Part shown: in pieces, positions 1 to 64,000 of the stretch
How positions within the stretch are numbered: the stretch's first letter is position 1
How the letters are laid out: each line of letters opens with the position of its first letter
Origin: Escherichia phage ECCR664
Length of the DNA stretch: 64,000 nucleotides
Reading direction: 5' to 3' (one strand)
Sequence record: OL631257.1
Made by a program: the position numbers and the translations under genes
Notes under the pieces: generated by a model
Seen by the model: only the letters and a program-made list of their open reading frames with translations
What the model was told of the DNA's origin: nothing
Databases searched by the model: none

Positions 1-335
1 ACGGGCAGAAGGATTAGCGATACGCCTTGCAATGGCATCACGTTTCTCAATAAGTTCTTCTAATGTTAAATCAGAACGAGCAGTGTTATATTTTTCTTAA
101 CTGGGATAACATTACCTTTAATGTAGCCGATATCGTTATTAAAACGTTCTAAGGATAATTTCTCACCTTCAACAGCGTTATTGAAAGATTCACCTGAGTA
201 AGCGCAGACCTTTTGATCAAGAATGTTTTTAAGGTAATTAAAGTCTAAGTTAAAATCCTTAGAGCGTCTCTTCGCAGAAGCTCTGGTGTGGTCAAGACGA
301 CGATTGATTTTGTTAATTTTATTATTTGATAACAT
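1..335 (-). CDS. hypothetical protein; 5' part at 335, frame appears to continue past window start after a shift near 66
   Basis: ORF 66..335 (89 aa); another frame stays open over 1..65 (DLTLEELIEKRDAIARRIANPSAR). Position matches the T4 srd/dda.1 region; no motif recognised. Confidence 0.3.
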
Positions 336-562
336 AATATTTTCCTCTGTCTTACGGACGTTAGGTCATTTAGCTGATAAGCTTATAATATCATGCCCTC
401 AGATAGTGTACACTCTTTTTCATAAAATGCTTTAATTTTTATGTGTTATAATGGTTCTGAGTTCCATCCGGTTATTCCAATCCAGTCAGTAACCGACAAT
501 AGACAGATTCCAGATTGTATAACGTCCATCTTGAATAATAGAATCTACACGCAGTGTAGTCC

Positions 563-1093
563 CTATAGGGAGCATAAATTCACATTCGTCAGATATAAGT
601 CTAGCATTAGACCGTCTTGTCGCTTCAGGAAAGCTCCATTGAACTCACAAGATGGCGCAGCCAGAATCATATTAAGCATATGTTCACGGAAGTTGAAAGC
701 GAATGGTGCATCTTTGACGCAGAACATATTAAATGTTCCGTAAAAATTATACGAAGCAAAGTTACGTGCTACACCGAACACTGGGCTGAAGCTCATTACT
801 CTATCAAATTTAATAATACTACCAACATCTTTATCATCGAGTGTGGCCATAGTTTTCTTAGAGATTCCACGATACATTGTCTCAGGAACAGAAGACGTCC
901 AATTTCTACGAACGATTGAACTTAACTCCTGTTGAATACAGTCTGGCTTGTTTTCCATACACTGCCACAGTACACTTTGTTCAATGTCGCTGAATTGACT
1001 ATCAATTTCGTACTGCAATACATCTTGATATTCGGGGTTTTGAGCACGGCGAACCATTTCCTCAATTTCACATTCATTATACGGCATAAACAT
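563..1093 (-). CDS. ADP-ribosyltransferase, ModA/ModB family
   Basis: 176 aa; YRG ... SFSPVFGVA motifs in the R-S-E arrangement of T4 ModA/ModB; tandem with a paralog; position downstream of soc/56 as in T4. Confidence 0.6.
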   Translation of the reverse strand: MFMPYNECEIEEMVRRAQNPEYQDVLQYEIDSQFSDIEQSVLWQCMENKPDCIQQELSSIVRRNWTSSVPETMYRGISKKTMATLDDKDVGSIIKFDRVMSFSPVFGVARNFASYNFYGTFNMFCVKDAPFAFNFREHMLNMILAAPSCEFNGAFLKRQDGLMLDLYLTNVNLCSL

Positions 1094-1150
1094 TTAGGTT
1101 TCTCCTGTGGTTGATAAAGGTATAGTATCATCGTCGGTAGAGTTTGTACA

Positions 1151-1732
1151 CTAAAAATTCAACATTTTTAAATGAATGATTTTGTATAATCGAGATAAAG
1201 GGTCATATTCTAAGTCTTCAATTTCCACAATCTCAAATCTAGAGATACCCGAGACCATGTACTCTTGTTCAGATTCAATCATATCTAAGACGTCAACACG
1301 TGTTTCTTCCATAACGTGCTTAGGGGTCTTTCCAGCGAGTACAATGTTAACCATGTTTTGGTAGTAATCAAAAATGAATGGAGCATTCCTGAGACTAAGA
1401 ATAGTGTACGTCTGATATTCCCATCTCCCAGAGAATTGACGAGCTGTACTGAAATCAGTTGTGAACGATGTTACTCGTCCAGGAGACCAATGGCATCCAA
1501 CAGAAAGAAGGGAAAGACGTTCTACTTCTTCTGGAGTTACACCACGGTAGAGTTCTACTGGTACTGTAGAAGTCATATGCTTACGAACAAGATGGTCTAA
1601 TTCATAGTGGAAATCCGGGTCTTCCTTAGAATCGGTGCAAGCCCAGAGAATGTTTTGTTCTTGGCGGGTGAATTTGCTATCAATCAGATTTGTTAGGTAT
1701 TCGCGTTCTTGAAGTTCAGATTGACATGTCAT
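1151..1732 (-). CDS. ADP-ribosyltransferase, ModA/ModB family
   Basis: 193 aa; LYRGV ... SFTTDFSTA ... EQEYMV (R / S-x-S / E-x-E pattern); paralog of 563..1093. Confidence 0.6.
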   Translation of the reverse strand: MTCQSELQEREYLTNLIDSKFTRQEQNILWACTDSKEDPDFHYELDHLVRKHMTSTVPVELYRGVTPEEVERLSLLSVGCHWSPGRVTSFTTDFSTARQFSGRWEYQTYTILSLRNAPFIFDYYQNMVNIVLAGKTPKHVMEETRVDVLDMIESEQEYMVSGISRFEIVEIEDLEYDPLSRLYKIIHLKMLNF

Positions 1733-1947
1733 GATAGACCTCCATTTAAAGATAAGCCTATCATAACACGAGAGGAGGGAATGTAAACTACTTTTTAAGC
1801 TTTCCTACTAAAGGTCCATCAGGACCAGGTTGTTCTAACATGAATAACGATGCTTTAAAAAGCAATGTCAACCCTTTCACCATTCGATACCATATCTCAA
1901 AGTCTTTTCCTTGATTTCTAGTAAGAATTTCTCTTTAAATTTCTCTT

Positions 1948-2136
1948 TCATTTCCAAGGACTCCATGGTGGTGGGTCGTCATAATAAGAGGCAAGGTCTT
2001 TCAGGGCTTCGACAGGTAAACTAAAGCCGTGTCGTTGTATAATACTATCTAGTTCATCAACAAGTTCACTACGATGCACTTTAGGAGCCTCAACTTCAGG
2101 CTCGTCAAACATACTCATAAGGTCCATATTATTCAC
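1948..2136 (-). CDS. hypothetical protein (acidic, 62 aa)
   Basis: ORF only; T4 mrh/srh neighbourhood by position. Confidence 0.3.
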   Translation of the reverse strand: MNNMDLMSMFDEPEVEAPKVHRSELVDELDSIIQRHGFSLPVEALKDLASYYDDPPPWSPWK

Positions 2137-2231
2137 CGAGATAAAAACTAGCCGGTTCAGAAAATGTTTCTAGTGCTACACCTTTTGTCTTAAAAATTTC
2201 CAAATAGCTCGTTGCAAATGGATTAAATCTG

Positions 2232-2591
2232 CTAATGATGTAATAAAGTATTTTTGGCAAAATACTTATGGTCCCGCTTTTCAAACAGGTCTAAACGCTT
2301 TTCAGGATTCACATAAACGGCATTTTCCGTAGATTCGTACCCTAAATCCTTTATGCCTTCTTCAAGACTAAACGGAGAATTTTTAGAACGAGTAATAGCT
2401 CCAACTCGCTCTACACGAATTTTGTAACCTTTAGGAATCTGCAATTTGCAGAATTCTTCTACGATATATTGCGGATTATTTAGACTTTTGTTAATGAGAA
2501 TAGCTATTTCTAGTGGAGTCTTATCTTCTACTGGTATATGTTTAAACGACTTGGCTTCAAGCAAATACATTTTAAATAACATAGCATCCAT
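2232..2591 (-). CDS. hypothetical protein (119 aa)
   Basis: ORF abutting the next gene; no motif recognised. Confidence 0.35.
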   Translation of the reverse strand: MDAMLFKMYLLEAKSFKHIPVEDKTPLEIAILINKSLNNPQYIVEEFCKLQIPKGYKIRVERVGAITRSKNSPFSLEEGIKDLGYESTENAVYVNPEKRLDLFEKRDHKYFAKNTLLHH

Positions 2592-2797
2592 TATAATTTC
2601 CTCAATGGTTCACCCATATAAAGTTTTACAATACGTTCGCCTTCAAGTTCGACGAGCTTTTCTTCATGTTTCTGGAATTCTTTAGCCATATTCTCTTCAA
2701 GAACATCCAGCCAATCTTCTGGACCGACACCATCGTCCCAGCTTTTAAACCATTTAACTATCTTGTTCATTCGCAGCTCCCTGAGCTTGAACCACAA
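2591..2797 (-). CDS. hypothetical protein (68 aa)
   Basis: ORF abutting 2232..2591. Confidence 0.3.
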   Translation of the reverse strand: MWFKLRELRMNKIVKWFKSWDDGVGPEDWLDVLEENMAKEFQKHEEKLVELEGERIVKLYMGEPLRKL

Positions 2798-2799
2798 TC

Positions 2800-3207
2800 A
2801 GAATAACTTGACCCGGAATCACCAGGCCAAGACGATACGTATGAATGATTATAACTTGAAGAGCTTGAAGCATTAACCTGTTTTGTTTTTGGACGAACAA
2901 CTTCTTCCATCATTCCATCACCAATGTATTCCCAACTTTTTCGTGTGTATCAGGAATAGGCATCATACCTTCGCCTGGTTTAACAGCAAATAACTTCTTC
3001 AGTATCGTAAGCATTAATTGTTCCTCGAACAAAACGAACGCCACCGTCATCCCAGCGGATTTCGGCATTAAATTTGACGTCTTCACCATCCATCATGAAT
3101 GAGTGTACGACTACATCATCATAATATCCAAGACCGTATTTCAACGAAACTTCTTGAGCAATCAAAGCACCTAATGTGTTATTAGGTTTAATCCAACGAT
3201 TTAACAT
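2800..3207 (-). CDS. hypothetical protein with Ser-rich C-terminal tail, apparent frameshifts
   Basis: ORF 2980..3207 continues in two other frames over 2800..2979, ending in an SSSSSYNHSYVSSWPGDSGSSYSDCGSSSGSCE tail. Confidence 0.3.
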
Positions 3208-3270
3208 ATTGTTCTCCTCTTGAGTAAGTAAGAATATCTTAACACAGTTTTTAGTGGATGTAAACTATAG

Positions 3271-3298
3271 AAACGAAAAAGGAATCCCGAAGGATTCC
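3271..3298 (-). terminator. rho-independent terminator downstream of soc
   Basis: Hairpin GGAATCC-CGAA-GGATTCC at 3281..3298 (UUCG loop on the minus strand) followed on the minus strand by UUUUUCGUUU. Confidence 0.6.
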
Positions 3299-3307
3299 TT
3301 AAATTAT

Positions 3308-3544
3308 TTAACCACTTACTGGTGTAGGGGTAAACATTGCAGCGTTCTTAGTACGCCAATCTGCTGCGTCAGTCACCACAGTAGTGTAAGCAGCTTTTTC
3401 AGACGGGAAAGTCTGATAATGAGAATCTGCAATCCGATGTTCGTTTGAATAAATCTCAAACGGTACAGAAACTTCCATACCTTTAACTTCTTTGCCTTCA
3501 CCAGCAGGATGCGTAAAGGTTTTGATGTTTACATAACCACCCAT
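3308..3544 (-). CDS. soc: small outer capsid protein Soc
   Basis: 78 aa; GYVNIKTF ... HYQTFPSEKAAY matches T4 Soc as recalled; late promoter just upstream. Confidence 0.8.
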   Translation of the reverse strand: MGGYVNIKTFTHPAGEGKEVKGMEVSVPFEIYSNEHRIADSHYQTFPSEKAAYTTVVTDAADWRTKNAAMFTPTPVSG

Positions 3545-3575
3545 AATTAACTCCTTTGTTGTTTAATTACAGGTG

Positions 3576-3583
3576 TATTTATA
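3576..3583 (-). promoter_or_regulatory. T4-type late promoter (TATAAATA) for soc
   Basis: Plus-strand tatttata = minus TATAAATA, about 30 nt upstream of the soc start. Confidence 0.6.
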
Positions 3584-3589
3584 ACTTAA

Positions 3590-4111
3590 TTAGTAACCAT
3601 TATCCTGACGTTCAAAGTTGTGTTGATTTTTCAAGTAGTAAAGTTTAAAGATTTCTTCTGCTGTAAGACCAAGACCTTGGAACATGTTCAGAACGAAATG
3701 CAGAATATCAATCATTTCAAACTTAATTTCAAGCTGGTCTTCAGGAGACAGTTCATCGATACGACGATTTCGATATTCAGCATGTTGTGCTTTCCATGGC
3801 TTCCATACACTGCTGGCGGCTTTTTCACCATTGCTCATACCACCAAGTGAAGTCAGCAGTTCACGGAATTCATCATCAATATAATCTTTCTGATTACGCA
3901 GCCAATCAACAACATCACCAGCAGTAGCCAATTCATCAGGATGTTTGTTATGTTCAGGCTTGTCATTTGCCAGACGAACCTGTAAAGATTTCTGCATATC
4001 AAGCATTACCTGAAGTGGGTCTTTATCTTCGTGAATCAGAGCATTAAAATAAGCTTCTTCTGCTTTATCAACACCAGAAATAAGTTGTGAACATTCGTTA
4101 AAGTGTGCCAT
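3590..4111 (-). CDS. 56: dCTPase/dUTPase (MazG-like), gene 56
   Basis: MAHFNEC ... DPLQVMLDMQ ... ETAGDVV ... CIDDEFRELLTSLG ... MSPEDQLEIKFE ... EEIFKLYYLKN ... RQD.GY matches T4 gp56 as recalled; start taken at the internal ATG with RBS. Confidence 0.85.
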   Translation of the reverse strand: MAHFNECSQLISGVDKAEEAYFNALIHEDKDPLQVMLDMQKSLQVRLANDKPEHNKHPDELATAGDVVDWLRNQKDYIDDEFRELLTSLGGMSNGEKAASSVWKPWKAQHAEYRNRRIDELSPEDQLEIKFEMIDILHFVLNMFQGLGLTAEEIFKLYYLKNQHNFERQDNGY

Positions 4112-4392
4112 TATTTTTCCTTTCAATTCAGTATAAGAGAGTTAATTCTAACATTAATTTTATAAAGCGTAATAAATAATAGGTAACTAAGGAGATATTA
4201 TGTTTAAACTTACATCGTTAATCAACGCTATTAAAGGCAATAAAAGAAAACTGCTATCGCCGCAATAGTTGTAGGTGGCATTATTTCATGGAACTTCGGG
4301 ATTGCACCATTGTTAGTTGCCCATGGTATTATAGTTCCTTCTGTTCCATTGGATACTGTAGTTGATTTGGCCTTTGCTATTATAGGACTTGT

Positions 4393-5415
4393 TTAAATCT
4401 TCGAATAACGAGATAATCTCATTTTAGCATGCAACCCACTTGAAATATTCTGTTTCATATATTCTAAAATTTCTTGTGGTGTTGCATTTTCTTTCATTAC
4501 CATATCATTCACATCCTTTGATCTCCATGGAGCTCGGTCCCAGAACATAACACGTTCGCCTGCATCAACTAATCGCTTCATGCGAGCTATAGTATCCGGA
4601 TGCCTAGGTTCATTATCCATTACCCATACCCGACGTTCTTTAAATGGTACCACATCTAAATCTATTGAGCCGCCTGTGATAGCGATTGCATTGGGTATGA
4701 ATAAACTATCAATAGGGCCTTCCATTACCCAGACGTCTCCTTCCTTAACACGTTCAACACCATAAATTTTTGTTGCAGACTCAAAAGCTTTAATAGTGAT
4801 ATATTTTTGAGGAGCATCTTTGCGAAGTGCACGTCCTTGGAATGACTCGGCCTTCCCGTCTTTATTAAAAATAGGAATCACTAAACGCGGTTCGGGAATC
4901 TCTTTCTTATACGTACCAGGTTGAATCTTGTTGACCAATTTGGGCCATTCTAATGTGAACCATAATCTATTCCACGATTCTTTAGGAATACACCGAGACT
5001 TAACATATTTCACAATAGGATGCTCTTCAGGCAGCTTGTCCAGACGAGAACAAGACGGCAAAGAATTTATAGTCTTTTTCTCCGGTTCTGGTTTATGTTC
5101 AGGAACCTTTTCAATCTTTGGTTCCATTCTAGCTTTTTCTTTACGAACTTCCATTAGATACTCGCGATAAAGCTCTTCATCATACTCTTTTAAGTATCCG
5201 GAAATTGTATTGTGGTATTGACAGTTATAGCAATGTACATTACCAGGAGTACCGCCATAATACCATCCGCGAGCTTTCATTGCATCTGTCTGAGAGTCGC
5301 CACAAACTGGACAACGAAACGTTAATTTAAATGTGCTTGAATTATTGATTTGTCTAAAACGAGGTAGGTGAGAAAACGCACGATAAGCAAATTCATTATC
5401 TATCCATTCAGCCAT
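4393..5415 (-). CDS. 61: DNA primase, gene 61
   Basis: 340 aa; zinc-ribbon CPVCGDS ... CYNC; N-terminus MAEWIDNEFAYRAF as in T4 gp61; adjacent to 56 and 41. Confidence 0.9.
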   Translation of the reverse strand: MAEWIDNEFAYRAFSHLPRFRQINNSSTFKLTFRCPVCGDSQTDAMKARGWYYGGTPGNVHCYNCQYHNTISGYLKEYDEELYREYLMEVRKEKARMEPKIEKVPEHKPEPEKKTINSLPSCSRLDKLPEEHPIVKYVKSRCIPKESWNRLWFTLEWPKLVNKIQPGTYKKEIPEPRLVIPIFNKDGKAESFQGRALRKDAPQKYITIKAFESATKIYGVERVKEGDVWVMEGPIDSLFIPNAIAITGGSIDLDVVPFKERRVWVMDNEPRHPDTIARMKRLVDAGERVMFWDRAPWRSKDVNDMVMKENATPQEILEYMKQNISSGLHAKMRLSRYSKI

Positions 5416-5454
5416 AGTATTCTCCAGAGGCCTTAAATTAATAAGGCCATCATA

Positions 5455-5949
5455 TCACAACTTATTGATATTTACTTTAATTCGCTTTCTTTTCTTGGAA
5501 GGAATTTGTTCTGGACCTTTATTTACGACTGCACCTGTAGTTGTTCCTGATGCAATAGCTTGAGGGCTGCCACCTGAATCACCAGCAACCATATCCTCAA
5601 ATAAAGGGAGTTCTTTAAATATTTCTTTCTGTTGTTCTTCAGTAATGTTATAGCGTGAAGCTACAGCGCTCCAAGCAGACATCATTGAGGCCATTCCATT
5701 AAGACCCGGAACAGTGCTCATCATTCGCTTCATTGAACGAACTGAAGCATGAAAAGGTGTATAAGCCGCTTTCTCTTCAGGAGTGGAAGGACGTTTAAGA
5801 ACACTTCCACGTTCGTCGATTATTTTGGCTTCGTACGCTTTCCATTCTGTAAAAGGTTTTTGCATTAGTCGAATAAACTTATATGCGTAAACAGAATCTA
5901 TTGCAGTGTTAATAATACCCATAGGTACCTCCTGAGTATATTTAATCAA
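5455..5949 (-). CDS. hypothetical protein (61.1 position)
   Basis: 164 aa ORF; basic C-terminus KKRKRIKV. Confidence 0.35.
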   Translation of the reverse strand: MIKYTQEVPMGIINTAIDSVYAYKFIRLMQKPFTEWKAYEAKIIDERGSVLKRPSTPEEKAAYTPFHASVRSMKRMMSTVPGLNGMASMMSAWSAVASRYNITEEQQKEIFKELPLFEDMVAGDSGGSPQAIASGTTTGAVVNKGPEQIPSKKRKRIKVNINKL

Positions 5950-6139
5950 TCACAAAGATCGCTTTATCACCGTTCGCATCTGTGACTTCATATGTAGTGT
6001 CTTCATAGTGTGGAATATTCCAAATTACACCATCATTAGCTTTTACGCTAATATGGCATTGGTGTTTTGAAACAACTTCATAATCTTCAAAACTTGTAAA
6101 AACACTAATTTTAGAACCAGTGCAAATTGCAGTAGTCAT
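5942..6139 (-). CDS. hypothetical protein (65 aa)
   Basis: ORF only. Confidence 0.25.
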   Translation of the reverse strand: MTTAICTGSKISVFTSFEDYEVVSKHQCHISVKANDGVIWNIPHYEDTTYEVTDANGDKAIFVID

Positions 6140-6247
6140 TTTAACCTCGATTCATAAATGCATTAAATATTTGGTCATCAACAGAAATTTCTAATTCGAC
6201 TTCAATTGCTTCAGCCTTTTCTTCAGGTGGTAATTCGTATCCACACA

Positions 6248-6799
6248 CTACAATTTTTCATCGATATCAAAATATACAGAAGCAATACGATTAATGTTAC
6301 TTTCAGTTAAGTCTAAATCAACATCAACATCTTTTTGACCTACACTTAAAGGATAACTAATACGGGTTATTTTATTATCTTTAACAAAGAGTCCACCAAC
6401 ATACTCTGTACTACGTTTGAAGTTTACACGTTTCCGAATTGAAAGATATGATACATCTTTACCGTGAGCTCGGCTCATAGGACATAATGAATAACTAGAA
6501 TAAGAGATATCAAATCCTACGCCTTCAACATGTGCCAGAGTATCATGAGTAAACCAATTATAGTCGTATGCCAAATCCATTATATTGTAATATGTGAAAG
6601 GCACAGGATTAACATCATATGTTGTACCTTTAAAATCTGCCCAGGCAACGATTTCGTTATCTTTAACAATTACAAAAATTACACCAATATGGTATCCATT
6701 ATTATTTTCATTCGGCGTTATATTATAACATTGTGCATTAGGAAATTTACCATATTTAAACGGCGCGTTTTTGTGCATATAATAAATCATATTATTCAC
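6248..6799 (-). CDS. hypothetical protein (61.2 position)
   Basis: 183 aa ORF overlapping the sp start. Confidence 0.35.
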   Translation of the reverse strand: MNNMIYYMHKNAPFKYGKFPNAQCYNITPNENNNGYHIGVIFVIVKDNEIVAWADFKGTTYDVNPVPFTYYNIMDLAYDYNWFTHDTLAHVEGVGFDISYSSYSLCPMSRAHGKDVSYLSIRKRVNFKRSTEYVGGLFVKDNKITRISYPLSVGQKDVDVDLDLTESNINRIASVYFDIDEKL

Positions 6800-7085
6800 C
6801 TGTGATTTCGGTTACGATATCTTTGTTATCGAAATTAGGGTCACAATACAAAACATAGTTGTACTGCATGATACCGCCAGACTTAAGTTGTTCAACAACT
6901 TTATTAACCATATTAGGACGGTCTCGTTTAGTAATGTTCATGATATCAGCGAAGATTTGATGTTCAACATCTTCTTGATTTGCAGTCATTGACCACTCAC
7001 AGAGGTCTTTATCATAACCTGCCGTAACTGGAGCTGGTGCACACGATACTGCAAGTAAGATTGCTGCCAATGATAACTTTTTCAT
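6792..7085 (-). CDS. sp: spackle periplasmic protein (Sp)
   Basis: 97 aa; signal peptide MKKLSLAAILLAVSCA; GYDKDLCEWSMTA ... DIMNI.KRDRP ... LKSGG.MQYNYVLYCD matches T4 Sp as recalled. Confidence 0.7.
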   Translation of the reverse strand: MKKLSLAAILLAVSCAPAPVTAGYDKDLCEWSMTANQEDVEHQIFADIMNITKRDRPNMVNKVVEQLKSGGIMQYNYVLYCDPNFDNKDIVTEITGE

Positions 7086-7111
7086 TTTAACTCCTTAGTT
7101 GATTTGATAGG

Positions 7112-7144
7112 ACTACTATACTATAGTCCATCTATAATGTAAAC
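7112..7144 (-). promoter_or_regulatory. T4 early-type promoter upstream of sp
   Basis: Minus strand GTTTAC - 18 nt - TATAGT, then AAGGAG and ATG. Confidence 0.5.
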
Positions 7145-7148
7145 AAGT

Positions 7149-7396
7149 TTATTCTTTTTCGCGAATAATAATTACTTGTTGAGGCTGCTGAGCAGATTTC
7201 TTTTCGGCAACGATAGACCAAATTAAAGTTCCAATCCAACCAATCATCGTCCAGTTAAAGAGTAAAGATACAAAGAAGATTGCTGTTGTGCTTTTGTGCC
7301 ACGAATAAGTGCGATTACCCAAGGCAACATGTAAATGATGATTGAACCAATACCTGCGATTAAAACTGCTACTGAACTAGCTACGAATAATTCCAT
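7149..7396 (-). CDS. superinfection-immunity-family membrane protein (Imm-like), apparent frameshift
   Basis: Not in the ORF track. Translates to ...YMLPWVIALIRG / ...LLFNWTMIGWIGTLIWSI, resembling the Imm_superinfect motif (LP..IA..RGH ... GWTGIGWI.AL.WA); frame switch in the middle. Confidence 0.5.
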
Positions 7397-7457
7397 GTTA
7401 ATTTCCTCTTGATTTGTTATGTTTATAATATCTTGTTTTAACTTTGGCGTAAACCAA

Positions 7458-7826
7458 TTAATTAAATTTGTTTAAACGTTCAACACACTGGACGTAGTTA
7501 TTCGCGATTTGTTTCTGGGTAGGCTCTTTACCAGTTGTTTCAACATAGCGAATGAATGCGATTTCAGTAGCCTGTAAGCAATGTTCTTTAACGCGTTGTT
7601 CTTTTGACAATGCTACAGTATCAGAGTCACGATAACGTTGAGCATGGGCATCAGCTTGAATCATTCGATTACCTACAGTAACCGGGTCTTCTACTTCAAC
7701 TTTAGGTTGGTTGTACTGTTTAACATTCGGGTTATAAATCAATTGACCAACATTATTAGGGATAAAGCCGTGAGCACCACATCCAGTTAATCCGAATACC
7801 ATTGCTAGAGCGATTAATTTTTTCAT
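7458..7826 (-). CDS. putative lipoprotein
   Basis: 122 aa; MKKLIALAMVFGLTGCG lipobox. Confidence 0.5.
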   Translation of the reverse strand: MKKLIALAMVFGLTGCGAHGFIPNNVGQLIYNPNVKQYNQPKVEVEDPVTVGNRMIQADAHAQRYRDSDTVALSKEQRVKEHCLQATEIAFIRYVETTGKEPTQKQIANNYVQCVERLNKFN

Positions 7827-7854
7827 TTCAATTTCCTCTGTAGTTGATAAAAAG

Positions 7855-7884
7855 ATAGTAACACAGTATGTGGTGCTTGTAAAC
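7855..7884 (-). promoter_or_regulatory. T4 early-type promoter upstream of the lipoprotein gene
   Basis: Minus strand GTTTAC - 17/18 nt - TACTAT. Confidence 0.45.
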
Positions 7885-7886
7885 AG

Positions 7887-8138
7887 CTATTTTAAACTTT
7901 TGCGAAATTTGCGTTTTTCTTGACGAATCTGACGTTTAGTCGGACGTACAGCAAATTTAACGAAGTCCACTTTGCCGTGAGGAAACTTTTCAGATGCTTC
8001 ACAGTCCATCATTAGTTCCCATCCTTCCAGAATAAGAGCTTTCCATTGTGTAGTTGATGCAAATTCGTATGTTGATGGTTTAAACACAGTTGAGTACATA
8101 TTATCCTCTGAAATCAGCTTCAAAAACTTTCTCGTCAT
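7887..8138 (-). CDS. small protein with basic C-terminal VRPTKRQ tail (family member 1)
   Basis: 83 aa; C-terminus FAVRPTKRQIRQEKRKFRKSLK shared with two small ORFs near 35.9-36.6 kb. Confidence 0.35.
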   Translation of the reverse strand: MTRKFLKLISEDNMYSTVFKPSTYEFASTTQWKALILEGWELMMDCEASEKFPHGKVDFVKFAVRPTKRQIRQEKRKFRKSLK

Positions 8139-8292
8139 TAATAAATGCTTTAACTAATGCATTGTTCACTTCAGCAAGTTGTACCGCAACCCACTCGATT
8201 TCTTCACGATCACCTGATAACATGATATCTTTAGTGAACATCTCGCCGCTTTTAAACCAGCCAATAAAAGTAACTTTAGTTAATTTGCCCAT
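8101..8292 (-). CDS. dmd: Dmd (discriminator of mRNA degradation; antitoxin against RnlA/LsoA)
   Basis: FIGWFK ... MFTKDI ... EVNNALVKAFI.D.KV matches T4 Dmd (60 aa) as recalled; start taken at the internal Met. Confidence 0.8.
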   Translation of the reverse strand: MGKLTKVTFIGWFKSGEMFTKDIMLSGDREEIEWVAVQLAEVNNALVKAFINDEKVFEADFRG

Positions 8293-8605
8293 ATTTCCTC
8301 GCAAAATGCCCATTCAGCGTGATAAACTGTAGCACCTTTAGTATCATTCATTTGAACTACGTCTACCGGAGAAATTACTCGATAGAGACGTGGTTCACCT
8401 CCATAAGAGCGTGCTGCTCGTCCTGCATAAATCTTTGCTAAACCGATATCTTCAGTAAAGAATACACGATTCAAGTTTTTCTTACGTCCAATTTCAGACA
8501 GAACTCCTGTTTCTTCAGGAGGACAAAGCATATTTTCGATGTTAGCTGAACTACTTGAACCATGATAAAAATCTTAAATTCTGCTTTACAATCGATGGTT
8601 TTCAT
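8280..8605 (-). CDS. small Tpt1/KptA-like (ADP-ribosyltransferase-fold) protein, apparent frameshift
   Basis: ATG at 8605 (MKTIDCKAEFK) shifts into ...DFYHGSSSSANIEN ... RVFFTEDIGLAKIYAGRAARSYG ... PRLYRV, resembling the KptA C-terminal block (LYHGT ... HLSADEATARKVGARHG ... PVILTV). Not in T4 between dmd and 41 as I recall. Confidence 0.35.
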
Positions 8606-8631
8606 TTTGTTCTCCAGTAGTTGATAGGTCT

Positions 8632-8660
8632 ATAATAACACAACTACTGGAGAAGTAAAC
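8632..8660 (-). promoter_or_regulatory. T4 early-type promoter
   Basis: Minus strand GTTTAC - 17 nt - TATTAT, then the ATG at 8605. Confidence 0.45.
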
Positions 8661-9068
8661 TTAAAAATGTAATTTAGATATATCTGCGTTGATTTCGTTT
8701 TGGTTTGCGTCGTATGCAATTAAACGAACCGCTTTAGATGGGTCATTCAATGCATAGAAATGATGGAACATTGCTCGAACGATATCGCCATTTACAAGTT
8801 CTACCTGGATAGGAGAACCTTTTTCGAGTTGGAAATGTTCATAAGCTTTGATGGTTCGCAGATAATCAAGTTTTTGATTTCCGGCTCCAACAATTTGTAC
8901 GATACGTTTGCCCATGTTTTCCATACGAGATACAATAGTTTTAGGAGCAAGAATAACGTAGGTTGCCAGCGGAGAAACTACTTCAACAGTTGTGTTTTCG
9001 GTGATTGCAGTAAAATTGCTTGAGACATATTCATAATGTTTTCCTCTTGGTTGGTGTAAGTACATCAT
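8661..9068 (-). CDS. hypothetical protein (135 aa)
   Basis: ORF between dmd and gene 41; beta-rich; vague Sm/Hfq-like look (VELVNGDIVRAMF); start uncertain. Confidence 0.3.
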   Translation of the reverse strand: MMYLHQPRGKHYEYVSSNFTAITENTTVEVVSPLATYVILAPKTIVSRMENMGKRIVQIVGAGNQKLDYLRTIKAYEHFQLEKGSPIQVELVNGDIVRAMFHHFYALNDPSKAVRLIAYDANQNEINADISKLHF

Positions 9069-9087
9069 ATCATGCCTAGAGGAAGAT

Positions 9088-9116
9088 GTAAACCCCGAAA
9101 GGAGACCGAAGTCTCC
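9088..9116. terminator. stem-loop terminator candidate downstream of gene 41 (possibly bidirectional)
   Basis: Hairpin GGAGAC-CGAA-GTCTCC at 9101..9116; T-run on the plus side (TTTTATTAAAATTTT) and UUUCGGGGUUU on the minus side. Confidence 0.4.
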
Positions 9117-9121
9117 TTTTA

Positions 9122-10560
9122 TTAAAATTTTAACTCATTGGCTAAGCTATCTAGGTCAGCACGTGTTGCTTTGGCTTTACCTACGCGTTCCGTACGATTC
9201 ACCTCTGCCTGACGCATCTGAGCACCTGCGTTTTCATTTACTGTGTTAGGTGTGTTCATGCCTTCTTGCTCAATCTCAACCCATTTCTGATTGCCTTTAC
9301 GTACACCCATCAAGAACTTGTTCCACTTATTCTTATCACCATATCGTGATTTGATTTGTTTGATAAGTTGTTGTTCAGCTTGTGCAAGTTCTTCAGTTTC
9401 AATTACAGCCAACATGAAATCTGCCGTTGCTGGTAAACCTGCTGATTCTGCAATATCGCTCATGTTCATGTCTGAAGCATCCCATGCTGCACGTCCTACT
9501 TGAGCTGCAGTCCATAGAACTGTTTCAGATTCTACTGCTAATGCACGAAGTTCTTCTGCGATAGCTTTAACTAATGTGTAACTATTTTCAGTGTAAACTC
9601 TGATACGACAAGACCCACAAATACCTAAGTAATCGACTATAATTACAGACGGCACAAAGTTCTTCTTGAGTTTCAATTCATTAAGCAATGCACGGAATGT
9701 ATTAGCATTAGCTCCGCCAGTAGGATACTGTTTGACTACTAAACGTCCTAATGTGGATTTTGAACGCCATTTTTCCATCTTGGCTTTATATTCAGCATAA
9801 GATACGTTACCATCATCGATATCATCAAGTGATACGTCAAGCATGTTTGCATCTATACGCTTAGCACAAACTTCTTCAGCCATTTCCATGGAAATATAAA
9901 GAACATTATGTCCTGTTTGAAGATAATCTGCAGCAAGTGAACAAAGGCCTAAAGATTTACCAACGTTAACACCTGCCATTAAAACATTCAGTGTACCGGT
10001 TTCAGCACCACCTTTGGTGATTTTATTCAGAATGTTTAATTTGAACGGGACCTTACGTGCTTTATTTAGATAAGAAAGCCAGCGTGCTTCATAGTCTTCC
10101 ATCCAGTCATGACCAACATAACTATCAAACGAAATTGAAAGTGCTTGACGCATAATATCAGGAATAGCTCCTACGTCAGGCATTTTCTTGTTACGTTGTT
10201 CTGGAGGTAGTTCAGCATTAGACTGAATCTCAATGATTTTGGATGTAGCATTATACATCGCTTTTGCTGGACATATTTCTCAGTTTCTTTAACCAACCAT
10301 TCGTGGTCTTCAGGAGTGTCAGCCAATTTTTCAATTAGGTCTGAAGTTCCTTTATATTCGGCTTCAGTTAAAGAACTGTTATCTAAAGCCACCTTTAATG
10401 CATTGATAGATGGCATTGCATTATATTCGTTAACGTGGCTCTTTATAATTTTAAAGACATTTTTGCCGGTCCACGCTCAAAATACTCAGAATCCATATAA
10501 GGCCAGACCTTAGAAAAATAAGCCTGGTCGTATACGAGATGAGACAAAATAATTTCTACC
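9122..10560 (-). CDS. 41: replicative DNA helicase (DnaB-like), gene 41; two apparent frameshifts
   Basis: Fragments 9122..10258 (378 aa), 10171..10416 and 10417..10560 together match T4 gp41 almost residue-for-residue as recalled (e.g. PDVGAIPDIMRQALSISFDSYVGHDW, Walker A GVNVGKS). Confidence 0.9.
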
Positions 10561-10903
10561 ACGATAACTCCTTAAAAGAATTTAAATTTTTCTTGGTTCG
10601 TTCATTAAAAGCTTGTTGTACCTGCATTGTAACACATTTTTCAACATGTGGTGCAAGTTCTGCTTTTCTGTCCTGGTCAAGAACTGCAAAGTCCATTACG
10701 ATTTTACCATCAACCCAGTCTAGTTTTGTAATATAGACTATATGATGGGAACCGTCTTCAAGTGTAATCAGAATCTCTTGAATGACATTTTCCATTGCTG
10801 AACGGATAATTTTAAGAGATTCATTAAACACTCGTTCTTTGCGAATGTCTTCCCTTCCGAAGAAGGGGATTCATCAACGATTTCTAGATTTAAATCATCG
10901 AGA
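10556..10903 (-). CDS. 40: gene 40-like protein (head vertex assembly chaperone position)
   Basis: ORF 10556..10831 (91 aa) plus upstream extension to the uvsX stop; assigned by position between 41 and uvsX. Confidence 0.4.
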
Positions 10904-12074
10904 TTATTCATCGAAATCTTCCATTTCGTCAAGGTCGTTTTCAATATCTGCTGCAGACGGAGCATCAGAAGCTTTAACCGGAACTTTAGTTGTTGCTTTG
11001 CAATTAATAAGGTCGTTAACAGCGTCATCAACTTCTTTAATAGAAGAGATAGCACCTAGTTTATATTTAGTTTCAATTGCATCTCGGAAAGGTTTGTGTT
11101 TAAACAACGGCCCCCAGAATTCTACGCAATCAGTAGCTTTAGCACGCCATGATTTCTCTTCACGAATCATTTCACCTGTTTCTTCGTCAAGGAATTCACG
11201 AGCATACCAACCAGCTTTAGGTTTAACCACAAAACCAATTTCAGTTGCCATTTCTAACAAGCCACTGAATGGGTCAATACCGCCATCAAAATTAACCGTG
11301 ATTGGGAAAGTAGATTTCTCTTTAACTGTACGAGATTTTTCTGCTTTCAACGTGAAGTCATAACCGGTCAATTCTGTACCTTCTTTAACCTGACGTTTAG
11401 AGATAAAAATACTGTGTTAGCAGAATAAAGAATACCTGTACCACCGCCCATAATCTCTTTAGGATATAGTCCGCCGATTTCCATTGCTGTATGGTTGATT
11501 GCAACACATGGAATATCTTTAATAGTCAGATACGGGGTTACAATACGGAAAAGAGATTTAAGTGCCTTAGCACGAGACATATCACCTACGACTTTCTCGT
11601 TCAATGCATCTTCGGTTTCTTTCTTAGATGCAGTGTTACCGATTGAATCGATAAAGATAATAACTTTATCACCGCGTTCAATCGCGTCAAGCTGATTAGT
11701 CATATCAACTTTAAGTTGTTCGACGGACTGAATTGGTGTATGAACTACACGGTCTAAATCAACACCCATTGAACGGAAGTAAGATTCTGAAGCACCGAAT
11801 TCTGAGTCATAGAACAAACAGATTGCATCTTTATATTTCTTCATATACGCTGCAACCATAGTTAGTCCAAACAATGTTTTAAAATGTTTAGAAGGTGCAG
11901 CAAAATAGTCAAGCCTGATTGCAATCCTGCATTCAGAGCACCACCTAGTGCAATATTCAACATCGGAATACGAGTAGGGACTTCATCACGATTATTAAAC
12001 AGCTTAGACTTAGTCAAGTCTGCAGTCATTTTAGAAGTAGAAGCTTTAATCAGACGAGATTTTAAATCAGACAT
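10904..12074 (-). CDS. uvsX: UvsX recombinase (RecA-like); two apparent frameshifts
   Basis: Three fragments (10904..11371, 11368..11874, 11862..12074) together give about 390 aa; C-terminal block FTLKAEKSRTVKEKS.FPITVNFDGGIDPFSGLLEMATEIGFVVKPK matches T4 UvsX as recalled. Confidence 0.9.
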
Positions 12075-12173
12075 TGTATTTTTCCATAGGCATCATTATA
12101 TTTTACTCATGTTTAAAAGATAAGATGATTATATACTAAGAGTTATACAGCATTTAAAACTTTAAACAGGCTC

Positions 12174-12722
12174 TTAACGAGCCCATTTGATAATTTCTGT
12201 AATCAAATTATTACGTTCGCTTGCATTAAATCCTATAACTTTGTTAGCACCATCATGATTAAGTAATTGATACGTTTGGATTTTGTTATGAATTGCAAAC
12301 TCTTCAAAATGTGAAATGACTGTATTAAAACCGAATGAAGACAAAGTAATAAGATCGTCTTCAAAACTTTCAGTCATTTCGTTACGTGTTAAAATAATTG
12401 TGAACACATCATGGTTTTGGCAAAGACGAATATAATCCTGTTCATAAACGTCAAGAACCGAGTCCGCATCTTGTCGAATACGTCCATAAACCCAGTTACT
12501 AATATATCCACGGTCTAACAGATAAATCTTAGTAGGGTCTAAATAATTCAACATCGTTTCGAAACAGCCAACTTCATTTCGAGACTTAACATCGAAACGT
12601 CCATCAACTGTTCGTTTAGGGAAATCAATCTTTACATATCTTTCACTAATTTCCATTATGTCATTAATGAAAGTTGTTTTACCAGCATTATCCGGTCCGT
12701 CTACTAAAATAATTTTAGCCAT
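12174..12722 (-). CDS. P-loop kinase, thymidylate/dNMP-kinase-like
   Basis: 182 aa; Walker A GPDNAGKTT; LLDRGYISNWVYG resembles the TMPK DRY..S..AYQ lid motif. Sits where T4 has beta-gt. Confidence 0.55.
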   Translation of the reverse strand: MAKIILVDGPDNAGKTTFINDIMEISERYVKIDFPKRTVDGRFDVKSRNEVGCFETMLNYLDPTKIYLLDRGYISNWVYGRIRQDADSVLDVYEQDYIRLCQNHDVFTIILTRNEMTESFEDDLITLSSFGFNTVISHFEEFAIHNKIQTYQLLNHDGANKVIGFNASERNNLITEIIKWAR

Positions 12723-12723
12723 T

Positions 12724-13623
12724 TTATTCCTCGATTACGACATCTTCGTATTTAGGTATATTATACGGTGAAGAAATTAAAGCATTAAAGTAGATGAACT
12801 CACCAAGACCTGGATGGAATACTTCTTCAGGATTTTCGAAATATTGAATCTTCGGACGTCCTTTAAGAATTTGATAGTACTCAGTTTTAGTTGGATTAAA
12901 AATTCGAATCAGCGCTTCTTCGGGATACTTATTTCTGTCGAAACTATTATTTGGATCAGTTATATAAAGCGGTTGACCTAATTGAATTGCGCATTCAACC
13001 ACTTGTTCAAAACGATAGCATGGGTCACTAATTCGAAATGGATGAAAAATACCATCTAGATGAATAGGAGCCAAATCACCTACAAGACGCTGCATGACGG
13101 AAGGACGTATAACTTTCTGCGTTACGATAATCTTATTACCATCTGCACCTGCGTTAACCAGCACTTCTTTTTGACGTTCATTCAACACAGTAGTTTGAAG
13201 TGAACGATTAACCGACAACATATCGGTTTTTAAGAATTCGTCAATATAAAAACGTGGTTTATTAGGGTCTGCAGTGATATTGAAATTGAATTCCACATCA
13301 AAAGCGCCGTCATATCCGGTGATATCTGTGATTAGAAAATCACAATCATAATAAGCAATTAATGAATCAACCACAAATTCATTTTCAGACCAGAAATATT
13401 TACGAGTGTTATACGCGTTATCTTTATACCATAATGGAACAAACTTAAATTCTGGGAAAAGACGTTCACATTCTTTAATATCGGATGCATTACGTGGATA
13501 TGTAATCACATCACCTGGATTAGCACGGTGCAAATGAAGTTGGAAGTTGCCATCCTTAAGGATAGCATACTGTCCAGTTTCATAAGACCGCATACTCAAG
13601 ATTGGTACGCGGAAAATAGCCAT
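12724..13623 (-). CDS. hypothetical protein; positional candidate for the hmC-DNA glycosyltransferase
   Basis: 299 aa; no similarity to T4 beta-gt as recalled; immediately downstream of gene 42 and coupled to the P-loop kinase (1-nt gap). Confidence 0.3.
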   Translation of the reverse strand: MAIFRVPILSMRSYETGQYAILKDGNFQLHLHRANPGDVITYPRNASDIKECERLFPEFKFVPLWYKDNAYNTRKYFWSENEFVVDSLIAYYDCDFLITDITGYDGAFDVEFNFNITADPNKPRFYIDEFLKTDMLSVNRSLQTTVLNERQKEVLVNAGADGNKIIVTQKVIRPSVMQRLVGDLAPIHLDGIFHPFRISDPCYRFEQVVECAIQLGQPLYITDPNNSFDRNKYPEEALIRIFNPTKTEYYQILKGRPKIQYFENPEEVFHPGLGEFIYFNALISSPYNIPKYEDVVIEE

Positions 13624-14339
13624 TAGTCAAGGAATCCTTTAACATAATCAAAATCACGTTCAAACACATGGGCACTTACCATGGTATGAGTATAATCACC
13701 AACTTCTACACCACATTCGTTAGCGATATAATGAAGTAATTTTCCTTGGAGATAAAAATCCAACTGCATAACAACAGCACAGTTCTGAGAACGCATATGA
13801 CAGTGGGTATAAAGCTTACCATCACGAATATAATAAGTCACTGAGTCAGTACATGGATATTCAAGTGTTTCGTCCGAATCAAGCAAAGCCTGATCAGAAC
13901 TTTCTAGAATTTGGAACACAACTCTTCGAGAGTTAGGTTTCTCTTTAAGTTCTTTTAGAAGAGCTGGTAATTGGGCCACAATGCGAGGACCGTAGAAAGT
14001 GTTGAAGTTCGCCGGCAAAACATCTGATTTTGGTTTAGAAATAAATTTAGCGACATTAGGATATGCCTTAAACGCTTCTTCTGCGTTGGTACCACCAGAA
14101 ATCATAAACTTCCAGAAGTCTTCGGCATATTCATAAGAGATGCGGTTAATACGTGGGTCGGTCATTTTGAATGATGATGGAGTGTCAACAACTACTGTCA
14201 TGGACCCGATTTCATTACAACGTCCAATACGAGAATCAGTTACGAATTCGGGGTTTTCTAAAATTTCACGATTGACTGCTTTAAATGCGGCTTGAAAATC
14301 TGCGGCTTTGATATATTTCATTGTGTTATGTTTTCCCAT
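13623..14339 (-). CDS. 42: dCMP hydroxymethylase (thymidylate-synthase fold), gene 42 homolog
   Basis: 238 aa; TS-family core YPCTDSVTYYIRDGKLYTHCHMRSQNCAVVMQLDFYLQ with catalytic Cys in PC and Asp at the position that is Asn in thymidylate synthase and Asp in T4 gp42 (cytosine specificity). Diverged from T4 gp42. Confidence 0.75.
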   Translation of the reverse strand: MGKHNTMKYIKAADFQAAFKAVNREILENPEFVTDSRIGRCNEIGSMTVVVDTPSSFKMTDPRINRISYEYAEDFWKFMISGGTNAEEAFKAYPNVAKFISKPKSDVLPANFNTFYGPRIVAQLPALLKELKEKPNSRRVVFQILESSDQALLDSDETLEYPCTDSVTYYIRDGKLYTHCHMRSQNCAVVMQLDFYLQGKLLHYIANECGVEVGDYTHTMVSAHVFERDFDYVKGFLD

Positions 14340-14380
14340 GTTTACCTCAATACAATTTATTATATACTCAATTCGTAAAG

Positions 14381-14633
14381 CTTATTTGAATTTCTTGGCA
14401 ATGTTGATATAACGTAAAGCTTCAGAATCTATACTTCCAAGAACACTATGAAGGAATGCATCAGTGTAGTATTCCAATTGAACAGGTTCTTTAATCACTT
14501 TAGCCGCTTTGGTTTCAAACAGGCCCATAAGGGCCTTTTAAGAATTTGTTCGTTAGTGTTCAGTTTTATAGTCAAAATCTCTTCATTAAGTTTATAATTA
14601 AAAGTTTTTCTAGAAATCATTCCGGGTACCTCA
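14381..14633 (-). CDS. small hypothetical protein, apparent frameshift
   Basis: Not in ORF track; MISRKTFNYKLNEEILTIKLNTNEQILK then frame switch at a GGCCCTTATGGGCC palindrome. Confidence 0.25.
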
Positions 14634-14651
14634 AAGCGTCATCAGAGTTAG

Positions 14652-15774
14652 TTATATCAATAATAGATATAGAGTTTTCTGATAACCCATTTTTAGATAA
14701 CTGACGTTTATAATATCTTTCACAATATGTACACGTCGTCCCGCAGATTTCATTAGCACAATCGAAATCTGGATGTCTGAACCACCTTTTTCTAAAAAGC
14801 CATCTAACAAAGAGGTTTCAATATTTACTGTATGTGAAAACTCAGTCTCATTTTCAAGAGTGAAAATAGTCTCTAAAGGCTTCCACAGTTCTAACAAATT
14901 ACCTTCAAACTTTTCAGAAGCGTATGCTTCAAGAACTTTCAAAATGTAGTCGGTGCTACCTGTACGTCCTGAAACTTTGAATTGAGTGATACCAATATCA
15001 TTATAAAGTTTCAAATCTTGAGGACGAACAAAACGAGTTCTCAACCAGTTAAATGGGTCTGTATCACGAGCTTTAATACAGTGCTGCATAGGATATCCGT
15101 TTAAGGATTTAGCATCATCAGCTGTAACATCAGTACTATGGAAAATATAGCAAGAGTCACGATAGCTACAATGTGTTGTATACCCTTTACCAGCATTAGA
15201 ACAGAACTCATTTACAAGAACTTCAAATATTATATTGTTCTTATTGCAAAACTCTGCTGCACGCTTCAGGAAAGAAACTGAACGGTTCTTATGAATTCCG
15301 CAGCAGACTTTTTTGATGTTATATTGGTCGTGCAAGTATTTGATTTGAGTTACAGCATCAACATGTAGAATTGTTGAAACTTCAATCTCAATGTCTTTAT
15401 TGACTTCACGAACAATTTCCATAACAACAGGGTTAGCGATAGTAATACGCCATACGCCTATTGACCAAAGATACTGAACATAATCCTGAATAGCTTTCTT
15501 CTTCCACTCAACTAGTTCTCTTTTGAACCAGGATTTATCGTGTTGAGTGTATAGTTAAAGCAAATACCTAATTCGTTACAACGTTTAACGTAGTCTTCTA
15601 ACATCTTTTGTCAACGTCAGGAAGCCTAAAATCAGGTCTGGCTGCTACAAAAGCCATTTCTCTTGTAGAACCATATACTTCGTTTATCAAGCTATTAGGA
15701 TAGGTTTTATTGAGCTCTACGATTTTATCAAGAAGAGCTAAATCAAAATTCGTTCCGATTTTAAAAGTATTCAT
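14652..15774 (-). CDS. peptidase-U32-family protein (RlhA/TrhP/UbiU-like TIM-barrel fold), apparent frameshift
   Basis: ORF 14652..15422 plus N-terminal extension from ATG at 15774. Blocks align to U32 proteins by eye: ELGICFNYTLNTI (YVALNTL), ANPVVMEIVREVNKDIEIEVSTI (DLGLLRLIRE..ELHAST), EVLVNEFCSNAGKGYTTHCSYRDSC (Cys-rich FVHGALC..SGRC region). Confidence 0.5.
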
Positions 15775-15828
15775 TTTTGCATCTCGCGTTAATTGATGCG
15801 ATGGTTTTTGCAGGTCTTACTTAAATTA

Positions 15829-16230
15829 TTATAGATTCGGTTTATACGATTTAAATGTTTCGAATTCGCCTTTATTCATAAGAGCTTTGAATTCGTCAGG
15901 ACGCATAGCTTTGTCGTCGATAATCCAATCATATACTGGTTTATGTGTTAGCAAATTATGGTACTTCAAACCAATGTTTTCCAAGTTCTGAATCAGACTT
16001 GGGAGAATGTCAATTGCTATACGACCAGGACCTACCGACTTCATACCACGAGCCGTGTAAAGCGTTATGGTATGCCCTGCATCATACAGGGCATTAATGG
16101 CGGACACCATTTCGACGTCTGGTTTGAAGTTCACGTAATCACGATTGTTATTCCACTCTGTTATACAATCATCGACATCAAAACAAAGATTAAGCATGTT
16201 TTCTACACGGTGCATTAGATTCGTTCCCAT
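15829..16230 (-). CDS. HAD-superfamily phosphatase (KdsC/GmhB-like small sugar-phosphate phosphatase)
   Basis: 133 aa; HAD motif I CFDVDDCITEW (DxDx[T/V]); TARG motif; true start may be the internal Met at about 16197. Confidence 0.6.
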   Translation of the reverse strand: MGTNLMHRVENMLNLCFDVDDCITEWNNNRDYVNFKPDVEMVSAINALYDAGHTITLYTARGMKSVGPGRIAIDILPSLIQNLENIGLKYHNLLTHKPVYDWIIDDKAMRPDEFKALMNKGEFETFKSYKPNL

Positions 16231-16285
16231 TGATGAGTGATATCGCCACCGATTGGACGATAGGAAACACCAGTTTCTTTATCAG

Positions 16286-17104
16286 TTAGTACCCATTTAC
16301 CAGGATTTTTGTAATCAGAGTAGCCGTTACAGGTTCTGCTACGTCATAACTAATAGAGCCGTCCTGAAGTACACGGCCCATGTTACGTAATTGCTTAGTC
16401 AGAAGTTCCATGCCTTTATAATATGCGGCTACCGCTTTAAGTGGATTATTCTTGAAATAACCACCTAATGCAATCCAGATAATTGCTACTGCCAAATGAT
16501 GATACTCGTTAAACGAACTCATCTTTCCATATTTGTAAACTAGTGGATTGATGTTAATAGTCACATTACAAGTTGTTTCATCAATAATAAACTGGCCCCA
16601 GGTCGGATTAGCGTTGAATTCATCATAACCTGAAACAGCATAAAGCACTTTAGCTTCATCATACAATTTTGGCCCGTAAATCTTGGTTTCACCAAAATAT
16701 CCACGAGGGTCGATAAACTTGACTTCGCCGTTATCAGTAATCATGGTATTACTGAAGTTCGGGTCACCGTGAATAACAGAGTACTGTCCCTGAGAACGGT
16801 TATGATAACGAATAAGGTGTTCTAAAGCTTGTTTCAACATTGGCTTCAGACGTCCAATCTTAGTGTAGTTCACACGTGTGATTTTACCAAATGAATCAAT
16901 CAATGGTTGAATGCTTTCACAACGATCAATAACTTTCGTATAGAATTCTTTAGTGAAATCACGACGAACAGTTTCAGGACTTACAAAATAAGCGTCTGTG
17001 CTGAATTTCAGTGCATCTAAAATTGCATCAACAATTTGTGGACGAGCAAGACTTGATTTGGATTTAATATATTCAAATGCTGGCTTACCTTTAATACGTT
17101 CCAT
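16286..17104 (-). CDS. APH/choline-kinase-fold sugar kinase (anomeric sugar-1-kinase-like)
   Basis: 272 aa; catalytic-loop HGDPNFSNTMI and metal-binding FIDPRGYFGE, as in APH-fold kinases (AmgK/NahK/KdkA type). Confidence 0.65.
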   Translation of the reverse strand: MERIKGKPAFEYIKSKSSLARPQIVDAILDALKFSTDAYFVSPETVRRDFTKEFYTKVIDRCESIQPLIDSFGKITRVNYTKIGRLKPMLKQALEHLIRYHNRSQGQYSVIHGDPNFSNTMITDNGEVKFIDPRGYFGETKIYGPKLYDEAKVLYAVSGYDEFNANPTWGQFIIDETTCNVTININPLVYKYGKMSSFNEYHHLAVAIIWIALGGYFKNNPLKAVAAYYKGMELLTKQLRNMGRVLQDGSISYDVAEPVTATLITKILVNGY

Positions 17105-17130
17105 AATAAAGTGGCCGCCAGGATGATAAC

Positions 17131-17900
17131 TTACAATCCGTGGAACTGAATCTGATTTAACTTTCTTATACCAATTGACTTCATCTTTTGAAGTGCAACG
17201 CCCTGTTCTGTTAAAGCAATCTTTGTTACCGTTTCTTCGCCAATTTCAACTGCATTAAAACTACGATTAAGTTCACGAACTTCATGAGCTTTTTCAAGTT
17301 TAGGCATATCACCAAGGTCGATGATATTCATAAGCTCTGATTTATTGAATGCGCCGCTGTAAAGGAATTCTACAAAATCACGTCCTTTGCAGTATTCGTG
17401 AATTTCCTCATCAGTAGAACCCATGTAGAATTCCCAGTCTTTGAACTGATAAATTCCTACAACATTACCGCCTGTTGAACCTACGTTAGTGATATTTTCA
17501 CCATCGAAATTATATCGACATTCATCACCTTTAACATAGATTGCGTTAACATTCCAAGACCATGAACCAAAATCAGGAATAATATCACACCAGTTAACAA
17601 CTACGTTATGGCCGTCTAAATCTTTATGTAATTTAGCAAGAGCATAAGCAGAACCATACGCTTCATCAACTGTACGAATAGTCACATTGAACCCTTCTTG
17701 CTCACAATAAGCTCGAACGGTTTCAGCAAATTTTGAATGAACTACTACAATAATTTCATCTGCGCCAAGGTCAGAATAAATTGTGTACAAATTGCTCAGA
17801 ATAGTGTCTTGTTTATAGTTCACAAGAACTTTTGGAATATGGTGAGTAATTGGATATAAACGAGTTGCCAATCCAGCACCAAGAATAACAGCTTTTTCAT
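17131..17900 (-). CDS. sugar-1-phosphate nucleotidyltransferase (NDP-sugar pyrophosphorylase), apparent frameshift near the start
   Basis: ORF 17131..17871 plus ATG at 17900; restoring one base in an A-run gives MKKAVILGAGLATRLYPIT..PKVLV, the G-x-G-T-R-L signature. Confidence 0.7.
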
Positions 17901-17941
17901 GTTGAAGTCCTCATTGGTAAGTAGGTGTATTGTACACTATT

Positions 17942-18085
17942 CTAGTTAAAGCATTCATACTTTGCCTGTAGACCAATCATAATCCATCCAATTACAAGTG
18001 TTGGAATCATTACTGGAGCCGTTAAGCTCCAGTAGATAGTCATGACAAGCATCAATAGTAAAAGTCCTATTGTTATTGCTTTCAT
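17942..18085 (-). CDS. small membrane protein (47 aa)
   Basis: Not in ORF track; MKAITIGLLLLMLVMTIYWSL ... VIGWIMIGL; start overlaps the upstream stop (ATGA). Confidence 0.3.
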   Translation of the reverse strand: MKAITIGLLLLMLVMTIYWSLTAPVMIPTLVIGWIMIGLQAKYECFN

Positions 18086-18716
18086 TGTTCGCCTCGTAAC
18101 ATGGCACCTAGTGCACCGCCAGGGTGGAACTTAAGGAAGTCATTAGAGGTAAATCCACGTTCAGACGAAAGGTTGATAGCGAACGTATCGATAAGCGCTA
18201 ACAACAATGTAGTGGACATTGTCGGAGCTAAAGAGTTCTCGTCGACTTCCACCGCGATACCGGTACAGAACGTATAATCAAAAGAGCTTCGTATTCTTGC
18301 GGAATGTCAGGGTTACAATGTAACAGAATCTGTTTAACCTGAGGACGAATCATACGAAGATGTTTAGCAACACCTATCATTTCTTCAGTCTTACCAGAAC
18401 GACTAATATGAATCAACACATCATTAGGCGCAATGAATCCTGCATCACCGTGAGAATAATGCCCGGTGTTCAAGTACATACTCGGGATACCGAGTGAAGC
18501 AAATGTCTCAGAAGCTTTAGTTGCGATATTAGCGTTCTTACCAACACCTGTAATAATTACACGACTTTCATAATTACTCAGTCCAGGGCGTCGAAGAGTT
18601 TCTAGAATAGCATTATAACGAGCAGGGTTTTGACTAATTACTTTAGCCATGGTGGCAAGAGATGAAGCTTGTTTTACGATTGCGTCAATAGCGATAGTGA
18701 TTGGTGTAGTTTTCAT
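18082..18716 (-). CDS. D-arabinose-5-phosphate isomerase-like SIS-domain protein (KdsD/KpsF-type, no CBS domains), apparent frameshift
   Basis: ORF 18228..18716 carries the SIS core ITGVGKNANIATKASETFASLGIP ... HGDAGFIAPNDVLIHISRSGKTEEM; the shifted C-terminal extension ends DFLKFHPGGALGAML (KdsD-like FHPGGxLG). Confidence 0.7.
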
Positions 18717-18756
18717 ATTTCTCTCATTTAATTAGTTGGCCGTCCTTGGCATTATA

Positions 18757-21466
18757 TCAAAAATCGAACATATCGAACAGAGATGCTTTCTTCTCGTAAT
18801 CGAGTTTCGCTGCTGATGTGAATCCTTCAAGTGGTTTAATAAATGTCTTCTCAAGGAGAACCGTGTAGTCCATCCAATGAAGTACGTCGTCTTTAATTAA
18901 ATCTGTGATTTCAGTACCAGAAGGCCATGCGATACATTTATCACCGAATGGGTTTCCTTCACGTAAAGGCAGAACATATACTTTTTCACCTTCTACAACT
19001 TGTGGTGCATCAATATTACCTTTAATAGCCCGGTTATACGTCAGAATTCCACGAATATGGAACGGGCATTTGGGACCAGGGAATCCACCAACGTCATATT
19101 TAGCAATGTTATTCGCAGAAGATACCGACGCAATGCTAATATAATTCAATTGACGGAATTCTTTTTCAAACTCTTTAAAATATTCTTGTAATGATTCTTC
19201 ACCTTCTTGAAGCATACGACGAATACATTCTTTAAGAGCTTTCTGTACCGCTTTAGGAGTTGAAGATTTCTGTGTTTCGAGACCCATGATTTTGAGTTTA
19301 GGCTCAGCGTAACGAGTACCTTCCATATCCCACACGTTTAATGCATAACGTTTCTTACCAGTCCAGAATCCGCCAATACCTTTAGAACCGAGCGGAGGAC
19401 CAGCGATAGCTTCTCGGTCCATGAACATCAAATGTTGCTTATTATTCATGTATTCGCACATTTCACGGAAACCTCTATCAATAGCTGGTTCCATACGTTC
19501 ACGTGCAAACTTATCTAAGAAGTCTACCCAATGGTTGGTATCACGGAATTTAGATTCACCAACCTTATCAATAATTTTATCAGCAGATACGTAAATAGAG
19601 TCTGTATCACCATAAAGAACGAAAGCTTCACCTTCTGTACCACAAACTTCATTCAGATATTCATTAACTTTACGTTCAATCCACTGTAAAGCCATTTGAC
19701 CAAATGTTGTGATTGCAGTAGCATTACGCAAATCGTAATAACGGAACCAAACGTTGCCAAGTGCACCATAAAGTGAGTTGATAAGCAATTTACGGTTAAT
19801 TTGTGCAGTCATACCTGCAACTTCAGTACGTTGAGCTCTAAACAACATTTCATTAAGAGATTTAGCAGACAACTTTTTAATCTTTTCTTTAATCTCATCA
19901 GTGAAGTCGAAACGATAATCAACATCTAATGGTTCGTCAACAGAAAGATTAGGATTATGCAATGCCTCTTTAATTATTTCACCATTACGTTGAGCTGCAA
20001 GCATGTAACCTTTATGTTCTTTACGTTGATTAAAGACCTTAGTGATTTCAGTTGGAACTACACCGTCACGGTCTTTATAATACATCATGCCGTTAGGAGA
20101 GCAACTGTACACATCAGAAGGACGTTCAGCAACAGCGTTAATATAATCATGCAGTGGAGCTACTTTAAACGTTCCTGCTATTGTTTCTGGGCTAATATTC
20201 ACTTGGCGAATAATACTTGGATACAGAGATGTAAGGTCGAAACTCATTACATATTTGTATCGATTTGGAATAGGTTCCTTAACAAAAGCGCCAGGATAAG
20301 GTTGAACCGGGTGAGAACGACCTTGTGGAATCACCTTGTTTTGTTCTTTAAGGCTATTAAAAATAATAGCATCCCATGTTTTAATTGGGCTAAACACAGA
20401 TTGAATCTGTATCTTAGCATAATAACCCATGTCCAAACTCAAGTTGATGAACTGACGCTTAGCATCAATTTGCAATACACGATACACGTCGATAATGTTA
20501 TAAGAAATATATCGTTGGTGATTGCTTTCACGAAGCTTAGAAATAGGACCGTCATATTTCAGTTTACCGACATTCAATTCAAATTCTGAAATGTAATCCA
20601 GAGAATACGACGGTTGATTGGTAAAGAGAATTTTTGTAAAGGTCAATGTAATCAAGAACAGAGATACCGAACAATGTAATGATTTCACGAGAACCATACA
20701 TGTTTTCGATAACTTTAACACGAGTTTTACGATGTGGTGATAAACGTTTCGCAGTAGATTCGCCAAAAATATTTTTGATTCGGTTATACACATATGGAAT
20801 ATCAAATGACTCAACGTTCCATCCAGTCAAAATGACAGGAGTTTTCTGTTGCCAGAAGTTGAGATATTCCATCAACAATTCTTTTTCGTTATCGAACGGC
20901 ATATAAATGATTTTATCAATAATTTCGGATGGAACTTCATCACCACCTTGTTCTTGAAGCTTAGCTGCAATTTCGATAGACCATTCTTCTACATTACCAT
21001 ATGGAGAATTCAATAGATCAAATACGTAGAACCTGTCGTCAATTGAGTCATAATGGGTGATAGCATCAATCGGATGTTTTGCTTGTGACGGCTCAGGAAA
21101 CCCATCCGGAGATGTTACTTCGATGTCGAAGTTAGCCACACGAATTTTTGTATGGACGTATTTGATTTCATAGTTATAAGTGTCAGACAAATACGCTAAT
21201 TTGAAATCGTCCATGCCAAGTGCTTCAAGTCCGATATCTTCCATGCGTTTAATCCATTGGGAGGCATCACGCATATTAGCGAACAACTTACGAGTACATG
21301 GCTTACCGTAGATATCGAAATATTTCGTAGCCTGACTTTCCGGACAATGAGCAAACAGTGATGGTTTATATTCTACTTCACGAGTACGTTCACGGCCATT
21401 AGAATCGATGTAACGTTCAAAAATTGAATCACCAATCTGTTCAACCGTTAAGTAAAATTCTTTCAT
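18757..21466 (-). CDS. 43: DNA polymerase, gene 43 (family B); one apparent frameshift
   Basis: N-terminal 295-aa ORF (MKEFYLTVEQIGD...) and C-terminal ORF (YGDTDS, ...KKRYALNVWDMEG...) match T4 gp43 as recalled. Junction is a one-base loss in the T5 run at 20630..20634; restoring it gives ...LDYIDLYKKILFTNQPSYSL... Confidence 0.95.
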
Positions 21467-21525
21467 TTAATTTCCTTTAGACGAGTTATTGTCTTTTGTT
21501 TGTTGATGAACTTATTATACTCCAA

Positions 21526-21543
21526 ATGGGACCGAAGTCCCAT
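21526..21543 (-). promoter_or_regulatory. intergenic stem-loop between regA and gene 43
   Basis: Hairpin ATGGGAC-CGAA-GTCCCAT 5 nt after the regA stop, followed on the minus strand by UUUGGAG-TATAAT; function not resolved (terminator/attenuator or RNA-binding site). Confidence 0.4.
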
Positions 21544-21547
21544 TGCT

Positions 21548-21925
21548 TTAATTACCAATTGTATATTTTGCTTTCAAAGTCCAGTCATCTTTCTGTTTAA
21601 AAGAGATAACACGGAAGTTATTAGTCAAGCCAAACAGATCTTCACGAGCAGAGTCTTCAATAACAATTAATCCCCAGTCTTCAAGCAACTGAGCGATCGA
21701 ATCACGTCGCTGATAGTCTTCACCATCGATATCAACTTGTCGTCCGTCCATACGCAGCATTTCTTTAAAGTGGACGATGTAGTATTTACCTTGCTTTTGG
21801 AGGATATGACAGGACTGATAAAGAACTTTATCCTTGTTATTAGCGATGCCCATACGGGTCAAAGTCTCTTTGACTTTCAGAAAATCTTCAGGGTTCTTCA
21901 ATTTAATTTCAATCATTTTTACCAT
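21548..21925 (-). CDS. regA: translational repressor RegA
   Basis: PEDFLKVKETLTRMGIANNKDKVLYQSCHILQK ... HFKEMLRMDGRQV ... LTNNFRVISFKQK matches T4 RegA as recalled; true start probably the second ATG (MIEIKL). Confidence 0.9.
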   Translation of the reverse strand: MVKMIEIKLKNPEDFLKVKETLTRMGIANNKDKVLYQSCHILQKQGKYYIVHFKEMLRMDGRQVDIDGEDYQRRDSIAQLLEDWGLIVIEDSAREDLFGLTNNFRVISFKQKDDWTLKAKYTIGN

Positions 21926-21939
21926 TCCAATGCTAATTT

Positions 21940-22480
21940 TTAAATTGTTTTTGTTCTTTTACGTTTTTAGTAACTTCTTTGAGAAACTCATCAGTGACCA
22001 TGGCCTTCAGTTCTTTAAGGACTATTGGCAACTTGTTATTTTTTCAAGGAGCCGCTTATACTCGGTAGCATCATTCATGTTGATTGTGTAATGTTTCATC
22101 AACAGTTTGATAACTAGTAACTCTGAAGTGTCTTCGACTAGTTTAGCCCATTTAGAGAATCGACGACCACGCGGAATTGCCGCCATCATATAGTTGAAGT
22201 GCGCTTCATCACTTAATTCAGAACCGACTAAGTTCATCATGTAAACGGCTGGCATACATTCTGGGAACTGGGATAGTGAGTTCTCAACCATAAATTTTGA
22301 GTAGTCGACCTGAGCAATTGACATAGATTTCTTTTCATTAATAGCATTAATGATTTTAAAGAATTCATTCTCAGGTTTTTCTTTAAACATATCAGCACAT
22401 TTTTGAATCGCATCAGCGTCATTAGACTTCCATGCAATTTGGTGCTCGTTAAGCTGGACGTCATCATCGAATAAGTTCAT
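21940..22480 (-). CDS. 62: clamp-loader small subunit, gene 62; apparent frameshift near the 3' end
   Basis: ORF 22022..22480 (152 aa) plus shifted C-terminal tail; adjacent to gene 44 with a 1-nt gap. Confidence 0.75.
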
Positions 22481-22481
22481 A

Positions 22482-23444
22482 TTATTTCCAAGTCAGTTCG
22501 CAGGTCAGTTGAAGAAGCATATACATAACATGTAATTCAATATTACTTGCTAGTCCATGAAACTTATTATTTTCGCCTGCAATTTCGTAAAGCGAAATAA
22601 TACTTTTACCAGGTGCAACTTGGTCATAACATTCTGAAACTAATTTATCGATGAACCACGAATAATCTGCAGCATATTTTGGAGCTAATGCACGAAGCTG
22701 TTTGATATCTTTGTTCTTCATTGCTTCGATAACATCAGAGACTGTTCCACGGTCATTAGTTACGATAGACAGAATACCTGCATCAAGAACACCTTTAGAC
22801 GAGTACTGGTCTAATTGGCCAATTGTACGACGAAAGTCTGGGAAGTTCTTTTTAACCAGAGCTGCAACAACTTTCATATCAGCGATTTCGATATTTTCGT
22901 TCTTACAGATTTCAACCATACGATGAATCATTTTCTTCATCATCGAGATTTTATCTTCTTCAGTCGGACGACCGAATTCGATAACTCGACAACGGCTACG
23001 TAATGGTTCAATAATTCCGTCAATGTTGTTAGCAGTGATAATAATAGAGCAGTTACTAGAGAATTCTTCCATAAACGTACGAAGGTGACGTTGTGATTCG
23101 GCGAGGCCACTACGGTCAAATTCATCAATAACAATAACTTTAGGCTTGCCTTCCATTGAGACTGAACGAGCGAATGCAGTTAACGGACCACGCACAAAAT
23201 CAATCTTACAATCAGAACCGTTGACGAACATCATTTCGGCATTGATATCATTACATAATGCTTTTGCTACGGTTGTTTTACCTGTACCAGGAGAAGGAGA
23301 GTGCAAAATAATATGAGGAAGTTTTCCTTTAGATACTAAAGACTTGAATGTTTCGTGGTCATACGCAGGCAGAATACATTCGTCAATGGAAGAAGGACGA
23401 TATTTTTGTTCTAGAATGTGTTCTTTGGAATTGATAGTAATCAT
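22482..23444 (-). CDS. 44: clamp-loader ATPase, gene 44
   Basis: 320 aa; [27 protein letters not shown] ... [15 protein letters not shown] (Walker A) matches T4 gp44 as recalled. Confidence 0.9.
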
Positions 23445-23519
23445 GTAATTTTCCTCATTATCATTAAACTGGAGGATTTCTCCTCCATAATCGTACTACA
23501 TTAAACGTAAAGCTTTGAC

Positions 23520-24206
23520 TTAGAAGTCGTGAGTAGAATCGGCTTCCATTGCAATAACATAACTTACTTGAGAGCTTTCAAACTTGGCTGCAACTTTATC
23601 ACCAGCTCCCCACAACATTACTTTATAGTTACCTGGCTGGATTTTCATATTAGCCATATTGATTACAAAGTTAAAGTTATTAGAACCATCATAATCGGTA
23701 AGAGTCAAAGAATACTTAGGACGAGTCAAGCCAGAATCTTCAACTTTATTGTAACCATTGATAACAATTTTACCATCTTTATTTGTAATAGCAATTGTAT
23801 CAATCTGGAGACCACGTGAAACTCGAAGCAATTGTTGAAGGTCTTCAGCTTTAATTTCAGTAATCACAGAAGCCACTGGGAATTGAATTGGCTTATTAGG
23901 AAAAACAATGGTGCTCTTGTCGGCGGCAGGCCAATAAACCGTGGAACGTGTATCTGCAATTTTAATATTGCCATCAGTGTGCATTGAAATTTCAGCATCA
24001 TCAGACACTAGACTCAAAATGCTTAAGAAGCTATTCAAATCATAAAGTGCTACGTCAAAATCAATTTCATCAGAGATATTTGCTTCCGCATAAGTGGTGC
24101 CATTAACTGCACGAGTCATAATAAATTTACCTTGACTCAGCAGAATACCGGAGTTAATAGAGGCAAAGTTTTTCAGAATAGCGATAGTATCTTTAGACAG
24201 TTTCAT
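23520..24206 (-). CDS. 45: sliding clamp, gene 45
   Basis: MKLSKDT ... FIMTRAVNGTTYAEANISD ... LQQLLRVSRGLQIDTIAIT ... ADSTHDF matches T4 gp45 as recalled; start at the internal Met. Confidence 0.9.
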   Translation of the reverse strand: MKLSKDTIAILKNFASINSGILLSQGKFIMTRAVNGTTYAEANISDEIDFDVALYDLNSFLSILSLVSDDAEISMHTDGNIKIADTRSTVYWPAADKSTIVFPNKPIQFPVASVITEIKAEDLQQLLRVSRGLQIDTIAITNKDGKIVINGYNKVEDSGLTRPKYSLTLTDYDGSNNFNFVINMANMKIQPGNYKVMLWGAGDKVAAKFESSQVSYVIAMEADSTHDF

Positions 24207-24248
24207 TTTATTTCCTTTCAAGACAATTCAAAGTTTATAACAAATTTA

Positions 24249-24656
24249 TTATGCAGCAACCATCTGCTTTTTAATAGCTTCAGGCAGTGATTCAATATAT
24301 TCTGGAATTTTAGAAGCAACAATTTCGCCAGCTGCAATTAATTGTTCGTCGGCATCAACACAGTATAAATCTTCCAGACGCTCAGAACCATCTTTATCAA
24401 GAACGATTTTTCCACCTGCTTCAATAGAATCTTTATAGTGCTTACGCATCAGATGAATCCACATATCAGATACATCGTTATCAATAAAACCATAAATCAT
24501 AAAACGAGTTTCTTGTGGCAAAGATTGAAGCTTTTAGCACTTGCGTCATCACAATGCAGGACCCATGCTTTACGAACACGATTATGGTTATGCGGGTTAG
24601 CGTCAGTACGGATAGAAGTAACTTTCAGATCAGCAGCAGTGAAACCTTTAGCAGTA
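24249..24656 (-). CDS. rpbA: RNA polymerase-binding protein RpbA; apparent frameshift
   Basis: N-terminal frame MFTTAKGFTAADLKVTSIRTD ... RVRKAWVLHCDD joins ORF 24249..24521 after a shift near 24525. Confidence 0.65.
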
Positions 24657-24664
24657 GTAAACAT

Positions 24665-24850
24665 ATTATTTCTCTCTTATTCGTAGAAGTCAGTAACTGT
24701 CCATGCGGAATTGCGATTAGACATTATTTTATTATACTCATCTTTAAAAGCAGATTTGAGCATTTGTTCAGTAACAATATGTTCTTCACCTGAAAACGTA
24801 TTGGTCAAAACATATTTTTAATTTCAGGGACAACAAGAAGATGTTGTCCG
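24665..24850 (-). CDS. small protein (T4 45.2 position), apparent frameshift
   Basis: Not in ORF track; MENNMEYSTGQHLLVVPEIKNMF ... SGEEHIVTEQMLKSAFKDEYNKIMSNRNSAWTVTDFYE. Confidence 0.35.
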
Positions 24851-24918
24851 GTTGAATACTCCATGTTGTTCTCCATTTAATTTGATGTGGTCATTATAAC
24901 CACATCGTGTTAAAGCGT

Positions 24919-26603
24919 TTATGAAACAGTCATCACAGTAAATCGTCCAACTTTACTCATCTGAAGATGTTGTCCATAACGTTGAGGGTCATGGTCTCGA
25001 TGAGAGATAATAAACACATTAGTATTTTGTAAACTTCCAAGAATGGTATCTATAGCCTTAACAGCCTCAGAATCGACAGCCCCATCAAAACCTCATCAAG
25101 AATCAACGTGTTGATTTTAACACCAGAAACTTTTTCAGCAATATCTCGCCATGTAAACAACAATGCGATATCGATACGTGCCTTTTCACCTTGACTAAAT
25201 GAAGCATAACTAAAATCTTCACGACCACGTGATTTTATAGATTCATTGAATTCTTCGTCAATAGAAAACACATAATCAGCTTCCATGATTTTAAGGTAAT
25301 GGTTAATCTGCTTGTTGAACAGAGGCACATATTTTTAATGATAGCACCTTTAATACCAGAATCTTTTAACATATCTGTTATAATACCACGATGGTATTTT
25401 TCAAGAACGATATCCGATTTTGTTTTAATGATTTTATCAAGTTCTTTTGAAGCAAAGCTATCTCATCGGCATGGTCGATAAATTCCGCCGAGGCTTGTTC
25501 TATTGCAGCTTTAACTTTCTTAGCTTTATCAATAGTGGCAATCATTGCTTGTTTCTTGGTACGAATATCAGATGCAAGGTCCTGTTTAGTCTTAACATTA
25601 GCTCTATATTCGTCCACTAGGACACTCAGATTATCTCTGTGACAGGTAAGTTGCTCGAATGAGTGATTACATTCATGAAGCTTATCGGTAATCTTAGAGA
25701 CAATAGGATCACCCTGGTGCAACTGTGATGCACAAGTAGGACATGTGCCACCGTCATGATACATCTTAATAACTTTGTTATATGAGTCAATTTTAGATTT
25801 AATCAAGAATGCTTCTTGACCGATCTTGTTGAATGCCTCAGTAGGGTCTTCGTCAAGAACGATATTAAGTAGACGCTCGTTAGCTTCTTCAATTTCTGCT
25901 TTTAATGAACGAGCTTCTTTGGCTAGGTCGTCATACATATTCTGTAGACGCGCTACATTATCGCCAGATAATTTCTTTTGACGTTCGATATTCTCGTTAT
26001 AAATCTTAATTTGTTGGATAATACCATCTTTCTTGGCATCGAGAACTTGTCCCTGGGAATTAAGTTCTCGAACTTGAGACTTATTGATTTTATCCATTTC
26101 AGCGAGTGTTCCAACTTCTAATAAGTCTTCAACAAGCTTTCTGCGAGCAGGGGTGCTAAGAGCCATGAAAGGGGTATACCCTGCCGTCCCAAGCACAACG
26201 ATCTGTTTAAAAGACGCGTATGACATTCCGATGCTACGTTCAAATTCTTCTTGGAAGTCACGACTGCTGGCAGATTCATCAAGACGAACACCGTCAACGG
26301 AGATTTCGAAAATATTGGGCTTTTGGCCACGTTTAATGAAGTATTTTTATCATCGAATTCCATCCAAAGCTCAACTAAGAGCTCTTTCTTGTTCGTGCTA
26401 TTAATGATTTGTCCTTTCTTAACATCACGAAATGGTTTACCGAAAAGTCCGAAAGTAATGGCTTCTAACATCGTAGATTTACCACCGCCATTTTTACCAG
26501 TGATTAATGTCTTTTGGACTTTATCTAATTGGATATCGATAGGATTCCCACCTACCGACATGATATTTTGATAACGAACACGATTTAATTTAAATGATTT
26601 CAT
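24919..26603 (-). CDS. 46: recombination endonuclease subunit (Rad50/SbcC-like), gene 46; at least three apparent frameshifts
   Basis: Fragments 26118..26603 (Walker A GKNGGGKST), 25378..26226, 25050..25328 and 24919..25090 concatenate to about 561 aa matching T4 gp46 as recalled. Confidence 0.85.
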
Positions 26604-26848
26604 ATGTATTCTCTTCGAATGAAGTCCTCTACATATTTTAACATGTCATCTCTATCAGCAAAATACTCATCTAGTTCTGCATACATAACAACACCCGGTG
26701 CGTACTCACAGGTAACATACATTGTTCCAAAGAAACGAGGAGTTGATTCCTCGTAATTCTCAGTCCATTCAACGATACCAATATAACCGTCACCAATACT
26801 AAATTCATGACGATGGATTTCATAATCAGTCTTCGTCATTATACGCAT
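26600..26848 (-). CDS. hypothetical protein (46.1 position)
   Basis: 82 aa ORF overlapping the gene 46 start. Confidence 0.35.
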   Translation of the reverse strand: MRIMTKTDYEIHRHEFSIGDGYIGIVEWTENYEESTPRFFGTMYVTCEYAPGVVMYAELDEYFADRDDMLKYVEDFIRREYI

Positions 26849-27083
26849 CCTCGATACATGCTTCAGTCATTTTAAGAATAGAGCCAGGAGTATCGTTGTC
26901 CATTATATTAAAGCTAAATTCAATAGCCCAGTCGGTACAGACATGAACAGCTTTAACTTCGTTGCCTTCAACGCGTAATGGCTCAATCCAATACTTGATA
27001 GTGTTCTCGAATCCATCATCATCTTTAACATCTATTTCAACTTCAAGACCGAGCCCAGCATTGTTAAATTCATCTAAAGTCAT
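26826..27083 (-). CDS. hypothetical acidic protein (46.2 position)
   Basis: 85 aa ORF. Confidence 0.35.
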   Translation of the reverse strand: MTLDEFNNAGLGLEVEIDVKDDDGFENTIKYWIEPLRVEGNEVKAVHVCTDWAIEFSFNIMDNDTPGSILKMTEACIEDAYNDED

Positions 27084-28099
27084 TGTGTTGCCTCAATATA
27101 AAGTTCGTTGGAATATTTGACCAGCGCTTCTCTGTCTTCGTCTGAGATATCTGGAATCGCGTCAATATATTCTTTAATGATATCTTGAAGTGATTTAATC
27201 TCGATTTCCTGGTCGTCATCAGATTCAACACTGTTATCAACTTTAGAAACCATACGAAGAGAGTGAACTACTTTTTCAAGTTCAGATTCAAACTTAGTCA
27301 ACTCTGAATCAATTTCTGATACTATAACACGTACGGCTAGATTAGTATAATCAGAATAATTGATTTTGCCTTTAAATGGATAAGTGATTCGTCGATGCCA
27401 TGTTGTTTCATTAGGAATAAATTCCATACGTTCAACATCAGTGTCAAATACCCAGAATCCGCGAGGGTCGTTCTCATCGCCTGCAGTAAGGGTCCACGGT
27501 GTCCCAATATATTTGACGTTAGCAGCTTCAGAGATTGTGTGGAAGTGGCCGGACCAGACTTGTTTATAGGTCTTTAAGAAATCAGGTTCAAGCCCGTGAG
27601 ACTTCATTCCTTTATAGAAATAGAAGCCATTTAATTCCCAGTGCCCAACACAATACGATGCAGAAGAAGTCTTGATATGCTCTAAGATTTCACCTGTATT
27701 TTCTTCACACATCCATGGAACGATATCAATCAGACATCCGTCAAAATCTACAGTAGTTGGATGTTCGTAAATAGTAAAGTTTTCAAATTGAGTTAACAAT
27801 TCAGAAACAGTGTTAGGTGTTATTGTATTCTTAAACGCCATGTCATGGTTTCCTATCGTGACATGAACGTGAATGCCTGCTTTAGAAATCATATCAACGA
27901 TTTCACGATTGAATTCCATCGTACGATGTGTAATTGCTTTACGGACGTCAAACCAATCACCGTATTGAATCCAAGTTTTAATCCCGTGTTTCTTAGAGTA
28001 TTCAATTGCTTGACGAATACCATCACGTTGAATATCTTGAACCCATGGGTCGTCTTGTTTGACTCCGATATGGAAGTCTCCTAAGTGCAAAATTTTCAT
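27080..28099 (-). CDS. 47: recombination endonuclease subunit (Mre11/SbcD-like phosphoesterase), gene 47
   Basis: 339 aa; calcineurin-like motifs LHLGDFH, GDWFD, GNHD, GHWE. Confidence 0.9.
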   Translation of the reverse strand: MKILHLGDFHIGVKQDDPWVQDIQRDGIRQAIEYSKKHGIKTWIQYGDWFDVRKAITHRTMEFNREIVDMISKAGIHVHVTIGNHDMAFKNTITPNTVSELLTQFENFTIYEHPTTVDFDGCLIDIVPWMCEENTGEILEHIKTSSASYCVGHWELNGFYFYKGMKSHGLEPDFLKTYKQVWSGHFHTISEAANVKYIGTPWTLTAGDENDPRGFWVFDTDVERMEFIPNETTWHRRITYPFKGKINYSDYTNLAVRVIVSEIDSELTKFESELEKVVHSLRMVSKVDNSVESDDDQEIEIKSLQDIIKEYIDAIPDISDEDREALVKYSNELYIEATQ

Positions 28100-28140
28100 A
28101 TTATTTCCTCATTAGTTAATTCATTCTATCATCCGTTTAT

Positions 28141-28168
28141 AAAGCAAAAAGGAACTCCGAAGAGTTCC
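28141..28168 (-). terminator. rho-independent terminator upstream of gene 47
   Basis: Hairpin GGAACTC-CGAA-GAGTTCC at 28151..28168 followed on the minus strand by UUUUUGCUUU. Confidence 0.6.
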
Positions 28169-28175
28169 TATCCAC

Positions 28176-28349
28176 ATAGTACACCGTACAGAGGCTCATT
28201 TGAACTTTTAAATCGAATGGGCTTGTACGTAATAGTTCCTTCGGCTTTAGCTTTATCATAAGACTCTTTAAAACGTCTCATTCTTTCTGCTTTGCCTTTA
28301 CGGATTTTATCGAAATTTTCAGAAGTCGGGATGTTCGTCATGCATAAGC
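28176..28349 (-). CDS. small hypothetical protein (57 aa)
   Basis: Not in ORF track; MTNIPTSENFDKIRKGKAERMRRFKESYDKAKAEGTITYKPIRFKSSNEPLYGVLCG. Confidence 0.25.
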
Positions 28350-28380
28350 ACCTCTCAGAAAATGCCTAAATCGATTTCTC

Positions 28381-28602
28381 TCATCGTTTCCACCATTTCT
28401 TAACTTGAAATGAATCAACCCACACGAGTTGTTTTGGGTCTGCCTTTACAATAGGCGGACAAATTTCTGTAATAGAACCGTCGTGATATTCCTTTTCAGA
28501 AATTTTAACACAAAGAGGACCTCCCAATTTAAGGGTGAACCCTGCGTTCAGATTCAGACGTTTAAACTTTGTTTGAACTAGCGCCATTAATAATGTCCTC
28601 AA
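28381..28602 (-). CDS. hypothetical protein (73 aa)
   Basis: ORF in the 47-55 gap, where T4 carries alpha-gt. Confidence 0.3.
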   Translation of the reverse strand: MRTLLMALVQTKFKRLNLNAGFTLKLGGPLCVKISEKEYHDGSITEICPPIVKADPKQLVWVDSFQVKKWWKR

Positions 28603-28884
28603 TAGCCTGACGAGTAGTAACCCACTGGATTTTAATTAACTTGTCATTATATGGTTGTCGTAGAATATCCCGAGATTTCTTAATAGCATATTCGTAAGCT
28701 TCGAAGTTGTTTTGAATTGCTGCTTCTTGAGCATGAGCATAAAGTCGATTTAGTTCGAAACGATTCTTTTAAGAATCTTTTCAGATTTTTACGTGCTTCA
28801 GCTTCATTTTTCTTTTGTATTTCTTGTAGCATTTTAGCTACTGCATCTTCTGCTTCTTTATTTTCAATAATCTCGGTAGTCATA

Positions 28885-29639
28885 TTATCTCATTAAATTA
28901 AAATAAAAACGTCCGTCCTCTTCAATACAGAACTCGTACTCAACTGGAGTCCCATTTATTGAAAATGACACGTCATGTGGGTTCAAAGGGTCGATGTCAA
29001 AATTAATTTTAAATTCTCGACCCAACAGTTTTACCAAATAAGGGATTGCTTCGTCAAAAGGTTCTTCTAAGTAGTTAGAGATGTCAATTGTCATCCTCAT
29101 ATAAAAATCCAAACTAGGTGAATCGCTAACAACTTCCTTCTTTTCAGCCCCAGGAGCTTTATAAGCGGATTCTTCATAATGCGTCATTTTATCGTAGATG
29201 TCTTGAATAAACGTTTCATCTACCAACGCTACCATATCATCGTCATGACTGTCGTAGACGTTATGAACGAAGTAACTATATTTCTTTGCAACTTCCTTAC
29301 GTTCTTTTTGATACGTTGGACAAAAGCATTAAAACAAGCTCGAGTTATGTATGCATGTGGGTTATTGTACTTAGTTTCGTCGAAATTATGAAGTCCCTTA
29401 ATAGAGGCTTCAATCCCATCTGCAATCATCTCCTGCTTCCAAGACTGGGTATATCCTGAAAAGTTGAAACGTTTGGACAGGCCTTCGGCGATAAGCATAA
29501 TTGCTAAACCGATGGTATCATTCTGACGAATAATTTTGTTTGGGTCTTTATTATTTAAGAGCTCCTTTTTCCACTCGATTATAGCAGCGAGAAGCTCTTT
29601 ATTATTCACATAGTTATTTTTAGGTTTTTGTTCAGTCAT
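28885..29639 (-). CDS. 55: late-transcription sigma factor, gene 55; apparent frameshift and possible read-through into a downstream small ORF
   Basis: N-terminal ORF ([11 protein letters not shown] ... DPNK ... [54 protein letters not shown] ... AFVQRIKK) and C-terminal ORF ([23 protein letters not shown]...) match T4 gp55 as recalled; the last roughly 70 aa may belong to a separate gene. Confidence 0.8.
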
Positions 29640-29975
29640 AAGTACCTCTTAGCTCAATTCATAGGTCTATTATATCATAATATTTAGAGACCTATCTTAA
29701 AGCACGAGATACTATCGGAGCAAACAATACGCCTGGAATACTTTTTCCATTAAACGTTTGAACTCATGGATATCGATATAAAGCTCAGTAAGACCGGCAT
29801 TATAAAGAAAATCTAAAAGTTCTCATGTGTTTCGTTATAGTCGCCTTCGTTTAATTGAGATACATGAGTTTCCCAAAACCGACACCTTTAACGAATGGAA
29901 AATACGTAACTTTCATAAAGTTGTCGACGTAAAATTCGCCCAGCTTTTCTTCAGTTATACTGATTCGAGTTAATT

Positions 29976-30203
29976 TCATTCTAGTTCCTTTGCCGCTTCA
30001 AGAGCAGCATCCAGCGAATCAAATTGGTCAACGAAATCAATATTCAACGCATCGTCATCCGTAGCATATAACCACCATTGTTTGAATTCGTATTCTAGAA
30101 TAAATCCAAGCCCTTCAATCTGAGAAAGACCTAGACTATTTGTACCAACTTCGTAACCAGCTAGACGCAGGTCATTAATCAAAGCTTCTGTTAATACGCT
30201 CAT
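29976..30203 (-). CDS. hypothetical acidic protein (75 aa)
   Basis: ORF only. Confidence 0.3.
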   Translation of the reverse strand: MSVLTEALINDLRLAGYEVGTNSLGLSQIEGLGFILEYEFKQWWLYATDDDALNIDFVDQFDSLDAALEAAKELE

Positions 30204-30222
30204 TTTACCGCCTTAACAATTT

Positions 30223-30531
30223 TCAGGTCAACGAATTTTTCTTACGTTGATTTTTCATACGACGGATAGTCTTTTCAGAGATTTCATGTTTCTGATAAGC
30301 TTTAGATTCAACACCAAATGCAGCAACGTCAAATTCAGAAAGAATATATTGTACTAGAATTTCACGAATAGAATTACGTCCAATTTTCTGGTCGTGTTTT
30401 TGCATGATTTCATAAAGATGGAATTCCCAGGCGTCAAGAACTTGAGGAGTAACAATATTGCCAGATTCCAGAAGAGCAACAACTTTATCGAAAGCGAAAG
30501 AATTAACTACGTTTTTGATTTTAGTAGACAT
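30223..30531 (-). CDS. hypothetical protein
   Basis: ORF 30223..30579; likely start at the internal ATG 30531 (MSTKIKNVV) downstream of a promoter. Confidence 0.35.
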   Translation of the reverse strand: MSTKIKNVVNSFAFDKVVALLESGNIVTPQVLDAWEFHLYEIMQKHDQKIGRNSIREILVQYILSEFDVAAFGVESKAYQKHEISEKTIRRMKNQRKKNSLT

Positions 30532-30568
30532 ATTATTTTCCTCGGTTATTTTATTATCCAACGAGAGA

Positions 30569-30597
30569 ATTATACTCATCTCTCAAGAGTTTGTATA
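30569..30597 (-). promoter_or_regulatory. early-type promoter
   Basis: Minus strand -10 TATAAT inside a conserved block TTATCCAACGAGAG..TATACTC that recurs at 60400..60453. Confidence 0.4.
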
Positions 30598-31182
30598 TTA
30601 TTTTTAAGCATGAAAAGTAAGTAATTTGTATCACGTGGAGTAATATCAACACCCATATCAAAGATGCCTTTATAGATTGGGTATTTGTTTTCGGTTGTAT
30701 CGAAGCTGAAACTATTTCCATCACAACTAACAGTAATAGCATCTGTTAAAATGTCATACTCAATCCTAACGGTTGAATCGCCAATTTTAACGTCGAGGTG
30801 TTTTTGAATTTGATAAAATCTAATTCTTGGGCCATGATATTTTCCTCATTTTAAGACGATAGGAAGATAATAACATGTCTTCCTATCGTTGTACATTATT
30901 AACCGAACTTTTAGCGCCTTTCCAGCCTTCGTACATAGCTGCACAAGTCAGTAGTACAGCGTGCTGGCATTCTTTGTATTTGTAAATCCAGAACCAGCGT
31001 AAAAGTCTTCGTCCTCAACGCCGTTGAGTTTCATGTTGGCAAAGAATTTGGCACGTTCTTCACGAAGTTGCCATGACACAATATTTTCAGGATTCATTTT
31101 GTGTTCCACGCCCCATTTTCATCGATGAACTTAATCCAGTCATTTACGGACCATTTAGTTGTATCGCCCTTTGGATTAACAT

Positions 31183-31554
31183 TTAAAGTATATAATCCCT
31201 GCTTAAAAGCATTCGTTTAATATTCATAATTTCCTCAACTGTAACGATAACATTCGTTAGCTTTACGTTTGGCTTCAGTATGAGAAGTATTATAATCATA
31301 CTCTTCTTTACTGTAAACATCTTTTTCAACTTACGAACTTCTTTGCGGAGTTGTCGATTCATTTCGTTCTTGACTTCAGAATCAACACCTTTCATACGTT
31401 TCCATTTATCTGAGCGGAAGATGTTTTCAACCATGTCTTTGTGGCTAACACCATCAGGAGCTTTACGCTTACCAAAATAGTCGTAATCGCGAACTTTCAA
31501 ATCTTTACGACGATATGTTTTACCCATAAGTACCTCAGAGGTTGATTGATACAA
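31183..31554 (-). CDS. hypothetical basic protein
   Basis: 123 aa ORF; KR-rich. Confidence 0.3.
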   Translation of the reverse strand: MYQSTSEVLMGKTYRRKDLKVRDYDYFGKRKAPDGVSHKDMVENIFRSDKWKRMKGVDSEVKNEMNRQLRKEVRKLKKMFTVKKSMIIILLILKPNVKLTNVIVTVEEIMNIKRMLLSRDYIL

Positions 31555-31783
31555 TGCGTTTGATAAAATTCACTTCACTTACTGAAAGGTCTTTAAGACC
31601 GATTGATTCTAAACGCTGAGTAAGCGTCAACATCGGGATATAGTCCCAATGAGTTTTATTTGCTTGATAAGTACGAACGCCATTAGCAATTTCAACATGC
31701 AAATCTGAAATGGTAACGAATACCAGACGCTCATCATTAACTTTAAGGGTTAGAACAACTTTCTTTGAATCTAAACTAATCAT
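31535..31783 (-). CDS. hypothetical protein (82 aa)
   Basis: ORF only. Confidence 0.3.
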   Translation of the reverse strand: MISLDSKKVVLTLKVNDERLVFVTISDLHVEIANGVRTYQANKTHWDYIPMLTLTQRLESIGLKDLSVSEVNFIKRIVSINL

Positions 31784-32055
31784 AGTTTAATTTCCTTCGC
31801 GATTGAACAGAAGATACCACGGTCACAAAGCATTTCACCAATTTCTGGATATTTGATTGAACGATACCAAACATCTAGGCTTGAAACTCTGGTTATCCGT
31901 ACTGCATTACCGTTGACAGAATAGTACTGGTCGATATTAATTTCTTTATCTTCAATTGTCATTTTATTTTCCTCTATAGCAGTTTGTTTAATCTTAACAC
32001 ATCTATCGAGGATGTAAACTGTTTTATGAAAATATTTTTGATTTGAGAGGGGCAC
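31780..32055 (-). CDS. hypothetical protein (91 aa)
   Basis: ORF only. Confidence 0.3.
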   Translation of the reverse strand: MPLSNQKYFHKTVYILDRCVKIKQTAIEENKMTIEDKEINIDQYYSVNGNAVRITRVSSLDVWYRSIKYPEIGEMLCDRGIFCSIAKEIKL

Positions 32056-32127
32056 AAGGAGATAGTGAAGTGAAGATTCTAATGGATTATATTAGAAATA
32101 GGATAAAGAAGACCAGGCGGCACCTGG

Positions 32128-32440
32128 TCAATCTTCTATGATATCAGAGTCGTATCCTAATGAAATCAAGGACTTTTTAAACTCTGCAATATTCTTTTGT
32201 TTCTTATCATTTAAAAATATGACAGGATAACGAATATTAAGTGAAGTGAATCCTGCACGTTTAGCAAGAGATACGATTAAAGGACGGTCATATTCAATCT
32301 TACCATTATTAGTGAGGACTTTATAAAATGTATAAGGAGCATTGAGCTCCTTTAAAAGTTTTGTAACAGTATAACATCCTGGACAACGTCCAACTTCTTC
32401 AGGGATGCCATAGATTTCAATCTTGTTCTTTAAGTTCGAG
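32128..32440 (-). CDS. nrdH: glutaredoxin-like protein (NrdH-type)
   Basis: KIEIYGIPEEVGRCPGCYTVTKLL: thioredoxin-fold C-P-G-C motif; upstream of nrdG/nrdD; start not resolved (GTG or shift from the 32417..32752 frame). Confidence 0.5.
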
Positions 32441-32752
32441 TTTTGTTCCACGAGAAATAATTCCTTGGTAAGCCCAATAAGGAGGATTAACAGAATCCTC
32501 ACCAGAGTTTTCTTCAGGAAAATAAACCTGGATAACAAATCCAGATGCATCAAATGTAAAATAAACTGTAGGCAGTTCACCTAACAATTCGGCACGAGCA
32601 TTAATTTCTTCAAGATCTCGTTCACGTCCAGCCCAAAAACTAGGATTTAGACTACATTCATAGAAATAATAGTCATTACCGAACATATCAAAACCCTTCC
32701 AACTCTCTACCACGTACCGCTCAAAACTAATCATAATTAAGCCTTTTATCAA
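32417..32752 (-). CDS. hypothetical protein (111 aa)
   Basis: ORF overlapping the nrdH-like frame; may be fused by an indel. Confidence 0.3.
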   Translation of the reverse strand: MIKGLIMISFERYVVESWKGFDMFGNDYYFYECSLNPSFWAGRERDLEEINARAELLGELPTVYFTFDASGFVIQVYFPEENSGEDSVNPPYWAYQGIISRGTKLELKEQD

Positions 32753-32958
32753 GAACAGAATTCAGTTTGTTAGTAATTTTATCCAGACGCTCATTGAACT
32801 CACTAGAAGATAAGCCCTTTTCTGGAGAAATTAAACTAATCACGAAAAATACACCAGTAAAAGGAATAAGAAAAATAGCTCCAACTGCCATAAACAAAAG
32901 AACGTTACAGTTGTAAGAAAATCAGCTAAACCTTTACGAAATTTATACATATTTACCC

Positions 32959-33530
32959 TTAATTAATTAACCAAGCATTGATAAGCAAACCATATTGCGA
33001 ATAAAATTCTGGACCAAAACGAAAAATCATATCATTTATAGTATCCATAATGTAGTTCAATTTAATCATGTTTCCACACCCCATCGGTATTTGACCAAAG
33101 TCGCTGATTATCTGATCCTCGCCACAGCTTTTTGGTCGGAAGATTTTCTCATACTTCCCATCAATAATAACATCAACATATTTAAGCATTTCTAGTTGTT
33201 TAATATCTTCAAACTTGTATCCTGTCCACAACCAAATGCTTTTATTGGGATAAAGATTTTTGCTGTTTGAACAATGCAATGAATAACATCTCGGTTGTCA
33301 GGATAGAGAGGGTCTCCTCCGGTTATAGTCAATCCTTCTATATAATCATTATTCAAGCATTCAATTAATTGTTCTAGTGTTTCACCGGTGAATGGAATAC
33401 CATTTCTAGCGTTCCATGTTGATTTATTATAACACCCTTCGCATTTATGCAAACAACCTGTAACGAAAAGAACGACCCTGCAACCAGGGCCATTCACAAA
33501 ATCGCAAGGATAAAATCTATCATAATTCAT
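32959..33530 (-). CDS. nrdG: anaerobic ribonucleotide reductase activase NrdG (radical SAM); apparent frameshift
   Basis: MNYDR.YPCDFVNGPGCRVVLFVTGCLHKCEGCYN.STWNARNG ... TGGDPLYP matches T4 NrdG as recalled; second fragment carries WLWTGYKFEDIKQLEMLKYVDVIIDGKYEK. Confidence 0.85.
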
Positions 33531-35343
33531 TGGTGTTTAACCCTATGCATGATTTCTTTATTTTTACCGAGATTAAATCCGCGTTCGTTCGGATTTCCAA
33601 GATAACCGCATGTTCTTCTTATAGTGTTCATCTTTTTAGGATCAGTTTCTCCACAAACTGAACAAACAAATCCGTTTTCAGTAGGAGTCATTTCATGAGT
33701 ACTTCCGCATGTAAAACATTTATCCACTGGCATATTAACACCAAAATAATCTAAATGTTGTGCAGCATAATCCCAGACAGCCTCAAGACCCTTTAAGTTA
33801 TTTTTCATATCAGGAAGTTCAACATAAGAAATGTGACCACCTGTCGCAATGAAATGATATGGCGCTTCACGAGAAATCTTTTCAAACGGAGTAATATTTT
33901 CTTCTACTGAAACGTGGAAACTATTAGTGTACCAGCCTTTATCGGTAACATCTTTTACGCTTCCATATTTTTCTGTATCAAGTTTACAGAAGCGATAACA
34001 AAGGTTTTCAGCAGGAGTAGAATATAAACTAAAAGCAAATCCAGTTCTTTCAGTCCACTGTTTAAGATGAGCATTCATTTTAGTTAAAATTTCTTGCCCA
34101 ATATCACGACCAACAAGAATATTCAATTCATGAATACCAATGTATCCTAAAGACACTGAACTTCTACCGTTTTTAAATAACTCAATTATATCGTCGTCAG
34201 GTTTAAGACGAACCCCGAATGCACCTTCTTGGTAAAGAATAGGAGCAACAGTCGCTTTAACTCCTTTTAAGGAACTAATTCTACACATCAAAGCTTCAAA
34301 ACATAAATCCATTCGTTCATTGAACAATTCGATAAATTTCTGTTCATTGAATTGTGTTCCAATATAAGAATCTAATGCGATACGAGGAAGATTCAGTGTT
34401 ACAACACCGAGATTATTACGTCCATCAAGAATTTCATTACCGGTTGAATCTTTCCATACGCTCAAGAAACTACGACAACCCATTGGAGAAACAGGAATAG
34501 ATGAGCCAGTGATAGCTTTATTGTTCTTAGCTGAAATAATATCAGGATACATTCTTTTGCTTGCACACTCTAGAGCGAGTTGCTTAATATCATAGTTCGG
34601 ATCATCTTTATAAAGATTAACACCTTCTTCAACAAACATAACAAGTTTAGGAAAAATAGGAGTTATCCCATCACGTCCAAGACCTTTAATGCGGTTTTTA
34701 AGAATTGCCTTCTGAATCATTCGTTCAGTCCAATCAGTTCCTGTTCCAAATGTTATAGTAACAAAAGGAGTTTGTCCGTTTGAACTAAAAAGAGTATTTA
34801 CTTCATATTCATAAGCTTGGAATGCATCGTATACGTCTTTTTCTGTTTTAGATTGAGCATAATTCAACGCATCAGCGATTTGCCATTTTCTGCATCTTCA
34901 ACATGTTTAGCGTATGTACGTTTAACATAAGGAGAAAGAACTTTATCGACATTTGCAAATGTAGTTCCGCCATACTGATGTGAAGCAACTTGTGCAGTAA
35001 TTTGTGCCATAATTGCAGTAGCAACACCAATCGATTTAGGCGTTTCGATTTGAGCATTGCCTAATTTAAATCCATTCTCAAGCATCCCCTTTAAATCGAC
35101 TAAACAGCAATTAGTAAACGGAAGAGCAGGAGAATAATCAATATCATGCATGTGGATAATTCCACTTTCATGCGCATTCATAATAAAAGACGGGACCATA
35201 TTTTTGGCAATGTGCTTAGACACAATACCAGCCATAAGGTCCCGTTGAGTTGGAAAAACACGAGAATCTTTATTAGCATTCTCGTTCAAAAGATCTTTAT
35301 TAGTTTTATAAATTAATCCTTCAATTTCTTTTTCAATTTTCAT
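33527..35343 (-). CDS. nrdD: anaerobic ribonucleoside-triphosphate reductase NrdD; one apparent frameshift, no intron
   Basis: Fragments 34864..35343 and 33527..34867 total about 605 aa; C-terminal Cys cluster and glycyl-radical region RRTCGYLG; frame junction near 34865. Confidence 0.9.
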
Positions 35344-35344
35344 T

Positions 35345-35812
35345 TTAAACTCTTTCTAAGCTGCTTTTGAATGAAGCTATTAATTGTGTTTTAGTATCAG
35401 ATTCATTATATTCAAATCCTCTTTGAAGCATCTCAGTCATCATTTCCTCTTTACCTAGTCTTGAGAACTCTTTAGTTTTGTCTGGAACAAAATTAGGATG
35501 GATATTATTATCAGAATAATCTTGTTTCAAATAAGCAAGAAGAGCTTCAAGCCATTCGAGGTAATCAACGTTTTGACCTTTAAGACCAGAACGGTTGAAC
35601 TTATGCTTCATTTGACCTTCTGCTGCATTGCACAGGTTACATAGTAAACCACGAACCTTACCAGCTTTTGGCCCGTTTAATTCATGGTCGTGGTCAAGAT
35701 GGTTACCTTGAACATCAGGGTCTAATTCACGGTGGCAAATAGGACACTTACCGTTCTGTGCATCATAAAATTTTTGTTTTTCTTCTTTATATTTTGCGCC
35801 TGATAATAACAT
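35345..35812 (-). CDS. 49: endonuclease VII (Holliday-junction resolvase), gene 49
   Basis: 155 aa; KEEKQKFYDAQNGKC.IC.REL.PDVQ.NHLDHDHELNGPKAGKVRGLLCNLCNAAEGQMKHKFNRSGLKGQ.VDYLEWLE matches T4 gp49 as recalled. Confidence 0.9.
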   Translation of the reverse strand: MLLSGAKYKEEKQKFYDAQNGKCPICHRELDPDVQGNHLDHDHELNGPKAGKVRGLLCNLCNAAEGQMKHKFNRSGLKGQNVDYLEWLEALLAYLKQDYSDNNIHPNFVPDKTKEFSRLGKEEMMTEMLQRGFEYNESDTKTQLIASFKSSLERV

Positions 35813-35841
35813 GATAAACCCTTACCTTAAATAGATAAGGG

Positions 35842-35849
35842 TATTTATA
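35842..35849 (-). promoter_or_regulatory. T4-type late promoter (TATAAATA) upstream of gene 49
   Basis: Plus tatttata at 35842..35849. Confidence 0.55.
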
Positions 35850-35851
35850 AT

Positions 35852-36030
35852 TTAGTAAACGTTATAAAAGTCACGATGAAAACGTTTATATTGACGAATC
35901 ATTTTCTTAGTAGGACGTGTTACTGAAATAATTGAAGTCCTCATATTTGGATTGTTTGGGGCCCCAATCATAATAAATTTCCAGGATTTTTGCCCATTTT
36001 TCTTTCACCATAAAATAATTCAGTTTTCAT
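35852..36030 (-). CDS. small protein with basic VRPTK tail (family member 2), apparent frameshift
   Basis: Not in ORF track; MKTELFYGERKMGKNPGN ... ISVTRPTKKMIRQYKRFHRDFYNVY. Confidence 0.3.
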
Positions 36031-36039
36031 AATAAACCT

Positions 36040-36453
36040 TTAACTTAAACGTCTTTCTAAATATTCAATGTATTCCGCTGCGGCTTGCATCAGATTACCT
36101 TCATAACCGTCATTATTTTCTTGGGCGGCTAATTTAGCTAAAGCATAAGAAATACGTTCACCTTCGAATTTGCCAAGTTCACTGTCACAAACTACTTGGT
36201 CAATTTCTTCGAGTTCATCTATTGAATGGGATTCCCAGAAGCACCAAAGACAAGTATCACGGTCATAGATGCAAAGTTTCTCACCTGTGTTCAACATCAC
36301 TTCGATAATGCCATGGTCGCCATAACCATCTTCGGTAGTAGTACCAATTACCTTGATGATTGTTCCTTTCTTTAATTCAGGAAACTTGACTTGTAGTTCT
36401 TCATCTTCTTTAACAATCTTGAACCATTTACCGCGAGTTTCAGAAATATTCAT
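36040..36453 (-). CDS. hypothetical protein
   Basis: ORF 36040..36570; likely start MNISETRGKWFKIVKED at 36453; Cys-containing, acidic C-terminus. Confidence 0.35.
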   Translation of the reverse strand: MNISETRGKWFKIVKEDEELQVKFPELKKGTIIKVIGTTTEDGYGDHGIIEVMLNTGEKLCIYDRDTCLWCFWESHSIDELEEIDQVVCDSELGKFEGERISYALAKLAAQENNDGYEGNLMQAAAEYIEYLERRLS

Positions 36454-36454
36454 A

Positions 36455-36592
36455 TCAATATTCTCTATAAAAGTTACGATGAGAACGTTTAGCTTTGCGA
36501 AGCTGACGTTTAGTAGGACGAACTGTAAATGGTTGCCCAGAGAAAAATTCGGATCGGTTTTAATAAGCAAATACCAATCGTGCTTGCCATTT
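36455..36592 (-). CDS. small protein with basic VRPTK tail (family member 3), apparent frameshift
   Basis: Not in ORF track; MASTIGICLLKPIRI ... FSGQPFTVRPTKRQLRKAKRSHRNFYREY. Confidence 0.3.
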
Positions 36593-36751
36593 TTAATAAA
36601 CGGTACAATAATTTAACTTGCATAATAATCTCTTCCCATCTCCATATCAATTAATTCATTTATTGAAGGTTCATCATAACATGTTTCTTCGTCGTTGTAA
36701 ACTGTTTCGACGTCTGGCTCGACAGTCTCCCATCGAGCAGAATACCACGGT

Positions 36752-37108
36752 TTAACCCCGGAGTTTATTGAGCTCTTCATAATCAATCCAGGATTCTAGC
36801 CCTGACGGCAGGTCACATTCAATGTTCCACAGAAGCTCTTCAATGGCTTGCAGGCGATTATATTCTTCAACGGTAATGGTAACCATTGGTGCAACCGGTT
36901 CTGCCTTTTTAACCATCATATCGTTCATCAGGACGTAAAGGTCATCACGAACGACAGTGTCGTTCCAACCCCATGATTTGGCTTCGTAAGCTAATGATGA
37001 AGGGAGCACATTTAAAACTTCAATAATAGTTGGAGCATCAGGACCAAGTTCATTGGCACAAACTTCGTATACATCTTGGAAATCTTTAAGATTTAATGAA
37101 TATGTCAT
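36752..37108 (-). CDS. hypothetical acidic protein (118 aa)
   Basis: ORF only. Confidence 0.3.
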   Translation of the reverse strand: MTYSLNLKDFQDVYEVCANELGPDAPTIIEVLNVLPSSLAYEAKSWGWNDTVVRDDLYVLMNDMMVKKAEPVAPMVTITVEEYNRLQAIEELLWNIECDLPSGLESWIDYEELNKLRG

Positions 37109-37367
37109 TTAAAATATTCTCGTAGTTGGTCAAAGCCACCGATCGAAGTTCCATCAGGAGCAAACACTTGAGGCATAGTCAATCCGACTTGTGATTCACG
37201 TCCAAGCTTAACAAGAAGCTCAGCAATTTTCTCATCATCGAACACACCTTTTCTGGCATAACATTAATGAATTCAAATGGCTGTTTCTTAACAGTCAGCA
37301 GTCGTTTCGCATTGTCGCAATAAATGCATTTATGAATAGTAGAGTCGTACCCGTACACTTTAAACAT
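37107..37367 (-). CDS. nrdC: thioredoxin/glutaredoxin NrdC; apparent frameshift
   Basis: MFKVYGYDS.IHKC.YCDNAKRLLTVKKQPFEFIN.MPEK matches T4 NrdC as recalled; frame is lost after about 45 aa. Confidence 0.75.
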
Positions 37368-37773
37368 TATTTTTCCTTTCATCGATTAAATATGCAACGC
37401 CAAATACAATACATGTAATAAAACCTGTGATACAGATAGAAACCAACAACACTGTACCAAAGAACCAAATCAAGTTATCTTTAGTAGTTTGTTTGATATC
37501 CATCTCACGAATTTCTATAGCTATCGTATCACCTTTATTCAGAAGCGTATAAAACGACGGTGATACATGCCTGTCAAAAACTCGACCTTGTTCATCTTTA
37601 TAGACTGCAATAAATTCTAATTTAGAATATTTTCCTGTAGATTGACCTGAAATTAATTCCACTACCTCCACAGGAATTACTTTAGTTTCCATGTAAGTAT
37701 TCTGGCTGTTCCAAATGAACGGAATAATGGCAAAAACTAAAGCTGCGATAAAACAACGAAGGCTATATCTCAT
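37360..37773 (-). CDS. membrane protein (137 aa)
   Basis: N-terminal and C-terminal hydrophobic segments. Confidence 0.35.
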   Translation of the reverse strand: MRYSLRCFIAALVFAIIPFIWNSQNTYMETKVIPVEVVELISGQSTGKYSKLEFIAVYKDEQGRVFDRHVSPSFYTLLNKGDTIAIEIREMDIKQTTKDNLIWFFGTVLLVSICITGFITCIVFGVAYLIDERKNNV

Positions 37774-38078
37774 TATAATGTTCTCTCAAATTTGTGGAAG
37801 CATTTACGGCATTTCAATTTCAAGTTATCAGTGGTCCAGTTAACCAGTTGGACTTGGATAGTTCCACATTCTGGACATGGATGTTTTGCTGCCGATTTGG
37901 CAGCATTTTCACGTCGTTCAACCATTTTCATTATTTCGTTCCATGCCGGAGGAACGAACTCTTCTTCACCGTGGATTTTATCTCGCTGAACAAATTCAAT
38001 CTTTGAACTATCGTCAATAAACTTAACCAAGCCATGATTAGTGCTCATATCAATATCCTCTAGAAGACGTAGTTTCAT
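37773..38078 (-). CDS. zinc-ribbon protein (101 aa)
   Basis: CPECG ... CRKC pair of Cys-x2-Cys. Confidence 0.35.
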   Translation of the reverse strand: MKLRLLEDIDMSTNHGLVKFIDDSSKIEFVQRDKIHGEEEFVPPAWNEIMKMVERRENAAKSAAKHPCPECGTIQVQLVNWTTDNLKLKCRKCFHKFERTL

Positions 38079-39027
38079 TATAACACCTCAATGGCATTTC
38101 GTAAACCATCCGCTTTCGCATTCAGAACTTTTAACGATTTAGTTTGTTCTGCAATCTGGGCTTCGACTTCTTTCAGACGAGATTTGAGGTACTCACGTTC
38201 TTCTCTTAAATTATCAACTTTTTCTACTTTAGGTTCTTTAATAGGCTTAAGTTTATACATATTAGGGTTCTTCAGTTTAATTTGAATTCGAGAACTGAAT
38301 AACATTGAACCGTTATCTTCAGTTTCGCTGAACATTTCAACAACATCCATAGTCTGTAACATCATACGAAGTTTATAAGACAGCGAACGAACGGTTTTGT
38401 TGTGCTTATTAATTTCTTCAGCTTTCATGGTACCGAGATTACGTGAGTAGTAATAAGGAACCTGGATATCAATTGATAATGATGCGTTACCATTACCGGT
38501 TGGTTTGAATACTGCAGTAACCCAATCTTTAACATGAACTTTATTTGTACGACCATCACCGCCAGTGAATAATTTACGAGAATGTTTAAAAAGCATATTC
38601 ACTTGGTTATTGAATTCACAAGCAAATTTATCAGCAAATTTAGTTTCAGGAATTGTAGATAACCAATCAGCTAAATGAGTCTTTTAACATCGTTAATAAT
38701 AGTAAATTCAACCAAATCGGTTTTAGATGTCACAGATTTAATAAAGCTCGGTTTCATAAAGTTTTTAATGTTATCGCGAGCTACAGTAGAAGATAATAAA
38801 CGAGAACGTTTGAACCATTGAAGCAGCGTCCCTAATGAATGAGAATATGCATTTTGAGTATCTTTACAGATATGATTTTCTTGGCCGGTATATGTACCAA
38901 AATCGCGAAGAATACCACTTACTACATCTCGGTGTGGAACATCAAATCCTAATGAACCAGAAGCACGTTGGGCATGAACATTAGCGATAAGACCTGCAAA
39001 ATAATCAATGTAATGTGAACGTGTCAT
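38078..39027 (-). CDS. hypothetical protein with C-terminal coiled coil; apparent frameshift
   Basis: ORFs 38671..39027 and 38078..38602 join through a shift near 38610; heptad-rich C-terminus. Confidence 0.3.
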
Positions 39028-39055
39028 AATATTTTCCTCTCGTTAAGATAGATTC

Positions 39056-39085
39056 ATTATACTCTAACCATCCTTGGTTGTAAAC
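39056..39085 (-). promoter_or_regulatory. early-type promoter
   Basis: Minus strand GTTTAC - spacer containing CCAAGGATGG - TATAAT. Confidence 0.45.
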
Positions 39086-39089
39086 TGAT

Positions 39090-40047
39090 TTATGATTTTA
39101 ATGCATTCATTGCGTTAAAAAGTTTAGAGTACTGCAACTGGAGATTGGTAACTACTTGTTGAGCATCACGAAGCTTAGCTTGTGCTTTGTCAAGTTCAAC
39201 AGACAGTTGGTCCATAGTGGCCTTGATTTGATTGTAATGGTAATCTTCGGCCGGAAGAAGGTCATTAGAAACATTTAGTTTTACTGCAGACAGTTTGCAC
39301 ACATTTGGCAAACCTTTAAACATTGATTTACCCGAAGTAGAATAAGCACTTAAGACTTCGGCCTGTTCAATTGGGGTCCCAGTAAGCGATGCTTCAAACA
39401 ATGCATTTTCCTTTTAAGATTTTGATAGTATTCAGAGTCTTTGTGCCACCATGGCGCAGGAACCTTTTACCAATAGATACACGAGCCTGGATAGCGATAT
39501 GGCCCTTATTCTTAATAGGGTTGATAATATTAAGCTCACGAGAATAAATCGCTTTAATCTGGTGGATATTATCACCTAAAACTTCCAACGCTTGGTGGAA
39601 TACACGAGCAACGTTATCATTCTTAGGTTTATACGTAAGAGTGAACTCATTCTCACTGATAACCATGATTTCTAACTTATCGTAAGTATATTTCAAATGT
39701 TTCATGTTAATTGCTTGAGGACGAATACGAGAAGCAATGGCCATCAGATTGTTAAGGTTATTTCGGAACTGTTTAGCGAAATATTGTCCTTCACCGCCGA
39801 TACAAAAATTACGAAGTTTCTGTTTGGCTAATAAACGGCTGAACTCACCATTTTTAATGAACTCTTTAACGGGTGTGTTAGTAACGCATTCAAATTGAGT
39901 AAACTTACGAGAAGTAATCCCATAATATGAACAGATTTCCTCAATCTCTTCAGGAGTCTTTACAGGCATACGGATAGGATTAGGTCCTGGAGTATATGCG
40001 TTCGAGGTAAATTCTTTGATAAGTTCTCTACGTGTAATAAAAGCCAT
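39090..40047 (-). CDS. hypothetical protein with C-terminal coiled coil; apparent frameshift
   Basis: ORFs 39394..40047 and 39090..39401 in tandem with an 8-nt overlap. Confidence 0.3.
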
Positions 40048-40073
40048 TTTATATTCCTCATGTTGAAAAATTT

Positions 40074-40103
40074 ATTATACTCCAACCATCCTTGGTTGTA
40101 CAT
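40074..40103 (-). promoter_or_regulatory. early-type promoter
   Basis: Minus strand ATGTAC - 18 nt containing CCAAGGATGG - TATAAT. Confidence 0.45.
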
Positions 40104-41098
40104 CATTCCTTAAGAAGTTTTACTACTTGAATAAGATTAGCTCGTTCTGTTTTATTTTTACCATTTAAGCCTGCTAATCGTGAGATTTCATCGTCAGTCT
40201 GTTGAATAGTTACATTAAGTTCGTTAATCAAAGCTTCAAAGTATTTGATTTGCTCAGCATGTTTTGATTCAAATTTCTGAACCGGAATAACGTCTTGGTT
40301 TAGTTCGTCAATAAGGTCTTTAAGAGCATCTTCTTGGTTGATATCGTATTCAACTTCTTTTATTTCTTCAACTAGCTCGTCTTTATATCTAACGTCTTTT
40401 AGTCCTGGTGCTGGTCCTGAAATCTCTTCTTTAAGAGTACAAACATACCCAATACGGTATCCAGTGTCGTCTCGCTTGATATCAACTTCGTCGATAAATC
40501 CACAATGTTTGAGACCAGAGCCGATTAGGTCAAAATATCCTTGACGACGTCCTTCAAACGTTACACGAACTACTAAGACAGTTTTGCCTGCAATCTTTTG
40601 AAGCTCACATTTATAAAAGTCAGTTGAACCTGAATAACGTGGATGAGTTTTAAAGTTCATCTGTCGATCTAGGCCCATTTGTAAACGTGCTGTTACGGCC
40701 ATAAAACGTGTTTGGTTCTCGTTAAGATGAGCAACAATCCATTTCAAAGGCATTTTACACTGTTCACGACCGAACAAATCAGTACGTCCTAGATTACGCA
40801 GGATGTTGTTAGAGTTAATCATCGACAGAACGTTAAGTTTATTCAGCGCGCTGAAGATTCCATCAGCCATTGATTTTCCGTAGCCTTTACACGCTTTAAT
40901 AAGCGCTCGCGGTAGATTAGTATAGATTTCAGACGGCATATGAAAATCAAATTTACTAACCAGTAATTGATGAACTTGGATAGCAATTCGTTCATAATTA
41001 AGCGCTCTGCGATCATTATGGTCTTTAAACCACACTTTAATCTGTGAAGCACATAAACCGTTAATTTCATGTTTTATCGCATCAGATGTAATGCTCAT
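40103..41098 (-). CDS. hypothetical protein (331 aa) with acidic coiled-coil C-terminus
   Basis: ORF; no catalytic motif recognised. Confidence 0.35.
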   Translation of the reverse strand: MSITSDAIKHEINGLCASQIKVWFKDHNDRRALNYERIAIQVHQLLVSKFDFHMPSEIYTNLPRALIKACKGYGKSMADGIFSALNKLNVLSMINSNNILRNLGRTDLFGREQCKMPLKWIVAHLNENQTRFMAVTARLQMGLDRQMNFKTHPRYSGSTDFYKCELQKIAGKTVLVVRVTFEGRRQGYFDLIGSGLKHCGFIDEVDIKRDDTGYRIGYVCTLKEEISGPAPGLKDVRYKDELVEEIKEVEYDINQEDALKDLIDELNQDVIPVQKFESKHAEQIKYFEALINELNVTIQQTDDEISRLAGLNGKNKTERANLIQVVKLLKE

Positions 41099-41160
41099 AA
41101 CTATTTCCTCAGATTGAATTGGAACTCAAAACCATTATAACCCGTCCTTGGGTAAAGCGT

Positions 41161-41373
41161 TTATGCGTGAACCGTCTTTAAACGTTCTTCAAATTTCCGA
41201 AGAGTACTAATACGTTCTGCTTTCTGTTTTGTATAGTTTGCAATACGTTCTGAAGTGAGAGCGTATCGTTCGTTTACTGTTTCTTTCATGAAGTCAGGGA
41301 TTTCACGAGAAGCTTTAATTTCATCAAACTTATCGAGTACTGCCTGGTCTTCAGCGATTAAATTTTCGTACAT
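41161..41373 (-). CDS. hypothetical coiled-coil protein (70 aa)
   Basis: ORF only. Confidence 0.3.
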   Translation of the reverse strand: MYENLIAEDQAVLDKFDEIKASREIPDFMKETVNERYALTSERIANYTKQKAERISTLRKFEERLKTVHA

Positions 41374-41434
41374 CTCGATATCTTTCTTAATGAAGTCGAT
41401 ATCTTCCTGTGTTACTTTGGATAAACGAGATGCT

Positions 41435-41686
41435 TTATCCTTTTGTACTGCTCGTTAGTTTCACGAGACCAGAATAATGTACGTTTTTGTTAGTGTTTTT
41501 GTAGACTTCCACAATTCCAACTGAATCGATGATAACAATCCAATTCCAGCGAGATTTGAAAATCTGACCTCCATCCACGGTAATCTCATTACCATAAGCA
41601 ACGTCATTAAAGAACTTGCTTTGTGCTTCAGATTTAAATTTACCGTCGTTATAATTTACCAGGTTGAAAATATCTTTAGCGTTCAT
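41435..41686 (-). CDS. hypothetical protein (83 aa)
   Basis: ORF downstream of an early-type promoter. Confidence 0.35.
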   Translation of the reverse strand: MNAKDIFNLVNYNDGKFKSEAQSKFFNDVAYGNEITVDGGQIFKSRWNWIVIIDSVGIVEVYKNTNKNVHYSGLVKLTSSTKG

Positions 41687-41712
41687 GTTTTACCTCCAGT
41701 AGTTGATAGGTC

Positions 41713-41742
41713 TATAATAACATAATCATAGACCTTGTAAAC
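41713..41742 (-). promoter_or_regulatory. T4 early-type promoter
   Basis: Minus strand GTTTAC - 17 nt - TATTAT with the palindrome AGGTCTAT/ATAGACCT. Confidence 0.5.
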
Positions 41743-41744
41743 AA

Positions 41745-42056
41745 CTAAAAGAAACTTTTTCGGTATTTTTCCACTGAACCAAACCGACTTCGGGATTTTT
41801 GTAATTTTTCAGATTTAAGTTTCTCTTCCTGTTCTTTCTTATATACACCCTTGTCGTACTGGAGCATCTCTATGGCATTCTTTTGCAAACGATCTAAGGT
41901 AATTAAGGCTTTAGTTTTTCCTTTCAAGGAAGAGTCCTGGCGAACCTCCTCGCTATATTGCATTGTAGAACTAACCATACGATGAGCATAGAGTTCGACT
42001 GCTGCTTTGATTTTTGCATAAAATCCATAACATATCCTCTTTGATTTGTACATCAT
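41745..42056 (-). CDS. hypothetical basic protein (103 aa)
   Basis: ORF only. Confidence 0.3.
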   Translation of the reverse strand: MMYKSKRICYGFYAKIKAAVELYAHRMVSSTMQYSEEVRQDSSLKGKTKALITLDRLQKNAIEMLQYDKGVYKKEQEEKLKSEKLQKSRSRFGSVEKYRKSFF

Positions 42057-42166
42057 TATTTTTAAATATTTCTATGCCCTCAGTAGGTTCCTGGTGTCCT
42101 TCTTTGAGGTAAGCCATATGATTATTCATCTTTATGGCTTTTGTTACCTCAGAACTTCCTATAAGC

Positions 42167-43145
42167 TTATTTCAGTAAAGTTACTTCGGAGATTTCCTCC
42201 CAACCATCTTTATCAGTTGAAATAAAATCTGCTACATAAAGAGCCGTACGTAATGATACATTGCGAAGACGAGATACGTTAGCCTTCATCCAGGACAATG
42301 CTTTGTACGTTTCAGCATCAGTCAGACCACGTTTCTGCATCATGTCAGTAGATAATATTACATCTTCAACTCGAACCATAATCTCTTCATTAGAGTGTAC
42401 TCCAAGGTCGAGATACACTGAACGAGATACTAAAGCTTGAAGGTGTGGAGCAAGTTTCGAACCACGTTCTAACTCTTTATCGATATCAACGTTTGTAATG
42501 AAAACGATAGTACCTTCAAACTCAAATTCTTTATCAATACCCTTATCATCAAGATAAGATGACGCAGTGCTCCAACAAACTTTGCGTTTATCTCCGGTAT
42601 CTAATGCTGCTTTAAGAAGGTTCAAGATATCCATATCAGAGAATACATCAACATCGTCGATTAAGAGAACGCTGTCTGCATCACGGTTGAGCCAAAGTTG
42701 TTCGTAAAGGCCAATACCAGAGATTTTACCATTAATGCTTTTGTATTTGATGAAGCCATTATCATTAGCACTATTAAGTGCTTTATCCAGAGAATACGTC
42801 TTACCAATACCGGCTGCACCTGAAATAATGAGTGAACGAATTTTGCCATCGATAATGCCATTCGTCATCATGTTCATTACTTTAAAGCGTTTGTTGATGC
42901 GAGTTTTCATATCTTCAGTGCTTTCAACAACTGCAACTGGTGATGTCTCAACTCCTTCCATTACGATGTCTGATTTGAAGACCCATACTCCACGTTCAGA
43001 ACCATCAATCATAACGAAAATTTTACCATCACCTAAGTGGGAACATTCAGGATTAAGCTTTGCTGGGAACCAGGTCTTTGTGGCGACATAAGAACCAGAG
43101 ATTTCGTTATTACGATAGATACCTTTTGATTTGAACGTTGAACAT
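42167..43145 (-). CDS. AAA+/P-loop ATPase; apparent frameshift near the N-terminus
   Basis: ORF 42167..43012 with Walker A GAAGIGKTY and Walker B VLLIDDVD; N-terminal extension from ATG 43145 in another frame. Confidence 0.55.
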
Positions 43146-43180
43146 TTTATTCTCCAATTTACTCATTTCGTTTCGATAGG

Positions 43181-43212
43181 TCTATAATAACATATCCTAA
43201 AAGCATGTACAC
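43181..43212 (-). promoter_or_regulatory. promoter with MotA-box-like element (possible middle promoter)
   Basis: Minus strand GTGTAC-ATGCTTTTA ... TATTAT; ATGCTTTTA resembles the T4 MotA box placed about 12 nt before the -10. Confidence 0.4.
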
Positions 43213-43230
43213 TACTTTTTAAAAATATTT

Positions 43231-43257
43231 TAACCCCTAAAGGGACCCGAAGGTCCC
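43231..43257 (-). terminator. rho-independent terminator
   Basis: Hairpin GGGACC-CGAA-GGTCCC at 43242..43257 followed on the minus strand by UUUAGGGGUU; near-identical element at 61647..61671. Confidence 0.55.
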
Positions 43258-43262
43258 CACAT

Positions 43263-43544
43263 TTACTTATCGCACTTAGCAACATAATTAGGCATATCAC
43301 AGAATACGGAGCGAGTAACTACTCGACCCTTTGACCATGCTTCAGTTGCTTGTCCGGCAGTGCTATTAATATAGCTTGATTTGATATTCTCAATACCCTG
43401 AGAATGTGATGCATTTACCGAACCGTTGGAAGGCCCAGAAGACTGGTTACCACCAGCTCCTGCACTACCGCTGGCTGCACCCGTGGTAGCACCAACAGAG
43501 AACGCCATCATTACTGCGAATAAACCAATTACTAATTTTTTCAT
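43263..43544 (-). CDS. secreted Gly/Ser-rich small protein
   Basis: 93 aa; signal peptide MKKLVIGLFAVMMAFSVGA; low-complexity GAASGSAGAGGNQSSGPSNGS; late promoter upstream. Confidence 0.4.
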   Translation of the reverse strand: MKKLVIGLFAVMMAFSVGATTGAASGSAGAGGNQSSGPSNGSVNASHSQGIENIKSSYINSTAGQATEAWSKGRVVTRSVFCDMPNYVAKCDK

Positions 43545-43572
43545 ATTTACCTCAAGTGAATGGTTATTTATC

Positions 43573-43580
43573 TATTTATA
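43573..43580 (-). promoter_or_regulatory. T4-type late promoter (TATAAATA)
   Basis: Plus tatttata about 29 nt upstream of the ATG at 43544. Confidence 0.5.
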
Positions 43581-43639
43581 GTAAGAATTATGATTTTCGA
43601 GATAGACTTGCTCAAGGAAATCATCCCAGAAACTCATAT

Positions 43640-44560
43640 CTACTTTTGTTGCATACCGTTCTTAGCGGCTTGTTCTGATGCTTGTTCAACTTGGTCAACG
43701 ATATCTTCTAGGAATTCTTGTACAGTTTTAAACGTATGTTTACCAAGCTTAACATCAAGAATAAATGGAGCATCCTGAAGCGGGTAAACCAGGTCACCGG
43801 TTTTGTAAATTTCCAATAATTGAAGTCCACCACGACATGCATGACTCAATGCTTTCCAGTCAATACCTTCGTTGGCTTCCGCCTTACGAGCACGTTCACC
43901 ATAGTTCTCTTCCAGTTTAACCAGGATGGCATTGAACTCTTTATTGGTTAACGTGTCTTGGAATTTACGGTCTAATAGATTATAGAATGTTTGCTTACCT
44001 GTTTTCTCGTTTTCGGTTTCAACCCATGAAGCAAATTCACCTACAGGCAGAACATTCTTCATATGTGATAAACGAATTACCGCACCATTATCAAAGTATT
44101 GTCCCCATTCATTAGAACGTTTAAGGGCTTGACGAAGAACAGCCAGTCGAGAACCCTTGACACCATATTTAGAAGCTTGCTTACGGACATACCCTAAATA
44201 AGATTTCATGTTAGTGGTATAGAAACGAGACCTGTTATCTTGAATATACTTCCATACATCAGGCAAATCAGATTTAACTACTAGACTTGGTGGGGTGTGA
44301 AGCATATCTAATGCGACGGTTTCACCATCTGCAGCTAGTTTAAAGAAATATTTGAGACTATACAACTCGTGGTCCACGTCGTCTTTTGTGTTCTTAGAAG
44401 CAGTGTTGTTAGTGTTCTTGCTCATGTGTTCTTTAACGTTACCGGTCAAGATATCACGAGCATGAGGGACATAAATTTCTTTAAAATCGACGTCAGATTC
44501 AGGAGTAGACGTTCCATAAAGGTGGCTACCAAAGTAGCCTTTCATAATTGTTTTCATCAT
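43640..44560 (-). CDS. Pol-beta-superfamily nucleotidyltransferase (ANT/MNT-like N-terminal domain plus helical C-terminal domain)
   Basis: 306 aa; KGYFGSHLYGTSTPESDVDFKEIYVP fits the G-S-x(9-13)-D-x-D signature; start overlaps the stop of the upstream membrane protein (ATGA). Confidence 0.55.
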   Translation of the reverse strand: MMKTIMKGYFGSHLYGTSTPESDVDFKEIYVPHARDILTGNVKEHMSKNTNNTASKNTKDDVDHELYSLKYFFKLAADGETVALDMLHTPPSLVVKSDLPDVWKYIQDNRSRFYTTNMKSYLGYVRKQASKYGVKGSRLAVLRQALKRSNEWGQYFDNGAVIRLSHMKNVLPVGEFASWVETENEKTGKQTFYNLLDRKFQDTLTNKEFNAILVKLEENYGERARKAEANEGIDWKALSHACRGGLQLLEIYKTGDLVYPLQDAPFILDVKLGKHTFKTVQEFLEDIVDQVEQASEQAAKNGMQQK

Positions 44561-45030
44561 TTAGCCTTATATTCAAGAGTAGGACAGACTTTTTCTTTAC
44601 GAGCTTTAAGGTATTCACCTATTAATGATTTCTTACGTTCAATAGGCTCAAGTCCATTTTTAATTCGTTCTTGGTTTTGTGCAATGAGCTCAATTTCTTT
44701 ATAATATTTTCTGTCGTTATATTTGTCTAATAACCAAGATGGACCAATTACCGCCCCGACAGCAATAAGAACCATTACTGATATTGTTAAAATGCCTATA
44801 CCAATTGAAGCAGGAACTAATGTCCATAAACTACTAAAGACAAAGAATTTAGTTAAAATTTCTTGGCCAATGATTGCGGCACCTGCTAAAGTTGCAAATC
44901 CAACAATTGAAACAGCCAATACCGGAATAAACGTTTTCCAAAAATAAGCACATAATGTTTTCGGACGATTCCACGTACTATTGAACGTGGCATAAATTTT
45001 AAAGTGCCAAGAGTTTTCATTGATAATCAT
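44557..45030 (-). CDS. membrane protein, translationally coupled to the nucleotidyltransferase
   Basis: 157 aa; three predicted TM segments (FIPVLAVSIVGFATLAGAAIIG, FVFSSLWTLVPASIGIGILTISVMVLIAVGAVIG). Confidence 0.45.
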   Translation of the reverse strand: MIINENSWHFKIYATFNSTWNRPKTLCAYFWKTFIPVLAVSIVGFATLAGAAIIGQEILTKFFVFSSLWTLVPASIGIGILTISVMVLIAVGAVIGPSWLLDKYNDRKYYKEIELIAQNQERIKNGLEPIERKKSLIGEYLKARKEKVCPTLEYKAK

Positions 45031-45182
45031 AATAATTCCTTATTTCAAAGTCGGGATAATAGAATCGAGATAAGCTTTAAGAGCAACTGCTTCATCTTTG
45101 TCTAATGTAATGATATGTTGACGAAGGTCATCAATTTGGCGAATAACTACAACATCACCGTCTTCATAAGAAGGATTAACGC

Positions 45183-45581
45183 TCAGGACTGTTGTATAGT
45201 CAGGGTTGTCCTGATTTGTAATAAAAGCATTACGACATTTAGCCCATTGAAGTTTGGCCTTTTGGCTGTTTCAGATTCCATGAATTCTTTCACTTTAGCG
45301 ACGAATGTTTTCCAATTATTAATAGAAAAACATTCGTCTTCTGTTTCGATATTAACCCCACTATAAAGTCCGTGATAAAAACGAACTTGAAGGTCTTCAT
45401 CAATGTTAATTACAGATGCATGGCCTGGTGGATTGAGTTTCAAAATCTTGTCCAGTTCCATAGGAAGAATAGTAACAGCATCATCTTCTTGCGTCAGAAC
45501 GTAAGCATAACCGCGTTTTTCAATACATAAATCACCGAACAACTCTGTTGTTTCAATTACAGTTTTCATATTATTCACCAA
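45183..45581 (-). CDS. hypothetical protein (132 aa)
   Basis: ORF only. Confidence 0.3.
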   Translation of the reverse strand: MVNNMKTVIETTELFGDLCIEKRGYAYVLTQEDDAVTILPMELDKILKLNPPGHASVINIDEDLQVRFYHGLYSGVNIETEDECFSINNWKTFVAKVKEFMESETAKRPNFNGLNVVMLLLQIRTTLTIQQS

Positions 45582-45589
45582 TTAAAGTT

Positions 45590-45857
45590 TCAACAAAATT
45601 CACCAAAGCATTCTGGCAAGCGTCAACCTGATTTTCATAAAAGTCTACGTTATCATTTACCGCATGATAAGCTACATCATTCAAATCTGAATCGGCTTCA
45701 CGTAAGTCATGGATAAGGTCCATCAATTTATTAGCTTGTTCACGGGTCATTTTACCATACTCGTTTCAATAAGATTCACTATGCCGTTTACCATGTTATA
45801 AGTAAACATCGGATAATTGTATTGTACTACAACATAAGCGATAAGCAAAAGTTTCAT
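45590..45857 (-). CDS. small hypothetical protein, apparent frameshift
   Basis: Not in ORF track; MKLLLIAYVVVQYNYPMF ... MTREQANKLMDLIHDLREADSDLNDVAYHAVNDNVDFYENQVDACQNALVNFVETLIGE. Confidence 0.3.
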
Positions 45858-45885
45858 TTTGTTCTCCGTTCGTTTTGATAGGACT

Positions 45886-45915
45886 ACTATAACATAGTCC
45901 TATCAAGTTGTAAAC
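45886..45915 (-). promoter_or_regulatory. T4 early-type promoter
   Basis: Minus strand GTTTAC - 17 nt - TTATAGT with palindrome GATAGGACT/AGTCCTATC. Confidence 0.5.
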
Positions 45916-46151
45916 TACCGATTGTGTTTTAAATGTTGATAAAGTTCTTCAACTTGTTTAGGGTCCAAAACAATTAAGTCATTTTCTTGACGAAGATAAA
46001 TCCATCCCTTATCCCCAGGGCCATTTTTACAAAACATCACCGTCGTCATATCGTCATCTTCAGCGCTTTCAGGTAAAAGTTCAAGTACACCGTCTTCAGA
46101 TTTTCCAGTATAATCGTAAAGCATAATATCCTCACATAATCTCGTTAACAT
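45915..46151 (-). CDS. hypothetical acidic protein (78 aa)
   Basis: ORF only. Confidence 0.3.
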   Translation of the reverse strand: MLTRLCEDIMLYDYTGKSEDGVLELLPESAEDDDMTTVMFCKNGPGDKGWIYLRQENDLIVLDPKQVEELYQHLKHNR

Positions 46152-46311
46152 ACATTTGCAATTCGGTGTGCGTATCAGCCATCTTTTTCATAGCTCTGTT
46201 AATGTCGATGTCTCCATCTTCGCAACCATGAGCATTTTCCCAATCAGATACCGCATTAGCGTACTCTTCAATCAAAAACATTAACTTAGAAATTTTTTCT
46301 TTACGTGTCAT
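46132..46311 (-). CDS. hypothetical protein (about 59 aa)
   Basis: ORF 46132..46389; likely start MTRKEKISKL at 46311 below the promoter. Confidence 0.3.
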   Translation of the reverse strand: MTRKEKISKLMFLIEEYANAVSDWENAHGCEDGDIDINRAMKKMADTHTELQMYVNEIM

Positions 46312-46337
46312 AATGTTCTCCTCTAGTAAGTAAAGAC

Positions 46338-46367
46338 TACTATAACACAACCTGAGGAAAAGTAAAC
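46338..46367 (-). promoter_or_regulatory. T4 early-type promoter
   Basis: Minus strand GTTTAC - 17 nt - TTATAGT, immediately after the rI terminator. Confidence 0.5.
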
Positions 46368-46378
46368 TGCTAAATGCC

Positions 46379-46404
46379 AAAAGCCCCAACCTTTCGGAAG
46401 GGGC
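46379..46404 (-). terminator. rho-independent terminator downstream of rI
   Basis: Hairpin GCCCC..CCTTTCGGAAGG..GGGGC at 46383..46404 followed on the minus strand by UUUU; identical element at 62340..62367. Confidence 0.6.
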
Positions 46405-46411
46405 TATTAAA

Positions 46412-46713
46412 TTAGATAGATGTAGGCTCTAATTTTATTTTCATGAACTCAGCAAATTGTCTGGCGGTTTTTATGCCTTGTTCATGACATTCAAATGCAT
46501 CATCACAGGGACTATTTTTGTAATGCTTTGCCATATACTTATAGAATTTTTCAGAATTCTCGACATTTTGAATTTCAAACAAAGTATATACGTTTTTAAT
46601 CCCTGATTCCATAAAGTTATCAAAATATGGGTCGATATGTGCAGTACCAACGATAGGAGTTGTTGCTGCAAAAACCCCAGCATCGCTATGACAGCTATCG
46701 CTCTTAAGGCCAT
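46412..46713 (-). CDS. rI: lysis-inhibition regulator RI (membrane-anchored periplasmic); apparent frameshift
   Basis: N-terminal frame MALRAIAVIAMLG and C-terminal frame ...KFYKYMAKHYKNSPCDDAFECHEQG...EFMKIKLE match T4 RI as recalled. Confidence 0.7.
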
Positions 46714-46725
46714 ATAGGCCTCCTG

Positions 46726-46938
46726 TTAATTTTGGCCAGTATTTATTTTTCGCCTTTGGACGGCCTTAACATCTGTGAGGTATTTTTCCAGCTTGCGCTT
46801 GCGTGTATAATCAGCTTTAGAACCAGTTTGACGGATATCCTCATTTAAATGAGAAATAGAATGTCCTAATTCTCTTCGGATTTCATCCAATTGGGTTACA
46901 GTAAGATTACGAAGTTGTCTTTCGTTTAATTGCTGCAT
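46726..46938 (-). CDS. hypothetical protein (rI.1 position)
   Basis: 70 aa ORF with a late-promoter motif upstream. Confidence 0.35.
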
Positions 46939-46962
46939 ATATACCTCTTGGTTAGATATTAG

Positions 46963-46970
46963 TATTTATA
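46963..46970 (-). promoter_or_regulatory. T4-type late promoter (TATAAATA)
   Basis: Plus tatttata about 25 nt upstream of the ATG at 46938; overlaps the tk stop. Confidence 0.5.
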
Positions 46971-47545
46971 ACAACCCTGTCAAATCATTCCAATGCTTCC
47001 GGCATAATGACACGTATCTATCAGTATCACCAATTTCAATTTGACTGCCATCTGTAATTGGAAGTCCGTCTTCCGTGACTCTAGCTACCATTGTGGCCTT
47101 TTACCACAATGACAGACACCTTTAAGTTCAACAAGCTTATCGGCAATAGCCATTAATGCTTGAGAACCTTCAAATAGATTACCTTTAAAATCTGTTCGTA
47201 GTCCATATGCCATTACTGGCACATTGTATACGTCAACAATACGACTAAGTTGATACACCTTTTCAGTAGTTAAGAACTGAGCTTCGTCAACAAATACACA
47301 ATGAATATCCTTTGTGCTGCAGCCCATTTATAGAATTCAAAGATGTCCATGTCTTTTGTAATTATATTGGCATCCTGACGAATACCAATACGAGAGACTA
47401 TTTCACCTTTTGAATCACGAGTATCAATAGCCGGTTTAAGAACTAATACACCCATGCCACGTTCTTTATAGTTATGTGCGGCAGTAAGTAATGAAGCAGA
47501 CTTACCAGCATTCATAGCGGCATATGTAAAAATTAAACTAGCCAT
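46966..47545 (-). CDS. tk: thymidine kinase; two apparent frameshifts
   Basis: Walker [13 protein letters not shown]; [13 protein letters not shown]; CHCGK ... Zn ribbon. One junction verified as a one-base loss in an A-run (caaaggat versus expected caaaaggat). Confidence 0.85.
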
Positions 47546-47554
47546 AAGAGTCCC

Positions 47555-47737
47555 TTATAGTGAATTCACGTAGTCAATGAGTTCTTGTTCTTTCCTGTCA
47601 AATGATTCCATCAATGCGTGATATTCTTCGTCCGTCAAAGGAGCATATTCATCGTACGCATTGGTGGCTGCTTGTTCATCCAATAGGTCATGGATAAGTT
47701 CGAACAGTTTAGCTTTCTCTTCTTTAGTCAATTTCAT
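47555..47737 (-). CDS. hypothetical acidic protein (60 aa)
   Basis: ORF only. Confidence 0.3.
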   Translation of the reverse strand: MKLTKEEKAKLFELIHDLLDEQAATNAYDEYAPLTDEEYHALMESFDRKEQELIDYVNSL

Positions 47738-47946
47738 TTAGGTTCACCTTCTTTAACGAAATCTGGGTAAGGGTAAAATCCTGAGTAAAACCCTTCACCT
47801 TTATGATTACTACAACCTTTGTTCGAACAGTAACACCAATAATCAAAATCACAAGCCATTTCGTCATTGCATAAAGCAAAAACTACAGGCCATTCGCATT
47901 TTTCGCATTTAGCGCCTGTAAGAATTTTTGTTTGGCTCATAACCAT
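47734..47946 (-). CDS. Cys-rich small protein (putative Zn-binding)
   Basis: 70 aa; CEKCEW ... CNDEMACDFDYWCYCSNKGC. Confidence 0.35.
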   Translation of the reverse strand: MVMSQTKILTGAKCEKCEWPVVFALCNDEMACDFDYWCYCSNKGCSNHKGEGFYSGFYPYPDFVKEGEPK

Positions 47947-48164
47947 GTCACCTTTAAGCAGTATTCTTCTACATGCTGTTTACGACCTTTCTTATCAATA
48001 AAGGTATATTCAACGAATGTTCCAATGTAGTCTTTATCTACATCATGTGGACTATTAATTGGACATTTAGTACGACAAATGCGTTCCCATTGACGAATAA
48101 TTACTGCCTTATTCTTTGGGTCGTATGGATGTGGATAATGTATATTCATAATAATGGTTCCCAA
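47937..48164 (-). CDS. hypothetical protein (75 aa)
   Basis: ORF only. Confidence 0.3.
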   Translation of the reverse strand: MGTIIMNIHYPHPYDPKNKAVIIRQWERICRTKCPINSPHDVDKDYIGTFVEYTFIDKKGRKQHVEEYCLKVTWL

Positions 48165-48643
48165 TCAACAATCACAATTTCTAGTTTAGTGGAATACGTA
48201 TCTAAAATCTCTTCGATGATATCCCAGTTTCCGCCACCGATACCAGCACCAATTCTTGGCATATAAATTAAAGGCTTTGTTATCTTATTCTTTCCGAATT
48301 TATTTAATTCTATTATACAATTCATTAAAGCAGAGTACTCAAAATTAGGTCCAGGCTCAAACTGTGTATAAAGATTAAAGCAATAAGCTTTATGGGTCTT
48401 AAAATATTTTTCATAAACCGAATAAGTCCCGAGTTTAGATTCGTCTCCGAATTCGGTTTGAAGTTTATCGGCTTCCAGAATTTTTGGATAAGCCTTTGCT
48501 AATTGACCTGCTACACCAGCGCCCATTGTATGAAAACAATTGCACCCATGAGCAATATTATTACCTTTAGAAAACAGGGCGACAATATCGCCCTTGATAT
48601 AGTTTTTAATCACTTGCTGCAAGTCCTCTAGTATAAGAGTCAA
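48146..48643 (-). CDS. macro-domain protein (ADP-ribose binding/hydrolase fold)
   Basis: 165 aa; IAHGCNCFHTMGAGVAGQLAKAYP and IGAGIGGGNWD resemble macrodomain Gly-rich loops; T4 tk.4 position. Confidence 0.5.
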   Translation of the reverse strand: MTLILEDLQQVIKNYIKGDIVALFSKGNNIAHGCNCFHTMGAGVAGQLAKAYPKILEADKLQTEFGDESKLGTYSVYEKYFKTHKAYCFNLYTQFEPGPNFEYSALMNCIIELNKFGKNKITKPLIYMPRIGAGIGGGNWDIIEEILDTYSTKLEIVIVDWEPLL

Positions 48644-48953
48644 CTAGACGGTCCACCATAGAATTGCATGCTGCCTTATCTTTAGGTTCCGCCACCGAGC
48701 ATTCTAATATTTGCCATTTTTTATAGTATCTTTTAATTAAGGTAGACGCCTTGAACCTACTAGACGCCCCATCTTTTTCTCCGTCTTTATACGCATATAA
48801 CAATTTTTGTGAAAAATCTACTTTACACTCTTGACTTTTACCACAATAATCAGACGCCGTTCTGTTTGTATACTCCGTTACATCAGTATATGTAGTATTA
48901 GCAAGAGCGTTAAATGAAACCAAGCCAACTATTAAAGCTAACATTTTGGTCAT
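48606..48953 (-). CDS. secreted protein (Vs position)
   Basis: 115 aa; signal peptide MTKMLALIVGLVSFNALA; same length as T4 Vs; residue similarity not confirmed. Confidence 0.4.
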   Translation of the reverse strand: MTKMLALIVGLVSFNALANTTYTDVTEYTNRTASDYCGKSQECKVDFSQKLLYAYKDGEKDGASSRFKASTLIKRYYKKWQILECSVAEPKDKAACNSMVDRLVDSYTRGLAASD

Positions 48954-49492
48954 TCTTTTATTTCCAGTAGTTTATTTGATTTAAGGTAATTAGCCTTTTC
49001 TAGGACTTCAGAAGCATATTTACTTCCAGCACTTGTCTTCCATCCCGCATTATATGAGGATATAGCTTTTCTTATATCCCCGTTATGTATATTTAACCAA
49101 TAAGAAAATTCGATATAAGCCCATCTGGCTGAATTAGACCGCTTAGATAGCATTTTCTTAATTTGGGCATCAGTCATATTATAACCAAGCTGGTTAATTC
49201 TTGCCCTCATTGTTGGTAGATAGTTTTGGAACATTCCATACGCATGGTGACCTTTCTTATCTTTAAGATTAATACCTGCGGATGATTCTTGCCATAGTAT
49301 TGCGGCCATTATGTATCCAAGTCCTTTCTTATGCATATTTTCATGCGTTTTAAATTTTCCGTCCTTAGAAAACTGTTCCCCAAACTGATAAGCATAATTC
49401 AAGTTATCGAGTTGGACATTACTAAAAGTATGCTCGGAGCTATGTGCTGATAACGAAAGAGCAAATAGACCAGCGAGTAGTGCTTTTCTCAT
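48950..49492 (-). CDS. periplasmic lytic-transglycosylase-like (SLT-domain) protein
   Basis: 180 aa; signal peptide; AAILWQESS ... AYGMFQ resembles the SLT catalytic E-S and GLMQ motifs; T4 vs.1 position. Confidence 0.5.
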   Translation of the reverse strand: MRKALLAGLFALSLSAHSSEHTFSNVQLDNLNYAYQFGEQFSKDGKFKTHENMHKKGLGYIMAAILWQESSAGINLKDKKGHHAYGMFQNYLPTMRARINQLGYNMTDAQIKKMLSKRSNSARWAYIEFSYWLNIHNGDIRKAISSYNAGWKTSAGSKYASEVLEKANYLKSNKLLEIKE

Positions 49493-49500
49493 GTTTACCT

Positions 49501-49957
49501 CTAGATTTTAATCACTGCTTTAGAAGCTTTTCCTGGTAGTCGTTTACTGTTAATAATAGCCATTCTGCATTGAAGAGTCTTCATTTTGAATGCTGGATTT
49601 TCGCGACAGACTGTAAGTCCTAACCAAAGATTTCCGTCAGTTATTTCTAAACGGCCTGGGCGATATTCGACACCTTCGACAAAATCTTCATCAACATCTG
49701 GACGTGCCGGCATTGATAAAAATTCTGCAACTTCTTTAACATGATTTTTACTTTATGAAATAATTCAAAACGTAATTCTCATCTATTTCTCTCTGGATGG
49801 CACGATCTAAGAGATGTTGAGAATACTTGATATGAAAGCCTGGTAGTCCAAGAGACTTTGCAGCATCTTTTATACCGGCATTTATTTTGCGGAACTCCGT
49901 TTCAAAGATTCGACGGAGTTTATTACGGCGGATAAAAACGTCAGAATTGATAGTCAT
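49501..49957 (-). CDS. regB: endoribonuclease RegB; apparent frameshift
   Basis: N fragment MTIN..VFIRRNKLRR.FE.EFR.IN ... KYSQHLLDRAIQREIDE and C fragment RPD.DEDF.GVEYRPGRLEITDGNLWLG.TVC ... CRMAIINS.RLPGKASKAVIK match T4 RegB as recalled. Confidence 0.8.
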
Positions 49958-49986
49958 TTTTGATTTCTCCTCTAGTTGACAGGTCT

Positions 49987-50015
49987 ATAGTAACACATCT
50001 AGAGGAGAAGTAAAC
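49987..50015 (-). promoter_or_regulatory. T4 early-type promoter upstream of regB
   Basis: Minus strand GTTTAC - 17 nt - TACTAT. Confidence 0.5.
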
Positions 50016-50019
50016 TACT

Positions 50020-50235
50020 TTATTGATAAAATGGAGTTAAAGCCCAAGATTCTTTAGATACCATATTGGCGAAATGCCTCATCTCTTCGATTTGGCGACG
50101 ACGCTGGTCAGCATAGTCTTCTTCACCTTCTTCCTTACAATCTTCAAGGTCTTCTTCAAGATACTTTAAGTATTCACTACAAATTTTGTTGACCTTTTCT
50201 TGAAAGTCCAATAACCCGGTAATAGTAGAAGCCAT
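50020..50235 (-). CDS. hypothetical acidic protein (71 aa)
   Basis: ORF only. Confidence 0.3.
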   Translation of the reverse strand: MASTITGLLDFQEKVNKICSEYLKYLEEDLEDCKEEGEEDYADQRRRQIEEMRHFANMVSKESWALTPFYQ

Positions 50236-50669
50236 TAGTATTTTTCCTCAGGTCGAAATACTGCACGACATGCCCACATACTGGCTTCTTTTAGATGTTG
50301 CTTAGCATACTTAAGAGCCTGCACTGCATCCATATCTTCTTTGGTTTGTTGCTCTGATTCATTTTCTTTCAAGATATATGCTTCTTCAATCAGAGCATCA
50401 AACATCAATCCAAGACGGACTTCGGCGTCTTTAATAGCGTTCACTTTACTGATTTTATCATCGGTATGCGGCTTGTAGCCTTTGATGTCTTCAATCGACA
50501 TAAGGAATTTCCTCATCGGTGGCAAGGTCATATTCGACCAATTGGATAGGCTCATTAATACCATATCCACGTACAGTGATATCGGTTGACGGATATTTTC
50601 CAGTAATATCACCCGTTCTAAATGCTTCAATGAATGATTGCTCGCCTGAGCAACTAAACCAGGCGGCAA
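50235..50669 (-). CDS. hypothetical protein (144 aa)
   Basis: ORF; start uncertain. Confidence 0.3.
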   Translation of the reverse strand: MPPGLVAQASNHSLKHLERVILLENIRQPISLYVDMVLMSLSNWSNMTLPPMRKFLMSIEDIKGYKPHTDDKISKVNAIKDAEVRLGLMFDALIEEAYILKENESEQQTKEDMDAVQALKYAKQHLKEASMWACRAVFRPEEKY

Positions 50670-50715
50670 AACATTTTAAAACATCTTCAGACCCTTCTAT
50701 AATCAATTTAGCCAT
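50491..50715 (-). CDS. hypothetical protein (74 aa)
   Basis: ORF overlapping 50235..50669 in another frame; one of the two may be spurious or they are joined by an indel. Confidence 0.25.
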   Translation of the reverse strand: MAKLIIEGSEDVLKCFAAWFSCSGEQSFIEAFRTGDITGKYPSTDITVRGYGINEPIQLVEYDLATDEEIPYVD

Positions 50716-51077
50716 TATAAACTCTCAGTAAAGGTACGAGCGATAACGTCGCGCTGCTGTTCCGGAGTCAGAGAGTTAAAGCGAACTGCATAACCGGATA
50801 CACGAATGGTCAGCTGTGGATATTTTTCCGGATGCTTAACTGCATCTTCCAGAGTTTCACGACGCAGAACGTTAACGTTCAGGTGCTGACCACCTTCAAT
50901 TTTAACTTTAGGTTGATGTTCAATTTCAATTTCACGAGCATTCAAACCGTAGAAAATTTCTGGGTCTACAATAGCGTCTTCTTTAAAAGTCTTAGAGACA
51001 ATAATCCGGGCTTGAGTACCGTCTTCAAAATAAATAGTGCCTTTATGTTCACCTTCAAGAATTTGATATGCTTTCAT
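50715..51077 (-). CDS. grcA: autonomous glycyl-radical cofactor (GrcA/YfiD-like)
   Basis: 120 aa; C-terminal [59 protein letters not shown] contains the RVSGY glycyl-radical motif and matches E. coli GrcA as recalled; N-terminal half diverged. Confidence 0.8.
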
Positions 51078-51100
51078 ATAACCTCAATTAGAAAATAAAT

Positions 51101-51925
51101 TTATCCAAGATTTTCTTTAATCAAAAATGGGTCGGAATTAAACGCCATTAAACTTTGAGTGATTAATCCCTTAAATGGCCCATCAATAAATTCCATTTTG
51201 AAATGCGGAATACTAGTCATCAACCGTGCATTAGGAGCAGTACAAAGAACCTGCTGACCTGCGAACGGACCTTTAGTCAAACGATATCGTTTAGGTTTAA
51301 AATGGTAGATCTCGTAATTTTCTACAAGAGCCCTTTTATTGCATACTGGACTGTTATAACAATACTCAAAAACTTCAATAGTGGTCATCATTGCATTCCA
51401 ATCACAAAAATTGAGGACGAGCAGTACCGCCTATGCAATATTTGCTTTTGCAGCAGTGCTGTACTGATTTAATATGGACATTGTAAATCTTATCCATATC
51501 AGGAGCTTTAATAGGCTCGTCAATTATGTATAGAATACGAGAAAGCGTTAATCCACGGAATTTAGAACCTTCATTGCCAATAAAACTACGGACAGAATCA
51601 GTAAATAAACGGAATCGAATATCATCGCTAGAATAACGAGAAAATTCTTTTTAATGTTGCCAGCAGAAATTTTAGCATAAGCTGAAGTATTAGAAAGAAC
51701 AATAACTGTTCCATCGTCGTGCAGCCAATTAGCAGCAAAATTAGTTACTGCAGTGGATTTACCTGATTGTCTGCCACCGTCTAAACGAAGTGTACAGTAC
51801 TGCTTGAGTATGTCTTCAAATGGTGGGACATAACCATTCTTACAAATTTCTTCTACTCTAGCATCAGAATGGTGTGTAAAAGCATTCATCAGGGATAGAT
51901 AAGGTCCAGTTAAAAATGTTTTCAT
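51101..51925 (-). CDS. P-loop NTPase-like protein; apparent frameshift(s)
   Basis: ORF 51548..51973 (MKTFLTGPY ... LDGGRQSGKSTAVTNFA) plus ORF 51101..51391; junction not resolved. Confidence 0.35.
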
Positions 51926-52165
51926 TTTGTTCTCTCTAAGTTTGGGCCATTCCATGGCACATGAATTGTCCATTTCTGTATTTACCCATTACCGCACTTG
52001 GGCTCGACCTTATTACAGGTTGGCGGGAATCCCTCATAGAATCATGAGGTCCAGCTTGTTCCCATGTTATTTGAATGTAAATATTTTTGCCTTAATACTT
52101 ATACCAGTGTGGCTTCATTAAAATTTTTTCATCGAGTCATTTTACCTCTCCAAGTAATTATGATT

Positions 52166-52195
52166 ATACTATCACAATTCTAGGAGAAAGTAAAC
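52166..52195 (-). promoter_or_regulatory. T4 early-type promoter with unusually long leader
   Basis: Minus strand GTTTAC - about 18 nt - TAGTAT(AAT); the next ATG with a good fit is at 51925, leaving a structured leader of about 230 nt. Confidence 0.4.
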
Positions 52196-52197
52196 TG

Positions 52198-52500
52198 TTA
52201 TTTACCTTTAATTACTTTAGCTGCTTCGATAGCCGCTTGCTGAAGGTCATCCATAGACATACCGAATTTAGAAGCAAAGTTATCAATTTTCTTTTCAACA
52301 GCATTCAAAGGCTTGGCCTGTTTACCTTCATTAGCGCCAGGAAGAGCGAGAATACGCTCTTTGTCAATATAAAGGCTTACAAGTTTCTTACGGTCTTTAT
52401 CGGACAAATCGTGAAATGAATGGGCCTTTTTATTTATAGCGGCTTCTAATTTACCTGCACTCACTCGCGCTTCAGTAATAAATTCTTGATATGTTTTCAT
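52198..52500 (-). CDS. internal protein (capsid-targeted; IPII/IPIII-like)
   Basis: 100 aa; N-terminal capsid targeting sequence MKTYQEFITEAR, as in T4 internal proteins (MKTYQEFIAEA). Confidence 0.55.
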   Translation of the reverse strand: MKTYQEFITEARVSAGKLEAAINKKAHSFHDLSDKDRKKLVSLYIDKERILALPGANEGKQAKPLNAVEKKIDNFASKFGMSMDDLQQAAIEAAKVIKGK

Positions 52501-52587
52501 TTTTGTTTCCTTGTTTGTTTTGATAGAGTAATTATACCATATTAATACTTAAGCGTAAACTGTTTAAGCTTTACCATCGCAACCTTT

Positions 52588-53004
52588 TTCCTTAGTAAAT
52601 TGATTTACCATAGTATTTGTACCAAGTAGGACGTTGAGCAATTTTTTCATCTAAACGAGCTTGACTTATCGCAATGGACGCTTCGGTCGGGACATAATTA
52701 TTACGAAATTCGGCAGGGATGTCGGAAATATCTTGGACAGTCGTGTCCTTGATTTTGAAACCACGTTTCAAGCATTCAGCGATTAGCTCGATTTGACGTA
52801 AACGTAAAAATTCGAGTTTGTCGTAAAGAATGTTACATGACCTGTGCCTAAGATAAATGTCGGGGAGATTTTAAAATCCTTTACACGTTTACCGTTTTGA
52901 ACATGTTTACGGACTGCACCAAATATGCGTGGTAATTCACGATACTCAGCCATAAGATGTTGGTCGGTCAGTTCAGAAACAAGTGTTAAATTGATACGAG
53001 TCAT
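52588..53004 (-). CDS. denV: endonuclease V (pyrimidine-dimer DNA glycosylase) DenV; apparent frameshift
   Basis: [55 protein letters not shown] matches T4 DenV as recalled; frame lost after about 70 aa. Confidence 0.85.
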
Positions 53005-53031
53005 AATTTCCTCCAAGTAGTTGATGAATGT

Positions 53032-53061
53032 ATAGTATCAAAACCCTTGGAGGAAGTAAAC
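53032..53061 (-). promoter_or_regulatory. T4 early-type promoter upstream of denV
   Basis: Minus strand GTTTAC - 18 nt - TACTAT. Confidence 0.5.
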
Positions 53062-53062
53062 A

Positions 53063-53344
53063 CTATTTTTCTGAAGCGCCTGAAATATATTTTTCAAGAC
53101 GTTGTTTCATCAGCGAGCCGTTCTTAGCGATTTCTTCCGGTTTATCACACATACGCAACAAGGCTTCAAGCTTAACGATATCACTGGTGCGCTCAAATTT
53201 GCGAGTATCTATCTTACTAGCAAGTTCAGAAATACGTGCTAATAGACTTTCAGCTTCAACCAAAGCTGCACCTAGCTTAGTTGCAAATGTGTCAGTAGCT
53301 TCGTTAAGAATAGATTCTGATAAAAATTCACTATATGTTTTCAT
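53063..53344 (-). CDS. internal protein (capsid-targeted)
   Basis: ORF 53063..53359; internal start [10 protein letters not shown] resembles the T4 IP capsid targeting sequence. Confidence 0.5.
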
Positions 53345-53829
53345 ATATACGCTTTCCAAGTTCCTGTTTTAAATGTTGAGATTACGCGTTTCGCGCGATT
53401 AGGTGTCTGACGATACCATTTAGATTGGGCTAGATTTACTGCCGCTTCATCCCAACGTTTCTGTTGAAGCATACGAAGAGAATTAGTAAAACCGGCGACG
53501 CCTGCTACTCCCATTTGGAAGACCATATTGACCAATGCACATCGACGAACCGCGTCTAAAGAATCATACACCGGTTTAAGTTTAGCATTACCCAAGATTC
53601 CGCGAACGGCTTTATCAACATCTTCATTAAATAGCTTTTCAGCCTCATCAAGGGTAATTGTACCGTTACATTTACGGCCGACCATTCTGTCAAGTTCAGC
53701 TTTAGCTACGGCTAAAGACGGGTTCTTTGTTACCAAATGGCCTATGCCAATAGTCCAAAAGCCTTCGGTGTCTTTGTATAAAGACAGTCTAAGACCTTCG
53801 TCATTACGAAGCATTTCAAATATATTCAT
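53341..53829 (-). CDS. e: endolysin (T4 lysozyme), gene e
   Basis: [37 protein letters not shown] ... RCALINMVFQMG ... [21 protein letters not shown] matches T4 lysozyme as recalled. Confidence 0.9.
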
Positions 53830-53832
53830 AAT

Positions 53833-53854
53833 ACCTCCCACGTTTATAGGAGGT
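53833..53854 (-). promoter_or_regulatory. RBS-sequestering hairpin at the lysozyme start
   Basis: ACCTCC (53833..53838) pairs with GGAGGT (53849..53854); on the minus strand the GGAGGT Shine-Dalgarno lies 3 nt before the ATG and forms the 3' arm; loop contains TATAAACG (late-promoter-like). Confidence 0.5.
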
Positions 53855-53863
53855 ATTTATTAC

Positions 53864-54322
53864 TTATAGGAGGGTAGTGAGCACCTTATATAATGATTTG
53901 CCCATTACATATTCCCATTGAGAAGGTTTAATTAAAGCGAATGCATCAAATTCAGGAATCTGACGTCCGTCTGGGAATGTATGATAGGAATTACAAACAC
54001 TGTTTCTGAATTGCTCGTGCTCTACAGGGATGGTATATAGGAACAGATGAATATTCTTATTGTCTGAGTAATGATGTTCACCTAGGTCTTTCAGGAAGGC
54101 AGGGTCATATTGTGTAAACCCAGTTTCTTCTTCGCATTCACGAATAGCGGCTTCAATAGGAGATTCGCCAGGTTCGACACGGCCTTTAGGAATATCCCAC
54201 CGATGAGCTAAAGAACCTTTAGGACGAGAACCAGTTACACGTCCCATGAATAATTCTTTATCTTTTGTCATGAAGATAATACCGGCTGATAGTTCTTTCA
54301 CTTTATTTTTCTTACTCATCAT
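53864..54322 (-). CDS. nudE: Nudix hydrolase NudE
   Basis: 152 aa; Nudix box GRVEPGESPIEAAIRECEEETG (G-x5-E-x7-REUxEExGU). Confidence 0.75.
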   Translation of the reverse strand: MMSKKNKVKELSAGIIFMTKDKELFMGRVTGSRPKGSLAHRWDIPKGRVEPGESPIEAAIRECEEETGFTQYDPAFLKDLGEHHYSDNKNIHLFLYTIPVEHEQFRNSVCNSYHTFPDGRQIPEFDAFALIKPSQWEYVMGKSLYKVLTTLL

Positions 54323-54343
54323 CTCGGTCCCATGATTTGGCCA

Positions 54344-54562
54344 TTAATTCGGACATAAATTCTTCAATACGCGTTTCTTTAGATGGACTTTCACTATTAG
54401 AGACCGCGAGTTTGTAATCTGCAATAGGACGGAACAAATCAAGGTCCATATTAAGATCGTCTTTGATTTTTCTTCTGACACATCTTTATCATATGTGTAC
54501 AGATAACTATCACACGATTCTGATTTAATGTAAATTGCTATACTCATCTCAAATTCCTGCAT
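54344..54562 (-). CDS. hypothetical protein (72 aa)
   Basis: ORF only. Confidence 0.3.
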   Translation of the reverse strand: MQEFEMSIAIYIKSESCDSYLYTYDKDVSEEKSKTILIWTLICSVLLQITNSRSLIVKVHLKKRVLKNLCPN

Positions 54563-55035
54563 TCAGTTATAAAACGTTCAACTTCATTATTCTTGGCCTT
54601 TATCTTGTCTTTACGTTCCTGTAAACTACTTTTAACAAGATTAATAATGATGGCGGCGGTACCGCCGCCAATGATGCCACCAACAACACTTATGATACTA
54701 GATGCTAATAAGATAGCAATAATATCAACAAAACCGAAAGAACTAACCTTAGTACTAAAAAACCATACCGACGGTACAAATATAATCCATCCTGTTATCC
54801 ATTGGCACTTATTGAAAAACTTTTCAAGCTCAGCTTGAGTTGTTCGTATTACTTCATCGATAGGTTGATATCCATTAATGTATCTGTTCACGATAATACC
54901 TGCTGGCTGGTCGATTTTAAATTCTTGACAAATACGTTTCACTAAGTAGGATGGACATCCTGTCCAATCCACTGAATAGTACGAAATACCTTCATTGTCA
55001 TCGTCAATATTAGACCAATATGTTTTGTTAATCAT
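54544..55035 (-). CDS. membrane protein (163 aa)
   Basis: Two C-terminal hydrophobic segments with a Gly-rich IGGGTAAII stretch. Confidence 0.35.
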   Translation of the reverse strand: MINKTYWSNIDDDNEGISYYSVDWTGCPSYLVKRICQEFKIDQPAGIIVNRYINGYQPIDEVIRTTQAELEKFFNKCQWITGWIIFVPSVWFFSTKVSSFGFVDIIAILLASSIISVVGGIIGGGTAAIIINLVKSSLQERKDKIKAKNNEVERFITECRNLR

Positions 55036-55720
55036 TACCAGCCTTCCATAGGGAATTCCAGATAAACTTGGGCATTGACACGAATTTCATTGGTAATCTT
55101 TTTAACTCGGTCTGTATTACGAGATACACGTCCGAACCAACGCCATCCATTACTAATTGCACGAGAACCAGTGTGCCATGTTTGCCAATCGAACTGAAGA
55201 AGAGTACGGTCTGGAGCTTCCCATTTCTCTAGTTCACCTTTTTCAATTTTTCGAGGACTTCTTTGTGCCATTGGCGATAGATAAGTTCGCCATCAGGAAT
55301 CTGGCTGAACTCTGCAGTTCCTGTTGCAAAATGAGTAGGACACACATCAGCGTTAACAAGGCCAAGAATATGTTCAGACAAATAGCGAGGATTGTCATAG
55401 TCGGGTTGTCCTGCAGTAATAAAGTGTTGACCAACCGGAATATCCGGGCGTGGTACATCGTCATGGTGATAACCTGGGATAGCAGGGTACCAACCAGGCA
55501 TCAGCATGTGGACTCGTGAATCAAATACAACCTGGTCGGTGTTCCAATCATCTGGCAAGTTCATAATGAAGCTGCGAGTAATAGGACCGCCGTTATTATA
55601 AGCAAATTCTAAACTACAGTTGAAGAACATAGGCTCGTTCTTGATTTTATCATTAGAAATACCGCCGGCAAAACCACCTACTGCACGAGCTTGACTATTA
55701 AACACTTTAGAACTATTCAT
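55035..55720 (-). CDS. hypothetical protein; apparent frameshift
   Basis: ORFs 55229..55720 and 55035..55271 overlap in different frames; probably one gene of about 228 aa. Confidence 0.3.
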
Positions 55721-55754
55721 ATTATTTTCCTCGACATTCTTTAATGAAATTTTC

Positions 55755-56026
55755 TAGATTGGTAGATTCAATAGCTTTTTACGAGCTTCTGAGTGTTCTT
55801 CTTCTGACAATTTACGTTTATAATTGACCCAGACATTATGGTCGAAACCAGTCGTGGCATATAATAACAATGCTCCAACGAATAGCAAAAACGGCGATAA
55901 GAATACAAAACCAGGAACACCATCCATATCGTAAGCCTTTTGTAATACTGCAACAGAAAGAGTTACGTAAAAGGTGATGCAAGTATTGTTAAAAGACCAA
56001 TTCGGTTGGTTTCTGTTAATTTCATA
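55755..56026 (-). CDS. small membrane protein; apparent frameshift
   Basis: ATG at 56026 (MKLTETNRIGLLTILAS) downstream of a promoter; joins ORF 55768..55953. Confidence 0.3.
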
Positions 56027-56050
56027 ATATTCTCCTCATGTTTTAATAGG

Positions 56051-56083
56051 ACTACTATAATATAGCCCTATCAGTTTGTACAC
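56051..56083 (-). promoter_or_regulatory. early-type promoter
   Basis: Minus strand GTGTAC - spacer - TTATAGT with palindrome ATAGGGCT/AGTCCTAT. Confidence 0.45.
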
Positions 56084-56284
56084 TTATTTTGACATTTCTT
56101 CGATGTCACGACGATACCCATCACGAACTTCACGAAGAGCTTCAAGGCCACACATAGGCTCGATACCAGTAATGTGAACTTGATTAATCTGATACTCTAC
56201 ATCTTCTAACTGAGCGAAAACATAACGACGTTCTGCTGCACAACCAGGTTTAGCTTTACCGAAACGTTTATTCAAAGTAGTCAT
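56084..56284 (-). CDS. hypothetical protein (about 66 aa)
   Basis: ORF 56084..56302; likely start MTTLNKRF at 56284. Confidence 0.3.
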   Translation of the reverse strand: MTTLNKRFGKAKPGCAAERRYVFAQLEDVEYQINQVHITGIEPMCGLEALREVRDGYRRDIEEMSK

Positions 56285-56322
56285 TTTTATATCTCCATTC
56301 ACTCATTTGTTTTGATAGGTCT

Positions 56323-56352
56323 ATAGTATCAACAACTACAGACCTTGTAAAC
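56323..56352 (-). promoter_or_regulatory. T4 early-type promoter
   Basis: Minus strand GTTTAC - 18 nt - TACTAT. Confidence 0.5.
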
Positions 56353-56364
56353 AGTTTTGTGAAA

Positions 56365-56901
56365 TTATTTGAAAGGTTTTACCATATGGAAATTTTGTTT
56401 GAAACGTTTTACGTAATCGTCATGTCCTAAGCTTTGGTACATACTTACTACTTTGCTGTAGTTTTCCCAGGCGTATTCACGGAACCAACCGGAGGTGATG
56501 CTTGTGCAGACTTTTTCTAATGCCATCATGAAACTGGCTTCAGGGTTAATTTCAAAGTTATTAGGAATCTGAGAACGTTCTAATGCTAGTACACATGATT
56601 CTTCGTATACACCGGCCAATTTGACCATTTCTGGTAATGATTCGAACTTCTCGCGTGAGGTCATGACTTCAGAACCATCTTTCATGTAAAACGTATAAGC
56701 AGGGCGGTCTGTTAGTGCAATGGCTTCGTGAATAGTATCATGGTCATATGTATAGATGTCATCTTTAAAGAATGCGCTTTTAGAAGTGTCAAGAACCGGG
56801 TGAGCATAGTTCAAGGTTTCTTTCTGGCGTTTCAGCATAATTTCAGTAAGTTCATCGTTCAGTGTAACACCTTTACCACGAAGATACTGAATATGGTTCA
56901 T
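56365..56901 (-). CDS. hypothetical protein, possibly the C-terminal domain of the upstream nucleotidyltransferase
   Basis: 178 aa ORF starting 5 nt after the stop of 56907..57320 in another frame. Confidence 0.35.
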   Translation of the reverse strand: MNHIQYLRGKGVTLNDELTEIMLKRQKETLNYAHPVLDTSKSAFFKDDIYTYDHDTIHEAIALTDRPAYTFYMKDGSEVMTSREKFESLPEMVKLAGVYEESCVLALERSQIPNNFEINPEASFMMALEKVCTSITSGWFREYAWENYSKVVSMYQSLGHDDYVKRFKQNFHMVKPFK

Positions 56902-56906
56902 AGTCT

Positions 56907-57320
56907 TTAAAAGAATGGATTATTTTTCTTGAAACGATGGGACATCTTAATTGCAAGACACATCTCAGGAGTTGCCCAGTAAAACCCGTTCAAACGGTCT
57001 TTAGTCAAATTTTTCTTGGCATATTTTAAAAGGTCATAAGAAGACGTGAAATCTTCAGGAGTGAGTTCACCGACTAATTCACGGACATTAGTGATTGCCG
57101 GAACAATATATGCTTCAAAATGAGTTTCGCGTCCATTATGGAAGCATTTGAAAACTTGGACATCAGGGTTATCTTGGTGGACATATACACCCATCATTTG
57201 ATTTTTGAATGCATTCCAAGAACCTTGGTCTGCAATAAAGTCCCAGTCACTATTTTTGATAGCGTTAGAATCAATAAGTCCGTGATAGTGAAGTGCACGA
57301 GAACCAATAACTAACATCAT
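56907..57320 (-). CDS. Pol-beta-superfamily nucleotidyltransferase-fold protein
   Basis: 137 aa; VIGSRALHYHGLIDSNAIKNSDWDFIAD fits G-S-x(n)-D-x-D. Confidence 0.45.
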   Translation of the reverse strand: MMLVIGSRALHYHGLIDSNAIKNSDWDFIADQGSWNAFKNQMMGVYVHQDNPDVQVFKCFHNGRETHFEAYIVPAITNVRELVGELTPEDFTSSYDLLKYAKKNLTKDRLNGFYWATPEMCLAIKMSHRFKKNNPFF

Positions 57321-57344
57321 AATATTTTCCTCGGATTAATTAAC

Positions 57345-57595
57345 TTAAATTTCGCGACATGCGATATTATATTCATCCCAGAGGTCGTCATGTGAAGCCT
57401 CTACCAATGGAACGATTGTACCGTTTATGTCTTCATTATAAGGACAAATTGTACAGTGCGCATCTTCGAATCGGATGCCTTTGTGTTCAGATTTTTATAA
57501 CGCATATCGAATATCTTTGCAAACTTTTCACGAGTAATGGTTTTAGCAACCACTTTAGTTCCGATACTTTCGTAATAAATCATTGTGGACTCCAT
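57345..57595 (-). CDS. small hypothetical protein; apparent frameshift
   Basis: ATG at 57595 (MESTMIYYESIGTKVVAK) downstream of a promoter. Confidence 0.3.
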
Positions 57596-57611
57596 TTAAT
57601 TTGATAGGACT

Positions 57612-57641
57612 ACTATAACATAGCCCTATCTTGTTGTAAAC
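57612..57641 (-). promoter_or_regulatory. T4 early-type promoter
   Basis: Minus strand GTTTAC - 17 nt - TTATAGT with palindrome ATAGGGCT/AGTCCTAT. Confidence 0.5.
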
Positions 57642-57645
57642 TGTT

Positions 57646-57843
57646 TTAGCAAGAATAACTAGATGATACCCAGCCTTGAACAGTAATACTATTATTTGAT
57701 ACCGAGATTGCGTTCTGGAGATTCAGACCTGCGTTATCTTCAATCCATAATGTAACTTCTTCGCGTTCTTCTGTTGCAATTTGGAACAGGTTTTCCAGGG
57801 CAGCTACTGCCGTACGTACAGCACAATCTAATTCACGAGACAT
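57646..57843 (-). CDS. small acidic protein with GWVSSSxxC tail (paralog 3 of 3)
   Basis: 65 aa; C-terminus QGWVSSSYSC; N-terminus MSRE... Confidence 0.4.
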   Translation of the reverse strand: MSRELDCAVRTAVAALENLFQIATEEREEVTLWIEDNAGLNLQNAISVSNNSITVQGWVSSSYSC

Positions 57844-57852
57844 ATGATTTCC

Positions 57853-58124
57853 TTAGCAAGTGTGAGAAGATGCAACCCAACCACCAGTTTCGAGGCTCAG
57901 GTTATAGTCGTATTGGTAAACGTCGGCCCATTCAGCATAGCCGTTTTTGTACAACGTTCAAGATCGGCTTTAAGATGTCCTGGCGAATGATAGGTTCCAC
58001 CCATACCATAAGCTGGATACAAGTCGAATGTTGTGTTTTGTTTATCAGCAATTTCTTTGGCAGCCTCAATAGCTGCATAGATTTTTGCTACGGCTTCAGC
58101 CAGTTCGGTTTGTTCTTTAGACAT
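57853..58124 (-). CDS. small acidic protein with GWVSSSxxC-like tail (paralog 2 of 3); apparent frameshift
   Basis: ORF 57897..58124 (MSKEQTELAEAVAKIYAAIEAAKEIADKQ...); shifted C-terminus ends GGWVASSHTC. Confidence 0.4.
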
Positions 58125-58133
58125 AATGATTCC

Positions 58134-58439
58134 TTAGCACAACGCAGAAGACGAAACCCAAGCACCTTCAGTAATAACGTAACCATTACCTTCACGCTTA
58201 ACATCGCCACCATTATTTTCAATTTCATTTTTCATCCATTGGGATACGATTTCACCCTTAGGATAATAAGTACGACCGCTACCATAATCACCTACAGAAA
58301 ATGATACGGCATATTGGTCTGCGATCTTTGTTGCTTCTTCTTCGATACGTTCAGCTTGATTCAGAAGTTTATAAATTGCATCTGAAGCGGATTTGGCATC
58401 ATTAAACTCTGGTACTTTAATTTCAATAATCTTACTCAT
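58134..58439 (-). CDS. small acidic protein with GWVSSSxxC tail (paralog 1 of 3)
   Basis: 101 aa; C-terminus GAWVSSSALC; N-terminus MSKIIEI... Confidence 0.4.
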   Translation of the reverse strand: MSKIIEIKVPEFNDAKSASDAIYKLLNQAERIEEEATKIADQYAVSFSVGDYGSGRTYYPKGEIVSQWMKNEIENNGGDVKREGNGYVITEGAWVSSSALC

Positions 58440-58795
58440 TTTCTACATTCCTTAATAAAGTTTTCTATTGTTTCATTTTCACGTCTAGCTAGGAGTTCAT
58501 TATAACTAATCATTTGAGAAGCGTAAACCTTTTTATTTTTCTTGTTATGGTTTATAAAATCGTAGTAAAAATAGACTACAGTACAAAAGGATGCGATGGA
58601 TGCAAAGGCTTGGGTGTACCGTAAGTCCTGCCATTGGTCTGTGAATCCACCGGTGTTCCCTATAAATCCTAACACAACCCCGTCAATAAGAAATCCAACT
58701 AATCCAAAGGCAAATCCCATGCCAATACTCATAATAAAAATTAGAATGTTCTCACCAAGAGACGGCCATACGGTTAAGAGTTGAGGCTTTTGCAT
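58436..58795 (-). CDS. membrane protein (119 aa)
   Basis: Two TM segments; Gly-rich GFLIDGVVLGFIGNTGG. Confidence 0.4.
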   Translation of the reverse strand: MQKPQLLTVWPSLGENILIFIMSIGMGFAFGLVGFLIDGVVLGFIGNTGGFTDQWQDLRYTQAFASIASFCTVVYFYYDFINHNKKNKKVYASQMISYNELLARRENETIENFIKECRK

Positions 58796-59199
58796 CTTAT
58801 TTCCTTAACGAATTCCATAGCTTCTTCATATTCATACTTTTTAACAGCTTCGTCATACTGAGCTTGGGCTTTTGCGCACTGAACTTTCCACTCACGAACT
58901 CGAGCTCTGTGATGACGTCCTTGGTACCAATATCCCACCCAGTTAATAGGCATTAATAAAAACGGTACAATAAGTGGTGCGACGAACATTAATGAAAATG
59001 CTGCATCAGACGATATAACTTCACTAGAATCTAAAACAGCTCCTATAATCATAAAGATTAAAAATGCTAAAGCCAAAATAGGGCCAAATAGTACTTCGTT
59101 TGGGATTAATTTACGTTTGTATTCGTATGCCCAGGGCTTACTCGGCATGTATAGGGTTGGCTTTGACATATTCTCTACATTCCATAATAAATTGCTCAA
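58774..59199 (-). CDS. membrane protein (141 aa)
   Basis: Two TM segments then basic/coiled C-terminus. Confidence 0.4.
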   Translation of the reverse strand: MSNLLWNVENMSKPTLYMPSKPWAYEYKRKLIPNEVLFGPILALAFLIFMIIGAVLDSSEVISSDAAFSLMFVAPLIVPFLLMPINWVGYWYQGRHHRARVREWKVQCAKAQAQYDEAVKKYEYEEAMEFVKEIRCKSLNS

Positions 59200-59322
59200 G
59201 GATTAAATTGTTAGTGAAATTAGGACTAACAACCATAGTTTCATAAAGCGCATCAATAGCACTTAAAGCATCAACTCTTTTAAGCAAAGGCTTGCCTTCA
59301 TACATAGTTTCAGAATCGACGA

Positions 59323-59760
59323 TTAACGTAAAGTAATATTTTTATTATCGACTAGAACTTCTGTGTCAATATAAAACATATTAGACCTCAGAAGCTTATC
59401 TCTAAAACCGTAATAATCTTCTGAACGTTCACTGATATATTCCCATTCAGTGTTTAAACAACAAACAGACCACGTAGGAGCAACGAAATCAGTGAATCTA
59501 ATATCATGGTCTGCAACTAGTTTAGCAATAGCTCCGATATCATGAATCATAATACCTGGGGCTAATAAAGATTTTCTGCTATGGCTAGCCGTTTTCTCGG
59601 TGGTCTCATAAGAAGACGACCAGTACCATTTACGTCCAGTTGCAACATATCGTAATGAATCAACTAAAGACGTAGGTGGATTTACCTTATCTCGGAACTC
59701 TTCGAACATTGAGTCAATATCATTATTTTGGTTTCGCATGTTAACTCCTTTATTATCCAA
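59323..59760 (-). CDS. hypothetical protein (145 aa)
   Basis: ORF directly after a terminator. Confidence 0.3.
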   Translation of the reverse strand: MDNKGVNMRNQNNDIDSMFEEFRDKVNPPTSLVDSLRYVATGRKWYWSSSYETTEKTASHSRKSLLAPGIMIHDIGAIAKLVADHDIRFTDFVAPTWSVCCLNTEWEYISERSEDYYGFRDKLLRSNMFYIDTEVLVDNKNITLR

Positions 59761-59780
59761 AAGGAGGACCGGAGTCCTCC
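59759..59780 (-). terminator. rho-independent terminator
   Basis: Hairpin GGAGGAC-CGGA-GTCCTCC at 59763..59780 followed on the minus strand by UUUU. Confidence 0.55.
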
Positions 59781-59788
59781 GTATTATT

Positions 59789-60382
59789 TTATTTCAAAGA
59801 GTTAATATATTCTTGTACATCGGCAGAAGTGGTTTCGACACCGGCTGGAGTACCATTGAACGTTTCAACACGAGTCAGAGTGTCTTCGATATCAACCTTA
59901 GTCAGTGCAGCAATTTCAATCACATCATCAGCCGTAGAGATACCAAGGGCATTGGCTGCTCGAGTTTCACGAATGTATTCGAGTTTGATTGCCAGATTCT
60001 GACGAGCATCATCAAGTTCAACCACCTTACGAGCAATTTCAATTCGCATAGCGGCATACCCGTCAGCTTTTGTATTAAGTTGTTCGGCAGTTCGACGATA
60101 CAAAAGACCAAGCTTAGCATGCATGGTAACATCTTGTCCTTCAGCCAGGAGCTTACGAATTTCACGTTCCTTAGAAGCGGCTTGCTTATTCTTTTCAATA
60201 ACAAGTTCGCGAATACGTTTTTCTTCATTAATAGATTTAACAGAAGCCGTTTTTAGTTCTTTGATTTGGGTAATCAACTTATCTGCAGCTGCGTTATACT
60301 GTTCTTCGACAGTCAGATTTTTAGCCATAGCAGTACCCAGTTTAGTGCGGATGAATTCAACAAGTTTCTTCAGTGTGTTCAT
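59789..60382 (-). CDS. PspA/IM30-like coiled-coil protein
   Basis: ORF 59789..60397, start at ATG 60382; about 197 aa of heptad-rich sequence with the periodicity of PspA/Vipp1 proteins; by-eye only. Confidence 0.4.
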
Positions 60383-60423
60383 ATTATTACCTTTCAATTG
60401 GTGGTTTATTATCCAACGAGAGT

Positions 60424-60453
60424 ATTATACTCTGCTCTAAAGAGTTTGTACAC
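60424..60453 (-). promoter_or_regulatory. early-type promoter
   Basis: Minus strand GTGTAC - spacer - TATAAT inside the conserved block also seen at 30551..30597. Confidence 0.45.
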
Positions 60454-60701
60454 TTATTTGTACGAATTAATAATCTCTTCCATTTTATCCAGAACATGGA
60501 TATCGATTATACGAGGAAGTGCCGAAAGATTAGAACCGTCGAAAGATTTAAGGTCTTCCAAAATAATATTTTCAATGGCCTTTAAAGCTTCCGCAGATTC
60601 TGACGCAGAATTAAATTCAGGAATTTCTCCAAAAGACGTAAGAATGAACCAAAGTATTCTGCGGCGATTTCTTTAGCTTGTTCGATATCAGACTTAAACA
60701 T
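60454..60701 (-). CDS. small hypothetical protein; apparent frameshift
   Basis: Not in ORF track as one piece; ATG at 60701 with RBS GAGGAAA (MFKSDIEQAKEIAAEYF...). Confidence 0.3.
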
Positions 60702-60728
60702 TTTGTTTTCCTCATTTGTTGGTGGAGT

Positions 60729-60759
60729 AATCATATCACCATCCTTGGCGTTTGTACAT
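60729..60759 (-). promoter_or_regulatory. early-type promoter
   Basis: Minus strand ATGTAC - spacer containing CCAAGGATGG - TATGAT. Confidence 0.4.
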
Positions 60760-60985
60760 TATTTTTAATCAAGTTGACATAAAATTCTGCATCTTCAGGG
60801 TGCATGCCTTCACAGTATTCTTCAACCATGAACTTCTTAACAGCTTCATAAGGACCACTCAGATTAAGCTCAGTTGTCCAGAACTTGGAATCTTGGACCG
60901 AATCGATACGAACGTCAGGGTGACGGTTGCGAATAACTTCTTCGGTGTATTCATAATCAACGACATCAATACTAACTGTAGCCAT
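60731..60985 (-). CDS. hypothetical acidic protein (84 aa)
   Basis: ORF only. Confidence 0.3.
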   Translation of the reverse strand: MATVSIDVVDYEYTEEVIRNRHPDVRIDSVQDSKFWTTELNLSGPYEAVKKFMVEEYCEGMHPEDAEFYVNLIKNNVQTPRMVI

Positions 60986-61032
60986 TTTGTTTTCCTCTTG
61001 ATTTGATGTGATTACTATAACATAAACTTACT

Positions 61033-61196
61033 TAGATGTAAATTATTTCAACGTCACCTTTAGCGGCTTTATAACCTTCAGCCCAAGATACAACAGAGTT
61101 TTTATCTGAGGATTCAAATTCAGGCATTGGACTTTCACCAATATTCACACAGTATGTTTCTTCATTTTCATCGAACCAAATAATTAAAGTAGTCAT
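61033..61196 (-). CDS. small hypothetical protein (about 54 aa)
   Basis: Not in ORF track; MTTLIIWFDENEETYCVNIGESPMPEFESSDKNSVVSWAEGYKAAKGDVE... Confidence 0.3.
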
Positions 61197-61215
61197 TTTG
61201 TTTACTCCTTTGTAG

Positions 61216-61245
61216 TTGATAAGTCTATAGTATCACCATCCTTGG
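61216..61245 (-). promoter_or_regulatory. early-type promoter
   Basis: Minus strand ATGTAC - spacer containing CCAAGGATGG - TACTAT. Confidence 0.45.
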
Positions 61246-61277
61246 TGCTTGTACATCATTATTTTAATTTTTCCAAC

Positions 61278-61567
61278 TTAACAACTTGTAGTATCCTTCA
61301 TTCGTACGTGGTTTATCCCAAAAATACTAATATATGATTCGCTGTCAATAGAAGTCGCCGGGTTTTTCTCTACCGTAAGACCTTCACTTTCCAGCCATTC
61401 AATAGTATTTGCGCATAAATCAGAAGAACACCTCATCGGGAACCGGCAAGATTTTTCACCTTTAGCTGCAGTGTTATACATCTTTTCTAAAATACGCTTT
61501 TGCACGTTTTTAAAAATAGTTTCAGCAGATTCTTCAGATTTTTATTCAGTTCAGTGTAAAGACTCAT
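61278..61567 (-). CDS. hypothetical protein; apparent frameshift
   Basis: ATG at 61567 (MSLYTELNK...) joins ORF 61278..61505. Confidence 0.3.
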
Positions 61568-61594
61568 ACTATTCTCCTCATGTTTTAATAGGAC

Positions 61595-61624
61595 TATAGT
61601 AACACATCCAGGGAAGAAGTAAAC
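61595..61624 (-). promoter_or_regulatory. T4 early-type promoter
   Basis: Minus strand GTTTAC - 18 nt - TACTAT. Confidence 0.5.
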
Positions 61625-61646
61625 AACTTTTTCAGTAAGTTATAGA

Positions 61647-61671
61647 CCCCTAAAGGGGCCCGAAGGTCCCC
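61647..61671 (-). terminator. rho-independent terminator
   Basis: Hairpin GGGGCC-CGAA-GGTCCC(C) followed on the minus strand by UUUAGGGG; sister element at 43231..43257. Confidence 0.55.
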
Positions 61672-61679
61672 ATTCTTTA

Positions 61680-62295
61680 CTTACGAGTTTTTGCATACTG
61701 AGCAGCGTCAGCAGCCAAACGACCTGCCTGACGAAGTTTTTCTTTAATCGCATCGTGAAGTGGTTGAGTATACTTCAAACCTTCGATAGTCAAATAAAGA
61801 CGATAAAGGTCTGGGGTATCAAGGTTGTTGATATGTTGGCCATTACGAAGACTGTTGAATTCACGAACGAGTGAAGATGTATCGGATTCAATATCACGAA
61901 CAAGCGAAGATAGTTGTTTATATTTTTTTCCAGGCTAGAAGTATCAAACTTAAGAGCAGGAGCTTTAGGAGTTGCTTTTACTTCCGGCTTAGGCTCAGGT
62001 TTTGCTTTAGGGGCCGCAGGTTTAGGAACGGTAGGAGCAGGTTTTACTTTAGGCGAACCCGATTTAGCAGAAACACCACCACTAACAATATCTTTGAATG
62101 CTTTAGAAGCTCTGTAATATTCTTTTGGGTGGAAGTGTCGATACCGTACATGGCTTGAACGTTTTTGAAAAACTCTGTACTAGTTTTTGTACCAGAAATA
62201 GCATCGTAAGCAGCTTGCCATTTCTCTTTTGTCATACGTACACCGGCTTCGGTGATTACTTCCGTTTCGGCTAAAAATTCATTAAAAGTATACAT
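61680..62295 (-). CDS. internal-protein-like capsid-targeted protein with Pro/Ala/Lys-rich linker; apparent frameshift
   Basis: ORF 62044..62295 starts MYTFNEFLAETEV (capsid-targeting-sequence-like); continues in another frame through PKVKPAPTVPKPAAPKAKPEPKPEVKATPKAP to a structured C-terminus; late promoter upstream. Confidence 0.45.
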
Positions 62296-62330
62296 TGATG
62301 GTCCTTAGAAAGTGGGTTTATTGTTTACTA

Positions 62331-62338
62331 TATTTATA
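62331..62338 (-). promoter_or_regulatory. T4-type late promoter (TATAAATA)
   Basis: Plus tatttata about 36 nt upstream of the ATG at 62295, abutting the terminator U-run. Confidence 0.55.
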
Positions 62339-62339
62339 C

Positions 62340-62367
62340 AAAAAGCCCCAACCTTTCGGAAGGGGCT
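62340..62367 (-). terminator. rho-independent terminator closing the tRNA/small-RNA transcription unit
   Basis: Same hairpin as at 46383..46404 followed on the minus strand by UUUUU. Confidence 0.6.
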
Positions 62368-62369
62368 AT

Positions 62370-62665
62370 ATACCTTGTCGGGGTTTCCACCTACTAAGGC
62401 AAGTGTTTGTACGAAACGCCGGGATTCGAACCCGGTTATTAAGCAGTTGACGCTACTCAATATTTTTAAAGGCCATATCTCGACCATATCCGAACGTTCC
62501 GTCAAAAACGCTACTCGGCTTACGGCAAAGATATTTCCTCGAATCGATAATTCTGTGCGCCGTTTCTGCTGTGATGTAAGGGGATATTAACGAATCATAA
62601 AGATTTATTAAGACCAGTCCTTACTCAGGGAACATCAGTCCGACGACTTGCCGGTAGCGACCCGG
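62370..62665 (-). ncRNA. candidate stable small RNA(s) with tRNA-like 3' T-arm (T4 rnaC/rnaD position)
   Basis: About 290 nt with no credible ORF, between a tRNA-adjacent ORF and the terminator; 3' part contains CCGGGTTCGAATCCCGG (T-stem/loop) but no complete cloverleaf could be drawn. Confidence 0.35.
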
Positions 62666-62669
62666 CTTC

Positions 62670-63014
62670 TTATTTTGACATATCATCAATTTGTTCTCTA
62701 CGTCTACGCCATAGATTAATTACTTCATCAACACATTCGGCGTTTGATATATGACGGCAATAATATAATGATTCGCGTTTCTGGAACCGATGTTGCAATG
62801 GGATTTCGTTTAAAAGGTCTTTACGGTCAAAGTATTCAAAACTAGTTAACCCAGAACGGTTTTTAAGGAACTTCCAATGACCAAATTCATTTTGAACATA
62901 GACGTAATCGGCATGCTGATACAGCGAATTAATTAACCTATCGGAAATAACTGTTTCACGTTCGTTAAAATAAAACGTTAAATCATGAACTACCAGATAA
63001 ACATTGCCTTTCAT
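62670..63014 (-). CDS. hypothetical protein inside the tRNA region
   Basis: ORF 62670..63062 uses a TTG that overlaps tRNA-Arg; likely start ATG 63014 with RBS GAGGAAA (MKGNVYLVVHD...); no GIY-YIG or HNH motif. Confidence 0.35.
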   Translation of the reverse strand: MKGNVYLVVHDLTFYFNERETVISDRLINSLYQHADYVYVQNEFGHWKFLKNRSGLTSFEYFDRKDLLNEIPLQHRFQKRESLYYCRHISNAECVDEVINLWRRRREQIDDMSK

Positions 63015-63032
63015 ATTTTCCTCACTTAAAGT

Positions 63033-63109
<77 letters not shown>

Positions 63110-63115
63110 AATATA

Positions 63116-63189
63116 TGACCCAGACCAGATTCGAACTGGTAACCTTTCCCTTATGAGGGGACTGCTGCTAACCATTGAGCTACAGGGCC
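63116..63189 (-). tRNA. tRNA with CAT anticodon (Ile2/Met-type); irregular D-arm
   Basis: GGCCCTGTAGCTCAATGGTTAGCAGCAGTCCCCTCATAAGGGAAAGGTTACCAGTTCGAATCTGGTCTGGGTCA: T-arm ACCAG-TTCGAAT-CTGGT and anticodon loop CTCATAA are clear; D-stem 3' strand reads GCAG instead of GAGC and the acceptor has one mismatch, so possibly a sequence error or a degenerate gene. Confidence 0.55.
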
Positions 63190-63423
63190 TAAATAACTTT
63201 CTATTATGAAAGGCACTTTAGAGCACCTTTGGTAATAGAGGATATGAATTAATAATAACACATAATTCTTAAAGCAAATCAACCATTTTAACGGTCGGCA
63301 AAACGATTTCTTCTTCAATATAAGCAAATTCGACACGTTCAACTACACGCAAGAAATCGTAATCGTAGTATTCAGAAGCGTAGCCAAGAATATCAATAAG
63401 ACCTTGAGATATCTCATCGCCTT

Positions 63424-63783
63424 TCACAAAGAACAGGTCGAATACACGTGATTCATCTTCTTCAGATTTATTACCGAGGTCGACTTCGATACCAAAGACC
63501 TTTTAATGAATTCCGGATAAAGCTGGTCTGAGAACAGTCCTTCAACCAAGTATTCATAGATTAAAAGCGAGCAATCACTGAATGGTGTATTACCACAATA
63601 ACGTTCGGCTTTGGTGCTAGAATGACGGCTCTTAAATTTCTTCAAGAGATATTTAAACTGTTGGAGCTCATGCTCTTCCACTTCAAACAATGTTTTGGTT
63701 TTATAGTTGTCACCATCATTTTCATAGGTAGTGACATCAATTACGTAACCCTTAGGAATTGTACTGCCTAAACAAATATTCAT
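63424..63783 (-). CDS. hypothetical protein (119 aa)
   Basis: ORF only; not examined in detail. Confidence 0.25.
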   Translation of the reverse strand: MNICLGSTIPKGYVIDVTTYENDGDNYKTKTLFEVEEHELQQFKYLLKKFKSRHSSTKAERYCGNTPFSDCSLLIYEYLVEGLFSDQLYPEFIKRSLVSKSTSVINLKKMNHVYSTCSL

Positions 63784-63787
63784 TTAC

Positions 63788-63988
63788 TCACCGTACCATA
63801 TTAATGTAATTATATTCAATGCAACGTAATTTCAAAGGATTCTTGAAAATATCATATTCAAGAGGACCTTTTTCTGTTTCAATAAAGAAATCAAAGTTCA
63901 CACTATTAAATTTGCGGTCTTCCCAAAGTAATTTAACCTGTGAAGATGAACGGTCGATGTAAACCTTTTCAACTTCAAAGTGGGTCAA
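63788..63988 (-). CDS. hypothetical protein (66 aa)
   Basis: ORF only. Confidence 0.25.
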   Translation of the reverse strand: MTHFEVEKVYIDRSSSQVKLLWEDRKFNSVNFDFFIETEKGPLEYDIFKNPLKLRCIEYNYINMVR

Positions 63989-64000
63989 AATACCATAGTA

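Follow-up and report, generated by a model that had tools for sequence, protein, structure and literature searches.

The present study revealed that a window of 64,000 nucleotides from Escherichia phage ECCR664 (sequence record OL631257.1; "the window" denotes this whole stretch) carries an orthologue of the phage T4 gene e.6 (59789..60382, minus strand), and that its 197-aa product is supported as a shortened and diverged protein of the PspA/IM30/Vipp1 branch within the ESCRT-III superfamily. The PspA relationship of e.6 is already known from two brief annotation-level remarks in print. A 2021 genome announcement listed gp163 of Klebsiella phage Metamorpho as a homologue of T4 e.6, with an HHpred probability of 99.9% to E. 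coli PspA 4WHE_A (PMC7862958), and a 2022 paper described phrog_1203, represented by Gp_125 of Kuttervirus SeF3a, as homologous to PspA (PMC9409062). Both proteins belong to the same family (phrog_1203) as e.6, and both were tied to PspA through HHpred-type searches. As the homology is already in print, the value of the present analysis lies in the experimental follow-up rather than in discovery. No experimental study of e.6 function was found in the literature, and a recent review covering ESCRT-III in bacteria and archaea makes no mention of phage-encoded homologues.

The e.6 ORF was intact on the minus strand, extending from an ATG at 60382 to a TAA at 59791..59789, and matched in position and length (about 197 aa at 59789-60382) the ORF called by the first-pass annotation, which had given no strand. 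An alternative TTG start upstream at 60397 would yield a product of 202 aa; the ATG at 60382 was preferred because it is preceded by a GAAAGG ribosome-binding site and because this start is common to T4. The ribosome-binding site, read from the sequence, lies 7 nt 5' of the ATG (60390..60395, minus), with its AAGG kept in T4. Directly 5' of the gene, a consensus scan located a putative T4-early-type promoter composed of GTGTACA, 17 nt, and TATAAT (60424..60452, minus; 10/12), whereas T4 has GTTTAC ... GTGATATTAT at this position. For the 3' side, the terminator noted earlier after the gene was recovered by scan as an intrinsic terminator at 59755..59780 (minus) with a 7-bp stem (5 G-C pairs), a 4-nt loop, and a T run. 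Its hairpin, GGAGGACtccgGTCCTCC, followed by TTTT, spans 59780..59763 (minus) just past the stop codon and is also annotated as a terminator in phage SA79RD, whereas T4 carries another hairpin, AGGGGCttcgGCCCCT, at the same position after e.6. With a promoter on its 5' side and a terminator on its 3' side, e.6 can therefore be transcribed alone. That e.6 is a real gene and not a chance ORF is supported by tblastn matches in 1101 phage records, by a dN/dS of 0.07 relative to T4, and by the middle class given to the T4 protein in a proteome dataset. From its counterpart in T4, with which it shares the positions of the promoter and terminator, it differs in nothing of substance.

The encoded protein was 88% identical to T4 e.6 (T4p129, NP_049742, UniProt P39224; 69312..69905 in NC_000866) over all 197 residues in a gapless alignment, a match that overturns the earlier remark that T4 is not known to have a PspA homologue. 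The order e.3, e.4, e.5, e.6 in the window is the order in T4 and SA79RD, and e.6 occupies the syntenic site between e.5 and the frd.3/e.7-e.8 region of Tevenvirinae. The window represents an RB69-like (Mosigvirus-type) T4-like phage, the e.6 region of which shared 97% DNA identity with JN02 and SA79RD, and identical e.6 proteins are present in deposited genomes. Moreover, the protein matched PHROG 1203 (E 1.7e-86; residues 1-197 vs 1-199 of 200), a group labelled "unknown function".

The e.6 family proved near-universal in T4-like enterobacterial phages. Searching with the e.6 protein by tblastn returned matches in 1101 of 50,697 phage records, with identities down to ~35% and with hosts including Escherichia, Klebsiella, Shigella, Aeromonas, Enterobacter, Yersinia, Citrobacter, Serratia, and Erwinia; in addition, BFVD contained family members from Ackermannviridae-type phages. 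When 1.84 billion representative proteins were searched exhaustively with HMMER, only 45 e.6-family representatives were recovered, all of ~200 aa, and bacterial PspA was not reached. On the basis of these searches, the e.6 family is small and appears to be phage-restricted. The dN/dS of e.6 relative to T4 was 0.07, indicating that the gene is under strong purifying selection. Members of the family are labelled "host specificity protein" in many deposited genomes and UniRef, and "tail completion protein" in one. These labels look like propagated annotation errors, having no support from sequence, fold, or early expression.

Evidence for homology with PspA and Vipp1 was obtained at the level of the family. 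When the e.6 protein alone was searched against Pfam, no PF04012 match was detected at E values up to 10, only weak chance-level matches being returned, and e.6 itself misses the PF04012 gathering threshold of 33.9 bits; a phmmer search of the protein alone against the PDB likewise found nothing. A profile of 23 close relatives (A1) already aligned colinearly with Vipp1 in the PDB at E ~1-2.5. It was discarded as a homology test for being too shallow, the PspA signal emerging only with a diverse family profile. The profile built from 40 diverse members (A2) matched Synechocystis Vipp1 at E 4.2e-5, with residues 1-146 colinear with 1-147, and matched other Vipp1/PspA entries of the PDB at 1e-4 to 2e-3, with Nostoc Vipp1/PspA at ~1e-3. 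Scanned singly against Pfam, 5 of the 40 A2 members matched PF04012, and two of them, P0063 (39.0 bits) and P0057 (35.1 bits), scored above the gathering score of 33.9. A weak NCBIfam match to LiaH was confined to one distant family member (P0063). The contigs that encode P0063 and P0057 are T4-like, with uvsX and the gene 41 helicase as neighbours of these two genes, indicating a phage origin for both rather than bacterial contamination.

Profile-profile comparison pointed in the same direction. By hhalign, A2 matched Vipp1 alone with a probability of 90.4% (E 1.4e-6) and a small PspA/Vipp1 alignment with a probability of 92.4% and a score of 48.3 (1-162 vs 1-159), the PspA-side profile being shallow (Neff ~1.8), because the matches listed in the E. 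coli PspA search were all near-identical enterobacterial PspA. The control scores were 18.4 for the reversed template, a mean of 14.8 (sd 2.6, maximum 25.0) for 100 shuffles of 7-column blocks, and a maximum of 20.1 for 100 column shuffles. As the observed score lies far above the reversed and block-shuffled controls, the signal is not generic coiled-coil matching. The description of the protein as PspA/IM30-like in the first-pass annotation thus holds at the family level only (profile E 4.2e-5, hhalign 92.4%), and the profile search that it had proposed returned a PspA signal rather than a generic coiled coil. Global hhalign extended the alignment to 1-197 vs 1-213, with a single ~21-residue gap that falls between alpha4 and alpha5, and paired the C-terminal "...YlasLK" of e.6 with "...qLaaLK" of PspA; the C-terminal part of e.6 alone (about 50 residues) matched PspA alpha4-alpha5 at E 0.12, which is suggestive but not significant.

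Structure prediction with AlphaFold2, using a 40-sequence family alignment, placed helices at residues 2-22, 25-80, 86-145, 151-160, 166-174, and 186-196 (mean pLDDT 79.6), and the ~85% of residues predicted as helical agree with the earlier view of an all-helical protein. The first of these, a predicted N-terminal cationic amphipathic helix (codons 2-22; 60317..60379, minus), would be the equivalent of alpha0 of PspA/Vipp1 according to AlphaFold2 and hhalign, and it is this predicted amphipathic helix by which e.6 resembles PspA/IM30 at its N terminus. The hydrophobic moment of helix 2-19 was 0.43, compared with 0.42 in E. coli PspA, and the net charge of the N-terminal helix was +3 (family mean +2.8). 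The next two helices (25-80 and 86-145; pLDDT ~87-97) are modelled as a long helical hairpin (codons 25-145; 59948..60310, minus), and this predicted hairpin corresponds to helices alpha1 and alpha2/3 in ESCRT-III proteins, so that the modelled structure displays the core alpha1-alpha2/3 hairpin fold of the ESCRT-III superfamily. The remainder is an acidic C-terminal region (codons 146-197; 59792..59947, minus; 3 K/R, 10 D/E), in which the helices 151-160, 166-174, and 186-196 are short and of low confidence in AlphaFold2, and which in family alignments keeps an LGI motif, Y192, and an SLK end. A Foldseek search of the model against the PDB returned Vipp1/PspA structures as all of the best eight matches, followed by the archaeal ESCRT-III protein CdvB2.

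In comparison with known systems, e.6 and bacterial PspA/Vipp1 (PF04012) have in common the N-terminal amphipathic helix, the alpha1-alpha2/3 hairpin, and end-to-end colinearity, whereas their sequences are only ~10-20% identical. The e.6 protein is also shorter (197 aa vs 222-267 aa), with the ~21 residues between alpha4 and alpha5 absent, and its alpha0 is more cationic (+3, compared with 0 to +1 in PspA/Vipp1). In addition, its C-terminal motifs are specific to the e.6 family, and, unlike bacterial PspA, it is encoded without pspBC or pspF partners in a lytic phage, on an early phage promoter. ESCRT-III proper (Snf7/CHMP and archaeal CdvB) is also among the closest known systems. Among phage proteins, the "PspA/IM30 family protein" of Acinetobacter phage ME3 (229 aa; BFVD) and the pspA-like gene of Jug jumbo phages both appear to represent PspA of canonical length and not the compact e.6 type.

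The genes around e.6 were examined for a possible Psp-like context. The genes e.3 (58436..58795) and e.4 (58774..59169/59199) have one and two hydrophobic segments, respectively, in keeping with the two membrane-protein genes placed beside e.6 by the first-pass annotation; they do not directly adjoin it, however, as the e.5 homologue (59138..59739, minus) lies between e.4 and e.6. No relatives of PspB, PspC, or PspF were found near e.6, and the e.3, e.4, and e.5 homologues had no Pfam matches; the linked pspB/pspC and PspF of an enterobacterial Psp system are thus not found at the e.6 locus. A conserved PspBC-like module of e.3-e.5 travelling with e.6 was considered and rejected on the downstream genes of distant phages. 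For the Serratia, Enterobacter, and Aeromonas phages and two T4-like contigs from metagenomes, the genes 3' of the e.6 homologue fell into other PHROGs or had no PHROG assignment, and BLASTP of these distant-phage genes against e.3-e.5 showed no similarity. Because the surroundings of e.6 are not maintained across distant phages, little weight can be given to the membrane-protein neighbours.

The gene itself was found at different genome positions in distant T4-like phages (L002:6001-6609, L004:6001-6612, and L006:2998-3594), with different flanking genes in each: it lies beside uvsX and gene 41 in the two metagenomic T4-like contigs, whereas in Enterobacter phage EC-F2 its neighbours are nrdD and nrdG, one on either side. 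Given these varied positions and flanks, e.6 appears to be mobile by itself, as one unit. A separate observation concerns a faint C-terminal motif (roughly hydrophobic-E-x-x-I-x-x-x-A/C-R/K) common to genes directly 3' of e.6 homologues (L005:3652-4745, L006:3624-4571, L004:6661-8123, L002:6650-7210, and L001:4839-5435). Two of these genes matched each other by BLASTP; PHROG searches did not unite them with e.5, and the motif had no profile support.

Further observations were made on the genes flanking e.6 in the window. On the 5' side, a Frd.3-family protein (PF05798, E 3e-37) is encoded at 60731..60985 (minus); T4 has e.7 and e.8 upstream of e.6, and the upstream region therefore differs between the window phage and T4. 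The e.5 homologue is divided between two ORFs, 59323..59739 and 59138..59305 (minus); the break, near 59340, is caused by the loss of 1 nt from an A run when compared with SA79RD, whose e.5 is intact (198 aa). Similarly, the small gene just 5' of e.6 (60449..60734, minus) encodes 50 aa here compared with 93 aa in SA79RD, and this shortening is caused by 1 nt missing from a T run near 60632. The occurrence of two homopolymer frameshifts within 1.5 kb suggests that the source genome was sequenced or assembled with errors here, and not that these are real pseudogenes.

Functional data are available for the T4 gene. T4 e.6 has been assigned to the early class by RNA and to the middle class by protein (PMC9697503 supplement). 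Its knock-down by CRISPRi-ART had no fitness effect ("Not Fit"; PMC11879866 supplement), and HIDEN-SEQ recorded transposon insertions at 43/43 sites, classing it as non-essential (bioRxiv 10.1101/2025.11.20.689424 supplement). With no effect of knock-down and all 43 insertion sites tolerated, any role of e.6 would therefore be conditional. The gene is still treated as hypothetical in CRISPRi-ART (PMC11879866), HIDEN-SEQ (10.1101/2025.11.20.689424), and T4 RefSeq ("conserved hypothetical").

By analogy with PspA and Vipp1, we lean slightly towards the reading that e.6 is a compact PspA relative which the phage supplies to stabilise the inner membrane and the proton motive force. Soon after infection, the protein would bind the anionic host inner membrane through helix alpha0 and then self-assemble via its hairpin, as PspA and Vipp1 do; the resulting assembly would seal or stabilise damaged membrane and so preserve the proton motive force, in line with the activity of PspA/Vipp1, and would act without PspB, PspC, or PspF partners. 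Because T4-type phages silence host transcription, the host psp operon, which is sigma54/PspF-dependent, would not be inducible, and the phage may supply the effector itself. Candidate threats to the membrane include injection punctures, superinfection, holin build-up in lysis inhibition, and membrane-depolarising abortive-infection effectors.

The last of these threats could be the one that matters. An anti-abortive-infection role, in which loss of the proton motive force is prevented, has been proposed for Gp_125, the phrog_1203 member in Kuttervirus SeF3a (PMC9409062), and e.6 might accordingly be a specialist that neutralises depolarising abortive-infection systems (Rex-like systems, pore-forming effectors). 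Such specialisation would explain why T4 e.6, non-essential in the laboratory, is dispensable on laboratory hosts, and it is consistent with early expression and with a genome position that varies among phages, as is often the case with accessory genes. However, the near-universal occurrence and strong purifying selection of e.6 fit a general role equally well. We regard so narrow a function as unlikely; it is in any case a special case of the membrane-stabiliser explanation and not a true alternative to it.

A different possibility is that e.6 is a regulatory mimic, the hairpin of which binds host PspF, the PspB/PspC sensors, or host PspA and thereby blocks or redirects the Psp response. In E. 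coli PspA, alpha0 and the hairpin form the part that contacts PspF and forms oligomers, and it is in alpha0 and the hairpin that the similarity of e.6 is best conserved; furthermore, the phage has no Psp partners of its own. Nevertheless, identity to host PspA is only ~10-15% (hhalign), which makes it unlikely that binding surfaces have been conserved; the family also extends to phages of Aeromonas, Serratia, and Erwinia and to Ackermannviridae; and a phage that has turned host transcription off would gain little from repressing a host operon. Given this identity and the wide host range, mimicry is less likely than a membrane-stabilising role, and we hold it to be quite improbable. The least probable reading, to which we give very little credence, is a generic coiled-coil or structural protein unrelated to PspA, such as a virion or host-range component of the kind suggested by some database labels: the profile score far exceeds both the reversed control and the shuffles that preserve heptads, the colinear alignment begins at residue 1 and takes in alpha0, two family members pass the PF04012 threshold, T4 e.6 is expressed early and not late, and PHROG 1203 has no functional label.

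Although T4 serves as the reference among lytic phages, its e.6 still carries the label "conserved hypothetical", and interpreting the protein as a compact PspA/ESCRT-III relative offers the testable idea that lytic phages which silence host transcription bring their own membrane-stress effector. The protein also offers a 197-residue, partner-free model of membrane binding and stabilisation by ESCRT-III-type proteins. More tentatively, and with rather less confidence, T4-type phages may carry a minimal, partner-free ESCRT-III/PspA polymer that takes an active part in protecting or remodelling the inner membrane of the infected host. If this is true, such a polymer might hold the proton motive force for correct holin triggering and lysis-inhibition timing, or might instead disarm membrane-depolarising abortive-infection effectors, and in that event the best-studied phage would harbour a new class of viral factor for counter-defence or membrane maintenance.
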